Positions 1-64,000 of a stretch of DNA of 64,000 nucleotides are shown piece after piece. The position numbers and the translations under genes are program-made. The stretch is taken from positions 116,862-180,861 of IMG/VR virus record IMGVR_UViG_3300008110_000034, one strand, 5' to 3'. The DNA comes from a virus. The notes beneath the pieces were generated by a model that had not been told where the DNA came from, searched no databases, and saw only the letters and a program-made list of their open reading frames with translations. Position 1 is the first letter of the stretch, and every line of letters starts with the position of its first letter.

Positions 1-1
1 A

Positions 2-469
2 TTAGCTGTTCAAATCAATCGTGTTGCTAACTTGATCGCTCAGCGTACACGTCGCGGTGCTGGTAACTGGGCAGTTGTTAGCCCAACAGCATTAACAATC
101 CTTCAAAGTGCTACAACTTCTGCGTTCGCAAGAACAACAGAAGGTACATTCGAAGCACCTACAAACACTAAGTTTGTTGGTACATTGAACAGTGCAATGA
201 AGATCTATGTAAACAGCTATGCAACTACTGATAACGTTCTAGTTGGTTACAAAGGTACAAGCGAAAGTGATGCTGCTGCATTCTACTGCCCATATATTCC
301 ATTAATGAGCAGTGGTGTTGTTCTAGATCCAGCAACATTCGAACCAGTCGTAAGCTTTATGACTCGTTATGGATATGTTGAATTAAGCAACACAGCAAGT
401 TCTTTAGGTAACGCAGCTGACTACCTAGGTCTTGTTAACATCACTACAGCTAACGTTAAGTTTAGCTAA
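2..469 (+). CDS. gp23: Major capsid protein, C-terminal part (5' truncated by window edge)
   Basis: Open frame from position 2; T4-like MCP C-terminal motifs (IAQRTRRGAGN, YCPYIPL, PVVSFMTRYG); followed by a strong terminator. Confidence 0.9.
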   Translation, partial: LAVQINRVANLIAQRTRRGAGNWAVVSPTALTILQSATTSAFARTTEGTFEAPTNTKFVGTLNSAMKIYVNSYATTDNVLVGYKGTSESDAAAFYCPYIPLMSSGVVLDPATFEPVVSFMTRYGYVELSNTASSLGNAADYLGLVNITTANVKFS

Positions 470-500
470 TCTAAAAACTTTACAAAAGTTTTTAATTTTA

Positions 501-528
501 AAAAGGGCTCTTCGGAGTCCTTTTTTTT
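501..528 (+). terminator. Rho-independent terminator after the capsid gene
   Basis: AAAAGGGCTC-TTCG-GAGTCCTTTT stem with C(UUCG)G loop followed by a T8 run. Confidence 0.9.
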
Positions 529-531
529 AGG

Positions 532-537
532 TAAATA
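532..537 (+). promoter_or_regulatory. T4-type late promoter core TAAATA, 5 nt before ATG 543
   Basis: Hexamer recurs in many intergenic gaps upstream of virion genes; resembles T4 TATAAATA. Confidence 0.65.
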
Positions 538-542
538 TTTTT

Positions 543-1055
543 ATGCTTACTGAAATTAGAAAAACCCCACAAACTATTTTTCAAATGCCAACCGGCGACG
601 ACAATGTAAATTGGACAAACTTAGATGCAATAAAAAGACCTGATGGGTTTGCACTTACTGATAAAGAATTATACTATATTTCTGGAGTCACTAATGTAAG
701 TTTTAGAAATTCTGCAGCACAAGTCTGGGCAACAGAATTTAATTTTGAAAATTTAGGTACTATTTTAGGAATAGAAGTTCAACTAGTTACACAACGTCTT
801 TCAAGAATACAAGATAAACTTATATCTTTATGTTATCAAGATCAAATCATAGAGGAAAACAAGTTTAATCTTAAAGCTGAAAATGATCAAACTTACGGAT
901 CAAATAACGATCTATGGGGCAGAGTTTGGACAGCCGAAGAAATCCAAGATCCATCGTTTGGTGTAGTAATAGAACTACAACCTCATTTATTTTACCCCCA
1001 CAGTGAGCTAGGTCTAATAGATTTTATAGCTATTAAAATATACCACGATTCGTAG
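543..1055 (+). CDS. Hypothetical protein, possibly virion-associated beta-sandwich
   Basis: 170-aa ORF within the late cluster; no recognisable motif. Confidence 0.6.
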   Translation: MLTEIRKTPQTIFQMPTGDDNVNWTNLDAIKRPDGFALTDKELYYISGVTNVSFRNSAAQVWATEFNFENLGTILGIEVQLVTQRLSRIQDKLISLCYQDQIIEENKFNLKAENDQTYGSNNDLWGRVWTAEEIQDPSFGVVIELQPHLFYPHSELGLIDFIAIKIYHDS

Positions 1056-1070
1056 AAATCTCCGCACGGA

Positions 1071-1142
1071 TAAATACTATGTCTATTATAGAACTCAGCA
1101 ATGAGACTTATGCGGTAGCCCGCCGCGTAGACTTAGAACGTC
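1071..1142 (+). promoter_or_regulatory. TAAATA promoter followed by a GC-rich structured 5' leader
   Basis: TAAATA 1071-1076; hairpins CTCA-GCAA-TGAG (1094-1105) and TATGCGG/CCGCGTA (1109-1129); SD AAGGAG at 1149-1154. Confidence 0.5.
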
Positions 1143-1161
1143 AACATAAAGGAGAAAACAA

Positions 1162-1578
1162 ATGGGACGCCCTCTTAACAAAAGACACTTCGGGTCTTTA
1201 AGCAACGAAAATCCAGATCAATCAATCAAATGTAACTTCCACGATGGAACTGCTATTAGACAGGATAGAAATATTCTAAAGCAGACAAGTCGTAATAAAT
1301 TTGCTTGTAAAAACAATACCACAGGTTCTAACTCAGCCGTTACTACAATTGAAGCAGAAATAACTGCTGGTACAGCATTTGTCTGTACTAATGTTGACGT
1401 AGCAACTGGTTCATTAACTGCTGGACAAATGAATATTATTGGTGCCGTAGTTGGCGCAGGATCTGTTAGAGTTAAAAGACTAACAGCGCACTATGCATAC
1501 GACTGGAGTGACAATCGTTATACATGGACTGTTGACGACGATTCAACATCGACACAGTTAACATTAACCGCAGTATAA
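1162..1578 (+). CDS. Probable virion structural protein
   Basis: 138 aa, strong SD, first gene of the fibre cluster. Confidence 0.6.
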   Translation: MGRPLNKRHFGSLSNENPDQSIKCNFHDGTAIRQDRNILKQTSRNKFACKNNTTGSNSAVTTIEAEITAGTAFVCTNVDVATGSLTAGQMNIIGAVVGAGSVRVKRLTAHYAYDWSDNRYTWTVDDDSTSTQLTLTAV

Positions 1579-1591
1579 TTAGGAAATAAAC

Positions 1592-2584
1592 ATGTCAAAG
1601 ATAGTTAGAGTAACTGGCGGCGACTACAAAATAGTCGTTGATAATGGTAGTAGTATATTTTTAGATACGTCGGACGGAAATGGGCTTATTACCGTAAACG
1701 GCGATCTATTAGTTACCGGATCAACGACTACAGTTCAGTCAACTAATCTAACTGTCACTGACAATGTTATTGAAATTAATGCCGGCGAACAAGGTAACGG
1801 AGTTTCTCAAAACGGGAACTCTGCCGGTGTTAATATTCAACGTGGTGCGTACAGCGATGCAAGATTATTGTTTAAAGAAACAGAATCTCATTACGATCCT
1901 TCAACTGCTCTAACTACTTTTGGTACATGGGTTTTTGAGGAAGCTGACGGATCTTTATTAGGTATTAAAACTAACAGCATTAAAACAGGAACCAATCAAG
2001 ATCTAAATCTTATAGGTAACGGTACTGGAGTTATAACAGTTAAAAATACAGTTAACTACGAACAACAAGTTATTAACTATAGTGCGATTCCGTATACAAG
2101 TAAAGGCGATGATATAGTTCCAAACATGAAAGCATTAGTAGATTATGTACAATCTTATGTAACTAATACTACTAGTGATAGAATAAAATCAGGAAGCAAT
2201 CCGTTAATTACATCAGTTCAAGTAACAGATACTGGCGCAGTATCTTTAGCAAATAAAGTTGATTTTCTAGTACACGGAGTACAGAAAGCCTTTATTAACT
2301 CAACTGGTCTTAATGTAAACAATTTAAATTTATCTAGCAGTACTGTTACAACTACTACAGGTAATTTAATTATTACAGCAACTACAAATAATATTGATTT
2401 TGATGCTTATATGAATTTAGAAAATCAAGCATCTGACCCTGCACTAAGAGCTGGCTACAAAAAGATTTACGCAAAAGCAGGAGAAGGCAACGGCGGCACA
2501 GGATTATATTTTATTAACGAAGGCGGAACAACAGATGAATTAATCAGTAAAACAAAATCTTTGTTGTACTCATTAATTTTATAA
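1592..2584 (+). CDS. Virion/tail-fibre-associated structural protein
   Basis: 330 aa, fibre-like segment (VNGDLLVTGSTTTVQSTNLTVTDNVIEIN), G/T/N-rich. Confidence 0.6.
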   Translation: MSKIVRVTGGDYKIVVDNGSSIFLDTSDGNGLITVNGDLLVTGSTTTVQSTNLTVTDNVIEINAGEQGNGVSQNGNSAGVNIQRGAYSDARLLFKETESHYDPSTALTTFGTWVFEEADGSLLGIKTNSIKTGTNQDLNLIGNGTGVITVKNTVNYEQQVINYSAIPYTSKGDDIVPNMKALVDYVQSYVTNTTSDRIKSGSNPLITSVQVTDTGAVSLANKVDFLVHGVQKAFINSTGLNVNNLNLSSSTVTTTTGNLIITATTNNIDFDAYMNLENQASDPALRAGYKKIYAKAGEGNGGTGLYFINEGGTTDELISKTKSLLYSLIL

Positions 2585-2593
2585 GGAATTCAA

Positions 2594-2911
2594 ATGGCAA
2601 TTAAAAACACACTTTTAACTGGAAGTAATCAAAACATAATTCCTACAATTGCAGCAGGTACTAGTATTGCAGTGACTACAGTATTTTTATGTAATAATAG
2701 TGGTGCAGGTGTAACCGTAGACTTATATGTTTGCGAGCCATCAGCATCACCTAGTGCAACTAATATAGTATTGAGTGCTGTACCAATTGATCCAAACGAT
2801 ACATTTGTGTTTTCAGCAGAAAGAATGATTTTATCAACCAACAGTTCTATTCAAGCTAGTTGTTCAACACCTAGCGTAGTAGCAGCGACAGTGAGTTATG
2901 TGGATATTTAA
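2594..2911 (+). CDS. Small virion beta-sandwich protein (fibre accessory)
   Basis: 105 aa alternating-hydrophobic beta pattern typical of small structural proteins in T4-like fibre clusters. Confidence 0.55.
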   Translation: MAIKNTLLTGSNQNIIPTIAAGTSIAVTTVFLCNNSGAGVTVDLYVCEPSASPSATNIVLSAVPIDPNDTFVFSAERMILSTNSSIQASCSTPSVVAATVSYVDI

Positions 2912-2913
2912 TT

Positions 2914-3408
2914 ATGGCAGGTACACTATTAAGACAAAGTTTAAGTGGTAATTTAATAACTGCTAACAGACTAGTAGTTACGTCTGACGGCAATATTGAG
3001 CTAAATCCAACTTCAACAGTAACAGTAAATGGCGGTTTACTAGTTGCAAACACTATTCAAGCATCATCATTAACTTTATCTGGGACAATATCTGCAACTG
3101 GCGGACTGATTGGAGACTTAATAGGTTCAGTATTTGCTGACGATTCAACTACAATTATTGACGGACTGACCGGTAATGTATATGCAACCGAATTAAGTTT
3201 AGGAACAGATTTAGCAGTGCAATATGGAGGCACTGGCGCTGGAACATTTACAGCGAACGGTATAATATTTGGAAACACTACTGGCGCATTACAAGTTACT
3301 GCCGCTAGTAATCCAGGATCAAATGCCACAACAAGTTATGGAATTTTAACCACTGACGGTTCAAACATACCAACATGGACAGACGTCATTGACGGAGGAA
3401 CAATTTAA
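2914..3408 (+). CDS. Short fibre-like structural protein
   Basis: 164 aa; GGTGAGTFTANGIIFG fibre module; ends in DGGTI; TAATG overlap with the next gene. Confidence 0.6.
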   Translation: MAGTLLRQSLSGNLITANRLVVTSDGNIELNPTSTVTVNGGLLVANTIQASSLTLSGTISATGGLIGDLIGSVFADDSTTIIDGLTGNVYATELSLGTDLAVQYGGTGAGTFTANGIIFGNTTGALQVTAASNPGSNATTSYGILTTDGSNIPTWTDVIDGGTI

Positions 3409-6400
3409 TGTCAACTCGTATTAGACACAAACGGTCAACAACATCTGGTGTAGCTCCCACAGGCGTGCAACTTGACACTGGAGAATTTGTAATTAATACG
3501 GCTGACGGTAAAGTTTTCATTAAAAAAGAAGATACAACTGTTAGTGATATTACAAAACGATCATTCCAAGGCGACACAAAAATAGAAGCTTACGATGATG
3601 GTGTTACAACAAGCAATATTAAGGCTACAATTGACGGCGCTGATCAACTTATCATAACCCCAACAGAAGTCCAATCGCACGGCGACATTGTAGTCGAAAA
3701 TGCCAACAGTATAAAATTAAGTGAACTTACTGCCAATGGCTCCAATTATATAGGCATCAAAGCACCTGACACTCTTATTGCAGATTACACCTTAACATTA
3801 CCTACAGCAACAGGATCTATTGGACAAGTATTAGGAACTGATGGATCAGGTAATCTTAGTTTTAGAGATGTAGATACATTTGGCGGTAATAGAATTTATG
3901 TGTCAGATGCTAAAGGTAACGATTTAAATGACGGAGTTAGTGCTCCGGTTAAAACTGTTAAACGTGCGCTACAACTAGCTTCGGCACTTGTTTACACGTC
4001 GGGGGGAGCAGTTAACGGTACTAGAGTAATTGTTTCAGTAGCAGCCGGCGACTATTCTGAAGACAACCCAATTATTGTACCAGACAATGTTGTTGTTAAA
4101 GGTGACGGTCTAAGAAGTTGTATTATTAGACCACTGAATGCAAATAAAGATATGTTACGTGTGCGTAACGGTTGTTATTTTGCAGAAATGACATTTAGAG
4201 ATGCAGTTGATGCCAGCTTTGTTCCGCAATTTACATGGGACTATACAGTATCGTTTGACGATTACACCGATGCAGGTACTAGCAGAGTAGGTTACACATA
4301 TCTACCAAGCACAAAACCAGTTATTACAACTTCTCCATACATTCAGAACTGTTCTATTATCAGTTTCTTAGGCGGTAATGGTGTATTGATTGACGGTAGT
4401 AAAGTTATAGATCCTAACACTTCACCGACCCAGTTAGAAGTTGAAAATCCCGTAAGCGGTCCGGCACCAAGTCAAGGTAAATCCATGGTTGCTAATGCGT
4501 TTACCATGTTAAGTTTTGGCGGTACAGGTTGGCGAGTTATTAACGATGCATACTCTCAGATTGTTAGCTGTTTCCAAATTTTCTTACTTAACGGTGTTTA
4601 CTGTCAAAGCGGCGGCTATGTTTCGATCACTAACTCTGCTACTAACTTTGGTCTATATGCCTTAAGATCTAGCGGTTACAGTCCTAGTGCATTTGATTTT
4701 GATAAGTCGATAGCAGTTGCTACAGGTACAGTTGACGGTTTTCAGACTTTAGAAATAATCGGGTTAGGACGAGCAGGTCCTCCAATTGAACAATTTGTAA
4801 TCAGAGTCAGAGACGGCTCAAATGTTGACATTACCAGCAGTTTTGCACCAGCAACTACTACAGTGTCATTTAATTCTGCTACTGCTGTAGATACTGTAAC
4901 AAATATTTTTACAATTAACAGTCACGGATTTTTAAACACTGATGCAGTAGTATACGACGCCAATGGCGGAACTATAATTAGTGGGCTTGACGACGAACAA
5001 ACATATTATATAGGGTATTTGACTGCTAATACATTTAAATTATTTTATGATGAAAGTTTAGCATTTGAAGTTAATGTTCTAGCAGTAGGATCAGGAACCC
5101 AATACTTTATTACAGGTGTTGAAGAGTTCTTCGTAAATGATATCATTGAAGATCATACCACTTATCAAACACTTACACTAGCAGCTGGAGTGTATAATTT
5201 TGTTCCAGGAAGAGCAATTACCGGAGTAACCGGAGCCGATCCAAACAGTGCATATGTTTATAGTTATGATCCTTTGACCTATGAACTGGTAGTTTCTATT
5301 AATAATGTTATCATCGGCTCTAGTACTGTAAGAAAATTATTCACAGGATCTAGTACAATTGACGCTGATCATACTAACCCTACTCCAGTGACTTCTATTG
5401 GGGTATCGTCAGTTGTGTCAAAAACTGATTTAGGTAGTGCAAGATTTTCAATTAATTGTACACAAGTTGGCGGAGTATTAACTAATCTAAGCAATTTACC
5501 AGAAAATCAAATCTGGTTCCATAGACCAAGTATTGTTAATAGTTCAGGACACACCTGGGAATACGCTGGTTCAGGAACAGACTATAATGCGTTACCACAA
5601 AACGGCGGTGAAGGCAGAGCAGAATATGAACAAGTTCGAGAATTACCTGGACGAGTTTATACTTCAGGTACTAACGAACTAGGCGACTTTAAAGTTGGTG
5701 ATTTTATTACAGCGTTTAACAGAACAGGTAATATTACATTTAATAATAAAGTTACTGTAGGTACTTTAGATACTTTAAGATTAAGTTTATCAAATGTTAT
5801 TATTACAGCGATTTCAACAGATCCTGATTTAGGCGACAATGATCCAGGCGGTGCTAGCGACAGTAGACTTAATACTCAGTTAGCTGCTAGATCGTTCATG
5901 AACAATAGACTAGGTCCGTTTATTGACCAAAGCGTAAGCACAAATGCAATTCCGGGAGCATTAATTCAATTAAATGCTAACGGATTGATCAACAGCGATT
6001 TATTACCAGCTACACGAACATTTGTAAGTACAACCGTGCTTGGTTACGGAGAAAGAGTAAATCAGTGGGAAGATGTTCCTCCGTCAGATTTGTTAAACGG
6101 TGATATTACTAGCGAAGAATACGAACAAAGAAATTTAACTCTAAGTTCTGCAATAACAGCATCTGATGGTGCAGTAATTACACAGGCAGTTACTGGAGCA
6201 ACAGGATATTTAAAAGGGTCAGTAACTAGTTCGACTAGCATTGTAGTTGCAAGTACAAGAGATACTTTTAATGCAACATTTAATGCTGTAAACAATTTAA
6301 CTATTAACGGGGATGCAACTCCGTCAGATACTAACACTGCGGTTAATCCTACCGTTGTGGGATCAACAAGTGCAACGGTTGACAATTATTTCTTAGCCTA

Positions 6401-9400
6401 TAGCTTAGAAAGTCAGTTCTTAAAACTTAATACATCGGGCACTTATAATTTTACTAACGTATCTATTAGCACCGTTGCTAGAAATGGTAGTAATGTAGCT
6501 ACCATTGTTACTGCTACAAATCATAATTTAGCTAACGATAGTTTTGTAAAGATTGTATGTAGTGATTCAACATTTGACAGTGTTGCGGAAATTACAGTCG
6601 TTGATCCAACAACATTTACCTACACTAATGCAGGAAGTGTAGTAACAACAACCGCAGCCACAGGAACTGTTCGAAGCGTTATTACTAGTGCATCAACTGG
6701 AGCACAGGGCGTACTAACTGAATATAGACCAGGCGCAGTTGCAACAGTTAACAATGCAGGCTTAACAGCAGGTTCAGGATATTTAACTGCCGGAATTTAT
6801 AGAAGTGTATCATTAACTACTAGCGGAGCAGGAACCGGAGCAAAAGCCGATATTACTGTATCTGCCGGTGGCGCAGTTACTAGTGTTGATATAGTCAGAA
6901 GCGGTAGCGGATATATTGTTGGTGATACACTGTCAGCGGCTGATGCAGATATTGGCGGAAGAAGCGGCGGAACAGCATTTAGTATTACAATATCTCAAAT
7001 TGAAAAAAGAGCATATGTTGACTTAATTGGCGGCCAAACGTTTATTGCAAGCTCAGGAAGTCCAGACTTTGTTGCAGATAACAATGCAACTGTAAACACT
7101 ATTACATTAACCGGCTCTTTAGCAATTTCTTTCAACGCAGCGGATATAGGTACAGGTGGCGATGTAACATATGCTACTAGCAAAATTACAAAAACTGGAC
7201 ACGGATTCAATAATGGGGATCCATTAAGATATATAAGTGCTCCTAATGTCGCTATTGGCGGATTAACAAACAATACCGTTGTATACGCAAAAAGATTAGA
7301 TGCAGATAATTTAGAATTATACTCAGATTATAATTTATCAACACAGATTACGTTTACATCATCTAGTAGCGGTACACACAGTCTTACTCGATATGTGATT
7401 GATACAGTAAGCAACACAATTGTAATATCATCACACGGGTTAAGCACAGGCAATGCTATTCAAATTACTGGTGCTAGTCTTTTTAGTATTGATGGTGTTG
7501 CAATTAGTTCTGATACTTATTATTTTGTAGGTAGTATAACTACAAACAGCTTTACTATTCATACTTTAAGATCCGATGCTTTAATTAGTACCGGTGGATT
7601 AGTAACTAATCCTCTAAATATAACTGCGCAAGGCAGCAGCACTGCACACATAATCACACAAAATGTTCAAGTGGTTGCAATTGTTAATACTAGTTCTAGA
7701 ACAGCAGGAAACTGGAATAGTTTATCAGCAAGTACTATTGATGCAAGTAATATTGTAAGCGGAGTAGTAAGTACTTCTAGGCTAGCATCAGCAGGAACTG
7801 CTAATAGCTCAACATTCTTAAGAGGCGATAGTTCTTGGGCCCCAGTTGTACAAAGCGTAGATAAAGCATTAAACAGTCCTTTAACAGTCACTGGCACTGG
7901 ATCTGGTCCTTATACTGGAACAGTTACATTAGATGTAAACAGAGTTGACCTTGCCTTAGCCAGCGGAAACTATTCAAACGAAGGTGTGGCTAGTTTTAAT
8001 ACAGATCAATTTAATGTTGGTACCGTTGGAACTGTTGGTAAGGTATTCATCAAGGCAGGTGTTATTGACGCTGGCACATTAGACACCTACGACAGCAGTT
8101 ATTTCTTGGATCCGGGTAATTTAACCAGTGCAGTTCCTACATCTAAAGGTGGTACTGCTCTAACCAGTTATGCAACTGGCGATATAATTTATTCTAGCGC
8201 AACTAATGTTCTAAGTAAGTTAGCCATTGGTGCTACTGGAACAGTGCTTGATAGTTCTGGTACCGCACCCCAGTGGAGTCCAAACTTAACGCTAGCAAAA
8301 GGACTAACAGTAAATAGCAACTCTATAACAGTTGGCTCAGTATCAAAAGCATCAATATTTGATACCAATGCTCGGACTGTTAGTGTTGGATCGGCTGCAG
8401 GTTCGACCTTTATCGGCGAGTCAAGTACAAGTATTGATTTAGCATCAGATGTGGTCAGCTATACGGCAGCAACTAGTGTATATGTATCAGTTAACTTAGC
8501 AACATTTACAAAAGCCACTAGCGCAACTTCAGGCAACGGAACTGCAATTTTATTTTTTGCGGATACCACTAGCATACGAGTTGGACAGGTAGTAACAGTA
8601 GCAGCAGGTACTATACCAGCAAGTACAACTGTTACTGGATTTGGATCCGCCGGGGAAGTTTATCTAAGTGCAACCATTACCAGTTCAATACTGTCAGCGG
8701 TAACAGTTACATTCCAAGAAACTCCTGTTAGTGTTGGTATAAGCGAGGGCGATTATGTTACGATTGCAGGTTCTACTCTTACTAATTTAGACGGAACATG
8801 GCCAGTATACGGTGCATCTGCAGCAGCAAACAGTTTTGTAATTAATACAAGTAATGTTGTTACTGCATCGGCAGTAACACAACTTGGAACTATTGTTAGA
8901 ATAAATTCAATTGTATTAAGGACTAGTAGATTAGTAGTAGGAGCATCGGGAGCAGCAGCGCCTGCATTTGGTGCAACAATCAGAGGTTGCGACGCCATGG
9001 GTGTTAACGTCACAGCATCTGATCTAGTAATACAACCAGGACTAGCAACCGGCTCGGGCACTAGCGGAAATTTTGTTGTTAAAGTTGGTACTGGCGGAGT
9101 CACAGGGTTTACACAACATCCTACTGGTACTGCTCGACTAACAATCAGCAGTACAACAGCAACCTTTGCAACCGATGTTGCAATCAACGGCGGCGATCTT
9201 ACAACATCAGCATCAACATTTAATATTGGTAATACCGCTACTACCACACATACTACAAATTTAGATACTGCTGCCACTGTTAGCGGTGCAACAAAAACTA
9301 TAAACATTGGAACAGGCGGCGTTAGCGGTTCTACAACAGAAATTAATATTGGAACATCTGTTAGCGGTGCTACCTCTAATGTTAATATTAACGGTAATTT

Positions 9401-9752
9401 AACAATCAGTGGAGCAAGCATTGGTACAAGCCCCGAGGTTACAGGTATAACCAATGCAAGCACAACTGTAGTAGATACATGGGCCGTGGCAACTTATCGT
9501 GTGGTAAAATATATTGTATCAATAACTTGTACTGCAGGAACCGATAACGGCACTTATCAAACTAGCGAGTTATTAGTCATACACGACGGAACAACTGCTA
9601 CTCTAACAGAATATGCAGTGGTAAAAACAGGATCAAACGAATTAATTACATTTACCTGCGACATCAGTGGCGGTAATGTAAGATTACTAGGACAAGCAAC
9701 TACAGGTAATACAGTTAAAGTGAGACCAAATAGAACACTAGTAAACTTATAA
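3408..9752 (+). CDS. Giant multidomain tail fibre / receptor-binding protein (2114 aa)
   Basis: N-terminal RHKRS...GEFVINTADGKVF fibre-start motif; beta-helix-like region (IYVSDAKGNDLNDG...GDY.EDNPIIVPDNVVVKGDGLR); repeated H-G/N-L beta-barrel units; C-terminal VDTW...YRVVKY...ELLVIHDG domain. Confidence 0.8.
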   Translation: MSTRIRHKRSTTSGVAPTGVQLDTGEFVINTADGKVFIKKEDTTVSDITKRSFQGDTKIEAYDDGVTTSNIKATIDGADQLIITPTEVQSHGDIVVENANSIKLSELTANGSNYIGIKAPDTLIADYTLTLPTATGSIGQVLGTDGSGNLSFRDVDTFGGNRIYVSDAKGNDLNDGVSAPVKTVKRALQLASALVYTSGGAVNGTRVIVSVAAGDYSEDNPIIVPDNVVVKGDGLRSCIIRPLNANKDMLRVRNGCYFAEMTFRDAVDASFVPQFTWDYTVSFDDYTDAGTSRVGYTYLPSTKPVITTSPYIQNCSIISFLGGNGVLIDGSKVIDPNTSPTQLEVENPVSGPAPSQGKSMVANAFTMLSFGGTGWRVINDAYSQIVSCFQIFLLNGVYCQSGGYVSITNSATNFGLYALRSSGYSPSAFDFDKSIAVATGTVDGFQTLEIIGLGRAGPPIEQFVIRVRDGSNVDITSSFAPATTTVSFNSATAVDTVTNIFTINSHGFLNTDAVVYDANGGTIISGLDDEQTYYIGYLTANTFKLFYDESLAFEVNVLAVGSGTQYFITGVEEFFVNDIIEDHTTYQTLTLAAGVYNFVPGRAITGVTGADPNSAYVYSYDPLTYELVVSINNVIIGSSTVRKLFTGSSTIDADHTNPTPVTSIGVSSVVSKTDLGSARFSINCTQVGGVLTNLSNLPENQIWFHRPSIVNSSGHTWEYAGSGTDYNALPQNGGEGRAEYEQVRELPGRVYTSGTNELGDFKVGDFITAFNRTGNITFNNKVTVGTLDTLRLSLSNVIITAISTDPDLGDNDPGGASDSRLNTQLAARSFMNNRLGPFIDQSVSTNAIPGALIQLNANGLINSDLLPATRTFVSTTVLGYGERVNQWEDVPPSDLLNGDITSEEYEQRNLTLSSAITASDGAVITQAVTGATGYLKGSVTSSTSIVVASTRDTFNATFNAVNNLTINGDATPSDTNTAVNPTVVGSTSATVDNYFLAYSLESQFLKLNTSGTYNFTNVSISTVARNGSNVATIVTATNHNLANDSFVKIVCSDSTFDSVAEITVVDPTTFTYTNAGSVVTTTAATGTVRSVITSASTGAQGVLTEYRPGAVATVNNAGLTAGSGYLTAGIYRSVSLTTSGAGTGAKADITVSAGGAVTSVDIVRSGSGYIVGDTLSAADADIGGRSGGTAFSITISQIEKRAYVDLIGGQTFIASSGSPDFVADNNATVNTITLTGSLAISFNAADIGTGGDVTYATSKITKTGHGFNNGDPLRYISAPNVAIGGLTNNTVVYAKRLDADNLELYSDYNLSTQITFTSSSSGTHSLTRYVIDTVSNTIVISSHGLSTGNAIQITGASLFSIDGVAISSDTYYFVGSITTNSFTIHTLRSDALISTGGLVTNPLNITAQGSSTAHIITQNVQVVAIVNTSSRTAGNWNSLSASTIDASNIVSGVVSTSRLASAGTANSSTFLRGDSSWAPVVQSVDKALNSPLTVTGTGSGPYTGTVTLDVNRVDLALASGNYSNEGVASFNTDQFNVGTVGTVGKVFIKAGVIDAGTLDTYDSSYFLDPGNLTSAVPTSKGGTALTSYATGDIIYSSATNVLSKLAIGATGTVLDSSGTAPQWSPNLTLAKGLTVNSNSITVGSVSKASIFDTNARTVSVGSAAGSTFIGESSTSIDLASDVVSYTAATSVYVSVNLATFTKATSATSGNGTAILFFADTTSIRVGQVVTVAAGTIPASTTVTGFGSAGEVYLSATITSSILSAVTVTFQETPVSVGISEGDYVTIAGSTLTNLDGTWPVYGASAAANSFVINTSNVVTASAVTQLGTIVRINSIVLRTSRLVVGASGAAAPAFGATIRGCDAMGVNVTASDLVIQPGLATGSGTSGNFVVKVGTGGVTGFTQHPTGTARLTISSTTATFATDVAINGGDLTTSASTFNIGNTATTTHTTNLDTAATVSGATKTINIGTGGVSGSTTEINIGTSVSGATSNVNINGNLTISGASIGTSPEVTGITNASTTVVDTWAVATYRVVKYIVSITCTAGTDNGTYQTSELLVIHDGTTATLTEYAVVKTGSNELITFTCDISGGNVRLLGQATTGNTVKVRPNRTLVNL

Positions 9753-9782
9753 TAAATAGAATAACGGTGGAAAGGGAAACCG

Positions 9783-11363
9783 ATGGCAACAGCAGATTTT
9801 AGAGTCAAAAATGGCCTTGTGGTCAACGAAAAACTTCAGGTTCTGTCTTCAACAGATTCTACAAGTGCGTCAGATACAGCAGCCGCGGTATATTCCCCAG
9901 GTGGCGCCGCAATAACAAAAAAATTATTTGTAGGTACAGATTTTCAAACTAACGGCACTACTATTAATTTAGGAACCAGCACAGGCAGTGCTACTACGAC
10001 TACAGTAGGCGGCGCAATTACTGGCAACATTTTAAAAATTGCCAGTACAACATCAGGCACTGCAAATCTTACCACAGATGTAACTACTGGTACAATTAAT
10101 CTTTTTGCATCTTCTACTAATCAAATTGTTTTAGGATCAACCGGTGCAGTAAAACTACCGGTTGGTACTAACGCCAATCAACCAACAGGCGCTAACGGTC
10201 TAATAAGATACAACACTGATAAAACTTCTTATGAAGTGTATAACAGCACTGCCTGGTTTAAACAATTTGACGGCAAAAATTTTGTAACTACATCAACAAG
10301 CACGCCTACTACACCAGATGTTGGACAAATATGGTTTGATAGTTCTGATGAAAAAATATATCAAAGATTTAATGACGGCACAAGTAGTTTTTGGGTAGAA
10401 ACTGGGGGAGCTGCCGGAGCTAGCAGCAGTAACATAGCAAGTGCATTAGTGTTAAGAGATGCTTCGGGTAACTTTGCAGCAGGAACCATTAGTGCAGCAT
10501 TAAGTGGTAATGCTACTTCTGCTACCAATGTACAAGGTGGCGCTGCAGGCAGCCTACCTTATAATACTGCATCAAGTACCAGCACATTTTTAGGCATTGG
10601 CGGCGCAAATACAGTTTTGCAAAGCACAGGCACAGCACCGCAGTGGACTAATACACTTACTTTGTCCGGCGGAGTTACAGCAGCTTCTGTAACGGCTACA
10701 ACTAATTTTCAAGTTGGCACCGGAGTTGCTACAAGAACACTGACTGCTGATAGCATAGGAAGATTAACTTTAAGATTTGATGATAACAGTTTAAATTATC
10801 CAATTACTATTCAAAATAGAGGTATTAGCGCAGTTGGTCACGGCACTGGAATATTATTTCAAATAGCAAATGGTGGAGGTACTGCTGTTAATGCTGCAAG
10901 TATTGAAATATTGACAGAACAAACATCTTTTACTGGATCAACAGCAGATGCAAGTTTTGTGATAAAAACTGCACAAGACGGTGTGTTAACTGAAAGATTC
11001 AGGATTGACTCTGCTGGTAATGTTACTTTTGCGGCCAGTATTACTACAGTTTCAGTTAGTTTAGGTGTAGCTGCGAACAGTACTACTCAAGGATCAGCAA
11101 CCGGTTTAACGTCTAATATTAACGTAGTTACTAGCGCAACCGCAGCAGTTAATGATGCTATTAGATTACCATCATCAGCAGCTGGTGCTAGATTTACTAT
11201 CGTTAATAATACCGCAGTTAATTTAAGTCTGTTTCCTGCTGTGGGCGCACAAATTGACGTACAAGGAACTAATATTGCGTTCCCACTTGAAGCAGGCGTT
11301 AAACTTGACTTTGTTTCAGTGTCTACCACACAATGGTACACTCTAAACTCTACATATGCGTAA
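9783..11363 (+). CDS. Tail fibre protein (526 aa)
   Basis: MATADFRVKNGLVV start; KLPVGTNANQP..ANGLIRYNTD..YEVYN and GQIWFDSS fibre modules. Confidence 0.75.
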   Translation: MATADFRVKNGLVVNEKLQVLSSTDSTSASDTAAAVYSPGGAAITKKLFVGTDFQTNGTTINLGTSTGSATTTTVGGAITGNILKIASTTSGTANLTTDVTTGTINLFASSTNQIVLGSTGAVKLPVGTNANQPTGANGLIRYNTDKTSYEVYNSTAWFKQFDGKNFVTTSTSTPTTPDVGQIWFDSSDEKIYQRFNDGTSSFWVETGGAAGASSSNIASALVLRDASGNFAAGTISAALSGNATSATNVQGGAAGSLPYNTASSTSTFLGIGGANTVLQSTGTAPQWTNTLTLSGGVTAASVTATTNFQVGTGVATRTLTADSIGRLTLRFDDNSLNYPITIQNRGISAVGHGTGILFQIANGGGTAVNAASIEILTEQTSFTGSTADASFVIKTAQDGVLTERFRIDSAGNVTFAASITTVSVSLGVAANSTTQGSATGLTSNINVVTSATAAVNDAIRLPSSAAGARFTIVNNTAVNLSLFPAVGAQIDVQGTNIAFPLEAGVKLDFVSVSTTQWYTLNSTYA

Positions 11364-11395
11364 CTTATATCAATAAATAACGGAGAATTAAAAAA

Positions 11396-11569
11396 ATGGC
11401 ATTCCCAACAACACCTACAAATGGACAACAATATACCAGTAACGGTATTATATATCAATATAACAGCACTAAAGGGGCGTGGCAGGCACTAAACACTGCT
11501 AGCACCACCCAATTTAATGAATATATTCAGACGCAGAGTTTAACTTATAGTGTAGTTTTTGGAGTATAA
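11396..11569 (+). CDS. 57-aa stand-alone fibre module protein (absent from the supplied ORF track)
   Basis: Translated by hand: MAFPTTPTNGQQYTSNGIIYQYNSTKGAW...YSVVFGV; upstream TAAATA and GGAG SD. Confidence 0.75.
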   Translation: MAFPTTPTNGQQYTSNGIIYQYNSTKGAWQALNTASTTQFNEYIQTQSLTYSVVFGV

Positions 11570-11579
11570 AGGATAAAAA

Positions 11580-14500
11580 ATGGCAAGAACAAGAATTTAT
11601 AATTATGTGTTTACTCCAGGCGGAGCCGGTTCAGGTACTGTTAAGCTTCCCGGTAGAGTGTACTTAGGTGATCTGTTATTAATTACCAATTCAGTAACCG
11701 GTACAATCCTATACAATTTTAGCGACCCAACTAAAGGCGGTGTAATAAGCTTTAGTGGTACAGATACCTCGTTAACTGATGAAGGTGCAACTACACTAAC
11801 ATTAGATGTCAGTACTACTGGTCAAAGTAGCAGCGATGCTCTACAAATTTTTGTAGAAGCTGCAACATTATCAACATCTCCATCTGAAACGTTTCAAGAT
11901 CCGGTACAAAAACTACGTGTCAGTACTCCACAGTCTATTATTGATACTGACTTTGAATATGGTATTCAGGCAATTAAATGGGAGTTCTTAGGTCTTAATA
12001 ACAACACTCCAGCTTATTATGTAAGAACATCAGATAGCCCATTAATTGTTTCAGATATGGGAGCCGGTGAATTAATTAACCCAACTGGACTTGTTGGCGC
12101 TGGTACAACCACAGTCACAGTATCAATTGCCAGTGCTAGAAATGTTCCAACAGGCTCTACAGTCTACATTTTTAATACGTCAGCAACAGCAGCTAACGGT
12201 GTATTTACTGTACTTTCAGGCGGCGCCAGCGTTACTAGTTTTACTTATACTGCTACTGCTACAGTTACAGCAGGATCAAAGTATCAAAGTACTACAAGGG
12301 TAGGTATTACCAGTGCAAATGGTACAAACGTACATTTCAAAACTACAGCCGATATCAGTCTTACAGGATTAAATGTCAATATTGGACAGCCAATTAACGT
12401 GCAAGAATCTGGAAACGAAACTCTAGCAGACGGTAGTTTTTTAGTTCAGTCAGTCGATCAAGATGCTAAGATTGTCAGTTATGAATCTAGAGGAACTTTA
12501 ACTGCATCGTCAAATTTCAGTAATGCATTTACTACTGTTTATATTGGTAGATTTTACGGAGAATTATTAGCAGGCTCAGCTATACCATTGATTCGTCAGT
12601 CTAGTGCAGCAGTTGGCGGAATTACTGCTAACGGTACAACCACCGTAACAGTTAACACTCTTGGCCCTCATAATTTATATGTATCAAGTCCAGTTTTTAT
12701 CACTGGATGCACTAATGAAGAAGCCAACGGTCCATTTACAGTTCAAACTATTCCTACTGCTACGTCATTTACTATTACAACGGCAAACACTATTACTTCA
12801 GGAGTTATCAGTCAGGGAGCTGTGCAGGCGTTTCCATTAGGAACACAGGTATATGCTAGACCAGATGCAAACATTAATCATAGATTCTCAGACGGCGGTG
12901 TTCAAATAAGAACATCAAACAACGTAATTGGGCAACAAGCAATTAGACAAACTCGTAGATATTTCCGTTATCAATCTGGTAAAGGTATACAATTTTCTAC
13001 AGCCTGTTTGTTCAAGCCAGCATTTGATGTTTCTAATATAACAGCCTCAGGAAACGTAGCCACAGTGACTACAGAAGTAGACCACGGTTTAAATATTGGT
13101 GCTACTATCAAAGTAGAAGGTATAACAGTAAGTTCAGGTGTAGATTATTACACAGGAGAATGGCCAGTTGCTTCAGTTACTGGTAGTAAAACTTTTACCT
13201 ATGTAATGACCGGCGGTACTCCAACCGATACACAACCTAGAGTAACTGAAAAAGTAACAGTGGTACAGGCAGCAGGATTAACCACAAGAACAGGTCTATT
13301 TGATGAACAAAACGGCTTCTTTTTTGAATATTCAGGATCAAATAACACTCTTTATGCTGTTAGAAGAAATTCAACTACACAACTTAGAGGTACATTAACA
13401 GTATTAACAGGTTCGGCTCGTGTTGATGGTACTGGAACTTTGTTTAATGAAGACTTGCGAGTAGGAGATTACATCGTAATCAAAGGAGCTAGTTATCAAG
13501 TCAGTAGAATCGTAAGTGCAACCGCTATGGATATTAGTCCAGCATACCGAGCACCAACTCCGGCAGCTGTTAGTGGCGCAACAGGACAATTATTATCCAG
13601 TGCTGGAATTACTGCTGTTTCCGGTTCAGCAACAACCACAGTTAATACTAGAGCAGCACATAAATTAAGCGCAAGTAATCGAGTGTTTATCTATAATTCT
13701 GCATTACCAACAATTAACGGTGAAGCTACAGTAGTTACTACACCAACCACAACTTCGTTTACTGTAAACGCAGCAGCCAACAGCCCAGTAACTGGACTAG
13801 TTTCTAACTATACTACATTAACAGGAACACTAAGTGCTGGTTCTAACCAAGTTACTAGTGTAACCCCTCTTGCTTCAGGAACATTAGGTAGTATTGTAGG
13901 ACAAATACTACAAAACGGTAATCTTGATGCAGGAACTTATGTTCAAGCAATCACCGGCGGCGGCATCACTACTGGTACTGCAGGCATTACTATATCTAAC
14001 GCTGGTTCAGGATATAGAAATAACCAGCGTTACAATAACGTATTGTTAAGAAATGTTACAGCTACAGGTAGCGGAGCTAGAGCAACTATTAGAACAAATA
14101 GCTCAGGAGCAGTTGACAGTGTTAATATAACCTTATCTGGATCTAGTTATGCAACTGGCACCACAGTAACAGCATTGTCAAGCGACATTGGCGGCACTGG
14201 TAGCGGACTAGTAATTACTATTAATAGTATTACGGCTGGTACGGTAGTTATGAATAAACCAGCCATAAGTAGCTCTGCCGGAGCAACTATTGGTATTGAA
14301 GGCGCTCGAGTATATAGTCAAGAAACTAACGTTAGGTATAGTAAAACAATTGATGCAAGAGTACCTACTAGCCTATGGAATATTGATAGAGTAGACGGTA
14401 CTGGACCAAGCGGATATGTGATAAATCTAAATAAAATACAGATGATCTACATTGACTATCAGTGGTACGGTGCTGGGTATATTAGATTTGGTATGAGAGC

Positions 14501-15686
14501 AAAGACTGGTGAGGTTTACTACTGTCATAAGTTTTTACACAATAACTTCTTAACAGAAGCTTATATGAGATCAGGTAACGTACCTGGAAGATTTGAAGTG
14601 AGCACACTTCCACCAAAAACTTATCTAACAGCAGATCTGTTATCTGGCGCATCTTCTATGACTGTAAACAGTACATCAGATTTTCCTTCAGCAGGGCGGG
14701 TGCTAGTAGATCAAGAATATATTGATTATACTGGTAAAACTAATACATCTCTTACTGGTTTAACAAGAGGAGTTGCCGGAGGCAGCGCAGCAGCACTGCA
14801 TACTGGTACACTGGCATCATCAACTGGACAGGCCACGGTACTGCTAACAACTCAACAGTGCGCTCCCGCACTAAGTCATTGGGGTGTTTCAGTTATTATG
14901 GATGGTAGATTTGATGATGATGCTTCTTATATTTTTACTACCCCTAAGCAAAGTGCAAGTACAGTTAGTCCCGGTGTTGCTACCCCAATCATGAGTATTA
15001 GAACAGCACCTAGTGTAGATAGTGGAACTCCAAGACCCTACGGTGTAAGAAATTTACTTAATAGAATGCAATTGAAATTAAATTCATTAGGTATCTACGC
15101 TAATGCTCCGCTGCTAGTTCAAGTTAAGTTGAATTGTTTTAGTCCGGTGTTTAGGAACGAGTCCTGGTTAGTTGACCCAGTTGGTTCAAACAGCCTTAGC
15201 CAAGTTATATATCATGGAACTAGCGATGTTGTAACAGGCGGCGATCTAGTGTTTGCGTATTACACTGAATCAACAAATCCTGATTCTTACGCAGCTTCAA
15301 CAGTAGATTTAACTAAAGTTAAAGACTTAGGTACTAGTATTATTTCAGGTGACGGTGTGTTTCCGGATGGTCCTGAGGTCTTAACTATATTCGTTACTAA
15401 TCTAGGAACCAGCGTTACTACATCAACATCTAGTAACCCGGTAAGCGGGTCGTTTGCTCTAGTTGTTGGTGACGGTACGGACTTGGAGCCAGGATTAGTA
15501 GTTAACTCTGGTGCAACAGCAGCTAGCGTGTCATCTAACGCAAAAATTGTAAACTTAAATATCAATGCCGCAAGCTTTACAGTTAATCTAAGTAAACCAA
15601 ATACAGGAACAACCGGGGGTAACGTAACTTTTGAACAGGTTGCTAACGTATTTGCTCGTTTATCATGGACAGAAGCGCAGGCTTAA
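11580..15686 (+). CDS. Large virion structural / fibre protein (1368 aa)
   Basis: DPVQKLRVSTPQSIIDTDFEYG motif, T/S/G-rich, repeated HxL beta-barrel units, lectin-like insert (QTRRYFRYQSGKG...IDYQWYGAG). Confidence 0.75.
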   Translation: MARTRIYNYVFTPGGAGSGTVKLPGRVYLGDLLLITNSVTGTILYNFSDPTKGGVISFSGTDTSLTDEGATTLTLDVSTTGQSSSDALQIFVEAATLSTSPSETFQDPVQKLRVSTPQSIIDTDFEYGIQAIKWEFLGLNNNTPAYYVRTSDSPLIVSDMGAGELINPTGLVGAGTTTVTVSIASARNVPTGSTVYIFNTSATAANGVFTVLSGGASVTSFTYTATATVTAGSKYQSTTRVGITSANGTNVHFKTTADISLTGLNVNIGQPINVQESGNETLADGSFLVQSVDQDAKIVSYESRGTLTASSNFSNAFTTVYIGRFYGELLAGSAIPLIRQSSAAVGGITANGTTTVTVNTLGPHNLYVSSPVFITGCTNEEANGPFTVQTIPTATSFTITTANTITSGVISQGAVQAFPLGTQVYARPDANINHRFSDGGVQIRTSNNVIGQQAIRQTRRYFRYQSGKGIQFSTACLFKPAFDVSNITASGNVATVTTEVDHGLNIGATIKVEGITVSSGVDYYTGEWPVASVTGSKTFTYVMTGGTPTDTQPRVTEKVTVVQAAGLTTRTGLFDEQNGFFFEYSGSNNTLYAVRRNSTTQLRGTLTVLTGSARVDGTGTLFNEDLRVGDYIVIKGASYQVSRIVSATAMDISPAYRAPTPAAVSGATGQLLSSAGITAVSGSATTTVNTRAAHKLSASNRVFIYNSALPTINGEATVVTTPTTTSFTVNAAANSPVTGLVSNYTTLTGTLSAGSNQVTSVTPLASGTLGSIVGQILQNGNLDAGTYVQAITGGGITTGTAGITISNAGSGYRNNQRYNNVLLRNVTATGSGARATIRTNSSGAVDSVNITLSGSSYATGTTVTALSSDIGGTGSGLVITINSITAGTVVMNKPAISSSAGATIGIEGARVYSQETNVRYSKTIDARVPTSLWNIDRVDGTGPSGYVINLNKIQMIYIDYQWYGAGYIRFGMRAKTGEVYYCHKFLHNNFLTEAYMRSGNVPGRFEVSTLPPKTYLTADLLSGASSMTVNSTSDFPSAGRVLVDQEYIDYTGKTNTSLTGLTRGVAGGSAAALHTGTLASSTGQATVLLTTQQCAPALSHWGVSVIMDGRFDDDASYIFTTPKQSASTVSPGVATPIMSIRTAPSVDSGTPRPYGVRNLLNRMQLKLNSLGIYANAPLLVQVKLNCFSPVFRNESWLVDPVGSNSLSQVIYHGTSDVVTGGDLVFAYYTESTNPDSYAASTVDLTKVKDLGTSIISGDGVFPDGPEVLTIFVTNLGTSVTTSTSSNPVSGSFALVVGDGTDLEPGLVVNSGATAASVSSNAKIVNLNINAASFTVNLSKPNTGTTGGNVTFEQVANVFARLSWTEAQA

Positions 15687-15687
15687 T

Positions 15688-15984
15688 ATGTTTGATAATT
15701 TTAGTTTAGACAACGAATTAGAAGTGCTTAAATCTTTTATGCCAGCAGCATTAAAAGAAGGGGCACTTCTAGTAGAATTTAAAGAAAATTTAGATCAAGA
15801 TATTTCTAAAGCATCAGTATTGACGTTGAATGAAGAAGAAACTGTAGGTTCAATGCCAGAAGAAAATCAAGACGATTGTGGTACTTGGTGTTTTAATTTA
15901 AAAAGAAGATATTGGATGTGGCTTAGTTATAAAGATATTGAAGCTGTACAACCTTGGCCGTTGATAGATTCTGAATTACAATAA
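15688..15984 (+). CDS. Small hypothetical protein, possibly SH3/Sm-like (WYL_2-type) fold
   Basis: Likely start ATG 15688, just after the upstream stop; LKEGALLVEF...WCFNLKRRYW pattern. Confidence 0.5.
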   Translation: MFDNFSLDNELEVLKSFMPAALKEGALLVEFKENLDQDISKASVLTLNEEETVGSMPEENQDDCGTWCFNLKRRYWMWLSYKDIEAVQPWPLIDSELQ

Positions 15985-16425
15985 ATCCATAATATCAAAC
16001 ACTGCCTCTAATTTAATTCTTAGAGTTTTATTAGCAAGACTATTCCTTAGTCCTTGATGTAAAGGCTTCGGAGTGTGGTCTAAGTTGGTCCACGCCCAGG
16101 CCATATGTTCACTGCTGAGATCAGGAATAAATTCGTCTTCAATTACACAAAGATATGTGTAAAAATTAAAAAGATTATCGTTACTTACAAATTTTTCCAA
16201 AGGAATAGTTTTAAGTATACTAGGCAAAAAACCAATTTCTTCTTGAATTTCTCTTTGAAGTCCCTGCCAAGCAGACTCGTCCTGAGTAGTTGTACCGCCT
16301 ACTAATCCCCATATTCCACGATGCTTTCCTGTGGCCTTTTGTATCAGTAAAAATCTTTTAGTAGATTTAGCATAAAATAGTGCTCCTGAGCAAACTATTT
16401 TTTCTGTCACAGCTCTAATCTCCAT
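15976..16425 (-). CDS. NUDIX hydrolase (start may be GTG at 16410)
   Basis: Nudix box WGLVGG...ESAWQGLQREIQEEIG; SEHMAWAW; GTGA overlap with the upstream stop. Confidence 0.9.
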   Translation of the reverse strand: MEIRAVTEKIVCSGALFYAKSTKRFLLIQKATGKHRGIWGLVGGTTTQDESAWQGLQREIQEEIGFLPSILKTIPLEKFVSNDNLFNFYTYLCVIEDEFIPDLSSEHMAWAWTNLDHTPKPLHQGLRNSLANKTLRIKLEAVFDIMDLL

Positions 16426-17867
16426 TTACCCGCAGTATACTCGCCTTCAAATGATTTGACCCAACTTATGCCATTCCATTTGTATTGAACGCCTGGGCCG
16501 TTGGCAAAAAGATTAGTTTGGTATACAATGTAATCTGAGCTTGCTGCCGCCGAAAAAACAATGTGCCAGTGTTCACCGTCCCATTCAATTATATCATTTT
16601 CTTCAGCTATAAAATCGGTATTGTCTAAATTTTTCCATGCATCAGGACCGTCTTCGTTGTCTATAGATCCTATGTTCTCTAGTATCAAGTATCTTGTACC
16701 AGATATAGGATTGTTTGGCCCTGATCTTGTAGGGTCAACAATTGCATCAAATGTTCCTCTTGATATACTCGAATTAAATTCAGTGTCTATACCTTCAATA
16801 AATCCGTTAGAATCAATTCTAGTGTTAGTATTAAACGTATCAGTATCCCAATTAATACTTAAAACACTTTCGTCAAGCGGATTAACTGCAATAGTTCCCC
16901 GTACTTCGTTACCATCATCTTGAACTAAAACAATAGTACTAACATCTGCTCGATATTTTCCTGGATATTGATCTAATAATTTTCTCCAGTTAATATCCTC
17001 GCCTAGTTTTAATGGAATTTCAACCTGAGTATTTGTAGCTGTAATAGCCTCAGACTGATCTAATATTTTAGCTTCACCATTAAACACTACTATACCAAAT
17101 TGACTAGGAGCATAAAATACTTTAAACAATATATCTCCAAATGCTGGAGCAGGCTGATTGAGGTCTGTACCTAGCCCATCAATATAATCGCCGCCAACAT
17201 CAGTGAATCCCCCAGTTACATTCATAACAATATTAGTAATAACACCAAGCCGCTTTACTTTAGATGGTGGGCTTATAAAGATTGGAGTAGATAATTCTAG
17301 TGTAGCAATATCTATATTAGATTCTGCACCAACCGGTATTGAACGATTTGAAAATGTAATATTATTCAAATCAACTACGCTTAAACTAGTCCAGTCAATA
17401 TAGTTGTCTGTGGTCTGTATTTCTAGACTAGGATTGAACAGCATTAAAATCTGTTCCATAATTTGCAGTTTTTGATCAGTGTTAGCACTCCATATGTCTG
17501 CTTTGAAACTAAGTTTATAAGGAGTAGGCATTAATCGCTCTACAGTGTAATTTCTTCCTTGAGTACTAGTGTAAACACCATCTTCTACATCTCTTTCTCT
17601 AATGTGCATTTTGCCTACATAAGTAGCATCTGCTAATCTATTTCTATCTAGTTCTAGTGCAGTGATATAAACAGCGATCCTTGGAGCAGAATTTACTACA
17701 TTTTCACTGTTTTGACGCATGATAGTAGCTACTTGTCTATCAGGATCTCCGTACATTACGGGAACTTGAACTAAAGTACCGTCGCTGTATTTTACAGTAA
17801 AATTAGAAAGTAATCTAATAACCTGTGTTAAGTATCGTCTTATTTGTCCGTCGTAAAAATGCAACAT
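16407..17867 (-). CDS. gp15: Tail terminator / sheath stabiliser gp15-like with C-terminal extension
   Basis: HFYDGQIRRY, VPVMYGDP, MPTPYKLSF...LQIMEQILMLFNP are gp15 motifs; extra ~250 aa C-terminal. Confidence 0.75.
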   Translation of the reverse strand: MLHFYDGQIRRYLTQVIRLLSNFTVKYSDGTLVQVPVMYGDPDRQVATIMRQNSENVVNSAPRIAVYITALELDRNRLADATYVGKMHIRERDVEDGVYTSTQGRNYTVERLMPTPYKLSFKADIWSANTDQKLQIMEQILMLFNPSLEIQTTDNYIDWTSLSVVDLNNITFSNRSIPVGAESNIDIATLELSTPIFISPPSKVKRLGVITNIVMNVTGGFTDVGGDYIDGLGTDLNQPAPAFGDILFKVFYAPSQFGIVVFNGEAKILDQSEAITATNTQVEIPLKLGEDINWRKLLDQYPGKYRADVSTIVLVQDDGNEVRGTIAVNPLDESVLSINWDTDTFNTNTRIDSNGFIEGIDTEFNSSISRGTFDAIVDPTRSGPNNPISGTRYLILENIGSIDNEDGPDAWKNLDNTDFIAEENDIIEWDGEHWHIVFSAAASSDYIVYQTNLFANGPGVQYKWNGISWVKSFEGEYTAGKWRLEL

Positions 17868-17868
17868 A

Positions 17869-19170
17869 TTAGAAGTCTGCCCTAGGTTTTAATGTCTTAC
17901 TTAATGCCTGTCTTTCAGGTATATCATCTCCGGCTATTTGGCTTACCTTAGTGTTATTAATAAATCCTGTTTTTTGTGTTGTTCGATTGTTAGTATTAGT
18001 CATAGTCATTCTAACATTATCTTCGAACTTCACCCATCTAGATCCATCATATCTAAACAACCGATTAGGCATAAAATCTGTTCTTAAGAAATAATCCTCT
18101 TTACTTGGAGCACTAGGAAATTTAATACCGTGGCCAAAAGCATGACCATTAGGAGGAATACCGTCGCCTAATAGATAACCAGTATATCCTTCTCTTTCTG
18201 GTCGTTTAGTTATTGAACTAGCATCGGGATTACTAATAGCATCGCTTACATCTAATTGCGTACTATCTACTGTCTCCAATGCTGGCTTACCTTGATCATC
18301 AACAGTGAGTGTATAGAATTGTTGAGTCTCATATCCGCTTAACGGAGCATCTGCTTCTGCTTGTTCAATAACCGCAGCGTTGATTTCTAATTCTTTAGCA
18401 CGAGTACTTAAGATATTTTGTAATGTTGTGCCAGAGTATAACGTAAAATAATTGGTATCAGGTGGTAAGTTGCCAGTTGTTTCTGCAACCACAGTATACA
18501 ACGACCCCTGATACCTTACGATTTGACCAGGCTTATAAGTAACTGTTGGATCTAAATCTCCTTCAAAGTTAGCATCAGTATCAGTAGGAGAATTTAAAAT
18601 ATCAGAAAACTGCTGAGAGTCAACTATCTTCTTTAACTTTAATCTGTATAAATGCGGATACCATGTCATTGAAAAGCCACTAGATTCTCTAGCTACATCT
18701 TCTACAACATAATATCGAGGTAGACTTACATCAAAGTCATTTAATGCAAATTCGTCTCTAAGATGAGGCAATTCAACGACATCCCCGCTAATAGGTTTTC
18801 TTCCTATGGTCTTTATAAAATCGTTAATGTGTATTGACATGAATAATGTATCATTATCAATGAATAATCCAAATTGACTTAAATTAAAATCTAAGTTTTG
18901 TACGTTATAAACGCCTCTTATTCTATAGATACTTGAATCGTATTTTCTATCACGATTTTCAAGTAACAGTAAATCTTGAATATTTGCAACCCCTACGTTT
19001 GCATAATGAGGCTGATCAGCAGTAGCATCCTCAACTGGGGTATTTTTTGGACCTAAGTATTTGTGCAAGTAAAGGTCAGTTCCGCCAATCTGAAACATCT
19101 CAGAAATTGAGCGATCAATAAATTTATAATCTTGTCCTTTTTCAGGACGATAAAGGCTTAGTCGAGGCAT
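17869..19170 (-). CDS. gp14: Neck protein gp14-like with inserted domain(s)
   Basis: Likely start MPRLSLY at 19170; FNLSQFGLFI..D.LFMSIH, KPISGDVVELP gp14-like motifs; divergent from gp13. Confidence 0.65.
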   Translation of the reverse strand: MPRLSLYRPEKGQDYKFIDRSISEMFQIGGTDLYLHKYLGPKNTPVEDATADQPHYANVGVANIQDLLLLENRDRKYDSSIYRIRGVYNVQNLDFNLSQFGLFIDNDTLFMSIHINDFIKTIGRKPISGDVVELPHLRDEFALNDFDVSLPRYYVVEDVARESSGFSMTWYPHLYRLKLKKIVDSQQFSDILNSPTDTDANFEGDLDPTVTYKPGQIVRYQGSLYTVVAETTGNLPPDTNYFTLYSGTTLQNILSTRAKELEINAAVIEQAEADAPLSGYETQQFYTLTVDDQGKPALETVDSTQLDVSDAISNPDASSITKRPEREGYTGYLLGDGIPPNGHAFGHGIKFPSAPSKEDYFLRTDFMPNRLFRYDGSRWVKFEDNVRMTMTNTNNRTTQKTGFINNTKVSQIAGDDIPERQALSKTLKPRADF

Positions 19171-19177
19171 AGTACAA

Positions 19178-19193
19178 TATTTAGCGATAAATA
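19178..19193. promoter_or_regulatory. Bidirectional late promoter TATTTA-GCGA-TAAATA
   Basis: Back-to-back TAAATA cores between divergent gp14 and gp13. Confidence 0.7.
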
Positions 19194-19211
19194 TATACGG
19201 AGATACCATTT

Positions 19212-19982
19212 ATGTTAACTGCTAGTTCATCCAAAGAAGAACGTCAAAACGTCTATAATTATTGCCGCGCTATGCTAGGCGACGGTATGATTGACGTTGA
19301 ACTTGATCCTATACACTACGATACTGCACTAAATCGTGCATTAACAAGATTTAGACAGCGTAGTCCAAACGCTGTAGAAGAAAGTTATTTTTTCTTAGAA
19401 CTAAAACAAGATCAAAATAGCTATAAATTGCCTGATGAAATTGTTGAAGTCCGACAGCTTTTTAGGAGATCCGTGGGATCACGTAGCGGCATGGGTAGCG
19501 GCGGTACCTTGTTTGAGCCGTTTAACTTAGCCTATACAAATACCTATCTTTTAAACGGAACTATGTTGGGTGGTATAGCAACATATGAATTATTTGCACA
19601 GTATCAAGAGCTTGTTGGTAGGATGTTTGGTAGCTATATTGAATACACTTGGAATCCTACTACTAAAATTCTAACTATTTTACAACGCCCTTTCATGGAG
19701 GGTGAAATGATTCTTTGCAGAACATATAATTATAAACCAGATTTTGTGATTATAAATGATTTGTATGCTAAACAATGGATACTTGATTATACTCTAGCAA
19801 ACTGTAAACTTATTCTTGGCGAAGCACGTAGTAAGTTTTCAAGCATTTCTGGACCAACAGGTGGCGGCAATCTTAATGGTGCTGATTTAAAATCAGCAGG
19901 TAAAGAAGAGTTAGAAAAACTAGATAAAGAATTAGAAACATTTATATCCGGCGGCACAGGTTATACATTTATTATTGGTTAA
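19212..19982 (+). CDS. gp13: Neck protein gp13-like
   Basis: LGDGMIDVEL, YTLANCKLILGEARSKF, GGGNLNGADLK motifs. Confidence 0.85.
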   Translation: MLTASSSKEERQNVYNYCRAMLGDGMIDVELDPIHYDTALNRALTRFRQRSPNAVEESYFFLELKQDQNSYKLPDEIVEVRQLFRRSVGSRSGMGSGGTLFEPFNLAYTNTYLLNGTMLGGIATYELFAQYQELVGRMFGSYIEYTWNPTTKILTILQRPFMEGEMILCRTYNYKPDFVIINDLYAKQWILDYTLANCKLILGEARSKFSSISGPTGGGNLNGADLKSAGKEELEKLDKELETFISGGTGYTFIIG

Positions 19983-19983
19983 C

Positions 19984-20367
19984 ATGAAAATTTACGAAAT
20001 TATCACTGAAGCAAAAGTAAAACAGGCTAAAATGACCAAGCGTCAAAATCAACCTACTCGAGGTGTTCATACTTTTGGGGATGCTGAACGGGCTAACAGT
20101 GACTATGTTCAATTTCGTGTGGGCATGGCATTGGCTAGTACTGACGGAAAAACTAAACCTAATATAGATGCTAAAAGTTGGATTGGTAAACGTAAAGCCG
20201 CATTTCCCTATACAAAAGAAGAAGCAGACATGCTCAAGATGGCCTACAAAGCCGCTGGCGCCGACTATCAAGATGTTAATGACGGCGATATGAATAGTAA
20301 AGAATTAAACACTACAAATAAAGTAAGCCCTGTCGCTAAACCAAAACGCAACAAATACGGAGTCTAA
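19984..20367 (+). CDS. Hypothetical, probable capsid-internal protein
   Basis: Likely start MKIYEIITE|AK resembles the T4 capsid-targeting sequence; basic protein. Confidence 0.55.
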   Translation: MKIYEIITEAKVKQAKMTKRQNQPTRGVHTFGDAERANSDYVQFRVGMALASTDGKTKPNIDAKSWIGKRKAAFPYTKEEADMLKMAYKAAGADYQDVNDGDMNSKELNTTNKVSPVAKPKRNKYGV

Positions 20368-20371
20368 TTTG

Positions 20372-20400
20372 TTGACAAGTTAAACAAAATATAATAAATT
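20372..20400 (+). promoter_or_regulatory. Sigma70-type promoter for dNMP kinase
   Basis: TTGACA-N17-TAAATT. Confidence 0.6.
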
Positions 20401-20418
20401 ATAGTGCTAGGAGGCACT

Positions 20419-21066
20419 ATGATTGTTGGATTTGTTGGTTTCATTGGTTCAGGTAAAGACACTGCTGCGGACTATCTAGTTAATTTTCACGGATTTAGAA
20501 GAGACAGTTTTGCATCAACATTAAAAGATGCAGTAGCTTGTATTTTTGGCTGGGATAGGACTCTGCTAGAAGGGCGCACTAAAGAAAGCAGAGAATGGCG
20601 TGAGCAAGAAGATGCTTGGTGGTCAACTCGTTTAGATATGAAAATAACTCCTAGATGGATATTGCAAAACTGGGGTACAGAAGTTTGTCGTAACGGATTC
20701 CATTCAGATATTTGGATTGCAAGCTTAGAAAATAAGATCCGCAAAACTCAAGATAATATTGTTATTACAGATGTTCGCTTTCCTAACGAAATAACTGCAA
20801 TTAAAAATGCAGGCGGAAAAGTGTTTAGAATTAAAAGAGGTCCGGACCCTGATTGGTTTGAGGATGCTATAAACTATAATCAAGGACCTACAAACATGCG
20901 CTGGGCACTAAGTAAAATGCATTTATCTCAATTACAAGTGCATGCCAGCGAAAGTAGTTGGATTGGGAATAAAAATATAAGTGTAGAAATTGATAACAAC
21001 GGTACTATTGATGACCTATTCCAACAACTTAAAAATCAGGTACAAGATCACCCTGCCGCCACTTAA
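20419..21066 (+). CDS. Deoxynucleoside monophosphate kinase (T4 gp1-like)
   Basis: GFIGSGKDT P-loop, SFASTLKDAV, PRWILQNWGTEVCR, ITDVRFPNE; GGAGG SD. Confidence 0.92.
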   Translation: MIVGFVGFIGSGKDTAADYLVNFHGFRRDSFASTLKDAVACIFGWDRTLLEGRTKESREWREQEDAWWSTRLDMKITPRWILQNWGTEVCRNGFHSDIWIASLENKIRKTQDNIVITDVRFPNEITAIKNAGGKVFRIKRGPDPDWFEDAINYNQGPTNMRWALSKMHLSQLQVHASESSWIGNKNISVEIDNNGTIDDLFQQLKNQVQDHPAAT

Positions 21067-21370
21067 TGCCTTCTTTGTGTAAAATTCTTTGACAATTAGC
21101 ACATACTGTTTTTAAGTTTGAAAATTTAGTGTTGTTAGCATCGCCATCTACATGAAAAACATTAAACTGTTCTAAGTGTTTAGATTTAAAGCCGCATTTT
21201 TCACAGAAGTCTTTTTGCCTATAACCGTCTCTATACCACTTAGGAGATCCTTTGGCTACCCCATTATATCGAATACACACATCGCATTTTTTGCGATAGA
21301 ATATCCTATCATTTTTTTTATAATTTATTGCTGCGGGTCTTTGACCGCAAATACATAAAGGTCGATGCAT
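21029..21370 (-). CDS. Zinc-binding HNH-like protein
   Basis: CxC/CxxC pairs and HVDGD..N...NL.TVCANC; TAAATA 5 nt upstream on the minus strand. Confidence 0.7.
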   Translation of the reverse strand: MHRPLCICGQRPAAINYKKNDRIFYRKKCDVCIRYNGVAKGSPKWYRDGYRQKDFCEKCGFKSKHLEQFNVFHVDGDANNTKFSNLKTVCANCQRILHKEGIKWRQGDLVPDF

Positions 21371-21472
21371 ATTATTATTTATTGCCCTTTTTGGTGCCTT
21401 TTCTCGTTGAATATCCTATATCTTTTTTACCAAATGCGGTAAATAAATGTAGATTACCATTAGGAGAATACA

Positions 21473-24400
21473 ATGGCCTTAAGCTCACCCGGCGTACAAG
21501 TAACAGTTATCGATGAAAGTTTTTATACTCCTGCAGAACCAGGAACTACACCACTAGTTGTAGTTGCTAGTGCCGAAAATAAAAAGAACGGCGCAGGAAC
21601 AGGAACTGCACCTGGAACACTAAAAGCAAATGCAGGAAAAGTTTATACAATTACAAGCCAAAAAGATTTAGTTGACAACTTTGGAGATCCTGTATTTAAG
21701 ACAGACTCTAACAACAACCCAATTCATGCTGGCGAACAAAACGAATACGGATTACAAGCTGCATACAGCCTGTTAGGCGTAAGCAATCGTGCATTTGTAG
21801 TACGTGCAGATATTGATTTGAATCAATTAGATGCAAGTGCAGATGCACCAGCTGGTGAACCAGTTAATGGAACTTATTGGTTTGACACTGCTAGCAGTCT
21901 ATTCGGTATATTCCAATGGAATGGTGCAGCATCAACAACACCGGGCGGACAAAAATTTGAAAATAAAGTACCTCTTGTTATTACAGATCCTACAAAAGTA
22001 AGTTCTTTAGGCTATCCTGTCACTAGCATTGGTAAAATTGGTGATTATGCTATAGTAGCTACTACTAATGAAAACAAATTATATTACAGAGAAAGAACAG
22101 GAGCCTGGGTACAAGTAGGGGATGCGGAATGGTTCCAAGGCTGGCCAGTAGTAACAGGTAGTAAATCAATTGCAGTAGACGAAGAATTAACTTCAGGACA
22201 TAGTTTAATTATTAACGGTACTGAAGTTGTTGTTCCTAATATCCCTGATAATACTATTGGAGGATTAGCAGACGCAATTAATAATGAAGAAATTACAGGC
22301 ATTACCGCAGCCGTAATAGGCAATAAATTAGAAATTTATTGCAACGGACAAATTGGCGATGATATTGTCGAAGATGATGTATCAAACGCTGTAATTATAG
22401 AAATTGGAGAAGGTAATTTAATAGCATCTTCTGCAGCAGCTAGCGACATAGGAATTGCAGCTGACACATACTATGCTCCTAGATTCGTAATTGGACCACA
22501 TACATCAGTACCAACATTCAAGGCAACTGATTTAGCACCAAGACCAACAGGTTCTGTATGGTTAAAGACTACTGACCCTAATCTAGGTTCTAAGTGGAGA
22601 GTTAAAAAATACAACAGTACTTCAAAACTTTGGGAAACTATTGATTCCCCACTGTACACCTCTAATACTTCTGCACTAAAAGGTCTAGATCCAACTGGCG
22701 GCGGACAAAATCTAGCAGTAGGAACATTATATGTAAGACCAAACTGGACAGAAGCTGACGGTACTGATGCAACACCAAGACTTGGTAATTTTAAAATTTA
22801 TCGTCGTAGAGCTACAGGCGCAACAACTATTACTACAGACATTATTACAGGATCAACTTGGCCAGAAATTGAAGATGCTTACAGTTTTATATTAGCAGAA
22901 AGTCTTAAAGGCCAAGTTGCACTAGACACTGGCAAGATCCTTGAGTATGTTCCAACAGGAACAGCCGCAGAAGATGCAAATACCTTCGCCGGTATAATTA
23001 ATGATGCAGGATTTACAAATATTGTAGCAGAAGTTACTGCACAAAATAGAGTAGTAATTAAACATACACTTGGCGGCGAAATTAGATTTTTAGATGGCCT
23101 AGGAACTCCGTTAAATGCAGCCGGACTAACAGCTTATAATCCTTCAACAGGCACTGGAACTTTAAATTTATATACATTAACAGAAGATCCAGATTATGAA
23201 TTTGTAGCTTCTTTATGGGAACCTCTAGTATACACTGCTAGCGACTCTGAGCCAACAAGCTTAGCCGAAGACGGTCTGTTATGGTACAGTAGCGTCGTTG
23301 ACGAAGTTGATCTAATGGTACACGACGGCGATACTTGGGTAGGATATAGAAATTATCTTCCTGATACAGATGCTGACGGTCCTATTGTTGCTGCAACAGA
23401 GCCTACTTCACAATCTGATGGCGTAACTGCGTTAAAAGACGGTGATATTTGGATTGACACCAGTGATATTGAAAATTATCCAGTAATCTACAAGTACAAT
23501 GGAACCACTCTTGCATGGGACTTAGTAGATAAAACAGATCAAAGTACAGAGAATGGTATTTTATTTGCTGATGCACGTTACAATGTGTCAGGAGCATCAA
23601 GTGACGAACCAGGTACTATCACAGACATGCTGTTAAATGATTACTTAGATCCAGATGCACCTGATCCAGCACTATATCCTAAAGGAATGTTGCTATGGAA
23701 TCTACGTCGATCAGGGTTTAATGTAAAACGTTTTGTAAGAAATAGTGTTGATATTACTGACGAAAACATTCGCTTTGGTGACGAAAGTATGGCAGCATAT
23801 TATCCACACCGCTGGGTTACAGAATCCGGAAATCAAGAAAACGGTGCCGGTACATTTGGTCGCAAAGCACAGCGCAAAGTAATTGTACAGGCAATGCAGG
23901 CTTTAGTTAATTCTAATCAAGATATTCGCGATGAAGAAAGACTAGTGTTTAACTTACTAGCTGCACCTGGATATCCAGAACTAATTGGAGAACTAAACAG
24001 TCTTAACACAGATAGAGGCCTAACTGCATTTGTAGTTGGCGACAGTCCAGCAAGACTACCTGCTACTGGAACAGATTTATCTAATTGGGGACAGAATAAA
24101 GAACTAGCTGTTGAAGATAACGATCTTGGCCTAGTTAGTTTTGATGAATACCTAGGAGTATTTTATCCATGGGGATTCACAAGTGACAACTTTGGTAACA
24201 ATGTTGTAATTCCACCAAGTCACATGATTTTAAGAACTATTGCATTAAACGATCAAGTTGCTTATCCTTGGTTTGCTCCTGCTGGTACACGTAGAGGCGG
24301 AATTACTAATGCAACTGCTGTTGGGTACATTGACGGTGAAGGAGAATTCCGTTCTGTTGCACTCAATGAAGGCGTAAGAGATACTATGGCTAGCATCAAA

Positions 24401-24802
24401 GTTAATCCAATTACTTTCTTAACAGGTAGCGGACTAGTTAACTTTGGACAATATACTCGTGCAAGAAATGCTAGTGCATTGGATCGTATTAACGTAGCTC
24501 GTCTAGTAGTTTACCTACGCAGACAGTTAAATGCTCTTGCTAAACCTTATATCTTTGAACCAAATGATAAGATTACAAGAGATGAAATTAAAGCAGCAGT
24601 AGAAAGTTTACTGTTAGAGCTAGTAGGTCAGCGAGCACTTTACGATTATCTAGTAGTTTGTGATGAGTCAAACAATACACCAAGTAGAATTGATCGTAAC
24701 GAACTTTACGTTGATATTGCTATTGAACCAGTTAAAGCAGTGGAATTTATCTATATCCCACTACGCTTAAAGAACACTGGTGAAATTGCGAGTTTAGGCT
24801 AA
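21473..24802 (+). CDS. gp18: Tail sheath protein (1109 aa)
   Basis: SPGVQVTVIDES start; YPWFAPAGTRRG, KVNPI, SALDRINVARL, FEPNDKITR, IEPVKAVEFI. Confidence 0.95.
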   Translation: MALSSPGVQVTVIDESFYTPAEPGTTPLVVVASAENKKNGAGTGTAPGTLKANAGKVYTITSQKDLVDNFGDPVFKTDSNNNPIHAGEQNEYGLQAAYSLLGVSNRAFVVRADIDLNQLDASADAPAGEPVNGTYWFDTASSLFGIFQWNGAASTTPGGQKFENKVPLVITDPTKVSSLGYPVTSIGKIGDYAIVATTNENKLYYRERTGAWVQVGDAEWFQGWPVVTGSKSIAVDEELTSGHSLIINGTEVVVPNIPDNTIGGLADAINNEEITGITAAVIGNKLEIYCNGQIGDDIVEDDVSNAVIIEIGEGNLIASSAAASDIGIAADTYYAPRFVIGPHTSVPTFKATDLAPRPTGSVWLKTTDPNLGSKWRVKKYNSTSKLWETIDSPLYTSNTSALKGLDPTGGGQNLAVGTLYVRPNWTEADGTDATPRLGNFKIYRRRATGATTITTDIITGSTWPEIEDAYSFILAESLKGQVALDTGKILEYVPTGTAAEDANTFAGIINDAGFTNIVAEVTAQNRVVIKHTLGGEIRFLDGLGTPLNAAGLTAYNPSTGTGTLNLYTLTEDPDYEFVASLWEPLVYTASDSEPTSLAEDGLLWYSSVVDEVDLMVHDGDTWVGYRNYLPDTDADGPIVAATEPTSQSDGVTALKDGDIWIDTSDIENYPVIYKYNGTTLAWDLVDKTDQSTENGILFADARYNVSGASSDEPGTITDMLLNDYLDPDAPDPALYPKGMLLWNLRRSGFNVKRFVRNSVDITDENIRFGDESMAAYYPHRWVTESGNQENGAGTFGRKAQRKVIVQAMQALVNSNQDIRDEERLVFNLLAAPGYPELIGELNSLNTDRGLTAFVVGDSPARLPATGTDLSNWGQNKELAVEDNDLGLVSFDEYLGVFYPWGFTSDNFGNNVVIPPSHMILRTIALNDQVAYPWFAPAGTRRGGITNATAVGYIDGEGEFRSVALNEGVRDTMASIKVNPITFLTGSGLVNFGQYTRARNASALDRINVARLVVYLRRQLNALAKPYIFEPNDKITRDEIKAAVESLLLELVGQRALYDYLVVCDESNNTPSRIDRNELYVDIAIEPVKAVEFIYIPLRLKNTGEIASLG

Positions 24803-24829
24803 GCTAAATATATAAGATAGGAGCAACGA

Positions 24830-25456
24830 ATGGCTATTTCAACCTTAAACAAATTTACAGTTCCATTAGCTAGCAATCAGAGCAGCAGCTCACAAGGCAT
24901 GCTGATGCCTAAACTAAAATATCGCTTTAGAGTTAGTTTAGAAAATTTTGGAATTTCAACTCCAACTACTGATTTAACTAAGCAAGTTAAAGATGTTACA
25001 AGACCAACTGTAGCATTTGAAAAAATTACACTAGATATGTACAACTCAAGAGCATATCTAGCTGGTAAACATTCATGGACAGCAATAACAATTAACCTAC
25101 GAGATGATGTTACTGGATCAGTAGCAAAATTAGTAGGAGAGCAGTTACAGAAACAGTTTGATTTTTATGAGCAAAGTTCAGCAGCTAGTGGCGTTGATTA
25201 TAAATTTACAACTAGAATTGAAGTATTAGACGGTGGTAACGGAGCAAATGTTCCAACAGTGCTTGAGACCTGGGAATGTTACGGCTGCTACATTGAGAAC
25301 GCTAACTACGGTAACTTAGCATACTCAGAAAATGCAGAAGCAACAATTCAATTATCAATCGTCTATGATAATGCACAGCAAACACCACAAGGAACTGGTA
25401 TTGGTTCTGTAGTAGGAAGAACTGTAAGCACTTTAGTTACAGGCGCTGGAAAGTAA
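24830..25456 (+). CDS. gp19: Tail tube protein
   Basis: Directly after the sheath; KYRFRV, YLAGKHSW, ETWECYGCY, LSIVYDNA. Confidence 0.85.
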   Translation: MAISTLNKFTVPLASNQSSSSQGMLMPKLKYRFRVSLENFGISTPTTDLTKQVKDVTRPTVAFEKITLDMYNSRAYLAGKHSWTAITINLRDDVTGSVAKLVGEQLQKQFDFYEQSSAASGVDYKFTTRIEVLDGGNGANVPTVLETWECYGCYIENANYGNLAYSENAEATIQLSIVYDNAQQTPQGTGIGSVVGRTVSTLVTGAGK

Positions 25457-25461
25457 TAAGG

Positions 25462-25487
25462 AAAGGTCGCAAAAGCGGCCTTTTTTT
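25462..25487 (+). terminator. Rho-independent terminator after the tail tube gene
   Basis: AAAGGTCGC-AAAA-GCGGCCTTT plus T run. Confidence 0.85.
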
Positions 25488-25532
25488 ACGACCATTTATT
25501 ATATACGCAGTTAATGTTCAATAAATAATATT

Positions 25533-26624
25533 ATGGCAAACAAAGCACTGCGACAATTTATATCCGGAGTAACTAACCCAAAGGGGTATGTTGCTGATTT
25601 TAGACATGCAGCTAGAACCTTCACGGATGATACCTTTAGGCTCGCTCCTAAATTAAAGTTTAATTTTCACGTGGCGTTTTTTATTAACCCCTACGCTTTA
25701 AAAACTTTAAATTTAAGAGAACGACATAGATACGAAATTAATGTATTAGTTAAAAAAGCAGATCTTCCTAAATTTAGCATTCCGCTTGAAACAGCGAATC
25801 AATATAATAGAAAAAAATTAATACAAACTAAAATTGATTACCTGCCGCTGAATATTTCATTTCACGATGATAACTTGAATATAGTATCAACCATGTGGAA
25901 AAATTATTATAGCTACTATTATGCAGATCATAACACTGCACAATTAGATGACGGTGTTAGTACCTACATGAGAAGCGCAACACTAAATTCAAACTATAGT
26001 TCAAGATATAGATACGGGTTAGATAATAATTCTTCTATACCTTTCTTTGATAAAATTATATTATATCAAATGGGCAGAAAAACTTATCAAAGTTATACAT
26101 TAATGCGTCCGATGATTTCTGCATGGAATCATGATACTGTAGATTTTGGACAAAGCGGTGCAGTCGAAAATTCAATGACTATTAATTATGAAGGCGTACA
26201 CTACAAAGAAGGTGTAGTCTATAGAGGAGATCCAGTAGGATTTGCAGTTGATCATTATGATACCACACCTAGTCCTATTACACTAGCCGGTGGAGGTACA
26301 AGAACCTTATTTGGTCCTGCAGGTGTGCTAGCAGGAGCATCTAGTGTATTTGGTGATCTTTACGCTGCAAGTCAAGGTCAAAGTGTAAATCTATTTGCTA
26401 CAGCGATCAATGCTGTAAATACCTACAACAACACTTCACAACTAAGTGGTAGGGGTGTTAATGAGGAATTGACTAGAACTCTAATAACAGGCGTAACAGC
26501 CCTTGGAACGAACAGAGGCGCAGTAGGAACACAGGGTGTAAGCGGAACTAGAAATATTCAATTTCCTGTAAACGATGCAACTAATAACACTCCAGGTATA
26601 CTTAGAAATATAACGGGTAGATAA
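25533..26624 (+). CDS. Tail-tube-like baseplate protein (gp48/gp54-like)
   Basis: VKKADLPKF..ETANQYNRK...IDYLPLNISFHDD tube-fold motifs; position after the tube gene. Confidence 0.6.
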   Translation: MANKALRQFISGVTNPKGYVADFRHAARTFTDDTFRLAPKLKFNFHVAFFINPYALKTLNLRERHRYEINVLVKKADLPKFSIPLETANQYNRKKLIQTKIDYLPLNISFHDDNLNIVSTMWKNYYSYYYADHNTAQLDDGVSTYMRSATLNSNYSSRYRYGLDNNSSIPFFDKIILYQMGRKTYQSYTLMRPMISAWNHDTVDFGQSGAVENSMTINYEGVHYKEGVVYRGDPVGFAVDHYDTTPSPITLAGGGTRTLFGPAGVLAGASSVFGDLYAASQGQSVNLFATAINAVNTYNNTSQLSGRGVNEELTRTLITGVTALGTNRGAVGTQGVSGTRNIQFPVNDATNNTPGILRNITGR

Positions 26625-26625
26625 C

Positions 26626-26988
26626 ATGGCTAACTTTCCTACAAGTAATACTGATTCTTCAACTGAAGTCAAACAATTTTTTGACAAATATTTTAGACAT
26701 CAAATCACCTTTCCAACAAACCAAGTAGATGCAGTTATCGGATTCTTTATGAAACGAGGATTCGAAGAAGAATCTGCAAAGAGTACTGCAATTATTTTAT
26801 TAAATCAAGCAAAATTAGATAGCGTTAATGTTTTTGAACTATTAGACACTCTAAAGGGTTACACTGAAGTGCAATTAAGTCAGATTGTAACTGAAGTTGT
26901 AAATGCTTACAGAGAAAAAACTAGTTTATTAGGTTATAAAATATTCGAAGAAACAGAAACGCTTGATTCTAGAAACATAAGACAATGA
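26626..26988 (+). CDS. Hypothetical protein in the tail/head-completion cluster
   Basis: 120-aa ORF, ATGA-coupled to gp4. Confidence 0.55.
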   Translation: MANFPTSNTDSSTEVKQFFDKYFRHQITFPTNQVDAVIGFFMKRGFEEESAKSTAIILLNQAKLDSVNVFELLDTLKGYTEVQLSQIVTEVVNAYREKTSLLGYKIFEETETLDSRNIRQ

Positions 26989-27413
26989 GATTTGCAAGAG
27001 GCAAGTTCATACCTTCTAACCCAGAAAAGTATATAGGACATAAACAACCAACCTATAGATCAAGTTGGGAATGGACTTTTATGAGATTTTGCGACAACAA
27101 CGAAGCCATTCAAAAATGGGCATGTGAAGCAATTAGTATCCCTTACAGAGATCCCTTAACCGGTAGACAAACTATATACGTTCCGGATTTTTTTATACAA
27201 TATGTAGATAAAAACGGAAAAATGAATGTAGACCTCTTAGAAATTAAACCAGAAAATCAAACGATACTTGAAAAAGTAGGAAAGAATAAAGTAAATCAAG
27301 CTCAGTTTATAAAGAACAAAGCCAAATGGGAAGCAGCATACGCATGGTGCAAAAAACAAGGGATACGCTTTCGAGTTATCACAGAAAGAGAACTGTTTTA
27401 TAACGGAAGATAA
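26985..27413 (+). CDS. gp4: Head completion nuclease (TnsA-like PD-(D/E)xK)
   Basis: YRSSWE, WACEAISIPY, YVPDF, EIKP, KWEAA..WC, FRVITE. Confidence 0.9.
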   Translation: MRFARGKFIPSNPEKYIGHKQPTYRSSWEWTFMRFCDNNEAIQKWACEAISIPYRDPLTGRQTIYVPDFFIQYVDKNGKMNVDLLEIKPENQTILEKVGKNKVNQAQFIKNKAKWEAAYAWCKKQGIRFRVITERELFYNGR

Positions 27414-27421
27414 GTATTGAT

Positions 27422-27904
27422 ATGACAAAAAAGTTAGAAGAAATATTAAACTTGCCCGAAAGCAAAAAAATCATTAAAAAAGACGAGGATGCTGCTGTAC
27501 AGCCCGACGTGGTTCCTGCTCTATTAAGAGACATTGAAGACTTCGATAAAATTAGTGCAGCATTACCTCAGGTTAAAGGATTAGGTGATTTATCTGATAC
27601 AGAGTTTGATGATTTGGCTAAACGAGCAACTGATGCATATGACGATCTAATGGACTTAGGTATGAATGTTGAAGCTAGATATAGTGGAAGAATTTTTGAA
27701 GTTGCGGGCACTATGCTTAAAAATGCAATTGATGCTAAATCTGCAAAGATTGATAAAAAGCTAAAAATGATCGAATTGCAAATTAAAAAGCAAAAAGTTG
27801 ATCAAGATAACAGCGGTGATCGCGAAGGGATTAATCTTCCCACTAATACTTACATTGTGTCAGACCGTAACAGCCTATTAGAAAAATTGAAGAATATGAA
27901 ATAA
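27422..27904 (+). CDS. gp16: Terminase small subunit-like
   Basis: Helical AYDDLMDLG...RIFEVAGTMLKNAIDAK resembles the gp16 core; lies near the large terminase. Confidence 0.55.
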   Translation: MTKKLEEILNLPESKKIIKKDEDAAVQPDVVPALLRDIEDFDKISAALPQVKGLGDLSDTEFDDLAKRATDAYDDLMDLGMNVEARYSGRIFEVAGTMLKNAIDAKSAKIDKKLKMIELQIKKQKVDQDNSGDREGINLPTNTYIVSDRNSLLEKLKNMK

Positions 27905-27923
27905 ATACACTATAGGATTTGTT

Positions 27924-28562
27924 ATGAAAAATTTTAAAGAATATATCACTGAAAGCACAAAGGTTTACCCTTTTAAAGTTAAGATTGCAGGAGACATTCC
28001 TGAAAACTTTGAAAAAAACATGAAGTCTGCGCTATCAAAATTCAGCGTAGAAAGCATGAGTAAAGGTAAACGTACACCAATACAATCTACACCTTTAGAT
28101 TTTCCTAATTTAAAGGATACTGAAGTTACAATTTATGAAATCAATCTAAAATATCCAGTTACTAGCTACGGTTTAGCTGAATATATTTCTCATAACTTAG
28201 GCATTGTATCTGAAAAAGTAAGAGTTAGAAATCCTGCCGAACAAGCAGAAATAGATAAACAACAGGAACATTTATTAGATTCATTCAGCACAGATCCAAA
28301 AGGCTCATTATTAATGCAAGACTATGACACTGAGGATAATCAAAAAACTGTAGGCGATAAACGAATCAGTGAATTTATGAAAGAATTATCGGCAGTTAGA
28401 GGCAAACATTCTGGTATTAACTATACCGGAGTAAATGATCAAATACTTGCTGACGGTGCACCAAAAGAAAAAGAGCCACCAACAACTGAAGATACCGGTA
28501 AGACTAGCCCTGTTGGGTCTCGTCAAAATAAAATACCAGACCCACGTAAAGGAAAAAAATAA
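27924..28562 (+). CDS. Probable prohead core / capsid-internal protein
   Basis: N-terminus MKNFKEYITE closely matches the T4 IPIII targeting peptide MKTYQEFIAE. Confidence 0.55.
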   Translation: MKNFKEYITESTKVYPFKVKIAGDIPENFEKNMKSALSKFSVESMSKGKRTPIQSTPLDFPNLKDTEVTIYEINLKYPVTSYGLAEYISHNLGIVSEKVRVRNPAEQAEIDKQQEHLLDSFSTDPKGSLLMQDYDTEDNQKTVGDKRISEFMKELSAVRGKHSGINYTGVNDQILADGAPKEKEPPTTEDTGKTSPVGSRQNKIPDPRKGKK

Positions 28563-28563
28563 A

Positions 28564-29127
28564 ATGAATTGGCAAGATTTATATAAAAGAATTGCATTCT
28601 TAGATCAAGAAATCACCGAGGCAAAAGACAAAGGTGATATGGACAAAGACGGCGAAAATGAGCCTGATGACAAAGAATATCGTGACAACAAAGATGCAGC
28701 AATTAAAAAGGCGACCGGTGATAAAGAAGTAGACGAATCACTAGACGAATGTGGCCCAATGGGCAGTACTGGTTCACAACCAGACAACGTTAGTATGAAT
28801 GTTAGTTTAAACGGATCAGGCGCTGGCGGAATCCGAGATCTTATGGATGTTCTCCGAAGCATTGAAAAAGGAAATCACGATCACGATCACGATCAAGATT
28901 CCGACATGGACAAAATTGCATTAAAATTAAACAGTGAAAATGAAGAATTTGACAATGAGCCTAAACCAGAATATAAAGACATAAAATACATGACTAAAGA
29001 TATTTCCGGCGGACTGAACAAAGAACACGGACAATACAAAAAAGAGTATCCTGGCGATAATCCAATGGCAGTCAAACAATTAGAAAATAAACTAGGCGCA
29101 ATGTACGAAGCATATAAAAGTAGATAA
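28564..29127 (+). CDS. Acidic probable scaffold / internal head protein
   Basis: Likely start ATG 28564; D/E/K-rich, QEITE|AK protease-like site, HDHDHD tract. Confidence 0.5.
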   Translation: MNWQDLYKRIAFLDQEITEAKDKGDMDKDGENEPDDKEYRDNKDAAIKKATGDKEVDESLDECGPMGSTGSQPDNVSMNVSLNGSGAGGIRDLMDVLRSIEKGNHDHDHDQDSDMDKIALKLNSENEEFDNEPKPEYKDIKYMTKDISGGLNKEHGQYKKEYPGDNPMAVKQLENKLGAMYEAYKSR

Positions 29128-29150
29128 TAATATTTGACACAAAGTCATTC

Positions 29151-29176
29151 AAAAGCGGGTTATGCCCGCTTTTTTT
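29151..29176 (+). terminator. Rho-independent terminator
   Basis: AAAAGCGGG-TTATG-CCCGCTTTT plus T run. Confidence 0.85.
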
Positions 29177-29191
29177 ATCTTAAATACAGTT

Positions 29192-30790
29192 ATGGCAAGC
29201 AAAAGTTTAGATGGTGTTTTAACCAAAAAAGCACACACAAAAGAATCATTCACAGAACAACAACTTGAAGATTTGTTGATGTGTGCCAATGCTGATTCTG
29301 GTTACCACTATTTTTGTAAAAACTTTTTTTATATTCAGCATCCTGTAAGAGGAAAGATGCTGTTTGAACCTTTTGAATTTCAAAATAGATTATTAGATGC
29401 ATACCACGGACATAGATTCAATATCAATATGTTACCTAGACAGATGGGCAAAACTACCTGTGCTGCTGGATACTTATTGTGGTATGCAATGTTTCACCCG
29501 GACCAGACTATACTAATCTCTGCACACAAATATACAGGCTCGCAGGAAATTATGCAACGTGTGCGTTATGCTTATGAACTGTGTCCGGACCATATTCGCT
29601 GCGGTGTTATTAACTACAACAAAGGTAGTATAGAATTTGACAACGGTAGTCGTATAGTTAGTACTACAACTACTGGCAACACTGGCCGTGGTATGAGTAT
29701 ATCATTACTCTACTGTGACGAGTTTGCATTTGTGCCTCCTAACATTGCCGACGAATTCTGGACTTCAATATCTCCGACACTAGCAACTGGCGGTAAGGCA
29801 ATTATTACTAGTACACCTAACAGCGACGAAGATACTTTTGCCAATATCTGGAAAGAAGCGAACAAAAAATTTGACGAATACGGTAACGAGCAACTGATTG
29901 GCATTAATGGGTTTTTTCCTTTTACTTGTCATTGGAACGAACATCCAGATAGAGATGATGCATGGGCAACACAAGAACGTAATCGTATTGGAGAAGAACG
30001 ATTCCGACGAGAGTATAACTGCGAATTCTTAGTATACGACGAAACTTTAATTAACAGTATTTGTCTTGCTGGTCTTGAAGGGAAAGATCCGAGTCTAAGG
30101 ATGGGACAAACAAGGTGGTATAAAACACCTACAAAAGATGGTATCTATGCAATCGCACTCGACCCAGCATTAGGCACCGGCGGCAACTATGCTGCTATAC
30201 AAGTATTTGAACTCCCAAAATTTGAACAAATTGCCGAATGGCAGCACAACATAACTCCAGTCCAGGGGCAAATTAGAATTTTAAGAGACATCTTAAAGTA
30301 TATTCTAGATTGCATAGGGGAAGAAAATTCAGGAAATATCTATTGGAGTGTTGAAAATAATACAGTAGGTGAAGCAGCGTTAGTGTGTATTAAAGACGTA
30401 GGTGAAGAAAATATACCTGGGTTATTTATAGCAGAGCCTATACGTAAAGGACATGTACGTAAGTTTCGCAAGGGATTTAATACAACACATAAGAGTAAAA
30501 TATCTGCTAGTGCTAGACTAAAATACCTAATAGAATCAGGTAAAATGAAGATATACAGCAAACCTTTAATATCTGAATTAAAAGCATTTATTGCACAGGG
30601 TATAAGTTTTAAAGCAAAAGTTGGTGAAACAGATGACTTAGTTAGTGCCCTATTACTTATAGTACGTATGAGCCAAGTACTGTCTGATTGGGATTCAAGA
30701 GTATTTGAAAATTTCAGTAGCAACGACCTCAACGATGATGAGCAATTTGAGCCGCCAATGCCGATCTACATTTCATCATTTCTAGGATAA
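29192..30790 (+). CDS. gp17: Terminase large subunit
   Basis: Start MASKSLDG; PRQMGKT Walker A, LLYCDEFAF Walker B, ITSTPN, ALDPALG nuclease, DDLVSALL. Confidence 0.95.
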   Translation: MASKSLDGVLTKKAHTKESFTEQQLEDLLMCANADSGYHYFCKNFFYIQHPVRGKMLFEPFEFQNRLLDAYHGHRFNINMLPRQMGKTTCAAGYLLWYAMFHPDQTILISAHKYTGSQEIMQRVRYAYELCPDHIRCGVINYNKGSIEFDNGSRIVSTTTTGNTGRGMSISLLYCDEFAFVPPNIADEFWTSISPTLATGGKAIITSTPNSDEDTFANIWKEANKKFDEYGNEQLIGINGFFPFTCHWNEHPDRDDAWATQERNRIGEERFRREYNCEFLVYDETLINSICLAGLEGKDPSLRMGQTRWYKTPTKDGIYAIALDPALGTGGNYAAIQVFELPKFEQIAEWQHNITPVQGQIRILRDILKYILDCIGEENSGNIYWSVENNTVGEAALVCIKDVGEENIPGLFIAEPIRKGHVRKFRKGFNTTHKSKISASARLKYLIESGKMKIYSKPLISELKAFIAQGISFKAKVGETDDLVSALLLIVRMSQVLSDWDSRVFENFSSNDLNDDEQFEPPMPIYISSFLG

Positions 30791-30798
30791 ATATCATT

Positions 30799-33087
30799 AT
30801 GGAACGAAATCTTGACGAAATTGCTAAGAGTCTGTTTGATCAAATTAGATCACAGATTCCTAAAATAAAAATGGAAGATGCTCAGGGAAATGCTACAATT
30901 AAACCTGAGCAAGCCCGTTTTTTTGAGTTTAACTATGTAGTAAATGGTGCTGTTTTTGGACTAGTAAACATTGATGTTTCTTCTGAGGATGGAGTTGTTG
31001 TAATTTACCCTAATGATATTACACAAGGACAAAAAAACTTCAATAAGAAAAAATGGTTTAACTTTCTAAAAGAAATACGAGAATGTGCAAGACAGCATTT
31101 GTTAGACTTTAATGTTAGAGATATTAGCAAACAATCATTAGATAAAAGAGATAAAGAATATATGTCCAGTCAAAAGGAAACAAACATGAGTGAAAGTAAA
31201 TTGTTCGGCACCAGCAAAACTAGTTACCAAGATTTAGGTAACAGCACAATTATTGTTAGGCACAGTGCTCCAGTAAACTATAATCATCCTGCGGGAAGAA
31301 CACAAAGAATTGAAAGCATTTATATTGAAAATGTACAAGGTGAAAGATTTAAGTATCCCTTAAGACACCTTAACGGCGCACGAGCACTAGCACAACATAT
31401 TGGCGAAGGCGGCACCCCTTATGATTCAATTGGCCGCTATGTGATTGGACTATCTGAAGAATTATCAAAGTTACGATTCTTTAAAAATTACGTTGATCGT
31501 AGCCCAACAATTTCTGAGTCTATGAGCACCGTACATACAAAAGTAATTGAAAGAATTGATCAAATTAAAAAAGAAATTCATCATTTGCAGAACAATAGTT
31601 ACTATCAAACATTCTCTGAATCATTTACTGAAAATAACGATTCAGACGTTCCTGAAGAAATTATGAATGATTGGATTGATAGATTAACTATTAAAACATT
31701 TAACGAAGAATTAAAAACTGTATTTCCTTACATCTATAAACTTGTTGACGAATCAGAAATACCAGTTAAAGAACTTGATATCAGTGAGATTATCGACAAT
31801 GACGATGAATTAGAGTACGAAGGAATTGACCACAGCGAAGCACCAGAATTAGAAAGTTATATTAGCTACATTAATTCTATACAAACAGAAGAAGAAGAAA
31901 AAGATACACAAGAAGCTCCTCCTGAGATTCCTGCAGGAATAACCCCAGACGCTGCTCAAATAATAGTTGATCAGTTGAATCAAGGTGTTGGCATTACTGA
32001 TATTCTTAAAGGAGAATCTTCAGGGATTCCTGAAGAGGCATTAGAAGGTTTAAGAAGTATGGTAGCAGACATGGCTATTGATATGGAACTACTAGATGAA
32101 AAAGAAGTAAACGATATTAGCGAAAAAGTAGCAGATATATTATATCAAAGTGCTCAAGAACCAGCACCAGCACCTGAACCTGCAGCAGCGCCTGCACCTG
32201 ATCCAGCAGCAGCACCAGCAGCACCAGCAGCACCAGCAGCACCGGCACCTGATCCAGCAGCAGCAGTACCACCTAGTCTACCAATGACACCAGGAGTAGC
32301 AATGGCAGAAAATTTAAAACGCTTGATCGAAAAGGCTAGACTGGCTGGCGCAACACCTAGCACAATAATTAATTTTGGCGGAACTGATTTATCTTTAGGT
32401 GAAGCAATTACCAAAGCCGGATTTCAAATTGAAAGTTTCTTTGATCAAGATGACCAACACAATAATGAGTCAGAGTTAATTGAATTTATTAAAAGTATGT
32501 TTGATGCAGAAACAGGTAAATTTCCTAAAGGTGAAACAGGTGTGTTAATAGCCTGTGAGAAAAAATTTGGTGAAGGTGCTGTTTCAAAAGCAAAGAATGT
32601 TGTTAACGAACTAGAGTCTAGAGCAGATCTTAGAAGAATTCGTGAATTATCCGGACTTTCAAATCAAGAAGAAGGATTCGGAGATGAACTAGCTTACAAA
32701 GCAGGCAACGTAGTTGGAAAAGTTCAAAAAGGAGTAAAAGACACAGTCGGTAATATTCGTCAAGGTGTATCAGATTTAGCCTCCAATTTTAAATCAGGGC
32801 AGCAGGCAGGACAAGGAGTAAGTGGTCAGTCTGGTCAACCAGATAACAGTAGGCTTGGACAGACTCCACCTGGTCAAGACAGTAGCAAAATGACGCAACC
32901 GCCAGGCCCTGGGGATATTACAGGCCCTAGGGATATGAAACCTAAAATGGGACAAGGCGGTCTCCCCCAACCTAAACCACAAAGTGGAAATTTTGCACAA
33001 TCTGTTCAGCCTAAAATGGGACAAGGTGCTCAAACTCAAAAAGAAGACCTACTTGATAAACTTCGAAAAATGGCAGGAATAAATTAA
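30799..33087 (+). CDS. Large acidic hypothetical protein (762 aa), probably head-associated
   Basis: Globular N-terminal half, acidic middle, Pro/Ala linker, two L-xx-L/I-R-x-L/M-(S/A)-G motifs. Confidence 0.6.
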   Translation: MERNLDEIAKSLFDQIRSQIPKIKMEDAQGNATIKPEQARFFEFNYVVNGAVFGLVNIDVSSEDGVVVIYPNDITQGQKNFNKKKWFNFLKEIRECARQHLLDFNVRDISKQSLDKRDKEYMSSQKETNMSESKLFGTSKTSYQDLGNSTIIVRHSAPVNYNHPAGRTQRIESIYIENVQGERFKYPLRHLNGARALAQHIGEGGTPYDSIGRYVIGLSEELSKLRFFKNYVDRSPTISESMSTVHTKVIERIDQIKKEIHHLQNNSYYQTFSESFTENNDSDVPEEIMNDWIDRLTIKTFNEELKTVFPYIYKLVDESEIPVKELDISEIIDNDDELEYEGIDHSEAPELESYISYINSIQTEEEEKDTQEAPPEIPAGITPDAAQIIVDQLNQGVGITDILKGESSGIPEEALEGLRSMVADMAIDMELLDEKEVNDISEKVADILYQSAQEPAPAPEPAAAPAPDPAAAPAAPAAPAAPAPDPAAAVPPSLPMTPGVAMAENLKRLIEKARLAGATPSTIINFGGTDLSLGEAITKAGFQIESFFDQDDQHNNESELIEFIKSMFDAETGKFPKGETGVLIACEKKFGEGAVSKAKNVVNELESRADLRRIRELSGLSNQEEGFGDELAYKAGNVVGKVQKGVKDTVGNIRQGVSDLASNFKSGQQAGQGVSGQSGQPDNSRLGQTPPGQDSSKMTQPPGPGDITGPRDMKPKMGQGGLPQPKPQSGNFAQSVQPKMGQGAQTQKEDLLDKLRKMAGIN
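32161..32274 (+). repeat. Coding low-complexity tandem repeat (CCAGCAGCA)n, Pro-Ala linker
   Basis: PAPAPEPAAAPAPDPAAAPAAPAAPAAPAPDPAAA. Confidence 0.9.
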
Positions 33088-33115
33088 AAACGGCGAAAAA
33101 AGTCTGTTATTTCTC

Positions 33116-33161
33116 TTGCAAGACTAAATAAAAACGCATACAATAACATGTATGCGTTTTT
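33116..33161 (+). promoter_or_regulatory. Nested sigma70 and late promoters overlaid by a 13-bp inverted repeat upstream of gp32
   Basis: TTGCAA(33116)-N17-TACAAT(33139); TAAATA 33125-33130; AAAAACGCATACA/TGTATGCGTTTTT. Confidence 0.65.
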
Positions 33162-33219
33162 TGTTTGATAGGTGTCAAACAAACTAAAGGCAAATATAGG
33201 CTAACAATAGGAGATAACC

Positions 33220-34194
33220 ATGGCAACTTTAGCTGAAATCAGAGCAAAATTAAAAGAACAAGAATCCCGCGGTAGCGGCGACAACAAAACCGGAGGCGAT
33301 AATTCAATTTATCCATTCTGGAATCTCAAAGAAGGTCAAGAAGCAACAGTACGCTTTTTACCCGATGGCAACACAGATAACACATTCTTCTGGGTAGAAC
33401 GTGCAATGATCAAACTTCCCTTTGCTGGAATCAAGGGAGATGCAGAAAGCAAAAATGTCATTGTACAAGTTCCATGCATGGAAATGTACGGACCAGGAAA
33501 TGTATGTCCTATTCTTTCAGAAGTGCGTCCTTGGTTTAAGGATCCTAATCTTGAGGATATGGGGCGTAAGTATTGGAAGAAAAAATCTTATATTTTCCAG
33601 GGCTTTGTAGTTGACGATCCAATGAAAGAAGAAAAGCCAGAAAATCTAATTCGTAGATTTATCATTGGTCCACAGATCTTCCAACTTATTCGTGCGGCAT
33701 TGATGGATCCAGACATGGACGACTTGCCAACTGACTACGTAAACGGAGTAGACTTCCGTATTGCTAAAACCAGTAAAGGTGGCTATGCTGACTACTCAAC
33801 TAGTAAGTGGGCTCGTCGTGAACGACCACTAGAAGAAGCAGAATCAGCTGCTGTTCAAGCACACGGGCTATTTAATCTTAATGATTACTTGCCTAAGAAG
33901 CCAACCGATGTTGAGCTAAAAGTAATCAAAGAAATGTTTGAAGCAAGTGTTGATGGCGAAGCATTTGACATGGAACGTTGGGGACAATATTACCGTCCAG
34001 CGGGTGTGAGCTCTAATACCGGCGATCCTAACACAGCTAAATCAGCAGCACCTAGTACTCCTCAAACTAGTCCGGACTTAGAAGATGATTTTGAAGCACC
34101 AGCAGCAAAATCTCCTAAGAAAGAAGAATCTACAACTACTTCTAGTACTAAAGCAGAAGACATTCTTGCAATGATTCGCAGCCGTCAAAAGTAA
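33220..34194 (+). CDS. gp32: Single-stranded DNA-binding protein
   Basis: ATVRFLPDGN, CPILSE, GRKYWKKKSY, GVDFRIAK, GGYADYSTSKW; acidic tail. Confidence 0.92.
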   Translation: MATLAEIRAKLKEQESRGSGDNKTGGDNSIYPFWNLKEGQEATVRFLPDGNTDNTFFWVERAMIKLPFAGIKGDAESKNVIVQVPCMEMYGPGNVCPILSEVRPWFKDPNLEDMGRKYWKKKSYIFQGFVVDDPMKEEKPENLIRRFIIGPQIFQLIRAALMDPDMDDLPTDYVNGVDFRIAKTSKGGYADYSTSKWARRERPLEEAESAAVQAHGLFNLNDYLPKKPTDVELKVIKEMFEASVDGEAFDMERWGQYYRPAGVSSNTGDPNTAKSAAPSTPQTSPDLEDDFEAPAAKSPKKEESTTTSSTKAEDILAMIRSRQK

Positions 34195-34200
34195 TACGCA

Positions 34201-34236
34201 TAAATAGGATACGGATTTATTCGTATCCTATTTTTT
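34201..34236 (+). terminator. Terminator hairpin overlapping a TAAATA promoter core
   Basis: AAATAGGATACG/CGTATCCTATTT 12-bp stem plus T run; TAAATA at 34201-34206. Confidence 0.7.
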
Positions 34237-34239
34237 ATT

Positions 34240-35004
34240 ATGACTATGGACTGGAAACTAATTGAAAAAGCGCAATGGAAATTGCGACAACACCCTTTAA
34301 CAGCAAGACAAAGTATAGGTTGTCTAGACGATCTAAAAGTCTTTATGGAAAATCATGTCTACGCTGTTTGGGATTTTATGTGTCTTACTAAACAACTACA
34401 GCATCATCTTGCGCCTAGCGGTAGCCCGTGGGTTCCAAAATACTCTGCAGAATCTCGTCGATGGGTAAATGAAATTATCCTTGGAGAAGAAAGCGATATA
34501 ACAGTTGACGGTGTAAAACACCTAAGCCATTTTGAAAGCTATATTGTAGCCATGGAAGAAATTGGCATGGACACTACTTGGATTAAACAATGGCCGAATC
34601 TGGTTGCCGAAGTTGGTTGGGAGGAAGCACTTAATCATCCAAGCGTACCTGAGCCTGCAAAATTCTTTATGTCAGAGACTAAAAGTTTTGTAGACAGTGA
34701 TAAACCTTGGATTATTTGCTCTGCATTAGCATTAGGTAGAGAAGATCTTTTACCTGAACAATTCCAATCTGTGTTAAATCAATTAGAAGTTATGGAAATA
34801 CCTAGTCCAACTTTCCGTTGGTATCTAGCAAGACATGTCGAAATTGATGGCAATGAGCACGGTCCAGCAGCTAGAAGATTACTAGTAGAACTTTGTGCCG
34901 GAGACCCTGAGCGCGAAGTTGAAGCAACAGAAGCAGCGTTACGGGCAATTAAAGCTCGAATGAAATATTGGGATATGATTATTCAACGGAATTATCTAAC
35001 GTAA
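34240..35004 (+). CDS. Heme-oxygenase-like diiron enzyme (DUF3050 family)
   Basis: FMENHVYAVWDFMCL, EIILGEESD, SHFESY, GREDL, RHVEIDGNEHG (HxxxDxxxH) iron-ligand set. Confidence 0.8.
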   Translation: MTMDWKLIEKAQWKLRQHPLTARQSIGCLDDLKVFMENHVYAVWDFMCLTKQLQHHLAPSGSPWVPKYSAESRRWVNEIILGEESDITVDGVKHLSHFESYIVAMEEIGMDTTWIKQWPNLVAEVGWEEALNHPSVPEPAKFFMSETKSFVDSDKPWIICSALALGREDLLPEQFQSVLNQLEVMEIPSPTFRWYLARHVEIDGNEHGPAARRLLVELCAGDPEREVEATEAALRAIKARMKYWDMIIQRNYLT

Positions 35005-36431
35005 TGGCAAATGTAATTTTTTATAGTCAACTTGGCTATCGTCCTTTTATTTGGCGACCAGTAGCTTGTTATATTCTTGCCAGATGGTTAGAAGAACATG
35101 GTTATACTTGTCAAGTAATTGAGTTCACTCACTTGTTCTCGCCTGACGAACTAATAGAACATACAAAAATGTTCATTGACAAAGATACAATGTTAATTGG
35201 CGTGAGTAGTACAATGTGGGCGACATGGAATGCCGATCTTGGACAACAAAGTCGAGTTGAAAGTATACCAGAAAATATCAAAATTGCAATTACAGAATTA
35301 AAAAAAGAATTTCCGAATATAAAAACACAGTTAGGTGGTCCTAGAGCTCATGATCATATTGTAGGCGTAGATTTATTTGACTTTGCTACTACTGATGCGT
35401 ACGGCGAAGACGGTCTACTAAAGTTGATGGATGAACTTAGCAAACAAACTGGTATAACAAAAATTAATCGCAAAAAGTTTGATATCAGTAGTCACAGATT
35501 TGTTTATAAAGATCATGACTGTATTCTACCTGGGGAAACTTTGCCAATTGAGTGGGGAAGAGGTTGTATATTTCAATGTCCCTTTTGTCGCAGTCCTAAT
35601 TTAGGTAAACGTCCCGGAGCAGACGAAAAAGATATTAGTCTTATGGTCGATGAATTCACAGAAATGTATGAACGATTCGGAACGACGAACTATTATTTTA
35701 TTGATGAAACATTTAATGCAAATAATGATAGAATTGAACGATTAGGCGAAGTATATCAAAAGTTACCTTTTAAATTAGAATTTTTAGCATACAACAGAGC
35801 AGACTTACTAGATGCACACCCGTGGACGCAAGATGTTTTACACGAGTGTGGTCAACGAGGTGCATTATTTGGAATAGAAACTTTTCATCCGGACGGTGCA
35901 AAATTAGTTAAAAAGCCGTGGAGTTCTAAAAGAGGTAAAGACTTTCTGTTACACTTACAAGATAAATGGCCGAACACACACATAGACGTAAGCTTGATTG
36001 CCGGATTACCAAATGTTCCAAAAGAATATTTGTATGAAACTGCCGACTGGTTATTAACTACAAAGTTAGGATTCTTTTGGTTCATGACATTACAGATGGT
36101 AGAAAATGAAAAACAAGGAGTATGGGAATTAAGCGCAGAAAAACAAGGAATAACCTGGCCAAGCAAGAAATACCCACTGTATTGGGAATGGGGAGATATG
36201 AGTTTTATTAAAGCTTATAACTTAGCCAGCGAATTAAACCGTTATGTAAAAACACAATCACGATGGGCTATGTGGGGACTAGGTCCTTTAAAAACTATTG
36301 GCTTAGATTTAATGAATTGTGTAAACAAAAGCAGTGCTGAAATTTTTGCACAAACAGGCGATATGTACGATCATGAAGATAGACTTTTTGAGATGTACAA
36401 AGAAAAACTTAAAAAAATTGCAGGCAGATAA
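35004..36431 (+). CDS. Cobalamin-binding (class B) radical SAM enzyme
   Basis: Start MANVIF at TAATG overlap; B12-domain pattern (YILARWLEEHGY, LGGP, GEDG); RGCIFQCPFC CxxxCxxC; FIDETFN; GIET. Confidence 0.88.
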   Translation: MANVIFYSQLGYRPFIWRPVACYILARWLEEHGYTCQVIEFTHLFSPDELIEHTKMFIDKDTMLIGVSSTMWATWNADLGQQSRVESIPENIKIAITELKKEFPNIKTQLGGPRAHDHIVGVDLFDFATTDAYGEDGLLKLMDELSKQTGITKINRKKFDISSHRFVYKDHDCILPGETLPIEWGRGCIFQCPFCRSPNLGKRPGADEKDISLMVDEFTEMYERFGTTNYYFIDETFNANNDRIERLGEVYQKLPFKLEFLAYNRADLLDAHPWTQDVLHECGQRGALFGIETFHPDGAKLVKKPWSSKRGKDFLLHLQDKWPNTHIDVSLIAGLPNVPKEYLYETADWLLTTKLGFFWFMTLQMVENEKQGVWELSAEKQGITWPSKKYPLYWEWGDMSFIKAYNLASELNRYVKTQSRWAMWGLGPLKTIGLDLMNCVNKSSAEIFAQTGDMYDHEDRLFEMYKEKLKKIAGR

Positions 36432-36440
36432 TCAATTATT

Positions 36441-36469
36441 TTGACATTAGTTGATTATTAATATATTAT
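36441..36469 (+). promoter_or_regulatory. Sigma70-type promoter for uvsX
   Basis: TTGACA-N17-TATTAT. Confidence 0.75.
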
Positions 36470-36493
36470 TACTTTTAAATAGGGACAAACATT

Positions 36494-37552
36494 ATGACAA
36501 AGGCATTCGATTTATCAAAATTTCGTAAAAGCATTACTAAATCTATTGACGGTATATCCGTTGGATTTCAAGATCCTACAGATTGGATCAGCACTAACAA
36601 CTATGCACTCAACTATCTTATCAGCGGAGACTTTAGCAAAGGTATTCCGATGGGGAAAGTTACAGTGTTTGCTGGAGAATCAGGCGCAGGTAAAAGTTTT
36701 ATCTGTTCAGGGAATCTCGTAAAAAATGCACAAGAACAAGGTATCTATGTCATTCTAATTGACACAGAAAATGCATTAGATGAAGCATGGCTACATGCAC
36801 TAGGCGTTGATACTAGCGAAGACAAATTACTTAAATTAAACATGGCAATGATCGACGATGTTGCTAAGATGATTTCTGAATTTGTTAAAGAATACAAAAA
36901 TTTACCAGAAGAAAACAGACCCAAAGTCCTATTTGTATTAGACAGCCTTGGTATGTTACTCACACCTACAGATGTTAATCAATTTGACGCTGGCGACCTT
37001 AAAGGTGATATGGGTCGTAAACCTAAAGCACTTACAGCACTGGTTCGTAATTGTGTAAACATGTTTGGAAGTTTAAACATTGGATTGGTTTGTACAAATC
37101 ACACATATGCAAGTCAGGACATGTTTGATCCTGATGACAAGATCTCAGGCGGACAAGGATTCATTTATGCAAGTAGTATCGTAGTTGCCATGAAGAAATT
37201 AAAATTAAAAGAAGACGAAGATGGCAACAAGATTAGCGAAGTGAAAGGTATTCGTGCTGCATGTAAGATCATGAAGACACGCTACGCTAAACCTTTTGAA
37301 AGTGTACAAGTTAAAATTCCTTATGAAACTGGTATGAATCCTTATAGTGGATTAGTTGATTTGTTTGAAGGAAAATCATTGTTACTAAAAGACGGTAATC
37401 GACTAGCGTTTACTACAAATGACGGTGAAATTGTTAAATATTATCGCAAAGAATGGGAACGTAACGAAGACGGGTGTCTTGATACAGTTATGAAAGAATA
37501 TAAAATTAACCCACATAGAATAAAAAATAGTGAGATCGTTGAGGAGACTTAA
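36494..37552 (+). CDS. uvsX: RecA/UvsX-like recombinase
   Basis: FAGESGAGKS, LIDTENALD, FVLDSLGML, NHTY, SGGQGFIYASS, KTRYAKPF. Confidence 0.95.
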   Translation: MTKAFDLSKFRKSITKSIDGISVGFQDPTDWISTNNYALNYLISGDFSKGIPMGKVTVFAGESGAGKSFICSGNLVKNAQEQGIYVILIDTENALDEAWLHALGVDTSEDKLLKLNMAMIDDVAKMISEFVKEYKNLPEENRPKVLFVLDSLGMLLTPTDVNQFDAGDLKGDMGRKPKALTALVRNCVNMFGSLNIGLVCTNHTYASQDMFDPDDKISGGQGFIYASSIVVAMKKLKLKEDEDGNKISEVKGIRAACKIMKTRYAKPFESVQVKIPYETGMNPYSGLVDLFEGKSLLLKDGNRLAFTTNDGEIVKYYRKEWERNEDGCLDTVMKEYKINPHRIKNSEIVEET

Positions 37553-37555
37553 TAA

Positions 37556-37792
37556 ATGAATGAAAATCAATTAGCCGACATCTGGATGTTGTTTAAAGAA
37601 CACATCGATAAAAAACAACAAGAATCAGTAGCAGAGCGTTATATTGATTTGTTAGCTGATTACGGAGTTAGCGACAAAACATTTGAAGCAGCTACGGGAG
37701 TCGATGACATTCTTGATCAGGCGATTGAATATTATCTTGATATTAAGGATGAAGATCAAGATGAGGACTGGGAAGACGAAGACAACTATTAA
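37556..37792 (+). CDS. Small acidic hypothetical protein
   Basis: 78 aa between uvsX and uvsY, D/E-rich tail. Confidence 0.6.
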   Translation: MNENQLADIWMLFKEHIDKKQQESVAERYIDLLADYGVSDKTFEAATGVDDILDQAIEYYLDIKDEDQDEDWEDEDNY

Positions 37793-37794
37793 TT

Positions 37795-38250
37795 ATGACT
37801 TGGTACTCAAAAATATCTAAAGATATATCCTACATACCCGATGCTGTCGAGTATTATAACAACGAGCTTAACGATGCCAGGATAGAAGTAAAAATTTCTG
37901 GTAATATTGAAAGAGCTAGTGCAAACATGCCTGGAATTGTAGAACATAGATTTGGTCAGCTTCAAGAAATTGAAGCAATTCTTGAGTATTTAAATATCGA
38001 GTTGCGTAGATTAAGAAGTCAACATTTTCGAAAATATCTTGAAAACTATCAACGTGCTCTTACTAGCAGAGATGTTGAAAAATATGTAGAAGGTGAGGCA
38101 GATGTAGTTGATTTTGAAAAAATTATCAATGAGTTTGCCTTACTTCGAAATAAATGGCTAGCAATAACTAAAGCTCTTGATCAGAAACAATGGCAGCTTA
38201 CTAACATAGTAAAACTAAGGGTTGCCGGCATGGAAGATGCTACCTTGTGA
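37795..38250 (+). CDS. uvsY: Recombination mediator UvsY-like
   Basis: Coiled helical protein after uvsX; KYVEGEADV, RNKWLAITKALDQKQWQLTN. Confidence 0.8.
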   Translation: MTWYSKISKDISYIPDAVEYYNNELNDARIEVKISGNIERASANMPGIVEHRFGQLQEIEAILEYLNIELRRLRSQHFRKYLENYQRALTSRDVEKYVEGEADVVDFEKIINEFALLRNKWLAITKALDQKQWQLTNIVKLRVAGMEDATL

Positions 38251-39093
38251 ATTATTAAACAATTCATCATGCGGAACTTCGTATGGATGGCCCTGGTAAA
38301 ACAGGGCTTTTTCTTGAGCACTACCGTCGTACCATTCATCTACATTATATTGACACCATGCAACATGTTCGTGCCATACATCTCTATTAACTGGTTCTAA
38401 CGGATCTCTCCAATTGGCTAATGTACTTTCACATGCTATCCAAGTTGGACACGGGCCTAGACTAATAACTTTTTTACCGTACCAGAATGCTTCTGATGTG
38501 ATGGCAGAACTATGACTAACAACTAAATCTGCCCATTCAAAATCGCCGTCAAACCCAAACACGCCTTTAAATCCAACACTAGGATTTCCGTAATGTTGTA
38601 CTCCTTTTTTACCAACCTTGTATCTAATTTTTACATTTACACCCTGTGATTCAAAAAATATTTTTAATTTTTCAGACCATTCTGTGATATCAACTCCTGT
38701 AAAAATTCCTTGACTTTTTCTACTTGGAGCGATCAATACGTTTTTAATTTCTTTAACTTTCCAGGGCTGTTTTTCTAATCTAGTAGTATTCCATCGAGAA
38801 TAGGGAATTGATTTTAATTTAGTCGGGGCAAAAGAATTTATACTCACCCTGACTGCTACTCTACGTTTTGAAACCCAAGATCCAAGATAGGGACGATTGA
38901 CTGCAATAAATGGATACTTTGCTTTCATCCATTCTCCAATTGATCCTAACGGATTTGCAGGCACTATTAATGGTATACCCGGATCTGCTTTCAATACATC
39001 AAAGATATGAATTAGTCGTCCTGTAAAACGCTCCCAACCTTTGATAAAAGGTTCATCAAACTCGTTGACTAATATTTGATATTTTAGTGCCAT
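38215..39093 (-). CDS. Capsule-synthesis-like (KpsS/KpsC-type GT-B) glycosyltransferase paralogue 1
   Basis: Likely start MALKY at 39093; NVLIAPS, VKIRYK, VVSHSSAITSEAFWYGKKV. Confidence 0.6.
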   Translation of the reverse strand: MALKYQILVNEFDEPFIKGWERFTGRLIHIFDVLKADPGIPLIVPANPLGSIGEWMKAKYPFIAVNRPYLGSWVSKRRVAVRVSINSFAPTKLKSIPYSRWNTTRLEKQPWKVKEIKNVLIAPSRKSQGIFTGVDITEWSEKLKIFFESQGVNVKIRYKVGKKGVQHYGNPSVGFKGVFGFDGDFEWADLVVSHSSAITSEAFWYGKKVISLGPCPTWIACESTLANWRDPLEPVNRDVWHEHVAWCQYNVDEWYDGSAQEKALFYQGHPYEVPHDELFNNSQGSIFHAGNP

Positions 39094-39212
39094 TTTTCTC
39101 TCTTTAATATTTACCATTAAATAGTCTAATAAAATCTGAACGATTCTTTTCATATCAGCATTTATAGTTAACTGCGTAGATAAATATTACCGTATTTTAT
39201 AATTTTAAACAT

Positions 39213-39977
39213 ATGAAAAGAATTACATTAGCTACAGGAGGGTTTGATCCTCTACATTCCGGCCACATAAAATATCTTGAAGCTGCCTGTGAGTTTGGCG
39301 ACATGTTAGTAGTTGGCTTAAATTCTGATGCTTGGCTTACTAGAAAAAAAGGTACACCTTTTATGCCTTTTGAAGAAAGACAAGCAGTTGTATCAGGGCT
39401 TTTTGCCGTAGATTACACTATAGAGTTTGACGACACTGACGGTAGTGCAAAAGATGCCATCTTAAAACTTAGACAACAATTTCCAGAAGATAAAATTATT
39501 TTTGTCAATGGCGGAGATCGAACATTGTCTAATATTCCAGAAATGGATATTATTGACGATAATCTAGAATTTCAATTTGGTGTTGGCGGAGATAATAAAA
39601 AAAATTCAAGCAGTTGGATATTACAAGAGTGGAAGTCCCCAAAAACAAAACGTCCATGGGGGTACTATCGAGTTCTTCATGAAAGCGGCCAAGAAGTTAA
39701 GGTTAAAGAATTAACAGTTGAGCCTGGACAATCATTAAGTATGCAACGTCATGAAAATAGAGCAGAACATTGGTTTATTATAGAGGGCACTGCTGAAGTA
39801 TACACTGTAAATAGAAGTTCAGATTATGAATTTTTAGGAGTGTATCATAAGCATCAAAGTTTGCACATAAACACATCTCAATGGCATCAATTATGTAATC
39901 CATCAAATGAGCCTTTGAAAATTGTTGAAATACAGTACGGTAGTATCTGTACTGAGGAAGATATAGAAAGAAAATGA
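39213..39977 (+). CDS. Cytidylyltransferase fused to mannose-6-phosphate-isomerase-type cupin
   Basis: GGFDPLHSGH (HxGH), VVGLNSD, FVNGGDR; C-terminal RPWG...VEPGQSLSMQRHENRAEHW. Confidence 0.9.
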   Translation: MKRITLATGGFDPLHSGHIKYLEAACEFGDMLVVGLNSDAWLTRKKGTPFMPFEERQAVVSGLFAVDYTIEFDDTDGSAKDAILKLRQQFPEDKIIFVNGGDRTLSNIPEMDIIDDNLEFQFGVGGDNKKNSSSWILQEWKSPKTKRPWGYYRVLHESGQEVKVKELTVEPGQSLSMQRHENRAEHWFIIEGTAEVYTVNRSSDYEFLGVYHKHQSLHINTSQWHQLCNPSNEPLKIVEIQYGSICTEEDIERK

Positions 39978-40663
39978 GAGATATTATTCCAGTTTTCATA
40001 GGGTATGATCCTAGAGAGGCAATTGCATATCATACATGCGCTAATAGTATAATTAGAAATTCTTCTAGACCCGTAGCATTGATTCCAGTAGCTCTTAATA
40101 TGTTTAAAGACTATACAGAAACGCATAACGACGGAAGTAATCATTTTATCTATACAAGATTTTTAGTTCCATATTTAATGCAATGGCAAGGCTGGGCAAT
40201 ATTCATAGATGGAGACATGATTGTTCGAGGCGACATTGCAGAACTATGGGATGCACAGTCTATAGGATGTGATGTAATGGTTGTAAAACACGATTATAAA
40301 ACTAAGATGAAGGAAAAGTATCTTGGCTCTAAGAACGAAGATTATCCTAGAAAAAATTGGTCAAGTGTAATTTTGTGGAATTGCAATAGTTTTCCTAACA
40401 GAAAATTAACTCCTGAGTTTGTTATGCAAGCTACAGGTGCAGAACTCCATCGATTTACTTGGCTAGATGATTCAAGAATAGGAGAGTTGCCAAAAGAATG
40501 GAATTGGTTACCAGATGAATACGGTACAAATCCTGATGCAAAATTACTTCATTATACACTAGGTACTCCTTGTTTTCACGAATTTGCAGATACTCCAATG
40601 TCAGAAGAGTGGCATCGAGAAAGAATTTTTACAGAATACTGCCAACAAATTAATATCAAATGA
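39974..40663 (+). CDS. GT-A glycosyltransferase (GT8-like)
   Basis: IFIDGDMI (DxD), NWSSVILWNC, LPKEWNWL, AKLLHYTLGTP. Confidence 0.85.
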   Translation: MRDIIPVFIGYDPREAIAYHTCANSIIRNSSRPVALIPVALNMFKDYTETHNDGSNHFIYTRFLVPYLMQWQGWAIFIDGDMIVRGDIAELWDAQSIGCDVMVVKHDYKTKMKEKYLGSKNEDYPRKNWSSVILWNCNSFPNRKLTPEFVMQATGAELHRFTWLDDSRIGELPKEWNWLPDEYGTNPDAKLLHYTLGTPCFHEFADTPMSEEWHRERIFTEYCQQINIK

Positions 40664-41427
40664 ATTTAGTTTTAGACCATTTTATAAAATCAACTAAAGG
40701 TTCTGTAACTAAAGACTTTGATAAAAAAGATATTCCTTTGGCGTTTAGGGGTATATTAAAGAAAAAATATATAGAAGAATGTTTTAACATCGGCAGACCT
40801 TTCTATTATATAGATACTGGTTATTTTGGAAATTATCCTAGTCCAGGAAATCCCCTAGGAATTAAAAAATGGCATAGGATAATTAAAAATAATCTTCAAA
40901 ATTGTAATGTGTCGTTTTCCTATTCACGAGACAGACTTAATATCTTAGAAAAATCTGATCCCCAATTAATTTGGAAAGGATGGAAAACAACCGGTAAAAA
41001 TATTTTATTAGTAGCGCCTTCTGAAAAACCTTGTAAATATTACGAAATTGATAAAACTCAATGGCTGAATGACACTATTAATGAAATTAAAAAATATACA
41101 GATAAGCAAATCATAATTAGAGAAAAATCTTCTCGATCAGAAAGAGTAAGAAAAAATACTATATACGATGCATTTAATCAAGATGTATTTGCAGTAGTAA
41201 CATATAATAGTATAGCAGCAGTAGAAGCAGTAGCATACGGGATACCATCTTTTGTCTTGGCGCCAAGTGCAGCAGGTATTGTATCTCTATCAGACATTTC
41301 TAAAATAGAAACCCCATATTATCCAGATGATCATTTAGTTGAGCACTGGAAGCGAACATTGACGTACAATCAATTTACTGATAATGAAATAATTACTGGA
41401 AAAGCCTGGAGCATAATTAATGTCTAA
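40660..41427 (+). CDS. Capsule-synthesis-like glycosyltransferase paralogue 2
   Basis: FYYIDTGYF, NILLVAPS, IIIREK, VVTYNSIAAVEAVAYGIP. Confidence 0.65.
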   Translation: MNLVLDHFIKSTKGSVTKDFDKKDIPLAFRGILKKKYIEECFNIGRPFYYIDTGYFGNYPSPGNPLGIKKWHRIIKNNLQNCNVSFSYSRDRLNILEKSDPQLIWKGWKTTGKNILLVAPSEKPCKYYEIDKTQWLNDTINEIKKYTDKQIIIREKSSRSERVRKNTIYDAFNQDVFAVVTYNSIAAVEAVAYGIPSFVLAPSAAGIVSLSDISKIETPYYPDDHLVEHWKRTLTYNQFTDNEIITGKAWSIINV

Positions 41428-42343
41428 AATAAAATTTACAGTGGCCCATCGCGTTGATAACAATAATGTAGGAGACATGGCAAGTAATCCTCTACAATAT
41501 TTTTTAAAAGATGATGAATATAATGTAGTCGATGTAACAAAAATATCAGAGTCGTATATAGATCCTAATATTCCATTAATTGTTGGCGGCGGAGGTCTTC
41601 TTAATAACGAGTTCATAGGAAATATTTTTAAAGAAATATTATATCCTGCAGATAGATTAGAATTAGAAAGAATGTGGCTTGATTCGTGGAATTTAAAAAA
41701 TTCTAATTATGCTCAAGACCATAGTGAATTTATGGAAAAATATAGAAATCTGTTACACGAATATCTTCAAAAAATTGAATATCCAGAGATGAGTAAATTT
41801 GTATGGGGTGCTGGATTCAATAGCCCAATTACAGAAGATTCTCAAAGCCCTGAATATCCAACTGGACTACTAAATTTTAAACTTGTTGGGCTTCGAGATG
41901 TATTTACAAATATGAAACACCAATGGGTGCCTTGTGCAAGTTGTATGCATCCAACTTTGAGAAAAAAACATACCATTAAAAATAAAGTTATTTGGTTCGA
42001 ACATAAAAAACAATTAATAAAAGACTTCGGAGACGATTCTATACCTCGCTTTGTAAATAGTGGATCAAATATTGAACAGACAATTGAATTATTAGGTAGT
42101 GCCGAAACTATTCTTACAAACAGTTATCACGGTGCATACTGGGGAACATTATTAGGTAAAAAAGTAATTGTTATTGGACAATGGAGTAACAAATTTCTTT
42201 TAATGAAACATCCGCCTAGATTTTTAGGAAAAAAGGAAAATTGGAAGGATGTTGTGGAAAGTATAGAACCTAATGTTAATGCACTAAATGAATGTATTTC
42301 TGCAACTGAAAACTACTGGAAGCAAATTAATTTGTTATTATGA
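41420..42343 (+). CDS. Polysaccharide pyruvyltransferase-like protein
   Basis: NNVGD, VGGGGLL, WGAG, GLRD, ILTNSYHGAYWGTLLGKKV. Confidence 0.7.
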   Translation: MSKIKFTVAHRVDNNNVGDMASNPLQYFLKDDEYNVVDVTKISESYIDPNIPLIVGGGGLLNNEFIGNIFKEILYPADRLELERMWLDSWNLKNSNYAQDHSEFMEKYRNLLHEYLQKIEYPEMSKFVWGAGFNSPITEDSQSPEYPTGLLNFKLVGLRDVFTNMKHQWVPCASCMHPTLRKKHTIKNKVIWFEHKKQLIKDFGDDSIPRFVNSGSNIEQTIELLGSAETILTNSYHGAYWGTLLGKKVIVIGQWSNKFLLMKHPPRFLGKKENWKDVVESIEPNVNALNECISATENYWKQINLLL

Positions 42344-43272
42344 ATGTAGCAATATATCATAGTTCTGTACCTAATTTAAAAAATCAAGAAAAAGTTGATT
42401 TGTTAAATTTTTACGGACAAGGAGTTAGAGCAGTAGGCGATACAGTTGTAGATGTAAGATCTCTTAACTGTGTTAATGCTGACGTGTCTGTAATTCAAGG
42501 CTGGGTTGATCAAAAACCTAATACTAATAATCATTTACTACTAAGATATAATGTTATTAATAATTCTCAGAGATTTGGAAAATATGTTGTAGCAGTAGAC
42601 AGCAATTTGTTTTTATATGCAAATACTACCAATCCTTTGCATTATTTGAGATATAGCTTCAATGGTGTGTTTCCAAATACTGGAATTTACTGTGACAATG
42701 TTATTGATCCAACTCGCTGGAAAAAAATTAGTAAAAATTTAGATTTAAATCTTAAAGATTATAGATCTAATGGCGATCATATTCTATTGATGTTGCAAAG
42801 AAATGGCGGCTGGAGCATGGGAACCTATGATGTTCAAGAATGGGTTAACAGTGTTATCCATGATTTAAGAAAAGTCACAGACCGGCCAATCGTTGTTAGA
42901 TCTCACCCAGGCGACAAGGCTGCAAAGCATTACCTAGATCCAAATAGTCCACAGTGTAAGATCAAATGGTCAAAACGTGTTCGACTAAGCCACAATAAAA
43001 ATTTAGTAGATGATTTAAAAAATTGTTGGGCAGCAGTTAATCATAATTCTAGCCCTTCGGTAGGAGCAGCTATAGAGGGTGTTCCTATTTTTATCACTGA
43101 TATTGAAAAAAGCCAATGTAAAGAGATAGCTAATATAAAAATATCTAGTATTGAAAATCCAATCTTATACGATCGTCAATCTTGGGTTGAAAGATTATCT
43201 ATGTTCCACTGGAATTTTGATGAATTAAAATCTGGTGAATGTTGGTCACATATGAAAAAATTTATTTCTTAA
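42340..43272 (+). CDS. Capsule-synthesis-like glycosyltransferase paralogue 3
   Basis: HILLMLQ, IVVRSHPGD, AVNHNSSPSVGAAIEGVP. Confidence 0.7.
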   Translation: MNVAIYHSSVPNLKNQEKVDLLNFYGQGVRAVGDTVVDVRSLNCVNADVSVIQGWVDQKPNTNNHLLLRYNVINNSQRFGKYVVAVDSNLFLYANTTNPLHYLRYSFNGVFPNTGIYCDNVIDPTRWKKISKNLDLNLKDYRSNGDHILLMLQRNGGWSMGTYDVQEWVNSVIHDLRKVTDRPIVVRSHPGDKAAKHYLDPNSPQCKIKWSKRVRLSHNKNLVDDLKNCWAAVNHNSSPSVGAAIEGVPIFITDIEKSQCKEIANIKISSIENPILYDRQSWVERLSMFHWNFDELKSGECWSHMKKFIS

Positions 43273-43924
43273 AAGATTGAATGTAACTAGTCAATGCTTC
43301 AATGTCAGAAGCACGGTGCCTAGAAGTTACTTCCCACATCCAGTCGTCGCGTTCCCTCATCCAAGAATTGTGATATGATTTAGAAACATTATCTTTAATT
43401 GCTTCTATTGGCATTTCAAAATCAAAAAGACAATGAAATCTACCTACAGCCTGTGCTAGTGCTCTAATCCAGGTATCTACATACCAATGATAAAAATGCG
43501 GAGGCAAATAATAACCCAATACACGAATCCAGTCTTTATGTAGACAAAAATGCGGGCATTTATTTTTTCCTAACGTAGGAACTTTAGGATAGATACATGC
43601 TATTTTGTCAGGATAAAGATTAAATGCATCAAGTATTTTTTTATCCCACGACAATGTTTCAAACTGGGCATCGTCACCTACTAAAAACAAAATATCATGT
43701 TTAGCTTGTTTTGCCATAAGATTCCAACTATAACAGGTGCTTTGATTTGGACCTATTAAATATTCGCCATCCTTTAGAAAAGAAATATAATCTTGTAATA
43801 AAGGATCGTCTTCATTAAGAAAAAACAAAATTTCTATTTCTTGACTTGCAAATTTCTTAGCAGAATCATACATCCTCTTAGCTAACTGAGGTCTGCTTCT
43901 ACTCGGCGTTAAAATACTAATCAT
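43262..43924 (-). CDS. GT-A (GT2-like) glycosyltransferase
   Basis: Likely start MISILTPSR; FLVGDD; HWYVDTW. Confidence 0.7.
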   Translation of the reverse strand: MISILTPSRSRPQLAKRMYDSAKKFASQEIEILFFLNEDDPLLQDYISFLKDGEYLIGPNQSTCYSWNLMAKQAKHDILFLVGDDAQFETLSWDKKILDAFNLYPDKIACIYPKVPTLGKNKCPHFCLHKDWIRVLGYYLPPHFYHWYVDTWIRALAQAVGRFHCLFDFEMPIEAIKDNVSKSYHNSWMRERDDWMWEVTSRHRASDIEALTSYIQSFKK

Positions 43925-44439
43925 AAAGGTTTTCTTAGTAGGCCTACTTGGTCGCACCATTTACCGGATAAGTCATGCCACGAATCAACAAGTTCTAATT
44001 TGGCCCATTTAGCAAGAGCAGAATATGAATCAGGATAAAACCGCCAACAATCAACAGGATATCTATGTACAGGTCCAGCGGATGGAGTAATAGCACACAC
44101 ATAACCTCCTGGCCTTAATAATCTTGCCATATCTTGAATAGTTAACCAGAAAAATTCACAATGTTCAAACATTTGTCCTGTAATAATAATGTCAACTGTT
44201 TGATCATCAAGTTGACATCTATATGGATCTGACATAACTAGATCTACACCCTCACCTGCTTCTATATCAACACTAACATATGTTAAGTTGGGTATGTCTT
44301 TTAATAAAGAAAAATAAGAATCATGCCCGTCTATTCGTCGACCGCCATAATCTAAAATTTTTCTAGGTTGGTTAGTAAATTCTTTTGTTAGAATCGTATC
44401 TAACATTTTTTTCATATTATTAAGACTAGATTGATGCAT
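43921..44439 (-). CDS. Class I SAM-dependent methyltransferase
   Basis: Likely start MHQSS; ILDYGG, VSVDIEAGEGVD, GQMFEHCEFFW, HRYPVDCWRFYP. Confidence 0.85.
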   Translation of the reverse strand: MHQSSLNNMKKMLDTILTKEFTNQPRKILDYGGRRIDGHDSYFSLLKDIPNLTYVSVDIEAGEGVDLVMSDPYRCQLDDQTVDIIITGQMFEHCEFFWLTIQDMARLLRPGGYVCAITPSAGPVHRYPVDCWRFYPDSYSALAKWAKLELVDSWHDLSGKWCDQVGLLRKPL

Positions 44440-45019
44440 GATTAAAATATTCATTAAAAGTAATTAAAGGAAGTTTTAGATAATTCTGTTCGTAAAACTC
44501 CCAAGTTTCGTTTTTCCCAACAACTAAAGAAGAATTTTGCGGAGATTTAGTTATGATTCCGCAACCAAAGTCAAATTTAAAAATATTAAATTTAATATCA
44601 GACCTTTCCATTAAATCAAATCCTAATCGCCAAACATCACCTAACCAATATCGTTCAGTTGGTCTATGTGTTGCTTGAGAAGGTGTTGTAGGCAACATAT
44701 CATGGATGACAATGGTTCCATTGTCATTTAATCTATCTAGAGCATTTAAAACATCTTTTGAAACTTGCTGATATTCGTGAAGACCATCAATAAAAATTAA
44801 ATCCCACTTTCTAAAATCGTTATTAAAAAACTCATCGCTAGTCATCCTAAGAGTTCCTCCTCTATTAGGATCAACCCCCTCTTTATTTTCAAGATGAATT
44901 TTATTAAAAACTTGATTTTTATCACATCCTATTTCTAAATAACTTGAATAAGAATTTTTTTGAATTAAATGTAACAGCAATTCTACTCTAGTTTTAGATT
45001 CCCAATCTATATTAATCAT
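44426..45019 (-). CDS. Class I SAM-dependent methyltransferase (Methyltransf_24-like)
   Basis: YLEIGC, MTSDEFF, DLIFIDGLH, GTIVIHD. Confidence 0.85.
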   Translation of the reverse strand: MINIDWESKTRVELLLHLIQKNSYSSYLEIGCDKNQVFNKIHLENKEGVDPNRGGTLRMTSDEFFNNDFRKWDLIFIDGLHEYQQVSKDVLNALDRLNDNGTIVIHDMLPTTPSQATHRPTERYWLGDVWRLGFDLMERSDIKFNIFKFDFGCGIITKSPQNSSLVVGKNETWEFYEQNYLKLPLITFNEYFNHASI

Positions 45020-45713
45020 TATTATAAGTTTCCCAAAATTTTGTTCTAGTAAGACTTTGCTTACCGTCTTTTTTAATTAGTGCTATTCCCATGATGTGGT
45101 TATGAATTTGTATTGTTACATGATGTTGATTGATAGCATTATCTGCCGGCAAATATGTATTCGTATATGTATGCACAAGCTTTCTAGCAGCAGCTGGTTT
45201 AATAGCATATCCGCAACATCCTGGCATAGATGCTAAACTATATTCACATGCCTGGGGAACACCGGTTGGGTCATGTAAGTAAGGTAAAAATCTTTCACTT
45301 TTTGTAGGATGACCTAATGCCACTACAAGAACATCTTTAAAATCAACAGGAATATACGGTCTTGTTAATACTATATCATCTTCAAATATCAATATAGGTT
45401 CATTTAATTTTATACATTCCCACCAAAGTCTAAAATGACTGTAAAAACATCCCATCACGCCCGGAACTGCTATTTTTCTATCTTCTTTTTCTGAATCTTC
45501 CACTACTGTGGGTCTAGGGTTAGGACCTTTAATTCCAAATGGGTGTACCTTCCTATTTTCTTTACTCATCATTTCTACTGCATCAGTGCCGTAGGTACCT
45601 TCAAACAGTTCTGCCGGCATTTTAAATTCATCTAATTGTTTTTTGAGATTATTTGCAGTAGTAAGAGAAGATTCAATCTTACTAAGACAAATTATAAAAC
45701 TTTTCATCGCCAA
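45012..45713 (-). CDS. GT25 (LPS-biosynthesis-type) glycosyltransferase
   Basis: FIICL, GCFYSHFRLW, ILIFEDD, GYAIKPAAARKL, PADN. Confidence 0.85.
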   Translation of the reverse strand: MAMKSFIICLSKIESSLTTANNLKKQLDEFKMPAELFEGTYGTDAVEMMSKENRKVHPFGIKGPNPRPTVVEDSEKEDRKIAVPGVMGCFYSHFRLWWECIKLNEPILIFEDDIVLTRPYIPVDFKDVLVVALGHPTKSERFLPYLHDPTGVPQACEYSLASMPGCCGYAIKPAAARKLVHTYTNTYLPADNAINQHHVTIQIHNHIMGIALIKKDGKQSLTRTKFWETYNND

Positions 45714-46510
45714 TATACCTCATTTCTACTTACTACTAGGTCATCTTTTAAACTTTTACCGTATTCTTTACGTTTTCCTTTAAGATGATCAAGATATGCT
45801 CCCCATGCACTATTAATTAACGGATGACCTTCTCCTTTTATAATACCTTTTGCCCAATTTATTTCAACAAGAGGTTGTAAATTTCTCACAGCATCAAAAA
45901 CAAAACTATCATGCCACTCGTCCAAGGTAAAAATTCCATTTTCTGCATCATCGTAGTACTTTTGAAAATTTCTTAAGAACTTTTTAGTACGTTCGCTGGT
46001 CAAGTTCATGGAGTATAATCCGCACTCACTAAATTTTCCTTCTCTACCAAGGAAGCCTAGGTCAATTGAATGTGGAATCAAGGAATTAATCATAGTTTCT
46101 GCAATGGGAGTATGACATACCATATCTGCATCCATCCAGATTAAAATTTCAGCATCACAATTTTCGGCACAATGAAAAATACTATATACTTTATGAGCAA
46201 ATCTTACTGCGTCCCACTTAAATCCCTTACCGGCGTCTCGTCTTCGGCTTCGTATTGGATCTTTTGAAACATCACCGTTTGCTTTTGGCACATTTTTCCA
46301 TTTATTTTTAAAATTCACCAATGGCAGACTGGATAGGTGTAGGTCTCTAATTACTAAATTTGGTGCAGTTTCAACAATTTCACAATCCTCAGTATACACA
46401 TAAAGAGTTACAGATTGTGGCCAGGATTGAAGATACGTTTTTATAAATTTTTGAGCATATTGCTCGTATCCTTTGGCGTGAAAAGTTGTTACAACCGCAT
46501 ATTTTGGCAT
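45704..46510 (-). CDS. Nucleotide-diphospho-sugar transferase (GT-A)
   Basis: AVRFAHKV, LIWMDADM (DxD), WHDSFVFD, DHLKG. Confidence 0.7.
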   Translation of the reverse strand: MPKYAVVTTFHAKGYEQYAQKFIKTYLQSWPQSVTLYVYTEDCEIVETAPNLVIRDLHLSSLPLVNFKNKWKNVPKANGDVSKDPIRSRRRDAGKGFKWDAVRFAHKVYSIFHCAENCDAEILIWMDADMVCHTPIAETMINSLIPHSIDLGFLGREGKFSECGLYSMNLTSERTKKFLRNFQKYYDDAENGIFTLDEWHDSFVFDAVRNLQPLVEINWAKGIIKGEGHPLINSAWGAYLDHLKGKRKEYGKSLKDDLVVSRNEVYWR

Positions 46511-46521
46511 GGAATCCCCAT

Positions 46522-46542
46522 TAAATACTATTATAATATTTA
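46522..46542. promoter_or_regulatory. Overlapping divergent late promoters
   Basis: TAAATA(+) 46522-46527 and TAAATA(-) 46537-46542 between divergent GT genes. Confidence 0.55.
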
Positions 46543-46546
46543 GTTT

Positions 46547-47398
46547 ATGGCGACTATCTCAATTTTTAATCAATACGGTGCATTGAACTCAAAGTCAGTG
46601 TTTGAAGCCTTTGCTATTGGTGCAAAAAAACTAGGTCATACTGTGACATACCACGATTTTTCAGCAGATTACTATGTGATATGGTCAGTGTTATGGCACG
46701 GTAGGATGCGTTCTAATTTAGAAGTTTGGAATCAGGCAAAAAAAATAGGAAAAAAAATTATTGTTTTAGAAGTGGGATGTATTGATCGAGGCCGAACATG
46801 GAGAGTAGGCCTCGATCATGTGAATAATTTAGGATTTTTTGGTGACTCTCAGGATCTTATACCTAATAGATCAAAACAACTAGGGATAAAATTATTGGCA
46901 TGGACCATGAATGGAAAATATATTTTAATTTGTGGTCAACATACTAAAAGTGAACAATGGAAAAAATTTCCCAACCCTGAAATTTGGTTAAGAAACACTA
47001 TTTCAGAGGTCAAACAATATACAGATATGCCTATTGTAGTGAGACCTCATCCCCGTGACTGGCATTGGGCTGCAAATTTTTCTTACAAAGATGTAAAAAT
47101 AAATTTGCCTAAGAAAATATCAGGTACCTATGATGACTTTAATTTTGATCAGGATCTAAAAAACGCATGGGCAGTGATAAACCCCTCATCGAACACTGGA
47201 ATTTTAAGTATTATCAATGGAGTTCCGGCATTTGTTGATAGTACTAGTCTAGCTGCTCCAGTAGGGAACTTAGATCTTTCAACTGTAGTAAATCCAATAA
47301 GACCAAGAAGAGATGAATGGTTAGAAAAGTTTTGTCATACCGAATGGACTACGGAAGAAATAGCTCAAGGCTTACCAATTTTAAGATTAAAGATTTGA
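46547..47398 (+). CDS. Capsule-synthesis-like glycosyltransferase paralogue 4
   Basis: IIVLEVG, YILICGQ, IVVRPHPRD, VINPSSNTGILSIINGVP. Confidence 0.7.
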   Translation: MATISIFNQYGALNSKSVFEAFAIGAKKLGHTVTYHDFSADYYVIWSVLWHGRMRSNLEVWNQAKKIGKKIIVLEVGCIDRGRTWRVGLDHVNNLGFFGDSQDLIPNRSKQLGIKLLAWTMNGKYILICGQHTKSEQWKKFPNPEIWLRNTISEVKQYTDMPIVVRPHPRDWHWAANFSYKDVKINLPKKISGTYDDFNFDQDLKNAWAVINPSSNTGILSIINGVPAFVDSTSLAAPVGNLDLSTVVNPIRPRRDEWLEKFCHTEWTTEEIAQGLPILRLKI

Positions 47399-47423
47399 CT
47401 TATTACAAAAAAAGTAATATAAT
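47395..47423 (+). promoter_or_regulatory. Sigma70-type promoter for uvsW
   Basis: TTGACT-N17-TATAAT. Confidence 0.85.
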
Positions 47424-47431
47424 GTTTTTAT

Positions 47432-48898
47432 ATGACATCATGCAAATTAATTATCAAAGATGAGGTGAATATCAAGTTAGAAGGGTTGCCAATTGAAGCA
47501 AGACGTAAACTGGCAAATACATTTAAGTATGAAGACCCTACTGCAAGATATCGACCTTCATACCGCTTAGGACGTTGGGACGGATCTGTAAGTTTATTTG
47601 GTATTGGCGGATCAGGCTATCTTAATCAATTAGAAAAAATAGTCGAAGTATTATCAAACTTTAATATAGATATTAGCGAGGTTGAGGACGAACGACAGCC
47701 AGCTAATCTAGCATTCACTAAGGTAACAGAAACATACTGGGCCGATCAAGGAAAAGTCTGGCCAAAGGGACACCCAGATGCAGGTAAACCTATTTTATTA
47801 CGTGACTATCAAGTTGATGCTATTAACACATTTTTAGAAAATCCACAAAGTTTACAAGAGATTGCAACTGGTGCTGGCAAAACTATTACTACAGCGACTC
47901 TTAGTCAATTGTGTGAATCACTTGGTCGAACAATTACTATTGTACCTAATAAAAGTCTTGTAGAACAAACAGAAGAAGACTTTGTTAACGTAGGATTAGA
48001 CGTAGGTGTATATTACGGAGATCGAAAAGACTTAGGTAAGACTCATACAATATGCACATGGCAAAGTTTAAACATTTTAGATAAAAAAAGTAAAAATCAA
48101 GAACACGATTTATTAACATTGGCAGAATTTTTAGACGAAGTCAAGACAGTCATTGTAGACGAAGTACACATGGCAAAAGCTGATGTACTTAAAAAATTAT
48201 TAACACAGAACCTAAATAATGCGTGTATACGTTGGGGATTAACGGGGACAGTTCCAAAGGAACAATTTGAAAGTGAACAAATTTTTGCCAGCATAGGTCC
48301 TGTAGTTGGCGGTATCAAAGCACATGAATTACAAGAAAAGGGAGTGTTAAGCAACTGTCAAGTAAACGTTATTCAACTAATTGATCTTCCAGAATTTGGT
48401 AGTTATGCAGACGAAACAAAATACCTAGTTACTGACGAAGATAGAATGCTATACATTAGTAAATTAATCAAGACAATTAGTCTAACTGGTAACACACTAG
48501 TTTTAGTTAATCGTATTGATTCTGGAAAATTTTTAGTAAACGAATTAGAAGATTCTGTTTTTATTTCTGGTGAAGTAAAAACAAAAGATAGAAAAGAAGA
48601 ATATGATGAAATTAAAACAAGTGATAACAAGATTATTGTGGCGACTTACGGTGTGGCCGCTGTGGGTATTAATATCCCTAGGATTTTTAATCTGGTTCTT
48701 TTGGAGCCCGGAAAAAGCTTTGTTAGGGTTATACAAAGTATTGGACGAGGAATTCGGAAAGCAGCAGACAAGGACTTCGTCGAAATATGGGATATCACAA
48801 GCACCTGCAAATACGCAAAGAAACACCTTACAGAGAGAAAAAAGTTTTATAAAGAAGCTAAGTATCCGTTCAAGGTTGAGAAAATAGATTGGAAATAA
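47432..48898 (+). CDS. uvsW: SF2 DNA helicase UvsW-like
   Basis: LRDYQ, ATGAGKT, VDEVH, GLTGT, QSIGRGIR. Confidence 0.92.
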   Translation: MTSCKLIIKDEVNIKLEGLPIEARRKLANTFKYEDPTARYRPSYRLGRWDGSVSLFGIGGSGYLNQLEKIVEVLSNFNIDISEVEDERQPANLAFTKVTETYWADQGKVWPKGHPDAGKPILLRDYQVDAINTFLENPQSLQEIATGAGKTITTATLSQLCESLGRTITIVPNKSLVEQTEEDFVNVGLDVGVYYGDRKDLGKTHTICTWQSLNILDKKSKNQEHDLLTLAEFLDEVKTVIVDEVHMAKADVLKKLLTQNLNNACIRWGLTGTVPKEQFESEQIFASIGPVVGGIKAHELQEKGVLSNCQVNVIQLIDLPEFGSYADETKYLVTDEDRMLYISKLIKTISLTGNTLVLVNRIDSGKFLVNELEDSVFISGEVKTKDRKEEYDEIKTSDNKIIVATYGVAAVGINIPRIFNLVLLEPGKSFVRVIQSIGRGIRKAADKDFVEIWDITSTCKYAKKHLTERKKFYKEAKYPFKVEKIDWK

Positions 48899-48899
48899 A

Positions 48900-49406
48900 A
48901 TGCAAATACTAACAATTAATGATGAAGCTTACGACCTTAACAATCTTCCGGATGAAGTAGATGACAATATGAGATTCGCTGTTTTAGATAACAGTAATCC
49001 CTCAGATCCAGATTTCTTTTTTATACCTTTAATTTTTTTAGAAAGTTTTAATAGTCCAGCAATGGTATTAAAAATTAACAATAAAGAAATTGCTATGCCT
49101 ATAGATTGGTCAATAGTAGTAGGAGATAGTCAAAGCGGATGTGACTTAGAAGTATTACCACTTACTAGTCTTAATGATCGAGGATTTGAGGCATTCTGCT
49201 TCAATCCGTTAAGTAGTTTTAAAATGGATTTTTATAAAATAGAAATTGTAAATTTTTATAATGATGTAAAATGGTATTTTCCTAAGATGAAATCTGGACA
49301 ACTACTAGCTACGCCAATAGATGGTGGTAAGGGACCACAATGTGTCTACTTTGTGAAAGAAATTAGTAGACAAAGTGAATTAATTCAACTTGATAAAATA
49401 TTATGA
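48900..49406 (+). CDS. Hypothetical beta-rich protein, possibly Hint-like fold
   Basis: 168 aa; LKINNKEIAMPIDWSIVV and EIVNFY..VKWY loosely resemble Hint blocks. Confidence 0.5.
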   Translation: MQILTINDEAYDLNNLPDEVDDNMRFAVLDNSNPSDPDFFFIPLIFLESFNSPAMVLKINNKEIAMPIDWSIVVGDSQSGCDLEVLPLTSLNDRGFEAFCFNPLSSFKMDFYKIEIVNFYNDVKWYFPKMKSGQLLATPIDGGKGPQCVYFVKEISRQSELIQLDKIL

Positions 49407-49624
49407 CTAAAATTTATGAAAGTCCAGATGGCGGTAAAACTGTCTATCAAAGAAATTTTGGAAACTTAAAAAGAGATCAAATTAAAAGTGACGGCGAAAT
49501 TGATTTGCAGGACCATATATTATGGAATGAAATTAGATACGCTGCGAAGACCAATCCTACTTTACAAAGAGCCTGTGATCGTGTTAAACTTATGTACAGA
49601 CTTACAGTGGATGATCCAAAATGA
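49403..49624 (+). CDS. Small hypothetical protein
   Basis: 73 aa, ATGA-coupled on both sides. Confidence 0.6.
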   Translation: MTKIYESPDGGKTVYQRNFGNLKRDQIKSDGEIDLQDHILWNEIRYAAKTNPTLQRACDRVKLMYRLTVDDPK

Positions 49625-50097
49625 GTGAAAAAATTGAGTTGAAAGAAAAATTAGCAGCAGTTGATCTTTATGCTACAGATCTTTGGGATAGCTTAACTGA
49701 CGAACAGAAAAAATCTCTTAAGGGCGAGTTTTTTCTTTTGAATAGATATGTTAGTAATGTAAAATCAAATAATCGAAATCATCAAGAACATTTCGTACTA
49801 ACTGTTAATGAATATTTTAATAAGCATTGGAATACCTTACAAAAACATCCTAAACTCTTATGGAGACTGTTATGTATGTGCAGTCTAAAAGACAGTAAAG
49901 TTCATTATCATGAATGGATCGGAAATAAAAAGAAAACTGGAAGTAATAAGAAAATTAAATTTTTAGAAAAACTATATCCTAGTAAAAAACAAGATGAACT
50001 TGAATTATTATCGCAATTAATGTCCGATTCAGATTGCAAAAAACTTGCAGAACAACACGGATACGAAGATTCTGTAATTAAGCAACTGTTTAAATAA
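49621..50097 (+). CDS. Possible clamp-loader small subunit (gp62-like)
   Basis: FFLLNRYVS...HPKLLWRLL...EW pattern and size; replication operon context. Confidence 0.4.
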   Translation: MSEKIELKEKLAAVDLYATDLWDSLTDEQKKSLKGEFFLLNRYVSNVKSNNRNHQEHFVLTVNEYFNKHWNTLQKHPKLLWRLLCMCSLKDSKVHYHEWIGNKKKTGSNKKIKFLEKLYPSKKQDELELLSQLMSDSDCKKLAEQHGYEDSVIKQLFK

Positions 50098-50098
50098 T

Positions 50099-50791
50099 AT
50101 GTTCGAAGAATTAATCAACATGTATACTTGCCAGTATTGTAATCATAAATTTACTAAAGAAAAGACCCTGGCCGTACATGTATGTGAACAAAAGAGACGT
50201 CATCTTGCAGTAGCCGAAAAACATGTACAGATGGGATATTTGACCTTTGTAAGGTTTTATCAAATAACACAAAAAAAATCAGGAAATAAAACATACGACG
50301 AGTTTGCACGTAGTCCCTACTATAATGCGTTTATAAAATTTGGTAGTTTTGTAAGTAATGTAAATCCACTGTACCCTGAAAAATTCATAGACTATGTAAT
50401 AACTAGCGGCGTTAAACTAGATCACTGGTGCAGAGACGAATTATACGAACAATATGTAGTAAATCTTATAAAAACAGAGTCTGTTGAGACTGCTTTGGAA
50501 AGATCTATTAAATACATGACAGCCTGGGCTAACGAAAACAGCTCAGTTTGGAATCATTATTTTAACTACGTGAATATCAATAAGGCTATGTTTGATTTGA
50601 AAGACGGAAAGATTAGCCCCTGGCTAATATTACAATCTAAAAGCGGTAGAGATATGCTGGCAAAATTTAATGATGAGCAACTAACTTATGTCAACGCAAT
50701 TATTAACCCGGAGTTTTGGGTTAATAAATTCAAAAGAAATTCAAGCGATGTTCAATTCGTAAAAACACTTATCGAGGAGTCCCAACTATGA
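50099..50791 (+). CDS. C2H2-like zinc-finger protein of the replication operon
   Basis: YTCQYCNHKFTKEKTLAVHVC N-terminus followed by a helical domain. Confidence 0.6.
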   Translation: MFEELINMYTCQYCNHKFTKEKTLAVHVCEQKRRHLAVAEKHVQMGYLTFVRFYQITQKKSGNKTYDEFARSPYYNAFIKFGSFVSNVNPLYPEKFIDYVITSGVKLDHWCRDELYEQYVVNLIKTESVETALERSIKYMTAWANENSSVWNHYFNYVNINKAMFDLKDGKISPWLILQSKSGRDMLAKFNDEQLTYVNAIINPEFWVNKFKRNSSDVQFVKTLIEESQL

Positions 50792-50970
50792 GCGAAATAG
50801 CAGTTACTAAAACAGTACCATTGAAAGTTGAAGTGTTGTTGTCTGAAGAGGATAACTCGGTCTATGTAAGATTTGAAGGGTTTGAAGATGGAGAAGATGC
50901 TGAAGATTATGCAGCATTTTTAACAGATACTCTCCCATTAATGTTATTTGAGTCTGAAATAATTCACTAA
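50788..50970 (+). CDS. Small acidic hypothetical protein
   Basis: 60 aa; TAATG overlap with the DnaE-like gene. Confidence 0.55.
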   Translation: MSEIAVTKTVPLKVEVLLSEEDNSVYVRFEGFEDGEDAEDYAAFLTDTLPLMLFESEIIH

Positions 50971-51554
50971 TGCCAGATATTGACATTGACTTTGCAGATA
51001 GAGATCTTGCTCTTTCTTATTTTGAACATATTGCATCTTCAATAAAAGAAAAAGATCATACTTTAAAAAAGCATAACACCGGTATATATTGTACTTCTAT
51101 TCCGTACAATCCTGTAACGAGAATATCTACGATTGAGTATAAAGAAGCTGAAGATCGAGGATATTTTAAAATTGATTTTTTAAATGTTGGTATCTATAAA
51201 GATATTAAAAATGAAGAGCATCTTAATAAATTGATGGAAACTGAGCCTGTATGGGAACTCCTAGAACAGGACGATTTTACAGATTTATTGTTTCATGTAA
51301 ACGGTCACGGAGATATTCTAAGAGCAATGAAACCTAGCTCAATAGAACAATTGGCCGCAGTGTTAGCAATCATTAGACCGGCTAAGAGATATCTTATTGG
51401 AAAAGATTGGAATACTGTTATGAGTGAAGTTTGGATAAAACCGTCAACTAACGATTATTATTTTAAAAAGAGTCATGCAATATCTTATGCAATGGCAGTT
51501 GTAGTACATATGAATTTAATCTGTGAAAGCATTTATAATAACCCTCAAGAATAA
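50970..51554 (+). CDS. Miniature DNA polymerase III alpha (DnaE)-like catalytic core
   Basis: PDIDIDF, HNTGIY, GYFKIDFL, MKPSSIEQLAAVLAIIRP, YFKKSHAISYA in DnaE order within 194 aa. Confidence 0.85.
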   Translation: MPDIDIDFADRDLALSYFEHIASSIKEKDHTLKKHNTGIYCTSIPYNPVTRISTIEYKEAEDRGYFKIDFLNVGIYKDIKNEEHLNKLMETEPVWELLEQDDFTDLLFHVNGHGDILRAMKPSSIEQLAAVLAIIRPAKRYLIGKDWNTVMSEVWIKPSTNDYYFKKSHAISYAMAVVVHMNLICESIYNNPQE

Positions 51555-52095
51555 TTCTAATGCCTTAAGACAATTAGATAATTGTCAACGTACTGCAAAG
51601 CAGTGGGCATGGGATGTTGAAGTATTTTGGGCAATCGACGGCAAATTCTTATCGCCTAGTGATTTCCAAAAAGAAAATTTATCATTAAATCCAAATACAA
51701 AAATTTATCGCCGACCAGGTGCCCAAGGATGTTTTATGAGTCATTGGGAATTATGGAAACATTGTGTTAAAATAAATCAACCTATAATAATTTTAGAATC
51801 TGATGCACACATTATAGGAAAACTACCTAGTATTGATTTTTCTGAGGGGTTAGTAAAACTTCACGAAGATAAAGATACAAAATACAGCGATGTAACTGGA
51901 AAATGGAGTAAAGGAGCTCATGCTTACGCACTTACTCCGGATCATGCAAACTTATTAATTTCTGGTACACGGGCTACAGAAGTTAAGCCTGCAGACAAGG
52001 CTATTGGTTCTAACTTTGTTAGCTGGAGATACTTAAATACCCCTATTGTGACACTAAAAAAACTTGGCGCAAGTACGACTTCTAAAGTAAAATAA
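51523..52095 (-). CDS. GT25-like glycosyltransferase
   Basis: AFIITL, FWAIDGK, GCFMSHWELW, IILESDA, GAHAYALTP, PADK. Confidence 0.8.
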
Positions 52096-52467
52096 TTACT
52101 TTTTTCGAACAAGCTGAACACTTTTTCTTTTTATTCTTTTAAATGATAAGTTTAAAAGATTAACTACTGGGCCTAACACCACACGTACATCTTTGCTGTT
52201 AAACGTTTTAATGGCATGTTTAAACGGATCCATTTCTTCTTTTAAAAAGATGTTTATAGGAATCTGTCTATTACTTTCCCACCACCAAATTTCGCCCATT
52301 TCTAAAAAACTAGTTCGCTCCGCAGGGGCGACGATCATCCCCAGATCGTAAAAGCTTGTTACGTACTGATCTTGGTTAATAATGATACCAATATACTCGT
52401 TTTCCCCGTAGTTTAGGACACTAATAAAAGGTAAATTTTTCTCTATGTTTTCTCTTAATTTTACCAT
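52096..52467 (-). CDS. Hypothetical protein
   Basis: 123 aa, WWWESNRQIPINIFL; minus-strand TAAATA at 52495-52500. Confidence 0.65.
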   Translation of the reverse strand: MVKLRENIEKNLPFISVLNYGENEYIGIIINQDQYVTSFYDLGMIVAPAERTSFLEMGEIWWWESNRQIPINIFLKEEMDPFKHAIKTFNSKDVRVVLGPVVNLLNLSFKRIKRKSVQLVRKK

Positions 52468-52476
52468 AAATACATC

Positions 52477-53283
52477 ATGCAGAAAATTTCAACATATTTA
52501 TATCCAAATAGGATCGATATAATTTCTTCTAACGAAGAACCTTTACCTGTGGAGTGGCGCATCGTGTATCAAAGAAATATCAAAATTTATAAAGGCGTAC
52601 ATAATAAGTTAACATTAGACGTTAAAAACGCTGATCAAAAGCGCATAGATATTGCGGATAGAGATATCAAATTTGTACTATTAGATCTACTAGGACAGGA
52701 GATTTACAGTACTAATATTGTACCTTCGCCTTCAAAAGGACTAGCAACAGTAACTATACCAGATACAGAGCTAGAACACATAACTCCACAATTTTTAAAA
52801 TTTTCAATTTACGAATTAATAGACAACGAAAAGTACTTGCTATACGGGGATACTCAATTTGATGCATCTGGGCACGTAGAATTGTATGATACTGTGCTAA
52901 TCAAAACCATAGCTCCAAAAATTATAGATAAGTTTTTAGATATCCAAGATGCTGATTATACTGTACAACGAAAAACTTTTACTAGCGAAGCTGTAGAAGC
53001 TAGTTCTGGCAACAATGTTGTTACAGAGATTGAAATACGATTAGATTTTGATTTTTTAAGTCTCAGCGCCGATGTTACAGTACAGTTTACTGAGGACGCA
53101 ATAGTTAATCACTCCACCATCTGGAGAGATGTAGAAACCTTTCCCGTTGATGTAAGTACAGTTGGTTTATCAAAAATCTACAGCGGTTCTGATTATTCAA
53201 ACAATGTTAATTGGGTAAGAGTTAAGTATCTTCGAGACACAAATAACACCGGATCAATTGACAAGGTAGTTGTAAGAGTGTAA
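52477..53283 (+). CDS. Probable virion protein with N-terminal Ig-like (BppU-type) domain
   Basis: IKIYKGVHNKLTLDVKNADQK...KGLATVTIP pattern; TAAATA 4 nt upstream. Confidence 0.5.
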   Translation: MQKISTYLYPNRIDIISSNEEPLPVEWRIVYQRNIKIYKGVHNKLTLDVKNADQKRIDIADRDIKFVLLDLLGQEIYSTNIVPSPSKGLATVTIPDTELEHITPQFLKFSIYELIDNEKYLLYGDTQFDASGHVELYDTVLIKTIAPKIIDKFLDIQDADYTVQRKTFTSEAVEASSGNNVVTEIEIRLDFDFLSLSADVTVQFTEDAIVNHSTIWRDVETFPVDVSTVGLSKIYSGSDYSNNVNWVRVKYLRDTNNTGSIDKVVVRV

Positions 53284-53286
53284 ACT
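53258..53286 (+). promoter_or_regulatory. Sigma70-type promoter for primase
   Basis: TTGACA-N17-TAAACT. Confidence 0.65.
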
Positions 53287-53293
53287 CTACACT

Positions 53294-54286
53294 ATGAGTC
53301 TAATTATTGAGACCGTAAAAACACATTTACCGGTAAAGAAAAAATCTACACCTAGTGGTTGGACTAGTTTCAACGCAGTCTGTTGTCACCATAATGGCAA
53401 CAGCGCAGACACACGGCAACGCGGCGGAATCAATGTTGGTGAAGGAGTTAGCTACCATTGTTTTAATTGCGGATTTAAAGCTAGCTGGGTTCCGGGAAGA
53501 ACCCTATCAGTAAAGTTCAAAAAATTTCTTAAATGGTTAAATGCCCCAGACGATCTCATTACCAAATGTGTATTCGAAGCTTTAAGATTAAAAGAACAAG
53601 GTCCAGAGGCAGAAACTAGATCTTTAATTCCTACGTTTTATGATGTAGCACTACCTAAAAATGCTAGACCAATTTCTTCTTATTTAGAAGAAAGCCAAAT
53701 ACCAGATAAGTTAGTAGCTGTAATAGAGTACTTACAGTCAAGACATCTATATCTAGAAGATTACAATTTTCATTGGTGTGATGAATCGGGATTTGACGAA
53801 CGTCTAATAATTCCATATTACCTTCAAGGAAGAATAGTAGGGTGGACTGGCCGCAAAATAAAAGAAGGTAAACCTAAATATCTATCAGAACAACAACCTG
53901 GATTTGTTTTTAATTTAGATCAACAAACAGCCAATAGAAAGTGTGTAATAGTTTTAGAAGGACCAATGGATGCTATTAGTATTGGAGGAGTTGCTATTAC
54001 TGGTAGTGAGGTTAATAAGACACAGAGACTGTTGATTAATCAATTACAAAAACAAGTTATTGTAGTTCCAGATAGAGATACGTCCGGAAAAAAATTAATT
54101 GAACAAGCTGTAGATTTTGGTTGGTCAGTGAGTATGCCAGAGTGGGCCGAAGGTATCAAAGACGTTAACGATGCGATTCGGCATTACGGAAGGATATATA
54201 CACTTTGGAGCATTATTAAATCTACAGAATCAATGCCTCTGAAAATACAATTAAAGTTAAAATCTTGGTTAAGGACTGAACAATGA
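53294..54286 (+). CDS. gp61: DNA primase (T4 gp61-like)
   Basis: Zn ribbon (CC-H...YHCFNCG), RLIIPY, WTGR, KYL, TOPRIM EGPMDA, PDRD, KDVND. Confidence 0.92.
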   Translation: MSLIIETVKTHLPVKKKSTPSGWTSFNAVCCHHNGNSADTRQRGGINVGEGVSYHCFNCGFKASWVPGRTLSVKFKKFLKWLNAPDDLITKCVFEALRLKEQGPEAETRSLIPTFYDVALPKNARPISSYLEESQIPDKLVAVIEYLQSRHLYLEDYNFHWCDESGFDERLIIPYYLQGRIVGWTGRKIKEGKPKYLSEQQPGFVFNLDQQTANRKCVIVLEGPMDAISIGGVAITGSEVNKTQRLLINQLQKQVIVVPDRDTSGKKLIEQAVDFGWSVSMPEWAEGIKDVNDAIRHYGRIYTLWSIIKSTESMPLKIQLKLKSWLRTEQ

Positions 54287-54396
54287 AAAAAATATTATAT
54301 CTATTATTAACTCCATATCATATGTGGAAAGAACACAGACGAATAAAAAATCGTATGAAAGAGATTAAAGCAAGGGATCCGTTCATTTACAAATGA
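54283..54396 (+). CDS. 37-aa basic peptide (not in the ORF track)
   Basis: MKKILYLLLTPYHMWKEHRRIKNRMKEIKARDPFIYK; ATGA overlaps on both sides. Confidence 0.55.
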   Translation: MKKILYLLLTPYHMWKEHRRIKNRMKEIKARDPFIYK

Positions 54397-54545
54397 TTAA
54401 AAGTCCTTGTACTAGAGTTTGTCGTATTGACTCAAAAACTCAATACTGTGAAGGTTGTAAAAGAACTTTGAAAGAAATCTCGTCGTGGACTCAATATAGC
54501 GATGACAAAAAAAAGTTAATTTTGAAGGAAATAGAAAAAAGATGA
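54393..54545 (+). CDS. DUF1289-like four-cysteine mini-protein (not in the ORF track)
   Basis: MIKSPCTRVCRIDSKTQYCEGCKRTLKEISSW; ATGA-coupled to the carbamoyltransferase. Confidence 0.8.
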   Translation: MIKSPCTRVCRIDSKTQYCEGCKRTLKEISSWTQYSDDKKKLILKEIEKR

Positions 54546-55999
54546 TTACTTGGGGTATCTCTGCAAATAGCCACGACGCTGCATTAGCAGTATTTGATAA
54601 TAATGAATTAAAATTTGCTAGTCATAGCGAAAGATTTAGTCGTGTAAAAAATGATCCGCATCTATGCGATAGACTAGTAATCCATGCTGAAGCAACTTAC
54701 GGCGAGCCTGATCGTATAGTTTGGTATGAAAAACCCCTATCAAAAACAATCAGACAGTTGTATGCAGGGCAAGGATTTAAAAATAATAATATTAAAAAAT
54801 ACTTAAAAAACTATAAAATTGATGCTCCTATAAGATATAAAAAACATCATGAAAGTCATGCTGCTGCTGGGTATTACACTAGTAATTTTGATTCCGCCAC
54901 TGTGTTAGTGATTGATGCAATAGGCGAATGGGAATGTTTGACTGTATGGAAGGGGCAAGGTAAAAATCTTTCAAAAGTTTATAGTCAACAATATCCTCAT
55001 AGTATCGGACTTTGGTATTCAGCTATGACGCAACGATTGGGACTAAAGCCAAACGAAGACGAATATATTTTAATGGGCATGGCTGCATGGGGTAATCCTA
55101 ACAGGTACTTTGATCGAATTAATAATGATTTTTTCTATGTCGATAACTCCGGATGGCCAAGGTTAAAAAGAAATCTTCATCGAGGATGTCTTGATTGGCT
55201 ACCGGACACAAGTATAGATCATTATTTTGATATAGCAGCCGGAGTTCAATCAGTATACGAATATCATCTAAAAAGAATTCTAAAACAAGTTCGGAATATA
55301 GCACCAAATGAAAATATAGTATTCATGGGAGGTTGTGCATTAAATTGTTCAGCCAATCATCTGCTTAAAGACTTTTACAAAAATGTTTGGATTATGCCGA
55401 ATCCGGGCGATGCAGGTAGTGCAATTGGTGCAGTTTTAGCTGATAAGAAAATACATATTGACTGGCCAGGGGCATTCCTTGGGTTTAATATTGAACCAAG
55501 GGCAACTAACGATCAAATAGTAGATTATTTGATTAAAAACAAACTCTGCGGCGTTGCTAGAGGTCGGGCTGAATTTGGTCCTAGAGCGTTAGGTAACAGA
55601 AGTTTAATAGCAGATCCAAGAGACAAACAAACAAAGGAATTAGTCAACGACATTAAACAACGACAGCACTTTAGACCGTTTGCCCCAATGGTGTTGGAAG
55701 AACATGCTGCCGAATATTTTGACATGCCAGTTCAATCTAGTCCATACATGCAATTTACTGCTAAATGTAAATTTCCAGATAAGTTTCCAGCTATTATACA
55801 CAAAGATGGCACTAGTAGAGTTCAAACAGTAGGTTCTGAAGCTCCGTTAGCTAGAGCTTTATTAGAAACTTGGTATAAAAAAACTGGATGTCCTATTTTG
55901 TTAAACACTAGTCTTAATATTAAAGGCGAACCAATAGTAAACGATATAGTAGACGGAATGGATTTTGAAAAGAAATATAAAGTAAAAGTGTTTAATTAA
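54542..55999 (+). CDS. Carbamoyltransferase (NodU/CmcH family)
   Basis: HDAA, HHESHAAAGYY, DAIGE, EYILMGMAAWG, GGCALN, PGDAGSAIG, EFGPRALGNRS, FRPFAP, LNTSLN. Confidence 0.95.
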   Translation: MITWGISANSHDAALAVFDNNELKFASHSERFSRVKNDPHLCDRLVIHAEATYGEPDRIVWYEKPLSKTIRQLYAGQGFKNNNIKKYLKNYKIDAPIRYKKHHESHAAAGYYTSNFDSATVLVIDAIGEWECLTVWKGQGKNLSKVYSQQYPHSIGLWYSAMTQRLGLKPNEDEYILMGMAAWGNPNRYFDRINNDFFYVDNSGWPRLKRNLHRGCLDWLPDTSIDHYFDIAAGVQSVYEYHLKRILKQVRNIAPNENIVFMGGCALNCSANHLLKDFYKNVWIMPNPGDAGSAIGAVLADKKIHIDWPGAFLGFNIEPRATNDQIVDYLIKNKLCGVARGRAEFGPRALGNRSLIADPRDKQTKELVNDIKQRQHFRPFAPMVLEEHAAEYFDMPVQSSPYMQFTAKCKFPDKFPAIIHKDGTSRVQTVGSEAPLARALLETWYKKTGCPILLNTSLNIKGEPIVNDIVDGMDFEKKYKVKVFN

Positions 56000-56011
56000 A
56001 ATATATAAAAT

Positions 56012-57421
56012 ATGACAAGACAAAATTCAGATTACGGTTTTGATGTACAAAGATTGTACATTGAAATGATGTTACAAGATGCAGAAACTTTTGTAAGATG
56101 CCAGGGTATATGGAATCCAGATCTTTTTGATAAGAAACTTCAAACATCTGCAAAGTTTATCAACGACTATGTTGAAGAACATAGAGTCATGCCAACTGTG
56201 AGCATTGTAAATGCTGCTACGTCACAGGTGTTCGGGGAACACGCTAACCTAAAAGCTGAACATTATGATTGGCTAATGAATGATTTTGAAACTTTTGTAA
56301 GACACAAGAGTTTAGAAAAAGCCATACTTGAATCTGCAGACATGTTAGAAAAAGGCGAGTACGGGCCAGTTGAGGACATGATTAAAAAAGCTGTACAGAT
56401 TGGTCTTACTAAAGACATGGGTACTAATTATTTTGCAGACCCTAGGTCTAGATTAATGAAAATTAAAGACAAAAACGGTCAGGTCAGTACAGGATGGAAA
56501 AGTGTTGATGATAAACTGTTTGGAGGTATGAACAGAGGGGAACTAAACATTTTTGCAGCAGCCAGCGGAGGCGGAAAGAGTTTGTTCTTAGCAAACTTAG
56601 GATGCAACTGGGCGTTAGCCGGATTAAATGTGCTATATCTTACATTAGAACTTAGCGAAGAACTAGTTTCTATGCGTATTGATTCTATGTTGACTGATGT
56701 TCCAACGAGAGAAATTTTTAAACAAATTGACGATGTTGAAATGAAAGTCAAAGTCATAGGTAAAAAGTCCGGTGCGTTACAAGTCAAATATATTCCTTCA
56801 GGAAAAAATGTCAACGACATACGGTCTTATGTTAAAGAATTTGAAATTAAAACTGACAAGAAACTAGATGTAGTTTTAGTAGATTATCTCGATTTGTTAA
56901 TGCCAATCAGTAAAAGAATTAGTGCAGAAAATCTTTTTATCAAAGACAAATATGTTTCTGAGGAACTAAGGAACTTTGCTGTAGAAAGAAATATAGTATT
57001 AGTAACTGCCGCACAGTTGAATCGTGGCGCAGTTGAAGAAGTAGAGTTTGATCACAGTCATATTTCAGGCGGACTGAGTAAGATTCAAACAGCGGATAAT
57101 GTATTCGGTATTTTTACTAGTCGTGCTATGCGTGAGCGTGGTCGATACCAAATACAACTAATGAAGACTCGTAGCAGTAGTGGTGTAGGACAAAAAATAG
57201 ACTTAGAGTTTGATGTTAATTGTCTAAGAATTAGAGATTTAGATGATGTCGAAGAATCTCAATCAACGTCTACTGGTCGCAGTATTATTGATCAAATTAA
57301 AAATAGAACCAGTACATTAACTGATGATCCTCAGTCCGGTGCGCCTATTCCTAGACCTAAAGCAACAACTGACAGCACCAAGGTTAGGCAATTATTGAAT
57401 AATCTAAATACTGAATTATGA
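56012..57421 (+). CDS. gp41: Replicative DnaB-like helicase (T4 gp41-like)
   Basis: AASGGGKS, TLELSEE, VDYLDL, TAAQLNRG, QLMKTR. Confidence 0.95.
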   Translation: MTRQNSDYGFDVQRLYIEMMLQDAETFVRCQGIWNPDLFDKKLQTSAKFINDYVEEHRVMPTVSIVNAATSQVFGEHANLKAEHYDWLMNDFETFVRHKSLEKAILESADMLEKGEYGPVEDMIKKAVQIGLTKDMGTNYFADPRSRLMKIKDKNGQVSTGWKSVDDKLFGGMNRGELNIFAAASGGGKSLFLANLGCNWALAGLNVLYLTLELSEELVSMRIDSMLTDVPTREIFKQIDDVEMKVKVIGKKSGALQVKYIPSGKNVNDIRSYVKEFEIKTDKKLDVVLVDYLDLLMPISKRISAENLFIKDKYVSEELRNFAVERNIVLVTAAQLNRGAVEEVEFDHSHISGGLSKIQTADNVFGIFTSRAMRERGRYQIQLMKTRSSSGVGQKIDLEFDVNCLRIRDLDDVEESQSTSTGRSIIDQIKNRTSTLTDDPQSGAPIPRPKATTDSTKVRQLLNNLNTEL

Positions 57422-58203
57422 TTGTTCAAAATCTTTTTAATCTGCAAGGAAAGACTGCAATAGTCACTGGAGGCAGTAGAGGACTAGGAATGCAAATTGT
57501 TGAAGCACTTGCAGAACAAGGTGCATTGGTTATAGTTATTGCTAAAACTCAAAATACTCTAGACACTGCTAAAGAATATTTTTTAAATAAAAATCTTAAT
57601 GTAGTTACTGTCTGCCAAGATCTGTTTGAAGAAGGGTTCGCTAATAAATTATTAGAAAAATTTAACAGTATAGGTATCGAAAAAATTGATATACTAGTTA
57701 ATAATGCAGCAGTTAGTTATCAAGCACCTATAGAAGAAACACCAATTGATTATTTAGATTATGTAATGTCGATAAATCTAAGATCTGTATTTTTATTAAC
57801 ACAATTAATTGGTGTGAAATATATGATTCCTCAAAACTACGGAAAAATAATTAATATTAGCAGTATTACTGGATTAAGAGGAACTGATTATAAATTACCA
57901 ATTTTAGGATATAATACTAGTAAAGGTGCATTGAATTCTTTTACTAAATCGTTAGCATGTGAGTGGGGCAGATTTAATATTACTGTAAATGCAATCGCTC
58001 CAGGTTTCTTCCTTACTGATATGTCTAAGAACGGAATTGATGAAATGTCAATAGAGAAAGTAATAGACGTCATACCTTTAAATAAGATTGGTGATGATTA
58101 CGATTTAAAAGGTTCTGTAGTCCTGTTTGCCAGCGAAGCAAGTAAACACATTACCGGTCAAATTTTACCAATAGACGGCGGTGTAAGTGCAAAGTTACCT
58201 TAA
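57418..58203 (+). CDS. Short-chain dehydrogenase/reductase (gluconate-5-dehydrogenase/FabG-like)
   Basis: TGGSRGLG, LVNNAA, NISS, YNTSK, NAIAPG, GQILPIDGG. Confidence 0.92.
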   Translation: MIVQNLFNLQGKTAIVTGGSRGLGMQIVEALAEQGALVIVIAKTQNTLDTAKEYFLNKNLNVVTVCQDLFEEGFANKLLEKFNSIGIEKIDILVNNAAVSYQAPIEETPIDYLDYVMSINLRSVFLLTQLIGVKYMIPQNYGKIINISSITGLRGTDYKLPILGYNTSKGALNSFTKSLACEWGRFNITVNAIAPGFFLTDMSKNGIDEMSIEKVIDVIPLNKIGDDYDLKGSVVLFASEASKHITGQILPIDGGVSAKLP

Positions 58204-58209
58204 AAAAAT

Positions 58210-58722
58210 ATGAAATACGAATTTTTTGATATAGATAATTTAGAAGCGATTCAGACAGAGACACTGTCACTAATTAATAATATGTTTAGTAACAGCAGAT
58301 TAACCTCTGAAGAATCTGTGTTAAGTTATTCCATGCTAGAAGAAAATATTCCAAGTCTTTTAGAAATGTTAGAAACACACAGATATAGACTGCACAGATG
58401 TTACCTTGTTACACATACGCAAGTAGGTATTAAACATCTTAGAGAGTTTGTCAATCCTGTACAATCTACAAGACTTTTAATACCAATTAAAAACTTCAAA
58501 GACTGCGATTTAAAATATTATAATGTTACACAAAAGCAAAAATTATACGGATACGAAAATAAAATGGAAATTTGGAATTTGTGCTCGTATACTGATTCTG
58601 AAATAATAGACACAACTCAATTGTCTAAACCAATAAAATATAGAGTAGATATTCCTCATACAATATATATAAACGGATATAGCAAGATACCTGTTAGATT
58701 CTTAAACATACTTCATGAATAA
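58210..58722 (+). CDS. Hypothetical, possibly degenerate cupin / 2OG-oxygenase-like protein
   Basis: RLLIPIKN...LKYY...KPIKYRVDIPHTI pattern without an intact HxD. Confidence 0.45.
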   Translation: MKYEFFDIDNLEAIQTETLSLINNMFSNSRLTSEESVLSYSMLEENIPSLLEMLETHRYRLHRCYLVTHTQVGIKHLREFVNPVQSTRLLIPIKNFKDCDLKYYNVTQKQKLYGYENKMEIWNLCSYTDSEIIDTTQLSKPIKYRVDIPHTIYINGYSKIPVRFLNILHE

Positions 58723-58725
58723 ACT

Positions 58726-59427
58726 ATGGACCAAAAAATTTTAAACAAAATAGGAAAACTACTAGAACAAACACCAGATCCTCAGGGAATTTTTCGAAGA
58801 CATGAAATTCCTATTGCAGACTATCTAATGAGTTTTAAAGAGAATCTAACTAAGGAGTTTTTAGCCTATCATACAGATTTTATCGAAGGTGAATTCTCTA
58901 AAGGAAGACCTTATTGGAGTCCTGCGGTAGATGTTGATAAAATTAAAACTACCCATGAAAGTTGGAAAGTAACTAGTGTAAAGTATAATTTTGCTCAAGG
59001 AAACTTGAAGTACGATATGGAGGAAGAAGTTGCTAAAAATTTTCCTACAGCCGTAAAACTTACACAAGAGTTTGGAGATGATTGCCCTATTAGCACCTAC
59101 AGTATTCTAGAAGCAAATTCTGTAATTAAACGACATACAGGTATTGAAAATAGGACTGGGGAATTTATTCGCATACATATTCCCTTAATTGTTCCTCCTG
59201 GTGAAATATTTTTTGAAGTTAACGGAGAGGAAGTTGATTGGTCAGATATTTTTGCATTTGATAATCAACAAGTACATAGTGCATATAATCAAACTCCTTA
59301 CAGAAGACTAGTATATCTTATTGACATTCGACGCAGCCAAATTGGGATGCCAGCTGGACAACCTCACAATCCGTTCAAAGAACAATCAGCAAAACCTTTC
59401 ATACGTAACGGAGTACAATTAACATGA
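58726..59427 (+). CDS. Aspartyl/asparaginyl beta-hydroxylase-like Fe(II)/2OG oxygenase
   Basis: YSILEANSVIKRHTG, IRIHIPLIVP, FDNQQVHSAYN, RLVYLIDI. Confidence 0.85.
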   Translation: MDQKILNKIGKLLEQTPDPQGIFRRHEIPIADYLMSFKENLTKEFLAYHTDFIEGEFSKGRPYWSPAVDVDKIKTTHESWKVTSVKYNFAQGNLKYDMEEEVAKNFPTAVKLTQEFGDDCPISTYSILEANSVIKRHTGIENRTGEFIRIHIPLIVPPGEIFFEVNGEEVDWSDIFAFDNQQVHSAYNQTPYRRLVYLIDIRRSQIGMPAGQPHNPFKEQSAKPFIRNGVQLT

Positions 59428-59786
59428 TGATAAAAAGTATTAATAGTGGTTCAAAATACATAGCTGTGTCTGGGGGTAATCCGTCGATACCCTACATTAG
59501 TGGCGGCCAACTATCTGCAGGGCAGATGCGATACAATCCTAACATGCAAGGCATAGAAGTGTATGATGGCTCAATTTGGCATATGATGAGCAATAATTAT
59601 GCCTCTGTTGATTTAACATCCGATGCAACCGCTATACTTGACTGGGCAAAAAGAAAGATGCTTGAGGAACAACGAATAGACGAGCTTTGCAAGAAATATC
59701 CCGGATTAGAAAAAGCCCGAGTAAATTTTGAACTGTTTAAAAAATTTGTAGAAGTAGAAGAGCAGCAAAAACTGATAAATAACTGA
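59424..59786 (+). CDS. Hypothetical protein
   Basis: 120 aa; GQMRYNPNMQGIEVYDGSIW fibre-like module plus helical tail. Confidence 0.6.
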   Translation: MMIKSINSGSKYIAVSGGNPSIPYISGGQLSAGQMRYNPNMQGIEVYDGSIWHMMSNNYASVDLTSDATAILDWAKRKMLEEQRIDELCKKYPGLEKARVNFELFKKFVEVEEQQKLINN

Positions 59787-59802
59787 ACAGGAGAATGGGA
59801 AA

Positions 59803-60435
59803 ATGCCTTCAGGATTTCAACAAGATACTAATCAACTAAGCCCAAACATGTACAGAGTAGTTTGGGTCGCTAATACAGGTACTTACGCTACCGCAGATGG
59901 TAACGATAATGGTGCTATTACACCAAAAAGTTACGACGCAATCGAAGATGCCGGCGGAGCATTGCCTACTACGTTAGTAGCAGGTAAACGTCGTGCTAGA
60001 GGAAATATGCGTTGGCGCAATGTAATTAATCGTCTAACTGGACTAGCAGATTGCCAAATTTTAGACATTGAGACTGGCGGAGAAACTAACGGTAACGATC
60101 AAGCAACCAGTGTAGCATTTACTGTAAGATTTGATCGAGATGCAGGTGTAGTTGCTGCTTGTACTACATTAAACGGATCTGCTACAGGTGCCGATGGTGT
60201 TACTACAATTAACACTGTGGCGTTGGCAGTTAAAGATCAATTTGTTAGAGGATTCAGAGATGCAACTTCAGTTAACAGTACCCGAGTGTTCGACGGTGGT
60301 CCTGTAACAGAAACTCAAATTGCACTAACAGTAGCAGCACCAGATACAGCAGCAGACATTTGGGCAGATACTACTGTTACTCAAATTGAAGGCACTATGC
60401 TAGTAACTATAGACGAAGCTGGCGCTGCTGAATAA
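59803..60435 (+). CDS. Probable virion structural protein
   Basis: 210 aa A/T/G/D-rich; TAAATA promoter and AGGAG SD; followed by a terminator. Confidence 0.55.
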   Translation: MPSGFQQDTNQLSPNMYRVVWVANTGTYATADGNDNGAITPKSYDAIEDAGGALPTTLVAGKRRARGNMRWRNVINRLTGLADCQILDIETGGETNGNDQATSVAFTVRFDRDAGVVAACTTLNGSATGADGVTTINTVALAVKDQFVRGFRDATSVNSTRVFDGGPVTETQIALTVAAPDTAADIWADTTVTQIEGTMLVTIDEAGAAE

Positions 60436-60456
60436 TAATCTTAACGATAAAAACAC

Positions 60457-60483
60457 AAGCCCGGAGTTTTTCCGGGCTTTTTT
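60457..60483 (+). terminator. Rho-independent terminator
   Basis: AAGCCCGGA-GTTTT-TCCGGGCTT plus T run. Confidence 0.88.
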
Positions 60484-60502
60484 ATTCTTATTAAATACGA
60501 CT

Positions 60503-61078
60503 ATGAAAATATCAATAACTGGTCATTGTGCAGGATTAGGTCAAGCACTTTATAAAAAATTAAAAGAGAAGCATCAGATAACAGGATGGGATATTCTTGA
60601 TGGTTGGGATATAAATCAAGAGTCAACTAGAGATACAATAATTAACGATCTCGATAATCAAGATATGTTTATAAATTGTGCTCACTCTTTTAGAAGTCAG
60701 ACACAGTTACTTCAACGAGCTATTGAAAAGTGGGACGGGCAAAACAAAGTCATTGTAAATATCAGCAGCACAATGAGTATAATAGATGTTAGTCTAGTTT
60801 ATAATAATATGCCAGATGATAGCTTGTATTACTTTATAGACAAACAGATGCAAAATAGAATTCACAGTATGAGGTTTGGATTAAGCAAGCCAAGAATACA
60901 GAATGTGCTTATAGATTGGTTTGATTCTAGCTACGCACGAAGTAAGGGTGTAACTAGTACTTCTCTTACGCCTGATGATGTTGCAGAACAAATTATTTCT
61001 GCTATGCCACAACTTAATCAATCGGCCTATTTAGGAATTATTTTAATTGCAGATGCAGGCGGTACAAATCATGACTGA
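60503..61078 (+). CDS. Atypical SDR / Rossmann-fold protein
   Basis: ITGHCAGLG, FINCAH, IVNISS; catalytic YxxxK region divergent. Confidence 0.7.
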   Translation: MKISITGHCAGLGQALYKKLKEKHQITGWDILDGWDINQESTRDTIINDLDNQDMFINCAHSFRSQTQLLQRAIEKWDGQNKVIVNISSTMSIIDVSLVYNNMPDDSLYYFIDKQMQNRIHSMRFGLSKPRIQNVLIDWFDSSYARSKGVTSTSLTPDDVAEQIISAMPQLNQSAYLGIILIADAGGTNHD

Positions 61079-61802
61079 GTATTTTTACGCTTTTCTATTT
61101 GTTTTAGTAATAGGACAAATATCTATGATCACTGTTAGTGTTTTTTTACATAGAACACTGGCACATAAAATGGTAAAGTTGAATCCGGTCGTACAACATT
61201 TTTTTAGATTCTGGCTTTGGTTTACTACAGGACTTGATCCCCATGTTTGGGTAGTAATTCATCGAAGACATCATGTAACTTCTGATCAACCAGAAGATCC
61301 GCATAGTCCTCATAATGAAGGAGCATGGAATATGATTTTGAATGGACCGTGGCCTTTACTTTTCAAATACATGGATCACAACCCTAGCATCTTTTTTAAA
61401 CACGGCGGCGGTGTCCCTTTAAACTGGATGGAAGTTCATGTTTATAAAAAATTTCCTAAATTAGGACTGTTGTCATTGCTAGCAATCGATGTAGCATTGT
61501 TTGGATCACTAGGTCCTTGGGTTTGGGTAGGACATATAATTTACGGGCATATCAGCGAAGTTGGATTCTTATTTCTAGCACATTGGTGGGGATATCGACA
61601 CTATAACACCGGAGATAAGAGTCATAACATAGTGCCCTGGGGAATCATTTTAGCAGGCGAAGAGCTGCATAATAACCATCATTTAAAAGCAACTAGCCCT
61701 AAATTTAGCCACAAATGGTATGAATTTGACTTAGGCTGGACTATAATTAAAACATTATGCTTTTTAAAATTAGCTGAGTTACGTTATCAGCCGGATACGT
61801 AA
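61071..61802 (+). CDS. Membrane fatty-acid (delta-9-type) desaturase
   Basis: Likely start ATG 61071; His boxes HRTLAH, HRRHH, HNNHH; hydrophobic segments; WYEFDLGW. Confidence 0.92.
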   Translation: MTEYFYAFLFVLVIGQISMITVSVFLHRTLAHKMVKLNPVVQHFFRFWLWFTTGLDPHVWVVIHRRHHVTSDQPEDPHSPHNEGAWNMILNGPWPLLFKYMDHNPSIFFKHGGGVPLNWMEVHVYKKFPKLGLLSLLAIDVALFGSLGPWVWVGHIIYGHISEVGFLFLAHWWGYRHYNTGDKSHNIVPWGIILAGEELHNNHHLKATSPKFSHKWYEFDLGWTIIKTLCFLKLAELRYQPDT

Positions 61803-61834
61803 AAATAAGCTTAAATACAAGTAAAGGAGATACT

Positions 61835-61954
61835 ATGACTCACGAACAAGTTGCTATTCAGGAAATGTATAAACTAAATTTTACAGCAGAGCAAATTGCA
61901 GCAACATTGCAGTTACCTGTTGAAAAAATTCAAGAAGAACTAGACAAGCAGTAA
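61835..61954 (+). CDS. 39-aa helix-turn-helix-like peptide (not in the ORF track)
   Basis: MTHEQVAIQEMYKLNFTAEQIAATLQLPVEKIQEELDKQ; TAAATA and AAGGAG SD upstream. Confidence 0.65.
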   Translation: MTHEQVAIQEMYKLNFTAEQIAATLQLPVEKIQEELDKQ

Positions 61955-62038
61955 TAATCTAACTCTAGGAGCGAAAACTAGGAGCGAACAATGACATTAT
62001 CCTTTCCTGCTGACCATGTAACATAAGGATCCAAGTCG

Positions 62039-62809
62039 GTGGATCCATTAACTCTCTTTGCTCTAGCCAACGGAGCAGTATCTGCTGTTAAAGCTGGCTG
62101 CGAGTTATACAAAGAAATTAAAAGTGTTTCTGGGGATGTTAAAGACATCCTCAAAGATCTTGACGACCAATTCCATAATGCATTTGCCGCTAAAGGTAAA
62201 ACTCCATCAGCTGAAACTAAAAAACAGTTCCTTGAGAAAAAAGCAAGGATTAAAGAATTAAACAAAAAAGATCACGAAGACATATATTTTGAAATAGGCA
62301 AACAGCTTGGTGCATTCTTTGACAATCAAGCAAAATGCATAGCAGTCTTTGAAGAAGAAGAAAGAAGATCTTATCAAGTATACACTGGAACCGAATCAGT
62401 AGGGCATCGTGCTTTACAAAGAGTTCTAATGAAAAAGAAACTTGAACGGATGGAAGTTGAGCTGCGTGAACTTATGGTTTATCAAAGTCCGCCTGAACTT
62501 GGCGATCTGTACACAGAGGTACTTAAAACTTCTAAACTATTAAATGCAAGACAGGCAGAAGCATTAAAAATACAAATTAAACAAAACTACATAGACGAAC
62601 AAAAACACAAACAGTTTATGAACAAAGTCATAATATGGTTATGGTGTTTAGGATTTATATTTCTTAGTTGCATTGTGACTTTTATAATATTAGCGTGGGT
62701 AGTTGAGGATCGAATAGAAAAATATCCACACTTGGGACGAGAATGGTTCCCTAAAGGAGAACAGACTCGTAGAGATGAAGCTGCACCTAAACATTATGTA
62801 GGTAGGTAA
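62039..62809 (+). CDS. Helical protein with C-terminal membrane anchor, tandem paralogue A
   Basis: GTG start; MDPLTLFALANGAV; TM VIIWLWCLGFIFLSCIVTFIILAWVV. Confidence 0.75.
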   Translation: MDPLTLFALANGAVSAVKAGCELYKEIKSVSGDVKDILKDLDDQFHNAFAAKGKTPSAETKKQFLEKKARIKELNKKDHEDIYFEIGKQLGAFFDNQAKCIAVFEEEERRSYQVYTGTESVGHRALQRVLMKKKLERMEVELRELMVYQSPPELGDLYTEVLKTSKLLNARQAEALKIQIKQNYIDEQKHKQFMNKVIIWLWCLGFIFLSCIVTFIILAWVVEDRIEKYPHLGREWFPKGEQTRRDEAAPKHYVGR

Positions 62810-63588
62810 TGGATCCACTAACCCTCTTTGCCCTGGCCAACGGAGCGGTCAAACTTGTAAAGGAAGGCTGCAAGCTTTACAAGGACATTCAAGGCGCGGC
62901 GGGAGACATTAAAGATGTTCTCAAAGATCTTGACGATCAATTTCATACCAAGTTTCAAGATCGTGCTCCAACACTTGCTGAAAAAAATCAGTACGTCACT
63001 GAGCGTAACCGTGTTATTGAACTTAATAAAAAGTCTGGTGACACTACTAATATCTACACAGAAATAGGACAACAGTTAGGTGCTTATTTTGACAATTACT
63101 ATAAATGCCTAGCAGTATTTGAAGAAGAAGAACGTCGCAGCCGCACCGAAGTCTATCACGGTGAAGACAGTCTAGGCAAACGTGCCCTACAGCGTGTGTT
63201 ACTGAAAAAACAGCTTCAGCACATGAGCGAAGAATTACGTGAGATCATGGTATACCAAAGTCCACCAGAACTAGGCGCACTATGGGGCGACGTAGAAGAC
63301 ATGATGAAGACTGTAGGTAAAGAACAGTCAGCGGTAATTGCTATAGAAATGCAGCAGACTAGAGAACGTGCAATAAGAAAAGCACGTCGTAGGAAAATAA
63401 TAAAACACAGGGCATTGTGTTGGGGGCTAAGTAGTTTGGCCGTGCTGTATATTGTTTGGATGGTATGGGCTATTGTACAGATACGTATCACAGAACGTCC
63501 CGATTTGGGGGTTTGTCTTATACCTAAAGGACAATGGCCGTATCAATATTACAATAATTTAAAGTGGGTAGATTGTGATCCTAAGTAA
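62809..63588 (+). CDS. Helical protein with C-terminal membrane anchor, tandem paralogue B
   Basis: TAATG-coupled; identical first 14 aa; TM LCWGLSSLAVLYIVWMVWAIVQI. Confidence 0.78.
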   Translation: MDPLTLFALANGAVKLVKEGCKLYKDIQGAAGDIKDVLKDLDDQFHTKFQDRAPTLAEKNQYVTERNRVIELNKKSGDTTNIYTEIGQQLGAYFDNYYKCLAVFEEEERRSRTEVYHGEDSLGKRALQRVLLKKQLQHMSEELREIMVYQSPPELGALWGDVEDMMKTVGKEQSAVIAIEMQQTRERAIRKARRRKIIKHRALCWGLSSLAVLYIVWMVWAIVQIRITERPDLGVCLIPKGQWPYQYYNNLKWVDCDPK

Positions 63589-63606
63589 ATATCTAGAGAG
63601 TGTATT

Positions 63607-63690
63607 ATGACACACGTACTAATAATAATGTTAGCCATGGCAGTAGTAGGATTATTAGTTTGGTTATTGGAAGAAAATTATGACGACTGA
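63607..63690 (+). CDS. 27-aa single-TM peptide (not in the ORF track)
   Basis: MTHVLIIMLAMAVVGLLVWLLEENYDD; TAAATA at 63586 and GAGAG upstream. Confidence 0.45.
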   Translation: MTHVLIIMLAMAVVGLLVWLLEENYDD

Positions 63691-63922
63691 AGACGACGAC
63701 GCTAAGAAAAAATTAGCGGAGATGAAAAAAGAAATGGCTGCTAAAAAGAAGGCTAGATTAACTGTTCCTGCAGAATTTTTAGAAGGTGCTAAGAGCTATG
63801 ATGACAAGTTAACCTTGGTCAAAATACTCAGCGAGAAAGAAAAAAGTCGCGTGGTACTTTTGTTTAAAAAGATGATACAATCAGGTATGGAAGAAGCAAA
63901 TCGTAAAAAAGGTTTAAAATAA
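63680..63922 (+). CDS. Small basic helical hypothetical protein
   Basis: 80-aa K/E-rich ORF. Confidence 0.6.
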   Translation: MTTEDDDAKKKLAEMKKEMAAKKKARLTVPAEFLEGAKSYDDKLTLVKILSEKEKSRVVLLFKKMIQSGMEEANRKKGLK

Positions 63923-64000
63923 ATACACAATGTTAAAACCTCAACAGCCAAAGCAGTAAATACCATATGATACCCTTTGAAATAAACCCGTGGATATGGC

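Follow-up and report, generated by a model that had tools for sequence, protein, structure and literature searches.

A split and miniaturized DNA polymerase III alpha subunit has been described computationally in the jumbo phages of group 2.2 (Iyer, Anantharaman, Krishnan, Burroughs and Aravind, 2021, Viruses 13:63, PMC7824862), where a family B polymerase (PolB) was reported in all phages and the mini-Pol III accompanies it. Examples are RaK2 (ORF124 and ORF162), Paride (Paride_0017 and 0087) and Phosso (gene 437), and the Atu_ph07 paper likewise lists a "DNA polymerase III alpha subunit." The locus examined here agrees with these in having an NTP-binding N-terminal half (N-half) and a Mg2+- and template-binding C-terminal half (C-half) of the same sizes and with the same split point, which are encoded by distant genes with the same flanking genes, together with a PolB and a T4-type replisome. 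The mini-Pol III system is thus not new, since it was published in 2021 and is annotated in GenBank and in PHROGs (11778 and 11127), and we found no biochemical or experimental work on the split enzyme in the literature.

The bacterial Pol III alpha subunits (DnaE of Escherichia coli and Taq, DnaE1 of Mycobacterium tuberculosis, and PolC) are the only significant structural neighbors of the mini-Pol III models. They share with it a palm that carries a GS loop, a DxD motif and a third aspartate, followed by the RP and K-S-H motifs in the same order. However, the bacterial enzyme has 1160 residues in a single chain and the mini-Pol III 360 residues in two, the parts absent from the latter being the PHP domain, the thumb, about 88 residues that separate the RP motif from the KSH motif in DnaE, and all that lies beyond about residue 785. 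In the cyanobacteria, Pol III alpha is also produced from two distant genes, but there each half of DnaE has its full size and intein trans-splicing links the two covalently. Separate polypeptides likewise make up the family B DNA polymerase of another set of jumbo phages, the chimalliviruses of group 1, although this enzyme has an unrelated fold and belongs to a different phage group; the paper that describes it does not mention Pol III (bioRxiv 2026, PMC13648687).

Here, we consider an open reading frame (ORF) in an uncultivated phage, located in a 64-kb stretch of DNA, hereafter the window, which represents the last part of a 180,861-bp IMG/VR record. The record was estimated by CheckV to be 51% complete, which suggests a jumbo phage genome of about 350 kb. 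We conclude that the ORF at 50970-51554 very probably encodes the C-terminal subunit of a minimal DNA polymerase III alpha made up of two subunits, as found in group 2.2 (Rak2/PA5oct/Atu_ph07-like) jumbo phages.

The 194-Residue Protein and Its Missing Parts

The C-half gene (50970..51554, + strand) encodes a protein of 194 aa with the Mg2+-binding palm strands and reduced fingers. Its ATG, the earliest possible start in the frame, overlaps the stop codon of an upstream 60-aa ORF (TAATG), so that the protein begins with MPDIDIDF. The first residues, M1-P2-D3-I4-D5, correspond to M399-P400-D401-F402-D403 in E. coli DnaE, K67-I68-D69 to K553-F554-D555, and F165-K-K167-S168-H169 to F756-N-K758-S759-H760, D3, D5 and D69 being the catalytic residues. 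The block KPSSIEQLAAVLAIIRPA corresponds to QPDCFEDMIALVALFRPG in E. coli DnaE, the latter ending at residue 641, with R136-P137 placed on R639-P640. H35NTGIY is in register with H511AGGVV, a match that is based on this register and on the conservation of H35 and G38, as no aligner returned the block. The earlier note on this DNA had read these five motifs and all three catalytic aspartates from an ORF that starts at the catalytic motif, and all of them are present and in order; their E. coli equivalents, which were said to span more than 350 residues, extend over 365 (D401 to A765).

In an alignment of 88 diverse members of the C-half family, down to 30% identity (alignment A1), D3, D5, K67, D69 and P137 are invariant, and D7, H35, G38, R136, K139, K166 and H169 are conserved in at least 90% of the sequences. 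H169 aligns with H760 of E. coli DnaE, the proposed steric gate (PMC8485763), and is conserved in the family.

The C-half matches phrog_11778, annotated as "DNA polymerase," with an E-value of 2.2e-64 over residues 3-187 (profile positions 8-194 of 197), and its sole Pfam match is to the finger domain PF17657, with a score of 16.1 bits that falls below the cut-off of 22. Searched as a single sequence against the sequences in the PDB, it gave weak matches, in the right order, to DnaE only, and a profile of the 88 sequences recovered Pol III alpha chains only (E about 2e-5), in three stretches that again follow the same order. With hhalign, the family profile aligned to E. coli DnaE over the central block only (residues 46-139 with 535-642).

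A structure predicted with AlphaFold2 from alignment A1 had a mean pLDDT of 96.0 and a pTM of 0.88. When this model was compared with VIA-align to 48,161 PDB representatives, the top seven matches were all C-family polymerases, with Z-scores from 9.6 to 6.1 (PolC 9.6, M. tuberculosis DnaE1 9.3, Taq 9.0, E. coli 7.6), and the next match had a Z-score of 4.1. In Foldseek, the top 17 matches were all Pol III alpha. The phrog_11778 match (E 2e-64) and the restriction of the structural matches to the C-family show that the likeness to these polymerases is not due to chance. Since 186-192 of the 194 residues are aligned to C-family structures in VIA-align, covering residues 401-781 of the E. coli protein, about 190 residues of the C-half stand in for about 380 of DnaE.

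The alignments also reveal where the protein has been shortened. Residues 21-34 of the C-half, 14 residues in all, take the place of residues 421-510 of E. coli DnaE, in which the thumb reportedly occupies residues 433-510 (Lamers et al., 2006), and from this spacing we infer that the C-half probably has no thumb. From the RP motif to the KSH motif, about 88 residues of DnaE have no counterpart, and past the KSH helix the protein continues for only about 25 residues, to a point equivalent to about residue 785 of the 1160 in E. coli. With nothing beyond this point, the remainder of the fingers is absent, as are the beta-clamp-binding, OB and tau-binding parts, which agrees with the statement in the earlier note that the ORF lacks the thumb, clamp-binding and OB domains. 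The PHP domain (PF02811) had no match in the ORFs of either half or in the whole 180,861-bp record, which holds about 51% of the genome. Nor did DnaQ/RNase_T (PF00929) in the same record; an epsilon-like exonuclease is annotated in Atu_ph07 and RsoM2USA.

A Partner Elsewhere in the Record

The earlier note had suggested a search of the rest of the genome for a DnaE N-terminal fragment with a GxGRGS motif. Such a fragment was found outside the window, at G000:C1:8505-9005 (L002:1258-1758), where a protein of 166 aa ends at the split point. It contains the only match to the Pfam family DNA_pol3_alpha (PF07733) in the whole record (C1:8748-9005), which scores 48.5 bits where the cut-off is 23.9, and it matches phrog_11127 with an E-value of 1e-39. 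This N-half contains the GVGRGS triphosphate-binding loop and aligns to residues 321-392 of E. coli DnaE and 386-454 of Taq. Its C-terminus reads ...GVGRGSSVASYVLYLIGVHKIDSIKYKLDWKEFLR, the last residues being ...KEFLR, and it stops five to six residues short of the DxD strand with which the C-half begins.

The N-half gene is located about 159 kb upstream of the C-half gene in the record, in a different operon. Wide separation is also seen in the relatives, in which the two genes are 34 kb (RaK2), 44 kb (PA5oct) and 182 kb (Atu_ph07) apart. The N-half family is as extensive as that of its partner, comprising at least about 8000 clusters when grouped at 90% identity, with lengths of 163-171 aa. 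The phages that have a C-half also have an N-half, and the numbers of C-half and N-half genes are nearly identical in each genus: 34/34 in Escherichia, 11/11 in Pseudomonas, 10/11 in Klebsiella, 8/8 in Salmonella and 8/8 in Erwinia.

Further evidence for the pairing comes from a natural fusion. A predicted protein of 375 aa, P0340, encoded at L007:1066-2193 on a 2.4-kb metagenomic contig (ENA ERZ28653423), is 38% identical to the N-half over residues 27-180, including GVGRGSS, and continues after a 10-residue linker with DFDID...MKIDLL...IIRPGK...YKKTHS. It is the sole fused form among the best 150 of the 420 representative clusters, and when IMG/VR was scanned with it, no relatives were returned. 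The closest relatives of its C-half part are split forms, and the fusion may therefore be secondary. The proposal of the earlier note that the C-half belongs to a minimal Pol III in two pieces, of which the other carries the GRGS motif and is separately encoded, is thus borne out by the N-half in the record, by the co-occurrence of the halves and by this fusion.

Because P0340 is a single chain, it served as a stand-in for the two halves of the phage, to which it is only 35-38% identical. An alignment with many N-half and C-half rows was misaligned by MAFFT and was discarded; only three to four C-half rows were tolerated, and the model, built on an alignment (A3) with three such rows, is therefore shallow-aligned over the C-half. 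The best model had a pLDDT of 80.5 and a pTM of 0.77, with residues 80-375 mostly above 80, and the other four models had about 61. In VIA-align its top seven matches were all C-family polymerases, led by M. tuberculosis DnaE1 (Z 20.6, 291 residues, 3.2 A) and followed by Taq (18.3), PolC (17.2) and E. coli (15.2), and the next match, at Z 4.3, is where the generic Pol-beta-fold nucleotidyltransferases begin. In Foldseek the top 18 matches were all C-family polymerases, with E-values down to 5e-8. The best model predicts that the halves together rebuild one DnaE-like core of palm plus fingers. Only the two chains taken together provide a Pol-beta-like palm with three carboxylates and a GS loop.

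Two longer homologs were the sole returns of a search for longer forms of the C-half. The metagenomic P0121 (350 aa) and P0122 (391 aa) each carry an unrelated N-terminus, with TolB-type Pfam domains in one of them, in front of the final ~115 residues of a C-half, and each is found on a single contig of about 2 kb. We rejected both as N-half and C-half fusions, as their N-termini are unrelated and their contigs short and single, and they are probably chimeras of assembly or gene calling.

Gene Neighborhoods

The C-half gene is the last conserved gene in a tightly packed, co-directional string that is headed by a UvsW-type SF2 helicase (47432..48898, + strand; Pfam ResIII/DEAD/Helicase_C, phrog_16), which occupies the same position in RaK2 (uvsW) and Paride. 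Between them, five small overlapping or abutting ORFs (48900..50970, + strand) encode a phrog_11279 protein of 168 aa, a protein of 73 aa, a phrog_11758 protein of 158 aa, a phrog_11058 protein of 230 aa and an acidic protein of 60 aa. The order is the same in the metagenomic contigs L008 and L009, and comparable ORFs are present in RaK2, Paride and Phosso. These conserved small neighbors are candidates for accessory factors.

The phrog_11058 protein (50099-50791, + strand) has a C2H2-like zinc-finger N-terminus (CQYCNHKF...HVCEQK). Here, as in L008 and L009, its gene is located just upstream of the C-half gene, with at most one short ORF between them, and Paride and RaK2 have ORFs of comparable length at this position. 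Apart from a weak C2H2 lead, a search of the ESM Atlas with this protein returned only viral clusters of "hypothetical protein." The protein is a candidate for a DNA-binding factor that assists the thumbless polymerase. The 60-aa ORF that follows (50788-50970, + strand; …EDGEDAEDYAAF…) is very acidic and is coupled to the translation of the C-half by the TAATG overlap. It has no match to any family; L008 and Phosso have a similar small ORF, of 59 and 71 aa, respectively, in front of the C-half gene, whereas L009 and Paride have none.

The slot immediately after the C-half gene is variable. In the window, it contains a lineage-specific insertion of a gene for a GT25-like glycosyltransferase (51523..52095, + strand; PF01755, 47.7 bits). 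A GT25-like gene is also found there in L009 (3075-3647) and a Methyltransf_24 gene in L008 (3582-4076), and the slot is empty in RaK2, Paride and Phosso. It seems to be a hotspot at which accessory genes are placed within the replication module. Then follows a small conserved antisense gene (52096..52467, - strand; phrog_11637), which comes after the C-half gene in all relatives examined, a gene for a virion-like protein and a gene for a gp61/DnaG-type primase with a Toprim domain (53294..54286, + strand), which is syntenic with the relatives. A gene for a NodU/CmcH-type carbamoyltransferase (54542-55999, + strand; PF02543 and PF16861) separates the primase gene from that of a gp41/DnaB-type replicative helicase (56012..57421, + strand; PF03796, 74 bits), the latter being syntenic in RaK2 and Paride. 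In L008 and L009 the carbamoyltransferase is preceded by a DUF1289 mini-protein; it is absent from this position in RaK2 and Paride. The GT25-like gene just downstream of the C-half and the carbamoyltransferase gene between primase and helicase set this locus apart from the cultured group 2.2 copies, while the gene order from UvsW to the primase and helicase is common to RaK2, Paride, Phosso and the metagenomic L008 and L009.

The N-half gene lies 1.7 kb from a gene for a gp44-type clamp loader (C1:10733-11680), and in RaK2 and Paride it is likewise found two or three small genes upstream of this gene. In view of the synteny around the C-half and the position of the N-half beside the clamp loader, both halves are embedded in replication modules. 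A Cpn10/GroES-like co-chaperonin is also encoded near the N-half (G000:C1:9350-9685; L002:2103-2441), the RaK2 equivalent of which is annotated as "head morphogenesis," and a dCMP/cytidine deaminase is encoded just after the clamp loader (G000:C1:12104-12583; L013:2731-3210).

Proposed Assembly and Role

We propose that the N-half and the C-half associate to complete a single Pol-beta-like nucleotidyltransferase sheet, and that neither half would be active on its own. The split in the cyanobacterial DnaE differs from the one seen here, where there is no intein, the break is located inside the palm, and the two sequences run from ...KEFLR to MPDIDIDF. As there is no extra sequence at the end of the N-half or at the start of the C-half, and hence no room for intein halves, the association would be non-covalent. 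The resulting heterodimer would be thumbless and PHP-less and would have no proofreading, clamp-binding or OB domains; it may use dNTPs to extend a primer on a template in a distributive manner. The C-half gene sits between the UvsW helicase and the primase and helicase in this scheme, and the N-half gene just upstream of the clamp loader. Since a gp43-like PolB, a clamp loader, a primase and helicases are also encoded, the most likely role is not that of the main replicase but that of an accessory polymerase at T4-type forks, where it would serve in short primer extension, in recombination-dependent synthesis or in repair. It may also be a specialized primer or repair polymerase, the other reading offered in the earlier note.

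A more far-reaching version, which we put forward as a tentative possibility only, is that the halves form a functional DNA polymerase that has no thumb and comprises about 360 residues, which would make it the smallest C-family enzyme known, inside a replisome of the T4/archaeo-eukaryotic type with its PCNA-like clamp, RFC-like loader and family B polymerase. Such an enzyme could be an intermediary between primase and PolB, and neighbors such as the phrog_11058 protein might supply the means of holding on to the DNA. In Bacillus subtilis, DnaE takes over from primase before the hand-off to PolC.

An alternative, which we consider improbable, is that the heterodimer is an active nucleotidyltransferase of the Pol-beta fold without being a templated DNA polymerase. 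It could then work as a terminal transferase or as an enzyme that needs no primer or adds RNA, or it could produce a nucleotide signal or modification. The absence of the thumb and of all C-terminal domains that hold the duplex is in line with such a function, and the structural neighbors that follow the C-family in the P0340 comparison are small nucleotidyltransferases, namely ANT(2''), MenT and CCA-adding enzymes with Z-scores of 3-4. Many nucleotide-based conflict systems are also known from jumbo phages (PMC7824862). However, the likeness of the P0340 model is specific to the C-family and includes the finger subdomain (Z 20.6 versus 4.3), and both genes are located in replication modules. 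Furthermore, DnaE positions the dNTP and the template by means of the RP motif of the fingers and the helix with the K-S-H steric gate, and both of these are conserved.

The idea that the mini-Pol III is the main replicase in place of a T4-type gp43 is far less probable. It could be entertained as long as only the window was considered, which contains no gp43 and has the C-half gene among helicase and primase genes. However, a search of the rest of the record identified a complete gp43-like family B polymerase of 889 aa (G000:C1:32110-34779), with a PF00136 match of 129.7 bits, a PF03104 exonuclease domain and a match to phrog_262 with an E-value of 8e-202. The mini-enzyme itself has neither a thumb nor proofreading or clamp-binding parts, and a PolB is present in all group 2.2 phages (PMC7824862). 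The mini-enzyme thus accompanies the usual replicase and does not replace it, and the "radically reduced replicase" in the title of the earlier note is not supported. Its statement that GRGS, PHP and gp43 are not in the window stands, in that the sole PF07733 and the sole PF00136 matches of the record are outside it and that PF02811 has none.

It is equally hard to maintain that the 194-aa protein acts by itself or that its partner is some protein different from the N-half of 166 aa. The C-half is predicted to fold confidently by itself and the two genes are 159 kb apart in different operons, as might be expected of an independent protein, but the GS loop for the incoming triphosphate is found in the N-half only and the halves co-occur genus for genus. 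Moreover, the natural fusion joins them at the junction equivalent to that in DnaE, and the structural Z-score to DnaE doubles once the N-half is added.

Relatives, Abundance and Selection

A tblastn search of phage genomes with the C-half gave matches in 96 records, all of which are jumbo-phage genomes or partial records of them, and in 95 of these the match covered at least 80% of the query. Some are already labeled "DnaE-like DNA polymerase III alpha" in GenBank. The identity to the copies in cultured phages is 33-54% overall, with about 54% for Atu_ph07 and Phosso, 47% for PA5oct-like phages and 35-38% for RaK2 and 121Q-like phages, and XacN1 and SCTP-2 were also matched. A megablast search of phage genomes with 12 kb around the C-half gene gave no match, indicating that there is no close cultured relative. 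Metagenomic relatives of the C-half are 70-83% identical, and the lineage is uncultivated and very abundant. Among public proteins there are at least 8000 C-half clusters at 90% identity, almost all of 191-193 aa, and 420 clusters at 50% identity, almost all of 185-215 aa or fragments. The motif D-[IV]-D-[IL]-D was found within the first ~20 residues of every full-length representative checked, apart from one that is N-terminally truncated and one that is partial.

When the C-half gene was compared with those of two relatives, the three pairwise dN/dS values were 0.10, 0.14 and 0.35, and in two of these comparisons dS had reached saturation. These values indicate purifying selection, and together with the constant length of both halves across at least about 8000 clusters they argue that the C-half is not a decaying fragment. 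The earlier note had named dN/dS across relatives as a check and had envisaged that these might have a full-length dnaE and that this copy might be under relaxed selection; the relatives are also split and mini-sized. That the C-half covers just part of DnaE and is barely recognized by Pfam might suggest the decaying remnant of a dnaE, from phage or host, that used to be complete, but this reading is almost certainly wrong and is already refuted by the conservation data, given the thousands of clusters of near-constant length, the DxDxD at the very N-terminus across the family, the invariant catalytic residues, the dN/dS values, the pLDDT of 96 and a synteny that is conserved from phages of the Alpha- to those of the Gammaproteobacteria.

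The divergence from the closest relative (L009:2525-3106, 83% identity) is uneven along the C-half, with residues ~9-30 differing strongly and an identical C-terminal end. The dN/dS value of 0.35 comes from this pair and is above that of 0.10 for the more distant L008. The uneven divergence could reflect mosaic recombination within the gene.

Implications

Our additions to the published description of the system are small. They consist of the location of the partner and of PolB in the same record, a residue-level map of the deletions, the conservation of the steric-gate histidine, evidence for purifying selection, the synteny of both halves, a very large metagenomic abundance and one fused form with a DnaE-like model. 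Given their small size, their confidently predicted folds and what seems likely to be easy expression, the proteins lend themselves to direct tests of activity at the bench.

If the two halves rebuild an active enzyme, it would define how little the catalytic core of these bacterial replicative polymerases needs to contain, namely a palm and reduced fingers without a thumb, PHP or clamp-binding parts. It would also mean that a natural polymerase core of the bacterial type works alongside a replisome of the archaeo-eukaryotic type, a combination that served Iyer et al. (2021; PMC7824862) as their model of the ancestral replicases.
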